Part shown: positions 1 to 27,306 of the stretch, piece after piece
How positions within the stretch are numbered: position 1 is the stretch's first letter
Layout of the letters: every line of letters starts with the position of its first letter
DNA from: a virus
Lineage: Duplodnaviria > Caudoviricetes
Virus record (IMG/VR): IMGVR_UViG_3300022183_000054
Span: 1 to 27,306 of that record
Direction: 5' to 3' (one strand)
DNA length: 27,306 nucleotides
Program-made: the position numbers and the translations under genes
The notes under the pieces: model-generated
The model's input: the letters and a program-made list of their open reading frames with translations, nothing else
Database searches by the model: none
What the model was told of the DNA's origin: nothing

Positions 1-73
1 CCACACACATGGCCCATGGGATGGGCTGGGTGGCTGGCTGGCTGGCTGGATAGGTGGGCTGGTGGCCTGTCAT
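1..73 (-). CDS. possible small ORF running off the left end (MTGHQPTYPASQPATQPIPWAMCV...)
   Basis: ATG at 73 is preceded by the GAGGTAC ribosome-binding motif (78-84) used by several clear genes here. Low-complexity Pro/Gln sequence, truncated by the window edge. Confidence 0.3.
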   Translation of the reverse strand, partial: MTGHQPTYPASQPATQPIPWAMCV

Positions 74-88
74 GTTTGTACCTCGTGA

Positions 89-145
89 TGGGATATCCCA
101 ATGATTCATATTCTGTTCACGATATCCCAATGGTGAACAGAATAT
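89..145. repeat. palindrome plus 13-bp inverted repeat
   Basis: TGGGATATCCCA palindrome at 89-100; ATATTCTGTTCAC (108-120) and GTGAACAGAATAT (133-145) flank the loop GATATCCCAATG, which is also directly repeated at 92-103. Confidence 0.85.
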
Positions 146-148
146 TGG

Positions 149-382
149 TCAATATCCCCTTCTTTTCCGAAGTTCTGCTGCGTATCTTCTGCGGCGTTCA
201 TTGCGTTCTCTGATGGGATTGCGCTTCTTCACCTTGGGTGCTGGTGTTGGAATATTCAGTTCACCATCACGATACATCCGGAATGCAATGGCTGTGGCTT
301 GCTTCTGTGGGAATCCTTCTCTCATCAGAATCAAGATCTTCCGGGATATTGTATAGTCTTTCAGTTGTTTTCTTGTGGGCAT
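149..382 (-). CDS. small basic phage hypothetical protein
   Basis: Start placed at MPTRKQ, adjacent to the upstream gene's stop. The ISxKIxxLxxEGxPQKQAxAIA pattern resembles small uncharacterised phage proteins; Arg/Lys-rich C-terminus. Confidence 0.6.
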   Translation of the reverse strand: MPTRKQLKDYTISRKILILMREGFPQKQATAIAFRMYRDGELNIPTPAPKVKKRNPIRERNERRRRYAAELRKRRGY

Positions 383-383
383 A

Positions 384-785
384 TTATATCCAGTCATCAT
401 CAAAGGTGGTGTCATCTTTGGACAGTGATGGCTGTGTCTTCTCTTCAGTCACAGATTCTTCTTCCATCAGTTCTGTTTCATCAGCTGCAGTCTCTTCTTC
501 CATGGCTTGCAATGTATTCAATGCCAATCGAATCACAGACAAAGTGTCTTCATGATAGGTGTGCTGTTCGAAGCTGACACCATCTTCTTCCCACTGGACA
601 TAGCAGATGATCTCTGCATCTTTGTTGAATACATAGCCTTCAGTGCTGTCATGGCTGAAGTCCCAACCATGTGCGGCACAAAGGTCTGTGAAGAAGTCTG
701 CGTGTAAGCATGGATCAATGGGTGCATCTGATCGAATCCCATTCATCAACATACTGACCAACCGTGTGATATCTGCTATGCTCAT
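384..785 (-). CDS. acidic hypothetical protein
   Basis: Start placed at MSIADIT (785) so that it does not overlap the + strand gene at 821. Very acidic C-terminal tail (EEETAADETELMEEES...DDDWI). Confidence 0.6.
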   Translation of the reverse strand: MSIADITRLVSMLMNGIRSDAPIDPCLHADFFTDLCAAHGWDFSHDSTEGYVFNKDAEIICYVQWEEDGVSFEQHTYHEDTLSVIRLALNTLQAMEEETAADETELMEEESVTEEKTQPSLSKDDTTFDDDWI

Positions 786-820
786 ATAGACAAAGTAACA
801 CATTTTATCAGGATTCACAT

Positions 821-1162
821 ATGCCAACCATAAACGTTCCAAGAGATATTCAGATGATTGCCCAAAGAGCGATTGACTATAACTATTCACTACCCATGTC
901 CAAACGAGCTGCATTCAAAGATGAAGGTGGAAAAAGAGTACCGGGTACCGGAATGAGAACTGCACGAAGGTTGGCATCTGGTCAGGTTGACTTGGACCAG
1001 CTGCGGTTGATGGATGCATGGTTTGCCAGACATGGTGAATCTAAAGCTGAATCCAAAGCACGACAGGACAAGACATCCAAGGCTGCAATTGCTTGGGCTC
1101 TGTGGGGTGGAACACCTGCAAGAAGATGGGTGAAACGTGCCATCAAGAAGCTGGAATCATAG
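821..1162 (+). CDS. conserved phage hypothetical protein (FARH...IAWxLWGG family)
   Basis: Pattern GMRTARRLASG...RLMDAWFARH...SKAAIAWALWGG...RRW matches a widespread uncharacterised phage domain recalled from head-gene neighbourhoods. Confidence 0.65.
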   Translation: MPTINVPRDIQMIAQRAIDYNYSLPMSKRAAFKDEGGKRVPGTGMRTARRLASGQVDLDQLRLMDAWFARHGESKAESKARQDKTSKAAIAWALWGGTPARRWVKRAIKKLES

Positions 1163-1167
1163 TCATC

Positions 1168-1512
1168 TACGACAGATGATATCCTGAATACTACAGATAA
1201 AATCAGATAGATACAGATAAAAACAGGTGCTGTTTTCTTCTATGGCTTCGGTAGGTTCTATACTATAGGTATATATACTATATATATAGTGTATTTTTTT
1301 CCTAAACTTTTTTCATTTTACATATAGTAAAGTATATAAACCATGGTAGCGACCATCGAAAAACAGGCCATTTTTGGCTATGACTTCGATTCACACTCAA
1401 CAAGGTACCAATCAAGCATCTGATTTTATCTGATTTTATCTGATTTTATCTGTCGTAACTGGATGAAAAAGGCACCAGTTGATATCTGAACTGGATGAAA
1501 AAGGCACCAGTT
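1168..1512. other. putative phage replication origin (iterons plus AT-rich core)
   Basis: Non-coding; AT-rich core ~1255-1340; ATCTGATTTT x3 at 1418-1447 with an inverted copy at 1194-1208; 10-bp inverted repeat 1168-1177/1448-1457; lies downstream of the primase/helicase operon. Confidence 0.6.
1457..1512. repeat. 24-bp direct repeat with palindromic ends
   Basis: AACTGGATGAAAAAGGCACCAGTT at 1457-1480 and 1489-1512 (32-bp period); AACTGG/CCAGTT arms. Confidence 0.9.
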
Positions 1513-1528
1513 ACAGTGCAGCTGCATG

Positions 1529-1564
1529 AAAAAACAAAGAAGGCCACCCATTCAGGCAGCCTTC
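1529..1564 (-). terminator. intrinsic terminator
   Basis: Minus strand GAAGGCTGCC-TGAATG-GGTGGCCTTC followed by TTTGTTTTTT. Confidence 0.75.
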
Positions 1565-1600
1565 ACAAACAAACAACTTGATACCATTGGAGAAAGTATC
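1529..1600 (-). ncRNA. candidate ~70-nt small RNA
   Basis: Bounded by a predicted promoter (1607-1635) and terminator (1529-1564); 5' hairpin GATAC...GTATC, unpaired UUGUUUGUUUGU linker, no credible ORF. Confidence 0.4.
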
Positions 1601-1606
1601 AATCAT

Positions 1607-1635
1607 ATTGTATCACATTCTAGAATCTGGAACAA
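1607..1635 (-). promoter_or_regulatory. sigma70-type promoter with extended -10
   Basis: TTGTTC (1635-1630), 17-nt spacer ending TGTGA, TACAAT (1612-1607). Confidence 0.55.
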
Positions 1636-1636
1636 G

Positions 1637-1745
1637 TTATTTACAGGTGTTGATAAGTTATCCACATTGGGTGTTGACAAGTTATCAACAGGTGTTCATA
1701 AGTTATCCACATGGGTGTTGATAAGTTATCCACAGATGTTCATAA
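1637..1745. promoter_or_regulatory. DnaA-box array
   Basis: Perfect TTATCCACA at 1658, 1703 and 1726; variants TTATTTACA at 1637 and TTATCAACA at 1682; inverted variants TGTTGATAA/TGTTGACAA/TGTTCATAA at 1648, 1672, 1693, 1716 and 1737; period 21-24 bp. Confidence 0.85.
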
Positions 1746-1759
1746 GTATTGTCATTCTG

Positions 1760-2377
1760 TTAGAACAGTTTCAATTGTCTTGTGTGCTTTTCAAACCTAG
1801 AGACTGCAGCAGCATGATAGTCTGGGTCAATCTCCCATGCATCCAAGTGCAGTCCATGATTGTGGGCAGCAATGGCAATGGAACCACTGCCAAGATGGGT
1901 ATCAAGAATCTTCATATCGGGTTCTTTGAACTTGTCGAATATCCATGAATACAGAGCTACAGGTTTCTGTGTTGGATGAATCTTGCCGGGTGTTCTATTG
2001 TCGAACCTGAATAGTTTTGCTGGTTTGCTGAATGATGTCCATGCCAATTCCACTTGACTGAATGTATCCCATGGTTGGCATTTATCCCAAACAATTACAC
2101 ATCTTGTAGGTGGAAGATCAAAGTAGTTTCCACCCCAGATGATTTGGTTCTTTGATACTCTGAATAACTGATTCCAATATTCTGCTGGTGGTGCAATATC
2201 CCACTGTTGAATTTTGTTATCCCGGTGCAGAATGATATTCTTTAGTTTCCCACCGCCTTGATATGGATTCTTAGTTTTTATCTCATATGGTGGGTCAACC
2301 ACAGCCAAGTCATAAGTGTTGTCTTCCATGGTTCTCATTGCTTCCAGTGAACATCCAAGATTCAATCTGATTGTCAT
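1760..2377 (-). CDS. orphan N6-adenine/N4-cytosine DNA methyltransferase (beta class)
   Basis: Catalytic DPPY motif precedes HPTQKP and the SAM-binding LDTHLGSGS motif; ATGA overlap with the upstream helicase stop. Confidence 0.9.
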   Translation of the reverse strand: MTIRLNLGCSLEAMRTMEDNTYDLAVVDPPYEIKTKNPYQGGGKLKNIILHRDNKIQQWDIAPPAEYWNQLFRVSKNQIIWGGNYFDLPPTRCVIVWDKCQPWDTFSQVELAWTSFSKPAKLFRFDNRTPGKIHPTQKPVALYSWIFDKFKEPDMKILDTHLGSGSIAIAAHNHGLHLDAWEIDPDYHAAAVSRFEKHTRQLKLF

Positions 2378-3651
2378 CGTTTTCTTCTCCACATTCTTGT
2401 CTTGTGGTCGTTGGAATAAAACTGTTCATATCCACAGTCTCTGCATATCTGTGCAATCCTTCGACTGAATCCACTGTGTTGCATGGCTGCTGACAGCTGC
2501 AGATAATCCATGATGGTGGCTGTGCTGGCTTGGCCTTGGTTGGTCTTGATACATTGCAGCACCTTGACTGTCCACGGGTCATCAATGATGAAGGACTGTT
2601 GGTATTCCATCAGCTGTTCTTCACTGCCTTCTTCCAACCACCATGTCAATCCATTCCGGTAATGGTGCAAGGCTTCTGCCCACAGTTGGATTCGATTGGC
2701 TTCGATGTAGTCAATGTCAATCTTGGAACCCACTTCCACAATCCAGAATCTGCGTTCTGGTCCATCACTGAGGAACTGATAGTCATTGGTGGATGCTGTG
2801 AAGACTGTTCTTCTGGCACGCTGGACAGGCATCTTGGCATAGGCTGGTCTGTATCGGTCACTAGCTGAAGTCAAGAACTGCTTTGCATTGGCTGCTGTTT
2901 TTCCTTGCAGTGCATGCATCTCTGCCAGTTCCCATATCCACACACCAGACTGGTGTAACAGTTCATATGAATCTTTGTGTGAGATGTTGATGTTGGAATC
3001 ACTGAAGTATTCCTCGGATGCAAGTACCTTCAGTGCTGTAGACTTGCGAAGACCTTTGGCACCAACCAACACCAAACATGTATCCATCTTGCAACCGGGT
3101 TCCATCACTCGTGCCACGCAGCTGGTGAACCACTTGCAAGACATCTCTGTCACAAGTTTATCTGCTCCATCTGGTACTTTGGCTTTCAGCACATTGTGGA
3201 AGAACCATTGAATCCTGTCTTCACCATCCCATTCCGGAAGACTGGTCAACCAGTCCTTGATTGGTTCGATGGTGCGTTCTTGGGCCACCATGATGACACT
3301 GGCCCTCAGTGCTTTGTCAGTCACTTTGTATCGGTAGTTCTCTTCGAACTCCAGTGCAATCCGCTCCATCATGGCATCATCAATCATGGTGTCATTCAAC
3401 AGTATCTTGTCACTGTGTTCATTGTAGCAAAGACTGTTGTATCTTGGGTCTTGTCTCAAGATTGTGGCTGTGTTGTATCTGCAGTTCAATGGTGTCAGCA
3501 TTCCGGTTCCACGTTTGGTCACCTTCCGCAGCATATCCCAAGTGTCAATGTCTGCTGATGGTGGGTTTCCTTTGTCCTCAACCTCCACACCCAGTTCATC
3601 TTTGGCCAGTGCCATCAGTGCTTTCAGTTTGTCCAGTTCTTGTCTTGTCAT
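2374..3651 (-). CDS. VapE/VirE-family P-loop ATPase (replicative helicase)
   Basis: PGCKMD...LVGAKGLRKST (Walker A variant), IWELAEM (Walker B), D.YRPAY, STND, ERRF; C-terminal winged-helix-like tail. Confidence 0.85.
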   Translation of the reverse strand: MTRQELDKLKALMALAKDELGVEVEDKGNPPSADIDTWDMLRKVTKRGTGMLTPLNCRYNTATILRQDPRYNSLCYNEHSDKILLNDTMIDDAMMERIALEFEENYRYKVTDKALRASVIMVAQERTIEPIKDWLTSLPEWDGEDRIQWFFHNVLKAKVPDGADKLVTEMSCKWFTSCVARVMEPGCKMDTCLVLVGAKGLRKSTALKVLASEEYFSDSNINISHKDSYELLHQSGVWIWELAEMHALQGKTAANAKQFLTSASDRYRPAYAKMPVQRARRTVFTASTNDYQFLSDGPERRFWIVEVGSKIDIDYIEANRIQLWAEALHHYRNGLTWWLEEGSEEQLMEYQQSFIIDDPWTVKVLQCIKTNQGQASTATIMDYLQLSAAMQHSGFSRRIAQICRDCGYEQFYSNDHKTRMWRRKR

Positions 3652-3686
3652 GATATTCCTATTTGGTTTGATTGTTTGTTTGTTTG

Positions 3687-4559
3687 TTATGCTGTGATAT
3701 TCAGGTCAGTGAATGAACCCCACCAGCCACAGCTGTTCTGATGGTTACATGTTGGCCACTTGTAGCTGTTGGGCAGACTGGGTTCAATGCTAAAGTGAAC
3801 CGCCTTCCGTGAACAGCCCGGACACACAATGTATCTTGCTTCATTCCCTTGGATGGTTGCACCAAGTTCATTGGCTACACGAAGTCTGAATCTGGCATCC
3901 ATGAACACTTCATCCATGGAAGCCTTGCCATTCATGTAGACTCGTGTGGTGGTCATTGGTCTTGGTGGTTCAATGACTATATCAGAATAATCAAGTTCTA
4001 ACAATGGACCAATGTGTGAATGTACTTGGTGGATATGGCTTGGATGCTGTGGATGGTTGACTGGATGGGTGCTGGATGGGATTGCATACCGGAAGTAAAC
4101 TCTGGCACGGTCCTTCAGTGCTTTTGGGTCTGGTTCTCCACGACCAACCACATCTGCCCAAAGTGTTGCAGCTGCAATGGCAGCCCTATCCCAATCCGCA
4201 CCCGGTATCGGTTTGGCCAATGGCAGCACAATCCGATATTTGTGGTGGTGTGGTTTGTGACTGAATGAACTGTGGGCCAACACTGTCCAGTCTGTGAACA
4301 GTCTCCAGCAGTCTATTGGTGCAATCCCATCATCCATGTCAAAGACCAGATGGTGAACTTCGATGGCATTCATCTTGGCACGCTGGCCATCTTTGAACAC
4401 AGTTGGTGACCACAATGGCAGCTGCTGTTTGTCATCCAGTGTTCCAAGGCTGGTCAAGATTCCCTTGCACAGACCATTGATATCCACTTCGATGGTCTGT
4501 CCTCGGTTGGCTTTTACATGGTTGAATGTTGTCAGTTTGAATGTTTGTTTGTTTGTCAT
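3687..4559 (-). CDS. AEP-type primase with C-terminal Zn-binding domain
   Basis: LVFDMDDG, HSSFSH and KYRIVLPL motifs; CPGC...CNHQNSC; GAGG RBS before the ATG at 4559; adjacent to the helicase. Confidence 0.8.
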   Translation of the reverse strand: MTNKQTFKLTTFNHVKANRGQTIEVDINGLCKGILTSLGTLDDKQQLPLWSPTVFKDGQRAKMNAIEVHHLVFDMDDGIAPIDCWRLFTDWTVLAHSSFSHKPHHHKYRIVLPLAKPIPGADWDRAAIAAATLWADVVGRGEPDPKALKDRARVYFRYAIPSSTHPVNHPQHPSHIHQVHSHIGPLLELDYSDIVIEPPRPMTTTRVYMNGKASMDEVFMDARFRLRVANELGATIQGNEARYIVCPGCSRKAVHFSIEPSLPNSYKWPTCNHQNSCGWWGSFTDLNITA

Positions 4560-4567
4560 GTTGTCCT

Positions 4568-4990
4568 CTAGTTGTCTTCTTGCATGGTGTAGATTCTCCA
4601 TTGGGTGTGGGGTTCTTCAGCTTTAGAACAGTACCAGTCTTCTGCAACCACTTGGACCACTTGATTGTCATCCACCCACACTTCAGCCTTGGTCAGCACA
4701 TCCAGAACCATTTTGATCAGATTGTCAATGTCTGGCTTGGTGACCTTTGGGATTCTGGCTGCTGTGTCTCTTTTGCGGTTCAATCTCTGTGGTCTCTTGT
4801 GGCAGAAGGTGACAGACAGTTTGATTGGGCCTGTCACTTGTTCTTCAGTAGCTTGAATGGCACACAGCATGGATTGTTGATATTCCCTGCTCTTTTTGGG
4901 TGTATATGCACCGAATCTGCTCATTCTTGGTCTACCCAATGCCACTGGGTCAGCATGGAATGTTCCTTGGCTGTGAAGTATCCACATCAT
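4568..4990 (-). CDS. rusA: RusA-family Holliday junction resolvase
   Basis: GRPR...YTP N-terminus and the signature KPDIDNLIKMVLDVL...WVDDNQV. Confidence 0.92.
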   Translation of the reverse strand: MMWILHSQGTFHADPVALGRPRMSRFGAYTPKKSREYQQSMLCAIQATEEQVTGPIKLSVTFCHKRPQRLNRKRDTAARIPKVTKPDIDNLIKMVLDVLTKAEVWVDDNQVVQVVAEDWYCSKAEEPHTQWRIYTMQEDN

Positions 4991-5487
4991 CTATTCAACC
5001 TTTGTTCTGTTGCTATATGGTCACACCAATGTTGGAACAATGTTTGACCATCTTCTTCACCCAGTATCTGGGCAATGGCCTGAAGATAATGATAGTCCGG
5101 GTATGATTCACCACGAATCCACTTGTGGATGCTGAATCTGGAACATCCAACAATGTCTGCTATGCCTTGGATACTGTGGTAGCTGGCTTGGATGGTTACT
5201 CGCAAGATGATATTGAACTTCGGCTTCTGTAGTTCAAAGATTGTTTTATGTGCCCAATCCACACACACCTGACTGTCATGGAAGTCAATGTGGCTGTAGA
5301 CTGTTCCTTCATGGGTCAATACTGCTTCCCAGACATAGCAAGTATATTCTGGGTGCCAGTATCGCTTGACAATCCCTACCTGAGCACCATCGAAGTAGAT
5401 GTCTATGTTGTCAATGCTGTCTCCAAACTGTTTGCGTGCTGCAGTTCGGCCATGTCTTCTGATGTAGTCTCTGATTTCTTTGTTCAT
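4987..5487 (-). CDS. protein with C-terminal XRE/Cro-type HTH
   Basis: [26 protein letters not shown]...LQAIAQILG; overlaps both neighbours at start/stop codons. Confidence 0.7.
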
Positions 5488-6026
5488 TGTGAATCTCCCA
5501 GGTTCTTTGCTAGTGTCAATCCTCTTTCATGCAATACTTCAATGATTTCATTTAGGGACTTGCGACCGAAGTTTTTTGTTTTTAACAGCCTATCTGGTGA
5601 CCATGTCACCAATTCATGAATGTATTCGATACCAATTTTTTCCAAACAGTGTGCTGCTCTGACTGACAGTTCCAATGTATCAACATGCTTCTGAAGTTCT
5701 TTCCTGTGTTTCATCTCATATGATATATATGAAACTTCACAGTCAACCACAATTGTCACTCTGTACATCCAGATTCCAGTCATAGTTCCCATGTTAAACT
5801 CATGTACTGCTGCAAGTGTAGTATTTGATACAAAGATCGAATCAATCAATGGATTGTTCATCATGGTTTTACAGATTTTCTCAATCTGTGTGACATCTAT
5901 TGAATCTAAGATTTGATCTTGTGTGATATTGAAGTCTGGTCTGGATGTCTTCCAGCTGACTGGAACTGTTAGATTCAGACTGAATGTTCTGCCTTCATCG
6001 AATCGGTTTAGTTGTATATGGTCCAT
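5484..6026 (-). CDS. protein with RNA polymerase alpha subunit C-terminal domain
   Basis: [58 protein letters not shown] aligns by eye with the RpoA CTD; ~115-aa unrelated N-terminus; AGGAG RBS. Confidence 0.9.
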
Positions 6027-6037
6027 TGTGTTTTCTC

Positions 6038-6238
6038 CTAGATGTACATGAATGTTTGTTGTATTTTAATCAATCGGCCATTCTTATTGTTGGTAGCCAA
6101 CAGTGCTGACCAATCATCATACTTTGACAGCTGCCGAATCCAATGCTGGGCTGCTGTTCTCGTGTGGAATATCTTGGTCAATACTTCACTGGCATGGTCT
6201 GCTTTGTAGATTGCAATGTGCAGTTCTGTGATTCTCAT
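6038..6238 (-). CDS. small hypothetical protein
   Basis: 66 aa, ATGA-coupled to the upstream ORF within the early operon. Confidence 0.6.
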
Positions 6239-6372
6239 AATGCACCACCATTGACCAATGTGGCAATGTATGCCAACAGTTTGAATGAAGGGAATATCAG
6301 CATAGCCATTCCCAGTGCCATGATTGCTTGTCCAATGGTTTGTCCAAGTGCGGTTGCTTGTTGTTTGTTCAT
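6235..6372 (-). CDS. 45-aa hydrophobic membrane peptide (not in ORF track)
   Basis: [45 protein letters not shown]; AGGAG RBS at 6381-6385; ATGA overlaps at both ends. Confidence 0.7.
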   Translation of the reverse strand: MNKQQATALGQTIGQAIMALGMAMLIFPSFKLLAYIATLVNGGAL

Positions 6373-6524
6373 TTTGAAGTCTCCTTAGCTTCTAGTTGTG
6401 TAAGTATTGCGATTGCTACATTCATCAGTCTGCTGATGTTACGTAGTTCTTCTAGGTCTTTGTTTTGATATGCTGTTATGGCTTGCGCTTCCAGCTGCCT
6501 GATGTATTTTTGAATGGCATTCAT
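6369..6524 (-). CDS. 51-aa helical hypothetical protein (not in ORF track)
   Basis: MNAIQKYIRQLEAQAITAYQNKDLEELRNISRLMNVAIAILTQLEAKETSK; AGGTAC RBS; ATGA overlap with the next gene. Confidence 0.7.
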   Translation of the reverse strand: MNAIQKYIRQLEAQAITAYQNKDLEELRNISRLMNVAIAILTQLEAKETSK

Positions 6525-6547
6525 TGTTTGTACCTGTGTGGAATAAT

Positions 6548-6567
6548 AAGGAGCCCGAAGGCCCCTT
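6548..6567 (-). terminator. cUUCGg tetraloop hairpin (weak terminator or mRNA stabiliser)
   Basis: AAGGGGCC-TTCG-GGCTCCTT followed by ATTATT; poor U tract. Confidence 0.55.
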
Positions 6568-6575
6568 GGGGATTG

Positions 6576-6803
6576 TTATCTTCTGCTCTCTTCGATTGCT
6601 TCGATGGTATCTAATAGAATATCTACGGCTTCCTCTCCATTACGTTGCTCATATTGATCATATAGATAAGCCTTAACCATTCTTTCTTCGTGAGAATATT
6701 TATCCCAAGGTTTCGCCATATCGGTTAGAACTGCGATAATCATATCATCGCTCATCTTAGAGATTCTGTTTTTTAATCGTTGGATTGCTGCTTCTTTAGT
6801 CAT
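6576..6803 (-). CDS. first early gene, 75-aa hypothetical protein
   Basis: Start MTKEAAIQ with GAGGTAC RBS (6807-6813), just downstream of the strong promoter. Confidence 0.75.
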   Translation of the reverse strand: MTKEAAIQRLKNRISKMSDDMIIAVLTDMAKPWDKYSHEERMVKAYLYDQYEQRNGEEAVDILLDTIEAIEESRR

Positions 6804-6848
6804 TTTGTACCTCTGTTTGTTGTTTGATGGTTTGTCCATCTGTTTATA

Positions 6849-6877
6849 AGTATACACAGTCTGTTCATGTTTGTCAA
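6849..6877 (-). promoter_or_regulatory. near-consensus sigma70 early promoter
   Basis: TTGACA (6877-6872), 17 nt, TATACT (6854-6849); AT-rich UP-like tract at 6878-6898. Confidence 0.85.
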
Positions 6878-6897
6878 CAAAAGATTTATTTTTATTT

Positions 6898-6908
6898 TGT
6901 GTTATACT
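6898..6908 (+). promoter_or_regulatory. extended -10 promoter for a leaderless mRNA
   Basis: TGTGT-TATACT, then 6 nt to the ATG at 6915; no Shine-Dalgarno. Confidence 0.6.
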
Positions 6909-6914
6909 GTGTCC

Positions 6915-7466
6915 ATGACTGATTATCCGATTATGACAGTACAGCAGCGCATGACATATGGTGAACGGAACTTTCTCCAGTATGTCAAGCCAATGGTGCA
7001 AGATGCTTTCCCCGGTACTTGGTACAGCTGCAATGGTACAGAACTGGACACTGACCATGGTGTTGACTTCATCATTGTGAATGGTGCTCAGGTCACCACT
7101 ATTGCTGCCAGATGTTGGATGGCCTATCCACAGTCACACTTTGCACTGAGATGGAGAAGAACCGGCCAGATTGACAGGCATCTGGAACTGGATACCAGAT
7201 TGCATGCATTCAAGACTGGTGGTCTGATGACTGATTGGACCATTGAAGGATTCCATTGGGAAGGCAGATCATATGTGGCTGCAATACCCACCAAGAAGCT
7301 GTTTGCACATGTTGACAAGTTCTATGATTGCCTTCCAACCTTCGAACTGTTTAACCCAAACAAAGACAGTGTATTCTTCAAGAGAGTGCCATTCTTGAGA
7401 GTCCATGATGATGTCATCAAGTTTATTGGACCCTGTCCACCTGTGAACGTGTCAAGCTGTCCTTGA
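6915..7466 (+). CDS. hypothetical protein, possibly a divergent PD-(D/E)XK nuclease fold
   Basis: E...LDTDHGVDFIIV...TTIAAR pattern resembles the G(V/I)D-containing phage nuclease-like proteins, but the (D/E)xK motif is not intact. Confidence 0.5.
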   Translation: MTDYPIMTVQQRMTYGERNFLQYVKPMVQDAFPGTWYSCNGTELDTDHGVDFIIVNGAQVTTIAARCWMAYPQSHFALRWRRTGQIDRHLELDTRLHAFKTGGLMTDWTIEGFHWEGRSYVAAIPTKKLFAHVDKFYDCLPTFELFNPNKDSVFFKRVPFLRVHDDVIKFIGPCPPVNVSSCP

Positions 7467-7728
7467 TATCTTTGACATCATCTTTCAGAACATGCACTTC
7501 ACCATTCAGTTCTTTCATGCTGGTGTTTAATGTCTCTAAACCTTCCCGGTATACTTTCCGGTCTTCATTGTGTGATTCAACAATGTGATCTATTTGTTCA
7601 AGATGCTTGTCCACCCAGATTGGAAGGTGTGTTGCAACCCATCTTCCAATGTAAAAGATGGCAGATATGCATAATGCTAAAGCTGCCACGGGTCCTGTCA
7701 GTATTTGAATCAATGTATCTTCTGTCAT
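7423..7728 (-). CDS. putative holin
   Basis: One N-terminal hydrophobic helix (ILTGPVAALALCISAIFYIG) plus coiled coil; ATGA-coupled to the endolysin. Confidence 0.55.
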   Translation of the reverse strand: MTEDTLIQILTGPVAALALCISAIFYIGRWVATHLPIWVDKHLEQIDHIVESHNEDRKVYREGLETLNTSMKELNGEVHVLKDDVKDIKDSLTRSQVDRVQ

Positions 7729-8315
7729 CTGCTTTTGCTCCAGCTGTCCAAACCTTGTGCCATTCCAATTGCAATCTGAGACATTCCGAATGGTGTCAAT
7801 AAGTCTGTGTGTGTGTCCATGAATATCGGTTCGCAGCAGATGGCAATGGGCTTGCCAACATTCTTGATGGTGTGCCAAGCGTTCTTTGTCCAGTCATCTG
7901 GCTTGGCTGCAATCACCTTCTGCTTCTTGACTGTGATCACCCTGCCCAGATTGGATGCCAATGCAGCTGCGAGTTCTTTTCCTTGGGTGGATATGTGATG
8001 ATGGAAGAATGCACCATAATCACCACCACCAGCATTCAGATGCATGGCCAGATATACCATCTTGGTGTCATCGAATCGGCCTGAATAGTCATTCACTCTG
8101 ATGTGTCGTTCAGTATAGGAACCATCACTGATGGGAATCACTTGGTGTCCAAGGTCCAACAATCTCTTTTCCAACATCAATGACAGATACCCGGTCCAGT
8201 GTGCTTCTTGTTCATCACTGGATATCTGGCCATCTTGATTGATGTCCACACCTGCACCACGGTCATCAACCTTGGCTGGCTTGCCTGCATGCTGTCTGTC
8301 TATGAATACTAACAT
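7725..8315 (-). CDS. N-acetylmuramoyl-L-alanine amidase endolysin (Amidase_3-like)
   Basis: VFIDRQHAG, conserved Glu (EQEA), YLAMHLNAG, ICCEPIFM: Zn-binding His/Glu/His plus catalytic Glu pattern. Confidence 0.8.
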   Translation of the reverse strand: MLVFIDRQHAGKPAKVDDRGAGVDINQDGQISSDEQEAHWTGYLSLMLEKRLLDLGHQVIPISDGSYTERHIRVNDYSGRFDDTKMVYLAMHLNAGGGDYGAFFHHHISTQGKELAAALASNLGRVITVKKQKVIAAKPDDWTKNAWHTIKNVGKPIAICCEPIFMDTHTDLLTPFGMSQIAIGMAQGLDSWSKSR

Positions 8316-8345
8316 GTCTATAATCTAGCACAATACAAGTTCCAT

Positions 8346-10058
8346 TTACACAAGTCTTGGATTGACCAAGGGATTGGATTCAAGATGCAGTATGAACCGC
8401 CATTTTCCATTTGTCCACGACTTGGACACCACTTGACACTTGTGTTCATTCAATCCGAACTGTGAGCTGGTGAAGGCAATCACATCACCCACTTCAAGAT
8501 ATCCAAAGGCTGGGAATGCTGATATCTCGATTCCATAGGCACCAAGACCACTGATTCTGATAACATCTCGTGCAATCCGATAGGCTGTGTTCATATCCCA
8601 GACAAAAGGCAGTTCCAGAACTGTTTCACGAAGTCCAAACCGACTATATGACAAGTCTGATACCGGGTCTTTTGCCAAGAATGGATTCACATCTTTGCTG
8701 GATACTGTTGGGTCAATCACAATGGTGGACAGATAGTGATTGTTCTGGCCTTCATAACAGAACTTCACTGTGACCTTGTTGATGGGTTCGATGGACAATG
8801 GCTGCAGACCAGTCACAATGTCAAACATTCCAGATTCTGTGATGTAGAATGATGGGTTCACTTCTTCTGATTGGTAGTAAAGATTCAATCTTGGTTCCAG
8901 TCCAGCTGGTCCATTGAATACTTCGATTGGAAGATATTTGATCAGATTGTCTTGCAACCACTCCAATGCAATCACTTCTGGGTCATTCACATATCCAGCG
9001 AACTTGTAACGGTTCAACACTGGCCGCAATCCCTCCCATGCTGACCGATTGAACTGAAGACCAGTCAGTTCCAGAATGTAGATACAAAGATTCCCTGCCA
9101 GATTCAGTGACTGTCCTGTGATTGGGTCTTGACTACCTTCACCATGATTGGCCCATGATGCCCAGAATGTTTGGTCTTCATCTAAAGCTGGAACAAAACC
9201 ATTGTCCACCAAGACACTTCCAGATTGGTATGTGGCATAACTGTATAGAATACCATCTGCATTGGTTGCAGTGCGGACATAGTCTGTGAAGTATCCACCA
9301 TCTTGGTCATATATAGTGATTCTACCTGCATCGACTTCACCCATTGCCAGAATCAATGTGATTGCAAGACTGGCACCACTTCCAGATGTGTCTATGATGT
9401 ATGTGGGTGTGACCTTGGCATCTTTGACCACTTCATATGATTTGCTGGTGTCTCTGATGAACCATGCACCCAATGCACCGAATACGAATGGAACATATTT
9501 CCCAACCGGGTACTGTATCATTCTTCCAAGTGTTGCAGCTCGTTGGTCCAATCCCGGAAACACAAAAGGATCAATTTCAAAACTGTTGGCCAGCAGCTTT
9601 CTTTTGGTGACATTCAAACCATTCTCAATCGAAAAGATGATATTGCCTTTGGGCTTGGTGGGTGTTCCAATGATTGGGTCAATCACCTTTCCTGCGAACA
9701 ATGGAACCTTGTCTTGTTCTGTGAATGTGGTCTTTCCATCTGAGACCATCACCATGGACAGCACAGCTGGTGATTGTTCCAGTGTTCGATTTGCCAACCA
9801 TTCTGCAATCCAGTCCACATCATCAAACACCAGTTCCAATGACACTGTGTTGGAATCAATGTTGAATCCAACAATCTCGGTCTGTTGTTCTATACTTGGG
9901 TCACCCAGTCCACCATTGTATCTGTGCAGCTGTCCTGTGGCTGGGTCTTGGATGTCAATGGGTATGGTGCTGAACCGATATGGCTTGCCAAGATATTCGA
10001 CTGTCAACAGATAGCACAGTTCTTTTCCTTGGATGTCTTCTGGATGCAGTCTCATCAT
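8346..10058 (-). CDS. tail tip / baseplate hub protein
   Basis: 570 aa, second gene after the tape measure; GKYVPFVFG, INKVTVKF, SYSRFG and YLEVGDVI motifs typical of phage tail hub proteins. Confidence 0.7.
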   Translation of the reverse strand: MMRLHPEDIQGKELCYLLTVEYLGKPYRFSTIPIDIQDPATGQLHRYNGGLGDPSIEQQTEIVGFNIDSNTVSLELVFDDVDWIAEWLANRTLEQSPAVLSMVMVSDGKTTFTEQDKVPLFAGKVIDPIIGTPTKPKGNIIFSIENGLNVTKRKLLANSFEIDPFVFPGLDQRAATLGRMIQYPVGKYVPFVFGALGAWFIRDTSKSYEVVKDAKVTPTYIIDTSGSGASLAITLILAMGEVDAGRITIYDQDGGYFTDYVRTATNADGILYSYATYQSGSVLVDNGFVPALDEDQTFWASWANHGEGSQDPITGQSLNLAGNLCIYILELTGLQFNRSAWEGLRPVLNRYKFAGYVNDPEVIALEWLQDNLIKYLPIEVFNGPAGLEPRLNLYYQSEEVNPSFYITESGMFDIVTGLQPLSIEPINKVTVKFCYEGQNNHYLSTIVIDPTVSSKDVNPFLAKDPVSDLSYSRFGLRETVLELPFVWDMNTAYRIARDVIRISGLGAYGIEISAFPAFGYLEVGDVIAFTSSQFGLNEHKCQVVSKSWTNGKWRFILHLESNPLVNPRLV

Positions 10059-13000
10059 TCCACCTCAATCAGTGTCACTGTGGCCAATCTGAACATCTCA
10101 TCCTTCTCTTCTTCTCCAATCACAGATTCTAAGGTCACACCACCAGACAATCTGACCAGTGAATGATTGTAATACCGATTGAAGACAAAGGAGCCATCTT
10201 CATCTTCATCTTTGGGAATGGCTGGCAGGTACACCACTGGCTTCTGTTCACTGAGATATTGCGCAATACCCAACATACCAAACACTGCATCACCATAGTT
10301 GGCCACTGGCATGGTGTCAGCTGCTTGACTGAACTGCCAATAGTCCGGATTCAGTTCATAGATGCTGCGACTGTCCACAGGTTCTGTCCATGCCACTTGG
10401 AATGTCCTGCGACCATCAGACATCTTCCGAGCGTAGTACATCCCATCATTGGTGGTGTATGATTGAACATTGGAATCATAGCTGATTGATCGGCCACGCT
10501 GATACTGTGGAGCCATAAAGTAAATTGACCCAAAGACCATGGTTCCAATCTGATAGTATCCTTCCAGTGTGTCCTGTGTTGGAATCTCGATTGCATATGC
10601 CACTTCACCTGAACCAGTTGCAGCTTGGAATGCTTCTGAAACAATGGTGATACTGTCTGGAATCAGATTGATGGTGCCAGATGTTGGAAGTGTCGTTGGA
10701 TCAACCAATGAACTGTCCATCACCAAGACAGCTGACTTGGCATCTGTTGCTTTGGTCCACAATCCTTCACTGTTTTGGACAATCTTGATGATGTGCTTGT
10801 TCTCACCATCCACCAGTTCTGCACGCCATCCAACGCATTCACCATACTTCAGATATATGTTCTTGGTCACGTTGGTTGGAACCAGTGTTGCACCCTTGCG
10901 TTCAAAGGTACCTGACAGACCAGTTGAAACATCAATGCTGATGGCTGTGGACCAGCTTGAACCATTCCATGTCTTCAGTGTTGCATTCTTCCAGTTGATG
11001 TTTGACAGATGGAGACCAGCCACATCATTCAGACCAAGATTCTTTTCACTGGACTGGGTGACCGGGTCTGTATACCATGCAATCCGTTCTGTGGATGTGT
11101 CATCCACACTTCTCCACACAACCCTTGGAGACAAAGCGACTTCATGAAAGATGTGTTCAATGGGATAGTCATACCGGGCTTCCACTTTGTATTCATCACC
11201 TGCTCTGGCCGGTGCATCTTTGGCACTGAGTAACAGACCACCATCAACATAGGCATAAAAACCATAAGCAGGATACAAAGCACCTCTGAGTTCTGGACTG
11301 GTTCTGCCAATACCACCAGCTGAAACATGCATTTCAGACCAGTATGATTCAAAAGAACCAATGGACAGATGACCCCATTGAAAGAATGTTGATATACCGG
11401 GGGACTGTGTACCCAAGGTCACACTGATTTCAGTCCACACTTTTGCTTGTTTTTCATCCCATTCTCTGAAGTACACTTTGACAGATGCACCATCTTGGAA
11501 CACCATGAATTCATGCATGTTGGTCATGTCTCGGTTTTCAGTGTGCAATGTGGTGCTGTGGTCCAAGATTCTGAATCCACCAGTTGCAAACCGAATATTC
11601 AAAGTATATCCATTGGAACCATCACTGGTTTGAACTTGGAACACAATATTGTCAGATGTCAGCAGTGCATTGGTTTGGACACGCATCTTGAACCGGTAGA
11701 ACGTGTCATGGTATACACTTGGTGAATATGTATAATATCGGACATTGGAACTGGTTGCGATTCTCAGACCTTCTGAATTGACTGTGTGTGTTCCAGCTCC
11801 TGTGGTACCATAGATACTGGTGTTGTCTGGTGTCTGATTGTGAATCCAGTTATTGTCAAACCCGTAATATTGATTTCGGTCTGGCTGTTGTTCTCGTTCT
11901 GGATGCTGAACTGAAGACCATCCACCAAGATACAATCCACCCAGACTGAGACCAGAAGAACCACTGGTGGTGTTTAATGCCAAGAATGTTCGGCCCTCCC
12001 AAACTGCAGCTTTCAGATTCTGCAAGTCAACAGTTGAACCACCATCATAGATGATTGCTTGAGCTACTCCACTGGTGAATCCAACAGACACTTGTTCCCA
12101 GCTTGAACCAAGGTCACGAGATTGGAAGCCATACAAGTCATTGTTGTCATCACGAACCACCACAAAGATAGTTTCATCTTGATACCAACATGCCAAGGTT
12201 CCATCAATCAAAGTGCTACCAGCTGCACTTGCAAAGGTCAATGCACCACTGTTGATGTCTACTTCATATTCACTTGTATATTGACTGGTGGCAGCTGCAA
12301 TACCGGGATTTGGTATTTTCAAGAATGATAGTGTGTCAGTTGCACTGATGTAAGCAAAACCCTGCTGTCCATTGGGCAATGCAACACCCACTGGAAATGC
12401 ATGGTCTTCACCATAAAAGCCAAGTGCATAGAATGAAGTGCCACTGTCACGGGATACGAACTGTACCAGCTGATTCACACCAAGTGATGTGATCTTTGAC
12501 CGGGTACCCACCACCAAAGTGACAATGTCATCTGAGACAATCAGATTGGCTGTGTCCAGATGGAATCCACTGGAACCAACATCAATATAATTGTCCACCA
12601 ATGCACGCCGGGATATCTCCTGCCAGTTGTCTCCACCATCTGAAGAACGCCACACAAACAGATTGACAATATCAATGTTTGTGTAATTGAAGAAGGTCAC
12701 AATGATAGAACCATCTTTCAGAACCGCAATGCATGGCTTGGCTGTGTTCTGTGGTGAACCAGATAGTGTGGTGGTCAACAATGTATCCAGTGTCTCAATT
12801 GGGCCATTCTGCTTCTGTCTTCGAACTGTGATGGTGTACACCAATCCATTGTTCAATTCAGTCACCCAATACAATGTTCCATCTTTGGCAGCTGTGATTC
12901 CATAGTCAGAATAACTGGACACACTATTGGTGAAGTTCAGATATTTCCAGTCAGTGATGACATTATTGGCATTCTGTCCACAATCCACATCATCAGAACC

Positions 13001-13246
13001 AGCAAAAGCAAAAGATGCCTTCTCACCAGCTGCACCACCTTCAATGGTCTTCACAGTGATGTCTTGAGACTGTGAACCAGACAAGGCCAATGACAATCCT
13101 GTATATGATTGACTTGGTACAGCCAACCCAGCACGGGGATTCTGTTCTGTGAATGTGGACTGTTCTGGCCAGATGTTATCTTTTGTTATATTGACTGTGG
13201 GTACCAATAGCCCGCGCATTTGATCTGGTGTTGTATTTGTTGCCAT
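10055..13246 (-). CDS. large tail protein with Asp-box (BNR) repeats; possible extended distal tail protein
   Basis: 1063 aa immediately after the tape measure; SSDGGDNW, SRDSGTSF, SRDLGSSW; beta-rich. Confidence 0.7.
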   Translation of the reverse strand: MATNTTPDQMRGLLVPTVNITKDNIWPEQSTFTEQNPRAGLAVPSQSYTGLSLALSGSQSQDITVKTIEGGAAGEKASFAFAGSDDVDCGQNANNVITDWKYLNFTNSVSSYSDYGITAAKDGTLYWVTELNNGLVYTITVRRQKQNGPIETLDTLLTTTLSGSPQNTAKPCIAVLKDGSIIVTFFNYTNIDIVNLFVWRSSDGGDNWQEISRRALVDNYIDVGSSGFHLDTANLIVSDDIVTLVVGTRSKITSLGVNQLVQFVSRDSGTSFYALGFYGEDHAFPVGVALPNGQQGFAYISATDTLSFLKIPNPGIAAATSQYTSEYEVDINSGALTFASAAGSTLIDGTLACWYQDETIFVVVRDDNNDLYGFQSRDLGSSWEQVSVGFTSGVAQAIIYDGGSTVDLQNLKAAVWEGRTFLALNTTSGSSGLSLGGLYLGGWSSVQHPEREQQPDRNQYYGFDNNWIHNQTPDNTSIYGTTGAGTHTVNSEGLRIATSSNVRYYTYSPSVYHDTFYRFKMRVQTNALLTSDNIVFQVQTSDGSNGYTLNIRFATGGFRILDHSTTLHTENRDMTNMHEFMVFQDGASVKVYFREWDEKQAKVWTEISVTLGTQSPGISTFFQWGHLSIGSFESYWSEMHVSAGGIGRTSPELRGALYPAYGFYAYVDGGLLLSAKDAPARAGDEYKVEARYDYPIEHIFHEVALSPRVVWRSVDDTSTERIAWYTDPVTQSSEKNLGLNDVAGLHLSNINWKNATLKTWNGSSWSTAISIDVSTGLSGTFERKGATLVPTNVTKNIYLKYGECVGWRAELVDGENKHIIKIVQNSEGLWTKATDAKSAVLVMDSSLVDPTTLPTSGTINLIPDSITIVSEAFQAATGSGEVAYAIEIPTQDTLEGYYQIGTMVFGSIYFMAPQYQRGRSISYDSNVQSYTTNDGMYYARKMSDGRRTFQVAWTEPVDSRSIYELNPDYWQFSQAADTMPVANYGDAVFGMLGIAQYLSEQKPVVYLPAIPKDEDEDGSFVFNRYYNHSLVRLSGGVTLESVIGEEEKDEMFRLATVTLIEVE

Positions 13247-15153
13247 CAGTATGCCTTGATTCCAGTGTTTTTGGGTTGTCTGAAGCCTATTTCACGAGTG
13301 AACCGGCCAAAGTGTTTGAATGGTTGAATCACCACCACTTGTTCTTGTGGTGCTGTTCCTTGTGATAACTGTCTGACACCTTCTTCACCACCTATTCTTC
13401 GAACTGTGGCACGGTCCAAGACTGCTTCACCACGCAACACCCTTGCAGGCATCTCATCTGGTGCCATACCCCCCATGTGGAATGTGGCTTGTGGTGGCTG
13501 TTGTGCCATCACCACTGCTGTCTGTGCTGCACCCGTTCCCACTGCTGCTGCAATCATGGCTGCTCGTGCGATTGGTGGATATGCCAAGGCTGCTGTGACT
13601 GCTTTGGCTGTATTGAATGCAATATCAGCAACACTGGCAGCTTGATTCATTCTGAACAGACCCATGATGGTCTTTTGGTTGGCTCTTCCATTCTCCAATG
13701 CTGCAGTCAACATTGCATCTGACATCCCAAGAATGGCACCAGTCACTTCTTGTGCATTGTTCAAGTCTTCATCAAACTGTGCCTTCTTGTCTTCCTTCTC
13801 TTTATCCCGGTTCTTTTGCTTGATGATATTCAGTGCTTGTTCTTGGTCTTCTGCAGCTTGTCCAAGTTGCTGGATATATTCAATCTCTGCTTCGAATGCC
13901 TTCTGCTTTTGTTCGGCTTCACTCAAGAATGTTGCATTGCTGATTTCATACAGTTTATTGTTGGCTTCCATCCGCCTGTCAAAGTATTTGTTCTCAGCTG
14001 CAATCAAGTCTTCCAATGCACCCAGTTCATCATCTTTGGCTTCTGCTGCTTCTTTGGCTGGCTTGACTATTTTCTTGGCTGCCTTGGCATGCTCTTCTGT
14101 TTCATCTGCCAGTTCTTTTTCCATGGTGACCATATCCATGGACAGCTTCACTGCTTCATCTTGCATCACAGCCAAGACTTCACGCTGTTTGTTTTGTTCA
14201 CTCAATTGACCATTCAACAGCTTCTGAAGTTCCATCAGTTCAACCTGTGCTTTGGTACTTCGGCCAGTCAAGTCAACATTGTTGTCAATCGCTGCATTCT
14301 GCAGTTGCAGTGTCTTCAGTTGTTCAATCATGGATTCTGACAGCACTGCTGGTGCATCACTTGAATAAGCACTGATTAATGACTTGACTGCTGCAATCTG
14401 TAGTTTGGTGGTTTCAATCGTGGCATCTGCTGCTTCAATATTGCCACGGAATGATTCATTGGCTGTCTCACCAGCCTTCTCCAGATTGAATTCATATTCT
14501 GTTATTTGTCCGGTTAGCAGCTTGTATTCATTCTGGATTTCACGCAGCTTGCCACCAGCATCCACAAGATTGTTTTCCTGCTCTTTTTGGGTTTCAATCA
14601 ATGCTCTTTGTGCATCTTTCAAGTCCAATGTCAGCTGTCTTGCCTTCTCAATCTCAGACTGGTATGAAACATAGCCCAATGTCAATGCACCGATTGCAAC
14701 ACCAGCTGCAACCACCAAAGGATTCAAGGCAGCAAAGGACATGGTCAATCCTTCAGTCACTGCGAAGGCATCTGCCAAGCCATCTGCGGCTTCTGCCAGT
14801 TGTGGATTCACACCACGCAACGCAAGACCAATGGAACTGAACCCCCGGTCAATGTCTCCACTGGCATCACCAACACGTTCCAACCGTTCTTCTGCTTTTC
14901 TGGCACTGTCTGCCAAGTCATCGAAGTCCATTGCACCACGTTGAGCTGCCTTGGCTGCTTGTTGGGCTGCCTTCTTGGATGCTTCTGCACTCTTCTTGGC
15001 TGCCTTCTCTGCCTGTTTCAGCTGTCTGTCCAGTGCAGACACCATCTTCTTGGCTTCTTGGTCTGTTACATTGGGTATGGTCTTCAGTTTGGCCAATAGG
15101 TCTTTCAGATTGGCCTTGTAACTGATTTCAATCGACTTCTTCTCTTCTGCCAT
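13246..15153 (-). CDS. tail tape measure protein
   Basis: 635 aa, Ala/Glu/Lys/Gln-rich helical, hydrophobic patches, C-terminal FHMGG..DEMPARVLRGEAVL motif. Confidence 0.88.
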   Translation of the reverse strand: MAEEKKSIEISYKANLKDLLAKLKTIPNVTDQEAKKMVSALDRQLKQAEKAAKKSAEASKKAAQQAAKAAQRGAMDFDDLADSARKAEERLERVGDASGDIDRGFSSIGLALRGVNPQLAEAADGLADAFAVTEGLTMSFAALNPLVVAAGVAIGALTLGYVSYQSEIEKARQLTLDLKDAQRALIETQKEQENNLVDAGGKLREIQNEYKLLTGQITEYEFNLEKAGETANESFRGNIEAADATIETTKLQIAAVKSLISAYSSDAPAVLSESMIEQLKTLQLQNAAIDNNVDLTGRSTKAQVELMELQKLLNGQLSEQNKQREVLAVMQDEAVKLSMDMVTMEKELADETEEHAKAAKKIVKPAKEAAEAKDDELGALEDLIAAENKYFDRRMEANNKLYEISNATFLSEAEQKQKAFEAEIEYIQQLGQAAEDQEQALNIIKQKNRDKEKEDKKAQFDEDLNNAQEVTGAILGMSDAMLTAALENGRANQKTIMGLFRMNQAASVADIAFNTAKAVTAALAYPPIARAAMIAAAVGTGAAQTAVVMAQQPPQATFHMGGMAPDEMPARVLRGEAVLDRATVRRIGGEEGVRQLSQGTAPQEQVVVIQPFKHFGRFTREIGFRQPKNTGIKAY

Positions 15154-15156
15154 GGG

Positions 15157-15627
15157 TCACACTCTCTTCATCAAGTCATCTGCCAATGCTTTTACGACTC
15201 GGTTAGCTGTTTTTCGATGGGGCTTCACCATTGTTTCATCTGCTACCCTGCGGCCTTGGGGCTGGACAATGTCTTGTGATTGATAGTTTTCACTGTCAAC
15301 ACCATACTTGATGACATAACTGTATGGGGCAGTGTTCTTCAAAAACACGACAAAGTTTCCATTGGCATCCACCTTCATTCCACGCTCGAACTTCTTCCAA
15401 GATTCCTTGGATGTCTTGCGGAAGAAAACCACATTGCCTTCTGCATCAGTTCTGATTTGTGGCTTGCGCTTTGGCCAATCTCGGACTGCTTGTTTTTCAA
15501 TCCGTTGCAGCTCCTCTTCCATGATTTTACCCGCATTGGGTGCAACAGTGTGAATGAATCCCATGAACATATCTTGCATGTCCTGTTGGATTGTCACTGT
15601 TGCATTTCCACGGGTATAGTTCTTCAT
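15157..15627 (-). CDS. HK97 gp10-like tail completion/neck protein
   Basis: IEKQAVRDWP...FLKNTAPYSYVIKYG resembles the N.a.YA..vEyG motif of this family. Confidence 0.55.
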   Translation of the reverse strand: MKNYTRGNATVTIQQDMQDMFMGFIHTVAPNAGKIMEEELQRIEKQAVRDWPKRKPQIRTDAEGNVVFFRKTSKESWKKFERGMKVDANGNFVVFLKNTAPYSYVIKYGVDSENYQSQDIVQPQGRRVADETMVKPHRKTANRVVKALADDLMKRV

Positions 15628-16183
15628 TGGATTCTCTTGGCTATCATTGCTTCCATTCTAGCAGTTTTTATCCGCTGTTGTCTAGCACTTCTCTCATCTG
15701 GTGATTCACAATGAAGTCTATATTCTGCAAGCACTTTGGTCTTGGTCGGTTGGTCCAAGGTGTGGAACCAATCTGGATGTTGATTCCACCTCATTGCTAT
15801 CCGCATGGCCATCAAGTCAAAAGAACCGTACCGACTTATGAAAAATTTGCAGTATCTTCCACAGCTTGTTCTGTTGGAATGCTCTTCATCATCTCAATCA
15901 GAATCTCGGTGCCTTGTTCATATATCTGACCGGGTGTCATACCAGCTGCCAATAAGCGTTCCAGAATCTTGAACCCAAACTGAATGGGGTCACCTGTTGT
16001 CACTGGATAGGCTGGAAGACACTTGGCATGGTCAACACCAACCGCAATGGCTGCTGCACACAATCTGCCCAGCTGCGCTCGATTGGGTTCAGAACCCCAG
16101 ATTGCAACGAAGTCCAAACAGACTGCAATGCTGTTTGGAATATTGACTTCATGTTCACCAAGTTTTTGCAAGTTTACTTTCAT
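15624..16183 (-). CDS. tail assembly chaperone (15836-16183) with -1 frameshift extension to 15624
   Basis: Follows the major tail gene; slippery A_AAT_TTT (15848-15842) two codons before the stop; the -1 frame is open into ORF 15624-15815. Confidence 0.8.
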
Positions 16184-16204
16184 TGTGTGTACCTCTTATT
16201 TTAT

Positions 16205-16233
16205 GAAAGATGGGCCACCATGCAGATAGCCCA
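16205..16233 (-). terminator. hairpin after major tail gene (weak terminator)
   Basis: TGGGCTATC-TGCAT-GGTGGCCCA followed by TCTTTC. Confidence 0.5.
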
Positions 16234-16259
16234 CAGTTTTTGTGAATTTTTGAATCAGA

Positions 16260-16769
16260 TTATGCTGGTCCAGTCACAGTTGCACCACCATAACAGGTGA
16301 AGTTCAATGTGAATGCAGATGGGTCACCTTCACTGAAGTCCAAAGTGCAAACACACTTGGCCAATGTCACTGTGTGATCTGCATCATCACCGAAGTCAGT
16401 TCCTTCTGCAGTGTACTTGATGTCAATGCAGTAGTGTTCGACATATGGTGTGCCAGTTGTACCAGTTGAAGTGTTTCCAGAGTAGTTTCCAGACTGTTGG
16501 ATGAAGTCACGGACTGAACCAGCTTCTGAACCATCTGTGAACTGTCTGAAGTGAAAACTGAATGAACCAGTGATTGCTTGTTCATCTTGCTTGCGGATTG
16601 CAGCGAAGTTTCCACGGTCCATCACTACCAGTTCACTGAACTGTTGTGGTTGACTGAAGCTGAAGTTGCCATCTTCATAAGCGACTTCAAGTGTGACTGG
16701 AACACCAGTTCCATCAAGCAATTCAATTTTGCCATCTCTTTTGGTTTTGGGTACGGATGAATAAGCCAT
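16260..16769 (-). CDS. major tail (tube) protein
   Basis: 169 aa, acidic, Thr/Gly-rich beta pattern (ITGSFSF, FSEGDPSAFTLNF); GGAGG RBS; position between tail terminator and chaperone. Confidence 0.75.
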   Translation of the reverse strand: MAYSSVPKTKRDGKIELLDGTGVPVTLEVAYEDGNFSFSQPQQFSELVVMDRGNFAAIRKQDEQAITGSFSFHFRQFTDGSEAGSVRDFIQQSGNYSGNTSTGTTGTPYVEHYCIDIKYTAEGTDFGDDADHTVTLAKCVCTLDFSEGDPSAFTLNFTCYGGATVTGPA

Positions 16770-16780
16770 TTTTGGCCTCC

Positions 16781-17206
16781 TTAGATTGTGTGTAGAGCAG
16801 TGAATTCAATACTGATTATACAGTATTCTTGAGAGTCTGTCACTTCACGTGTTGAACTGTTGTATCTAATCGTGAAGGTGTTGTTTGGTGTGGTATATAT
16901 ATTCAGAACAGCATTGATGACAGTCTCTTCTGCATCCAGTGCATTGTCATAATCTGTCGGATATATGTCCAAGGGTCTCAAGCGATATGCAAACAGAACC
17001 CGGACAGGTGTATTGACATATACACCCACGGGTCTTCTTTGGCGTTCATCCATTGCGGTTGATGCTGCCAGCTGCACACCAAAGGCCAGATGTGCAACAG
17101 TGTTCTCAGTTCGGCCAAAGTAGTCCGGACTATGCTTGGATTCTTTGAATCCAGATAGGCCAGCCACCTTTGCTGCTATGGCTTGTCTGACTGCACTGAA
17201 CTTCAT
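16781..17206 (-). CDS. tail terminator-like protein
   Basis: 141 aa, N-terminal 'AVRQAIAAKV' helix, position upstream of the tube gene. Confidence 0.55.
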   Translation of the reverse strand: MKFSAVRQAIAAKVAGLSGFKESKHSPDYFGRTENTVAHLAFGVQLAASTAMDERQRRPVGVYVNTPVRVLFAYRLRPLDIYPTDYDNALDAEETVINAVLNIYTTPNNTFTIRYNSSTREVTDSQEYCIISIEFTALHTI

Positions 17207-17979
17207 CTTCTTCTTCTCGTGGTGCGGAACTGACCAAACCGACCGGGCTGGTTCAAGTAGATGACTGGATTCTTGGCTTGTCTGTGATTGGGTTGATCAC
17301 TTTGGCCATCATGGTCATAGTCATAGATAAAGTTAATCTGTTTCCATTCATGGCTGTATTGTCTGAAGTGCTCAGATGCTAAGTCAAGATATCTTCCATT
17401 CGATTGTCCAAGTGAGCTGTGAAAGTCTCTGAAGATGTAATACAATGACAGATTCTGATGGGCACCTCGGAAGGCTTCTGCAGACATCACAAGATATTCC
17501 AGACCACCGCCTTCTGTTCTCATTCTTTGAATGATGGTGAACCATGCTTCATCAATATAAGACTGGTAAGATGTCAGGTTGGATGGGCGGATATCAGCTA
17601 GTTGGCTGTAGGTGGATGTCAAGTCGCCATCACTCACCACAGGATATAATCTCCTCTTCACCACTGCTGCATTTCTCCGGAAGTTGTACACCCCACCAGT
17701 CAGCTGTATTTCCCACTCTTGTAAGTACCCTTCACCCAGATTCAAGGTGTCTGCCAAGTTGCCTGCACTGTGGGTGTATTGTGGAATGTTACCGGGATAT
17801 GTTCCCGCAGCTTCATCCACAATCTTGTCACCATTCGGAGCTATCAGACTATACTTGACATCTGTTGGACCCACTAAGGAACCATCCCGATAGATGGGTA
17901 GTGTGGTCAGTTGGCTCTTGCCACGTTCCAACAGTTCTGGAACCTTGATTTGGGGTGCATAGGGTGTTGCATTGCTCAT
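17203..17979 (-). CDS. putative head-tail connector/virion protein
   Basis: Position; N-terminal beta-sandwich-like region, then SDGDL...YQSYIDEAW helical adaptor-like region. Confidence 0.5.
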   Translation of the reverse strand: MSNATPYAPQIKVPELLERGKSQLTTLPIYRDGSLVGPTDVKYSLIAPNGDKIVDEAAGTYPGNIPQYTHSAGNLADTLNLGEGYLQEWEIQLTGGVYNFRRNAAVVKRRLYPVVSDGDLTSTYSQLADIRPSNLTSYQSYIDEAWFTIIQRMRTEGGGLEYLVMSAEAFRGAHQNLSLYYIFRDFHSSLGQSNGRYLDLASEHFRQYSHEWKQINFIYDYDHDGQSDQPNHRQAKNPVIYLNQPGRFGQFRTTRRRR

Positions 17980-18653
17980 TGCGAAAAGTCCTCATATATG
18001 GACATTCCAGATGATTCAAAGTCCTTGATGAAGTCTTTCATGTCTTTGATGGTTTGTTTCATTTCATCCAGTTCTTGTCTCTTCTCTGGAACATGTTGCT
18101 GTTTCAATAGTGTTTCCATTGCACGACCACTGTTTCTTTCATGTACTGAAAGTTCCCAGAAGTGCACTTCTGGTATTCCAAGCAGATTAGAACGAAGCAG
18201 ATTTACACACCACACTTGGAATGCAGCTGTGTCTAACTTTTCAATTAATCTGTTTGCAACCACTTTGATATTTGTCCACTTGGGTACATGATATCTTCCA
18301 CCTCGGACTTGATAAACATGCATATAGTCATATTTTTGTGGGTCAAAGTATATCCATCCCTGTTGTTGGAGCTGACCGATTCTAGAACCGGGATTGCCCA
18401 TCTCACCTTGAATCTGATGAACACCATTTACACCGGGTACCACTCTTTCCATTCTCAAGTGTGGGATGAAGAATCCCTTCTTGACTGTCTTGGTGCTTTT
18501 GCCTGATTGAACTTGGACATCACGATACACAAATTGCCAATTGGATGGGTGCCATTTGTAGTAAAATGGATGATTTGGTTGGGCTGGCAATAAAGTCTGG
18601 GTTTGTTGGGCCATTGGTGCCCATGGTTGTGGTTGTGGTTGCATATTGTTCAT
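17976..18653 (-). CDS. hypothetical protein
   Basis: Start MNNMQPQ with GAGGTAC RBS (18659-18665); 225 aa; no family recognised. Confidence 0.7.
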   Translation of the reverse strand: MNNMQPQPQPWAPMAQQTQTLLPAQPNHPFYYKWHPSNWQFVYRDVQVQSGKSTKTVKKGFFIPHLRMERVVPGVNGVHQIQGEMGNPGSRIGQLQQQGWIYFDPQKYDYMHVYQVRGGRYHVPKWTNIKVVANRLIEKLDTAAFQVWCVNLLRSNLLGIPEVHFWELSVHERNSGRAMETLLKQQHVPEKRQELDEMKQTIKDMKDFIKDFESSGMSIYEDFSQ

Positions 18654-18670
18654 TTCTTGTACCTCTTTTG

Positions 18671-18707
18671 AAAAATATGTGGATGGCAGTAAAACCACCA
18701 CCCACAC
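18671..18707 (-). terminator. intrinsic terminator/attenuator after major capsid gene
   Basis: GTGTGGGTGGTGG-TTTTA-CTGCCATCCACAT followed by ATTTTT. Confidence 0.65.
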
Positions 18708-18732
18708 GAACATAATTGATTGTGTCTTGATT

Positions 18733-19668
18733 TTAGACAGCAGATATCAAAGAAACTCCACGGTCATCATCAATGATTGACATACCTAAGTAAGCATGTC
18801 CGACAATGCGTGTCAAAGCTTTATCAGCTTCACGTTCCATCTCAATCATCACTTCTCCCATTTCCATGGATTCAGCTGCACCCGGAAGACCAGCAGGCAT
18901 TCCAGAAGCAAAACCAACAGCACCAGGAGCAAAGACAGCACCAGCGTGGTCTGTTCCATCATTGGTGATGTAACTTGATGTGTAGATTTCAACACCCATG
19001 AACTGACCTTTGTAGTGAGAACCCTTAGCACTAATCGCTTCATATGAAGCAGGGATGAATTGCAGGATTCCATTGCTTAAAGACAAGATGTCATCTTGAA
19101 GGTCTGCAAACTGTTTTGGATGCAACAAAGCAACATAAGGACCCGGTGCACCTTTGTTGGATGCAGCTGCTTCAAGTGCTTGAATAGCATCCAAGAACTT
19201 GTCAACATCTAATGCTGTAGCTGTTGTACCTTTGACAACAGTGAAACTAGCAACAGCAGCACCAGTCAAGTTAGCAAACAAAGCATCATAAGAACGTGCA
19301 ATTGATTCAGCAATACGGAATGGATCAACATCACCATTTCCAAGGCCAGTCATACCAGCCATGTCTGTGATTGAGTATGCCAATGCTTGTCGTTTTACAA
19401 CAACATCAACATGTCCATCAGTCAACGCTGTATCAGATACCGCATTTCCTTCTGTTGCACCTGTGAAGGCTGTGAATCCATCATATCCATCAAGACCAGC
19501 TTTGCGGACACGGATGGTATCAGAACCCATTCCATTGATTGAGCCTACAAAGTCCATGAATGGAGTATTGCGAAGGTTTGTTGAGTCTGTGAGAAGTAGT
19601 CGAATCTCTTGAGAGATCATTTGAGCTAGTCGGAGATCACCGACCAAGCTGTTATTGGTAATAGCCAT
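18733..19668 (-). CDS. major capsid protein
   Basis: 311 aa; SDTIRV, YVALLHPKQFADL and GQFMGVEIYTSS patterns of HK97-fold capsids; has its own promoter and terminator. Confidence 0.85.
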   Translation of the reverse strand: MAITNNSLVGDLRLAQMISQEIRLLLTDSTNLRNTPFMDFVGSINGMGSDTIRVRKAGLDGYDGFTAFTGATEGNAVSDTALTDGHVDVVVKRQALAYSITDMAGMTGLGNGDVDPFRIAESIARSYDALFANLTGAAVASFTVVKGTTATALDVDKFLDAIQALEAAASNKGAPGPYVALLHPKQFADLQDDILSLSNGILQFIPASYEAISAKGSHYKGQFMGVEIYTSSYITNDGTDHAGAVFAPGAVGFASGMPAGLPGAAESMEMGEVMIEMEREADKALTRIVGHAYLGMSIIDDDRGVSLISAV

Positions 19669-19767
19669 GATTTACACCTATTATATGGAAGTTTTTGGTT
19701 GGGTTGGTTTGCGTGGATATCTGCTGTTACGGGTGCGACCCTTCCACATACAAGATGTCTTTGTCTT

Positions 19768-19796
19768 ATTGTACAGCATTATTTGAGACTGTGCAA
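19768..19796 (-). promoter_or_regulatory. sigma70-type promoter for capsid gene
   Basis: TTGCAC (19796-19791), 17 nt, TACAAT (19773-19768). Confidence 0.7.
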
Positions 19797-19804
19797 CATA
19801 AACG

Positions 19805-19829
19805 AAAAAACCCACCCGTGATGGGTGGG
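19805..19829 (-). terminator. intrinsic terminator
   Basis: CCCACCC-ATCAC-GGGTGGG followed by TTTTTT. Confidence 0.85.
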
Positions 19830-19864
19830 AAAAAGCGAGGTACAAGACTTTTTTTTGGTGGGAA

Positions 19865-21247
19865 TTATAAAGACACAACGATTTCAGCACCAGTCACATT
19901 GATAACTGATTTTACTTTAACGTTGTTAGCATCAACCAATTGGACATCAAGCTGGACTTGGTTACCACTGCTGTCATAAGCTGACACGTGAATAATCTTC
20001 TTTCCAAGACCATGGTTTAATGTTGCAAAAGTGTTTGCAGTCAAGTTCTGTGGTGCGAACTCTTTACGGAAGTCAGCAATGTCAACCAACACTTGACCAT
20101 TGGTCACTGTTGCCAAGTTGCCTGCTGCTGCATTTGCAGTGATTGCAGCTTGCGCGCGTGCATCGGTGAAGTACAAGTTAGCAGAACCTTCAGTCACTTT
20201 GTCAGTATCAGCATTCAATGAATATTCACCATTGCTGTATGAAAGACCATCACCAGCTGTAAACTGTGAGAAGATGTCAGACAATTCAACAGACAGAACA
20301 CCAGTTGAACTGTTGTATTGCAACAATTGAACATCTGGACTAGCAACAGTTGCAAGACTGATGGCACCACGAGCACGAGCATCTGTGAAGTATTGGTTAG
20401 ATGAACCTTCAGAGATATCATCAGTGTCAGCTGTCAATTCGAATACACCAGTTGATGAAGTGTAAGACAGTCCAGCACCTGTGACAGATACAGCACCACG
20501 AGCACGAGCATCAGTGAAGAACAGATTGGTGGCACCCACATCTTCAGTGATGTCATCTGTAATCAAAGCAAGGTCAATCACACCAGTTGAACTGTTGTAA
20601 GACAGACCAGCACCTGTGACAGATACAGCACCACGAGCACGAGCATCAGTGAAGTACAAGTTAGATGAACCTTCAGAGACACCATCAGTATCAGCACTGA
20701 AAGAGAATGTACCATTGGCAGAACTGTAAGACAGACCAGAACCAGCAGCAAAGAAGCCACGGATTTCAGCTTGATCAGCTGTGAATGCACCAGTGCTGGC
20801 ATCATAATCAATACCAGATGAAGCAGACAAAGCACCACGAACTTCAGCATCTGAGACATCTTGTCCTTCAATCTCTGTCCAATCAGCAGATGTTCCAGCA
20901 GAACCACCATTGTGAATGTAAGTTTCAGCACGACCAGAAACACCAGTCAAAACAATGATGTCACCTTCTTGTTTTTCATCGCCGTTGCTATAGTTGTTAG
21001 TAATCCAGTTGGCCAAACTGGTTTCAGTTGTGTCAACAGATACATCTGTGATAGTTAATGGCTTCAGCTTTAGTTGCTTCTCTCCATTTACAGTCACAAG
21101 TTCTGCATAGTTGGCAGAATCTGTAGCGATTCCAACCACTGCATTTGCTTCAAGATATTGTCTTGTTACCGCGTGGTTATCAGCTGTTGGGTCATTCTCC
21201 AATTGAAGAACACCGTGAAATACGTTTGTTGGGGCTAAAAAGTCCAT
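19865..21247 (-). CDS. repeat-containing fibre protein (candidate head fibre)
   Basis: Four TDxxxEGxxNLYFTDARA repeats alternating with AGxGLSYxxxxG segments; N-terminal PTADNHAVTRQY fibre motif; C-terminal NHGLG domain. Confidence 0.75.
   Translation of the reverse strand: MDFLAPTNVFHGVLQLENDPTADNHAVTRQYLEANAVVGIATDSANYAELVTVNGEKQLKLKPLTITDVSVDTTETSLANWITNNYSNGDEKQEGDIIVLTGVSGRAETYIHNGGSAGTSADWTEIEGQDVSDAEVRGALSASSGIDYDASTGAFTADQAEIRGFFAAGSGLSYSSANGTFSFSADTDGVSEGSSNLYFTDARARGAVSVTGAGLSYNSSTGVIDLALITDDITEDVGATNLFFTDARARGAVSVTGAGLSYTSSTGVFELTADTDDISEGSSNQYFTDARARGAISLATVASPDVQLLQYNSSTGVLSVELSDIFSQFTAGDGLSYSNGEYSLNADTDKVTEGSANLYFTDARAQAAITANAAAGNLATVTNGQVLVDIADFRKEFAPQNLTANTFATLNHGLGKKIIHVSAYDSSGNQVQLDVQLVDANNVKVKSVINVTGAEIVVSL
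20472..20654. repeat. 48-bp identical intragenic direct repeat
   Basis: CCAGCACCTGTGACAGATACAGCACCACGAGCACGAGCATCAGTGAAG at 20472-20519 and 20607-20654. Confidence 0.9.
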
Positions 21248-21286
21248 GATTGGATCTCCTTTGTGGGGTTAAGTTTCAATGTCACT

Positions 21287-21499
21287 TTATCGCAAAACCA
21301 CTGAACCTGTCGTTGCATTTACGAAAGTCACAACCACTTCATTTGAGCTGGTGTGTCTGATGTCAGCTGACACCACATATCCATTCACCAATACTTGAAC
21401 ATTGGGAATGTAGTTCAGATTGTGTGTGATAGTTACTTGTGTGGAGTTGACAAAAGGATATTCCTTAGGTCTACTTGGAAAAAAGATTGCATTTGCCAT
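21287..21499 (-). CDS. small fibre-associated beta protein
   Basis: VTITHNLNYIPNVQV...SNEVVVTF...GSVVL resembles the C-terminal domain of the downstream fibre; GAGGTAC RBS. Confidence 0.65.
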   Translation of the reverse strand: MANAIFFPSRPKEYPFVNSTQVTITHNLNYIPNVQVLVNGYVVSADIRHTSSNEVVVTFVNATTGSVVLR

Positions 21500-21524
21500 G
21501 TTTGTACCTCTTTTGATGTGGAAG

Positions 21525-21833
21525 TTACTCTTCCATTATTAGTGTCACCTCTGCTGAACTGGATGATTTGGTTGCAATTTGGATGGAATTATTCTGATTG
21601 GTTCCACGCCCTCTGGATATCGCTATATATCCACCAGATTTGATGAATATCTTATGAACACCAGTTGTGGAACCTCCTTCAGTGCCTTCAAAAGTGACAT
21701 AGATGTCATGCTGTTCACATCCAACAGTGACATGTCTGCACTTGCCTGGAAGAACCACATTGGTCCATGTCTGGACTGCACTGAAGTTCCGAATAATAGG
21801 GAATGTATTTAGACTTTTATAGTCTTGACTCAT
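21525..21833 (-). CDS. small beta-rich virion/hypothetical protein
   Basis: 102 aa, ATGA-coupled to the scaffold gene. Confidence 0.6.
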   Translation of the reverse strand: MSQDYKSLNTFPIIRNFSAVQTWTNVVLPGKCRHVTVGCEQHDIYVTFEGTEGGSTTGVHKIFIKSGGYIAISRGRGTNQNNSIQIATKSSSSAEVTLIMEE

Positions 21834-22474
21834 TTACCACCTCGATATGCTTTGCGGATTGCATCACGGTTCGCCTTGTAGAACTCGAAGTCTTCTGCAC
21901 CACGCTTCAGAATGTCTGTGGACTGGACTGGTGCTGGTGCGGCTCCAGTGTTTGTCTTGGGTGCAATCAATGCAGGCTGCTCCACTTGGGGTGTGACTTG
22001 GGGTGTGGCTTGTTCGGTCACTTGTTCGGTCACTTGTTCTGCAGCTGCTGTGGTCTGCTGTGATTCCAAGTGTGGTCGCAATGTCACTGGTGCCTTGGAT
22101 GGGTCTTCCTTGATGGACTGCAGCCAGTCATTCAATGAAGGTGCCTTGTCATCACCTTTGGTGGCTCGTTCATATTGCCATTCCACCAGTTCTCTGACTT
22201 CTGGGTCAGTGATACCCAGTTCTGACATTGCAGTGTGTCTGGAATATCGACTATTGGCAGTCTCCAATTCAGATTCAAGTGACTTCACCTTTTCTGTCAG
22301 CTTCTGAATCTTGCTCAGTTCGCCAGATTGGTTGTCAAGCTGGTCTTGAATCGCTGCAGCTGCTTCTTCTGCTTGGATGGCTCGTGCGCTCAGTTTTTGG
22401 ATTCGGTCTCTGAATGCATTCTCAATATCTGTCTTCAGAACGTATTCTTCACCATCATGGTTGATTGTCTTCAT
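21830..22474 (-). CDS. capsid scaffolding protein
   Basis: Coiled-coil N-half, Pro/Ala/Thr/Gln linker, short basic C-terminal helix; lies between portal and capsid. Confidence 0.7.
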   Translation of the reverse strand: MKTINHDGEEYVLKTDIENAFRDRIQKLSARAIQAEEAAAAIQDQLDNQSGELSKIQKLTEKVKSLESELETANSRYSRHTAMSELGITDPEVRELVEWQYERATKGDDKAPSLNDWLQSIKEDPSKAPVTLRPHLESQQTTAAAEQVTEQVTEQATPQVTPQVEQPALIAPKTNTGAAPAPVQSTDILKRGAEDFEFYKANRDAIRKAYRGGK

Positions 22475-22802
22475 CTTTGGTACCTCGTAGATGTAGGTTT
22501 TTGTGATAGGTTATATCGTTTAAAATTGCGATTGCAATGGGCTTGTTATCCCAGATCTTTTCATCAATCAGGTCAACAAAGTGACCCAAGTTGACCAATG
22601 GAAGCCAATGGTCATACAAGTCCAACATGTGGAGCGTTCTTGGTTTGCTAAACTGATATTGACAGTGTGGATGCACCACGCGAATAGTCTCCACCAGATG
22701 AATGTTCTGGCTGGTGGACATCCATTCCACTTTGCCAGTCTGCACATTCACAGGTTCTTTGCATTGTTCACAGTTGAACTGTTTCCAAAGTATAGGCATC
22801 AT
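22455..22802 (-). CDS. hypothetical protein with CxxC...HxxC
   Basis: CEQC and HPHC suggest Zn binding; fills the portal-scaffold gap. Confidence 0.55.
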   Translation of the reverse strand: MMPILWKQFNCEQCKEPVNVQTGKVEWMSTSQNIHLVETIRVVHPHCQYQFSKPRTLHMLDLYDHWLPLVNLGHFVDLIDEKIWDNKPIAIAILNDITYHKNLHLRGTKDEDNQP

Positions 22803-24259
22803 AAGAACTCAGCTCGTTCCCTGCGAATCTGTAACAGATATTCACGGGCTTCTTTGGCATCCATGTCATCATACATCATCATCACAGCTGTGACCGGGCT
22901 GATCAATCCAGCATTCATCTTGGCAATGATGTCTTCACGTTGGGCACGCATCTCTTCTGGTGTCAATGGCATGCTGTGATAGGATACCCTGTATCCATCT
23001 TCTGGAAGATTGGTGCCAAGATAGCGATTGGCCAGCATTGCAGTCTTGGCTAACAGTTCTTCATCACCCATTCTGAAGACTGGTGCGAACTTCTTCTGGG
23101 CTTCACGTTGGCCAGCTTTAGACACGGCCAATGAATATCCACTTCGTGGGTCTGCTGCGGTTCTGGATATGTCACTTGGTGCCAGTCCTGCACTCAGTGC
23201 AACACGGACTTCATATTTGGACACGGCTTCCAACAGGTCTTGTGGGTCTGTGGCAATACCGAATGAACCAACCATGGGCTGTCCTTGGGCATCTGGATCT
23301 TGGGTGAATACCAGAATGCTGGATGGGTCTGTTGATATGCTGGCACGTCTTGCAACACTGTTCTGGTCCATCTGATTCAATCCAGCCAATGTCAGACCAG
23401 CAACATACTTTTGTGACCAAGAAGCCGACTTCACCAGATGTGTCCACATAGAATATAGAACTGCACTGGTCAAAGAACCATAGACCATCTGAGATGCTGT
23501 GAAGGTATCCCAAAGATACCCGGTCTTTTCAGCATGGTACAAGACCACTGGAATGAATGGCTGGTTCTGGCTGTCTCGATATGGATACGTTGGGCCTTGG
23601 TGCGTTGGATGGCCCATGTACACTTCTGAAACATCAGCACCAATGGAACCATCACTGTTCACTTCAAACATTCCGAATGATGGATTCTGGATGTCACGGA
23701 TGTCCATGATGTCCACGACCCAAACATAATTGCCTTCTGGACTCTTGCGAAGTCGATATTCTTGATAGTACACTGGCACATCTGGCTGGTCTGGATGTGC
23801 TTCACAGTACACCACATCTGGTGTCACAAGTCGGTATTGGATACCGGGTACTCGTGCAAGTGTGTTGGCTGTGTGTGGATTCACATCAATCCGGATAAAG
23901 GATTCACGTAGTCCAATGACCATCTGCTGTCCACGTTGCATCAGCTGCCACAATCCAGCCTTGGTCACCAAGCCTTCACGACCAACCATGGCATCAATGT
24001 CACCATTCATGTTGGTCACAGCTGGTGTTTCATGGTACAGAACTGACAGCTGCCGTGTAATCTGTTCGAATGGATTCGATGACATGTCACTTGGACCCCA
24101 TGCTTCACGCCGGTCTGGTGGCAGATGTCTTGCAAGTTCATCTTCCAAGTCTTCTTCCCATGCACCCAGAATCATTCTTCTGCGAAGTCCTGTGTGATCC
24201 CATCTGGCCTGTTCTCCTGCATTGGGTGCAAGCGGTTTCATTGGTTTGTCATTGAACAT
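22799..24259 (-). CDS. portal protein
   Basis: 486 aa directly after terL; SGYSL motif and AGLISPVTAV...A.EYL.QI C-terminus typical of SPP1-like portals. Confidence 0.85.
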   Translation of the reverse strand: MFNDKPMKPLAPNAGEQARWDHTGLRRRMILGAWEEDLEDELARHLPPDRREAWGPSDMSSNPFEQITRQLSVLYHETPAVTNMNGDIDAMVGREGLVTKAGLWQLMQRGQQMVIGLRESFIRIDVNPHTANTLARVPGIQYRLVTPDVVYCEAHPDQPDVPVYYQEYRLRKSPEGNYVWVVDIMDIRDIQNPSFGMFEVNSDGSIGADVSEVYMGHPTHQGPTYPYRDSQNQPFIPVVLYHAEKTGYLWDTFTASQMVYGSLTSAVLYSMWTHLVKSASWSQKYVAGLTLAGLNQMDQNSVARRASISTDPSSILVFTQDPDAQGQPMVGSFGIATDPQDLLEAVSKYEVRVALSAGLAPSDISRTAADPRSGYSLAVSKAGQREAQKKFAPVFRMGDEELLAKTAMLANRYLGTNLPEDGYRVSYHSMPLTPEEMRAQREDIIAKMNAGLISPVTAVMMMYDDMDAKEAREYLLQIRRERAEFL

Positions 24260-24260
24260 G

Positions 24261-25673
24261 TTAGAACCTCAAGTGACTTGGTGAAGTAAAGCGTTGGTTT
24301 TCTATAACTGGAGTCACTGCATAGCGCAATGCATCAACACAATGCCCCCATTCATCACGAGACCTTTCAGACTGTGTCTTCTTCATTGTCCATCGTTGGA
24401 TGGAATGGATGGTGCGTTGGCACCTTGGATTGATGAAGAACTGTCTTCTGGCCATGATTGAATGAATCATTGCGCTACCGTAATATACACTATATCTTGG
24501 CTTCCGTATAGTCCTGATTCTGAATGGCAATTGTGGCATCCGCAGTATTGATTCGAAGGCACGCATCAGAAGACTGTTGGACATCTTACCACTTCCATTC
24601 TTCCCTGAACCGAAGTGCACATTGTCACCAGTCCACTGACATTGGGCTGGCTGTAGATTGTTCCTTGTCAGCATCTCCAAGATGGCACGGGCATGCGCTT
24701 CTGGTGGAGCAGAACCAGACACATATTCATCTAGAACATACACCCAAGGCTCTTGTGGGTTGCTTAGGTTCACAGCTGTCAGGATTGCAATCTGTGTATT
24801 CGGTTGGCTACCATGGTCAATGCCCAATGCGAATTCATAGTTCGCTGGTGGTGGTGGAGCACCAGATATCATGTGCTCATCAAAGCAATCAAACACCCGG
24901 CCTTCTGGAACACCAACCACCCAATCACCATTCAACCGGGCATTCCGGTCTATTGGCAGATAGGTCTGACTGATTCGGTCAATCTGTTCTTGTGACAGTG
25001 TTGGCTTGCAGAACTTCGGAGTAGTATCGGCCACGGTCAAAGGTGCCTTGGTGCAGCTGATGACACCATCTTCCACCAGCTTCTGCATATATCGGACATC
25101 TTGTCCAACAGGTGTCATGGTGACTGCAATGGTTCCAGTCTTGCCACCTGCACCACCTCGAAGGGTTCTGGCTGCTATCTCGTTCCAGACATCTTGTGGA
25201 ACCGGTTCATCCACATGTACGAACGAAGCCGTAAAACTGGCCAGTCCAAGACCTTGGTTAGCTGTCTTGATGTAGATGATGGAACCATTGTTGAATCTGA
25301 CAATGGGATGGATACCCCTGAATCCTTTACCGGGTACGAACTCACAATCTGGATGAAGTGCACCTTTTGGACAAAGATTGTATAGCTTCTCTTGAATGGT
25401 CACAGACTGCTGGTGGCTGTGTGTGATCAGATAGGCTTGAATGGGTGGTGGGTCTGTCTGGATGAATGGATGGGTGCCAAGACATCTGTGCAACAGTTCC
25501 ACACATCCTGTGGTGGTCTTGCCAACCTGATTGCCACCAAGGAACAGTTTTATCTTGCTGTTATCACGTAACCACGCTTCTTGGGGTGGTGTTGGACAGA
25601 AGTAGTCAAGGGGATTCTGTGTGGCTCTGGTCCGCAGCTTGCGGATGTTCTTGGTGGCTGTTCTAATCGACAT
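24261..25673 (-). CDS. terL: terminase large subunit
   Basis: PPQ adenine motif, GGNQVGKTT Walker A, VHVDE Walker B, TMTP, LGIDHG and GHCVDALRY nuclease motifs; start placed at MSIRTA. Confidence 0.95.
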   Translation of the reverse strand: MSIRTATKNIRKLRTRATQNPLDYFCPTPPQEAWLRDNSKIKLFLGGNQVGKTTTGCVELLHRCLGTHPFIQTDPPPIQAYLITHSHQQSVTIQEKLYNLCPKGALHPDCEFVPGKGFRGIHPIVRFNNGSIIYIKTANQGLGLASFTASFVHVDEPVPQDVWNEIAARTLRGGAGGKTGTIAVTMTPVGQDVRYMQKLVEDGVISCTKAPLTVADTTPKFCKPTLSQEQIDRISQTYLPIDRNARLNGDWVVGVPEGRVFDCFDEHMISGAPPPPANYEFALGIDHGSQPNTQIAILTAVNLSNPQEPWVYVLDEYVSGSAPPEAHARAILEMLTRNNLQPAQCQWTGDNVHFGSGKNGSGKMSNSLLMRAFESILRMPQLPFRIRTIRKPRYSVYYGSAMIHSIMARRQFFINPRCQRTIHSIQRWTMKKTQSERSRDEWGHCVDALRYAVTPVIENQRFTSPSHLRF

Positions 25674-25902
25674 CAATAACAATCCCAATAGACAAAGCAC
25701 CACTCTTTAGAACTTGTTCGAATGGTTTCCCGGACAGTTTGGACACCACTGCAATCACCTTCAGGAAGTATGCTGTCCTTGGTATGCTGCCTTGTCTCCA
25801 TCTGCTGACCAGACTCTGATTGGCTCCGATCTCTTTGGCCAGCCAGCTCAGTGTTTTGCCTTGCTTGGTCATCTCTATTCTGGTCCATTCTCCGAAGTTC
25901 AT
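25663..25902 (-). CDS. XRE-family HTH protein
   Basis: MNFGEW...TLSWLAKEIGANQSLVSRWRQGSIP; an alternative start exists at 25941. Confidence 0.75.
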   Translation of the reverse strand: MNFGEWTRIEMTKQGKTLSWLAKEIGANQSLVSRWRQGSIPRTAYFLKVIAVVSKLSGKPFEQVLKSGALSIGIVIDVD

Positions 25903-25937
25903 CGCATTCCATTCCATGACAGTCACACGGGTCACAT

Positions 25938-26210
25938 TCACAGCATGGACATGCGTTTTTTGTGTCGTTGTTCTGCATTCTTCATCTCAGGTATATATTG
26001 TAAAGCCTCAAACAGCATCTGTGTTGGGCTGCGTTCCAGTTTGCGTCCAAAGACCTCACAAAGTGCAATCAGATTCACCAGTTTTGGAAGCCGTTCATCT
26101 TTCATCCATCTTCGAACTGCGGTTTCAGTCATTCCCCCTTTGATGGCCAGCTTCTTTTCATTCAGTTTGCAAAGGCACATCTGTTTGGCAATCCAGTCAC
26201 CAAAGGTCAT
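25938..26210 (-). CDS. XRE-family HTH protein
   Basis: MTFGDW...NEKKLAIKGGMTETAVRRWMKDERLPKLVNLIALCEVFG; ATGA overlap with the upstream gene. Confidence 0.78.
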   Translation of the reverse strand: MTFGDWIAKQMCLCKLNEKKLAIKGGMTETAVRRWMKDERLPKLVNLIALCEVFGRKLERSPTQMLFEALQYIPEMKNAEQRHKKRMSML

Positions 26211-26632
26211 TTGCGTTTGTCCAATACTTCCAGACATTTGTCTATCTCCATGTTGTTGTTTGCGCATTCTTCAATGATGAAGAACGTGTTTGCTATGTTG
26301 CTGATTTCATCACATTCCTTCTGGCTGGCTCCATCGCCTTCACGGGTCTGCAGTCTACAGAACATCTCACGACACAACATATCTGTATTCTGTTTCATCC
26401 AGTCCTCAGAACAAGACACGGCCAATAGGTCAGTGTCTGTCAGCTGCTTCCGGATCTCTTGTTCACCTGTGGCCAGTTTGCCTTGAATGGTTGCCAAGTC
26501 GGTCAATGCCTTGGACTGATTGTCCAGAATCTGTTGCTGGGTGGTGTCCTTCGATTTTACCCAGATGAATGTTCCTGTGGTACCCATGGTGCCAACCAAC
26601 AATCCAATCAGTGCTGCTGTTGTTATTGTCAT
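26207..26632 (-). CDS. membrane-anchored Cys-rich protein
   Basis: N-terminal hydrophobic helix (TAALIGLLVGTMGTTGTFIWV), coiled coil, six Cys in the C-terminal half. Confidence 0.65.
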   Translation of the reverse strand: MTITTAALIGLLVGTMGTTGTFIWVKSKDTTQQQILDNQSKALTDLATIQGKLATGEQEIRKQLTDTDLLAVSCSEDWMKQNTDMLCREMFCRLQTREGDGASQKECDEISNIANTFFIIEECANNNMEIDKCLEVLDKRK

Positions 26633-26636
26633 TGTC

Positions 26637-27299
26637 TCAGTTCTCTTTCTTAGTGATTGATATAACATTTCCCAAGTTCCCAATATCTGATTCCAGTCTT
26701 TGTCTCAAGATGGGTGGCAGTGATACGATTGCAGAAGTGATCTCTTGAAGCAGCTGGTCATCAGTCAAACCATCCAGTTCATCCATCATACCTTCTTCGG
26801 ATTCAATTTGTCGTATTTGTGCAACCACTTGCAGCAGCTGTCTTTGCAACGCTGCATAGGCTTGCCAAGATTCTGATGCTTCAGCTTTAGCCATTCCACG
26901 CTTCAGGTCAATGGCCTGCTGTCTCAAAAGTTCCAATGTGTTGGATGGAATATCTGGTTGTACTTCTTCTTGGGTCTGCTGTGGTCGGTCTTTGGAATAA
27001 CCGTGTCTACGTTCCAACATCCATGCACTGGCCTTCCAATCTTTGGCACTGGCCTGAGTGATTGTACCCAGATGAACAATGGCCCCTTCAATCTCTGCAC
27101 TTTTTACCTCGTTCAAAAATGTGCAGTATGACTTTTTCTTTGGGTCTTCACCTTGGCGCAACCATGACCAAAGTGTGGTCCGAGATATCCCGGCATAATC
27201 TGCAGCCATCTCATAAGTGCAGCCAGCTGCAATGGCCTTGATGATTCTTTCTCTTCTGGCCTTGGTGAACTTCGATGGTCTTCCCTTCTTCTTTGTCAT
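26637..27299 (-). CDS. terS: terminase small subunit (putative)
   Basis: GRPSKFT...IIKAIAAG...AADYAGISRTTLWSW HTH and DWKASAWMLERR motif; upstream of terL. Confidence 0.75.
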   Translation of the reverse strand: MTKKKGRPSKFTKARRERIIKAIAAGCTYEMAADYAGISRTTLWSWLRQGEDPKKKSYCTFLNEVKSAEIEGAIVHLGTITQASAKDWKASAWMLERRHGYSKDRPQQTQEEVQPDIPSNTLELLRQQAIDLKRGMAKAEASESWQAYAALQRQLLQVVAQIRQIESEEGMMDELDGLTDDQLLQEITSAIVSLPPILRQRLESDIGNLGNVISITKKEN

Positions 27300-27306
27300 T
27301 TTTGTC

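Follow-up and report, generated by a model that had tools for sequence, protein, structure and literature searches.

A candidate phage small RNA predicted to pair with the translation start of its own replication helicase

RNAII, the antisense RNA of the plasmid replicon pMV158, is encoded on the strand facing its target and is complementary to it over a long stretch, and the c4 RNA of phage P1 is a short phage RNA that acts on the phage's own transcripts through short complementary sites. Most phage RNAs directed at the phage's own genes are described as antisense RNAs that work at lysis-lysogeny switches, and those acting in trans as hitting mainly host genes (PMC12197685). Lambda OOP, P22 sar, lambda PreS and VP882 VpdS are phage-encoded small RNAs affecting phage development, a description that would also fit the RNA predicted here; cII and ant are the antisense targets of OOP and sar, respectively, PreS is directed at dnaN of the host, and VpdS uses Hfq to act on RNAs of both host and phage (PMC12197685). 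None of the four, as far as the available portion of that source extends, is aimed at its own helicase start, where the RNA described here is instead predicted to pair. The P4 CI RNA is a further short phage RNA that works on its own transcripts via short complementary sites, and it limits the P4 replication genes (PMC4825925). Outside phages, GcvB is the established case of a G/U seed that silences C/A-rich enhancers (PMC3879156), and OppZ and CarZ, encoded at the 3' ends of the operons with which they are paired, exert negative feedback on translation (PMC7398697). A host small RNA against a phage mRNA has also been described, a case that does not overlap with the present finding (PMC13250501). 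Our literature search, which covered mostly papers open without subscription, found no phage small RNA directed against its own helicase start; PMC12197685 lists a further 38 unassigned phage sRNAs in a supplementary table outside that coverage.

The DNA analysed here, referred to as the window, is the whole of one 27,306-base contig from an uncultured tailed phage, recognizable as such by its genes for terminase, capsid, tape measure and amidase; a scan of 34 window proteins found no integrase. The early operon runs on the minus strand as far as 1760, and its genes specify, in order, a protein with an RNA polymerase alpha C-terminal domain, RusA, a primase-like protein, the VapE helicase and a methyltransferase. 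The predicted small RNA cassette lies directly 3' of this last gene, at the end of the early operon, a point absent from the first-pass annotation of the sequence. Because of this position, the cassette terminator also terminates the early operon. The features of the cassette and its surroundings are as follows.

1189 to 1457, no strand assigned: origin-like region, inverted ACAGAT-type repeat arrays around an AT-rich core, with 43-nt arms
1529 to 1600, minus strand: predicted 72-nt small RNA starting at G1600, made up of a hairpin, a G/U strand and the terminator, without a conserved frame
1529 to 1564, minus strand: intrinsic terminator with an 11-bp stem and a U tail, which also closes the early operon
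1565 to 1577, minus strand: unpaired G/U seed GUUGUUUGUUUGU, predicted from the fold, the 12-mer count and the site search
1580 to 1600, minus strand: predicted 5' hairpin whose loop carries UCUCCA (anti-Shine-Dalgarno-like), from the fold
1607 to 1635, minus strand: sigma-70-type promoter TTGTTC-17-TACAAT with a TG extension, from the window letters and family conservation
1638 to 1745, no strand assigned: DnaA-type 9-mer array with seven strict boxes at 1648-1734 and four inverted pairs, accessory in the family
1760 to 2377, minus strand: DNA methyltransferase, the last early gene in the window, in a slot that is variable among relatives
2374 to 3651, minus strand: VapE-family helicase (Pfam PF05272, E 3.7e-65)
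6849 to 6877, minus strand: early promoter TTGACA-17-TATACT, 11/12 consensus, heading the operon that contains all predicted targets

Like the R1 element of GcvB, the predicted phage RNA ends in a terminator and presents an unstructured, G/U-rich seed to C/A-rich elements in or beside the ribosome-binding sites of several targets (PMC3879156). GcvB itself is encoded on the chromosome, its seed is highly conserved and its targets are amino-acid genes (PMC3879156), whereas the phage seed diverges together with the phage's own helicase leader. The features of the GcvB type that we found are a promoter and start (both from conservation only), a terminator, an unpaired seed with short complementarity close to the ribosome-binding sites of its predicted targets, and no conserved frame. 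OppZ and CarZ differ in being cut by RNase E from metabolic operons (PMC7398697), while the phage cassette has its own conserved promoter and a predicted replication target. P4 CI arises by processing of a leader and acts in the lysogen through premature termination (PMC4825925), whereas the phage RNA is operon-distal and matches translation starts. Rfam returned three weak matches far under the gathering threshold for window positions 900-2000 (BTnc201 at 18.7 of 105 bits), and no match to GcvB or any other curated family at eight related loci. The predicted RNA thus lies outside every curated family, and from its sequence it appears to work like known trans-acting small RNAs.

The elements that the first-pass annotation had described for this cassette are all present in the window. 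The minus-strand promoter consists of TTGTTC (1635-1630), a 17-nt spacer and TGTGA-TACAAT, with the -10 at 1612-1607. A generic scanner missed it because the -35 matches the consensus at 3/6 bases; that scan was uninformative here, giving 17 other matches within positions 1-8000, which is the chance level. The intrinsic terminator was found downstream, with an 11-bp stem at 1564-1539 followed by a U tail, and all 11 pairs are kept in 5/5 aligned sequences, with changes on both sides in two of them. The RNA from 1600 to 1529 folds, as had been proposed, into a 5' hairpin, an unpaired GUUGUUUGUUUGU and the terminator; its stability has a z-score of -3.87, and none of 200 shuffles was equally stable. 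The UCUCCA of the 5' hairpin loop, seen in the window's cluster and its sister cluster, is a possible second seed, and the stem register of this hairpin is lost in the sister cluster's alignment. Two other explanations of the cassette were rejected. A peptide-coding RNA was set aside as the longest frames in 37 RNAs span 0-23 codons and are unrelated across clades, and a two-way terminator as the cause of the G/U stretch was set aside as the opposite strand is without a U tract.

To place the cassette in a family, we searched for loci with the helicase and the convergent neighbour gene, which gave 274 loci besides the window; 235 sequences (window included) with the helicase and downstream DNA were grouped into 51 clusters at 95% identity. 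A cassette comprising a -10 element, a strand of 23-76 nt that is mostly G/U-rich and a terminator follows the last early gene in 37 of the 51 clusters, down to 47% helicase identity, with six of the 37 placed by hand. The RNAs predicted for the family are 60-80 bases long. The remaining 14 clusters comprise five with no usable intergenic region, four with no terminator and five with no -10 and G/U strand; for nine clusters without a recognizable cassette, the search window was probably misplaced in several. An unbiased re-scan recovered a strong -10 in 33/37 clusters against a shuffle mean of 12.7 (maximum 21), and a -10 together with TTG 16-18 nt away in 16/37 against 1.3 in shuffles; the third -35 position is G in 28/37. 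A pyrimidine-purine step, the usual signature of a transcription start, lies 6 nt past the -10 in 31/37 clusters, compared with 1-14 at other spacers. G and T make up 69% of the single strand, compared with 48% of early coding DNA. Judged by sequence comparison, promoter, start signature, G/U strand and terminator are conserved in 37/51 clusters. Conservation of the promoter favours a primary transcript. A search of sequencing runs listed four containing this DNA, none of them recorded as RNA.

Several further observations concern the surroundings of the cassette. Between helicase and cassette, relatives have either no gene or a variety of genes (among them other methyltransferase-like and exonuclease-like frames), even at 98-100% relatedness; close relatives of the window phage exist, and in them the methylase slot is swapped or skipped. 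The -35 of the RNA promoter (TTGA..) overlaps the helicase TGA stop in L150, L154, L158 and others. The 3' end of the linker carries a recurring TGGTTG motif directly ahead of the terminator in L150, L171, L103, L109, L105, L158, L168 and L108, and CAACCA occurs in the helicase leaders of several of these phages. Strong hairpins (-17 to -25 kcal/mol) stand just before a gene following the helicase in L135, L138, L184, L167 and L169; in them a -10-like sequence is base-paired to both the ATG and the ribosome-binding site of this exonuclease-like gene, so named from the look of its sequence alone. In T4, late-gene hairpins conceal a start in read-through mRNA that is exposed by an internal promoter; by analogy, the hairpins in these five phages would hide the start in read-through mRNA and an internal promoter would free it.

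The targets proposed for the window RNA are given below.

3671 to 3687, minus strand: main predicted target, a C/A-rich leader 20-36 nt before the helicase AUG, the top site on the whole minus strand
4545 to 4556, minus strand: second predicted target, covering codons 2-5 of a primase-like gene that runs from its ATG at 4559 to 3687
6360 to 6372, minus strand: third predicted target, the start of a 45-aa early gene (6372), from the match and the site search
6524 to 6531, minus strand: match of 8 nt where a 51-aa early gene starts, weak taken alone

The complement of the seed, ACAAACAAACAA, had been noted in the helicase leader and in the primase, and it does occur in the leader in two overlapping copies (3672-3683 and 3676-3687) and in primase codons 2-5 (4545-4556). 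It is found four times in the window, the fourth copy being the complement of the seed itself (1565-1576), where 0.02 are expected; none of 100 shuffles reached four copies, although these were dinucleotide shuffles that do not model low-complexity tracts. The shorter matches that had been listed, of 10 nt at 6360-6369 and 8 nt at 6524-6531, are both present as well. When sites along the entire minus strand are ranked by predicted pairing, the helicase leader, the primase start and the beginning of the 45-aa gene (6372) occupy the first three places, and no shuffled linker matched their observed energy in 60 trials (run with one early start at 6781, not 6803). Predicted pairing is stronger at early starts (mean -9.7 kcal/mol, n=10) than at late starts (-6.9 kcal/mol, n=23; p 0.029). 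In the window, UUGUUUGUUUGU pairs with ACAAACAAACAA, and RNA and helicase target are encoded on the same strand 2 kb apart, with a match of 12-13 nt. The matches of the primase-like gene to PHROG primases are weak (E 1e-6).

To ask whether the seed tracks its targets across the family, every RNA was scored against every helicase start region, and own pairs were compared with foreign pairs. A helicase start was available in 34 of the 37 clusters (three were without), and tests requiring upstream DNA used n=29. At the helicase start, own pairs have an advantage of -2.34 kcal/mol, which was reached by none of 100,000 permutations and, when permutation was restricted to clades at 60%, 70% or 80% identity, by none of 20,000 each. 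In 17 control windows internal to the helicase, the corresponding value is 0.04 +/- 0.36. Among 17 sister pairs, the own target is favoured in 11, the swap in four, and two are tied (p 0.004). A perfect Watson-Crick match of at least 9 nt is found in 18/34 own pairs compared with 122/1122 foreign pairs; in the other 16 of the 34 clusters the perfect match at the helicase start is below 9 nt, and L068, L109, L167, L188, L186 and L251 have essentially no predicted helicase pairing. The co-variation persists under RNAduplex and with three window sizes, being weakest at the 80% grouping (1-81 of 20,000), and it holds with the window genome removed. Control windows of 40 nt placed 3' of the terminator gave +0.38 to -1.11 against -2.42 for the linker; since they reach -1.11, the baseline of the co-variation is not always zero. 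The best own site across the early region falls within the helicase start window, 1.4% of that region, in 9/29 phages compared with 7/116 foreign pairs. For 17/29 phages the best own site lies outside called start windows; these sites include one uncalled start and one longer helicase leader, and most others are coding.

Individual pairs illustrate the re-matching. The sister phage L064, whose helicase is 91% identical to that of the window, pairs UUGAUUGUUGU with ACAACAAUCAA. L173 has a perfect, non-repetitive match of 16 nt, L169 the non-repetitive match TAATATGACAA, and L088 a non-repetitive 12-nt match on the gene preceding the helicase, while L196 and L167 show non-repetitive pairing across start codons. 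Across the family, the seed co-varies with each phage's own helicase start. This answers the low-complexity caveat attached to the first-pass annotation, which had named both helicase and primase as targets. The helicase half of that claim is borne out by the co-variation; the primase half is weak family-wide, with a score reached by 204/20,000 permutations, 243-319 within clades and 515 without the window genome. For other early genes, co-variation fades in close clades (1255/20,000 at 80%). These weaker signals make the helicase the common target of the family and the others lineage-specific at best.

We further compared the helicase with proteins of known structure. The sole solved homologue at a significant score is PDB 7PDS (E 3.7e-39), a complex of SaPI1 Rep1 with DNA; Rep1 is a self-loading initiator-helicase, and the SaPI ori, located downstream of rep, has opposed repeats flanking an AT-rich core (PMC9371898). 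The phage shares with SaPI1 the succession of a primase gene, a homologous helicase and opposed repeats around an AT-rich core, but the available part of that source describes no small RNA between rep and ori, where the phage has a predicted one (PMC9371898). Between the terminator and the convergent gene, 32/32 clusters examined contain an inverted repeat, 10 nt or longer, that flanks an AT-rich core, a count that has no chance control. By analogy with SaPI1, we infer that the helicase is the initiator and that 1189-1457 is the origin. The predicted effect of the phage RNA is comparable to that of pMV158 RNAII in being feedback on an initiator, but the phage RNA acts in trans (PMC5737340): it is encoded on the same strand as its target at a distance of 1.3-2 kb and pairs over 9-16 nt. 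Pairing at an initiator start, as in RNAII, is predicted for the phage RNA and co-varies, the initiator role being assigned by homology to Rep1. Two exact 24-nt direct repeats ending AAAAGGCACCAGTT lie at 1457-1512 between the terminator and the origin-like region, and units similar to them occur in L041 and L142.

Taken together, we judge it reasonably probable that the cassette is a small RNA gene with its own promoter and terminator, whose seed pairs with the phage's own helicase start and lowers translation of the initiator-like helicase. As the exposed stretch changes in step with the translation-start region of the phage's own helicase, the pairing is likely to throttle the copying of phage DNA. 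Host RNA polymerase would transcribe the RNA from every genome copy, so that the RNA would accumulate with copy number and time. The seed would then cover the C/A-rich enhancer, the Shine-Dalgarno sequence or the first codons of the helicase and, depending on the lineage, the starts of the primase or of small early genes. The outcome would be a delayed, copy-dependent negative feedback on initiation at the neighbouring origin, in which repression, its sign and its timing are all presumed from the pairing pattern.

The alternative that survives best is that the pairing belongs to the early operon's own 3' end, as a long-range contact in cis or through a processed 3' UTR fragment, with the internal promoter playing a minor part. 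Because the terminator ends the early operon, every full-length early mRNA bears the seed; the -10 lies no more than 40 nt from the last stop codon in 34/37 clusters, and OppZ and CarZ repress their own operons likewise (PMC7398697). However, the -10, the -35 TTG and the start signature all occur far above chance, and processing alone needs none of them, which makes this reading unlikely.

A second alternative is the circuit proposed in the first-pass annotation, where host DnaA bound to the array switches the small RNA promoter and so links translation of helicase and primase to host replication. The window contains 10 TTRTCMACA boxes, seven of them at 1648-1734, against 2.5 expected genome-wide, and the array forms four 19-bp inverted pairs, with boxes 1 bp apart and a period of 21-24 bp. 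A box does adjoin the promoter, as had been stated, but the nearest one (TTATTTACA, plus strand, 1638-1646) is degenerate, with two mismatches. In 6/6 aligned sequences of the window cluster and its sister, the proximal box keeps a constant distance to the -35, which it adjoins or overlaps, L187 is alike on another branch, and DnaA is described as controlling promoters with nearby boxes (PMC11317965). However, the array is upstream of the promoter in only 3/37 clusters (the window genome's cluster, the sister cluster and L187), downstream of the terminator in another 3/37 and absent from 31/37. Box number varies from 5 to 9 in close relatives and is about 1 in L142 (99% helicase identity), where an assembly collapse is possible. 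E. coli DnaA prefers co-oriented box pairs 2-3 bp apart (PMC11317965), and the window genome has inverted pairs with no such double box; L113, L189 and L187 have co-oriented doubles, 3 bp apart. The array is thus not conserved with the promoter across the family, and array-less clusters with a helicase start (n=28) show the same co-variation (0 and 3 of 20,000). The small RNA half of the proposed circuit is therefore upheld by the conserved cassette and the co-variation, whereas a conserved DnaA gate is not, and we regard the full circuit as quite unlikely.

It is therefore improbable that the DnaA-type boxes act as a switch throughout the family. In genomes with an upstream array, DnaA may have a local effect, since the nearest box there abuts or overlaps the -35; the window's sub-clade is such a case. 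From its distribution, the array appears to be an accessory element that has been gained or lost repeatedly in the spacer on the origin side; if it modifies the promoter at all, it would do so only in particular lineages. A role tied to the origin, such as a helper site, a roadblock to read-through or a DnaA sink, would fit both of its positions better than promoter gating; the array may also be an operator for a phage repressor. L134 has a cluster of three DnaA-type boxes about 5.7 kb upstream of the helicase stop, a site other than that of the origin-side arrays. Nothing on phage DnaA-box arrays was found in the literature covered, mostly papers open without subscription.

A third alternative is immunity or incompatibility, in which the RNA mainly shuts off the helicase of incoming kin that have the same leader, and seeds grow apart so as to evade one another, perhaps with a plasmid-like carrier state. 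Swapping the pairs of the window and L064 loses 13 kcal/mol in total despite their 91% helicase identity, the lack of an integrase among the proteins scanned is in keeping with such a state, and the copy number of pMV158 is set by antisense control of its initiator (PMC5737340). There is, however, no sign of a carrier state, and the scan of cellular genomes for the helicase gave just two distant matches (34% in a Myxococcota assembly and a partial one at 40%). Slippage in short repeats could also drive seed drift, and the molecular step is identical to that of the helicase-pairing RNA favoured above. We therefore consider immunity very unlikely as a separate explanation. Least probable of all is a plain terminator with a U-rich upstream sequence and no pairing function, matched by C/A enhancers through composition or a DNA-level inverted duplication: the window seed and targets are of low complexity, the coding strand is rich in CAAA (210 vs 112) and foreign G/U-rich RNAs pair with many helicase leaders (median own rank 5/37), but the own-target advantage is limited to the start window and absent from the 17 internal ones, it survived within-clade permutation, matches of 11-16 nt are non-repetitive, and the promoter signature is conserved.

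Other parts of the early region also deserve mention. At its C terminus, the early protein encoded at 5484-6026 (minus strand) bears a copy of the C-terminal domain of RNA polymerase alpha (PF03118, E 4.6e-24), which is at most 68% identical to bacterial RpoA across the PF03118 part, making the protein a possible decoy or regulator. The start region of its gene forms a two-part predicted duplex with the seed and hairpin loop of the RNA. Taxon names were attached to 5/120 RNA polymerase alpha homologues (two Deltaproteobacteria, one Pseudomonadota, one Proteobacteria and one NC10), and the nearest annotated phages, among the matches listed, are 28-34% identical. Three window genes, at 6915 (+), 8315 (-) and 785 (-), share the extended -10 of the RNA promoter, with TG-N-TANNNT followed by ATG 6 nt on, a pattern suggesting leaderless mRNAs from extended -10 promoters; this spacing shifts the likely starts of the 6867+ and 914- frames.

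Two features that were apparently linked in one genome are separated by the family comparison, the small RNA being a family trait and the DnaA-type array an accessory. A bolder composite joins plasmid-style copy-number control, seeds re-evolved by lineage as RNA immunity groups, and a DnaA array in the small RNA promoter of some lineages, the window included, such that the host's replication state sets initiation; this we hold to be improbable. On the favoured reading of a small RNA that pairs with its own helicase start, the pairs of seed and target in this uncultured phage family form a natural series, in which every seed has been re-matched to the replication helicase of its own phage, ready-made for reporter tests of own against swapped partners. 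If true, this would be direct RNA feedback on the initiation of phage DNA replication.
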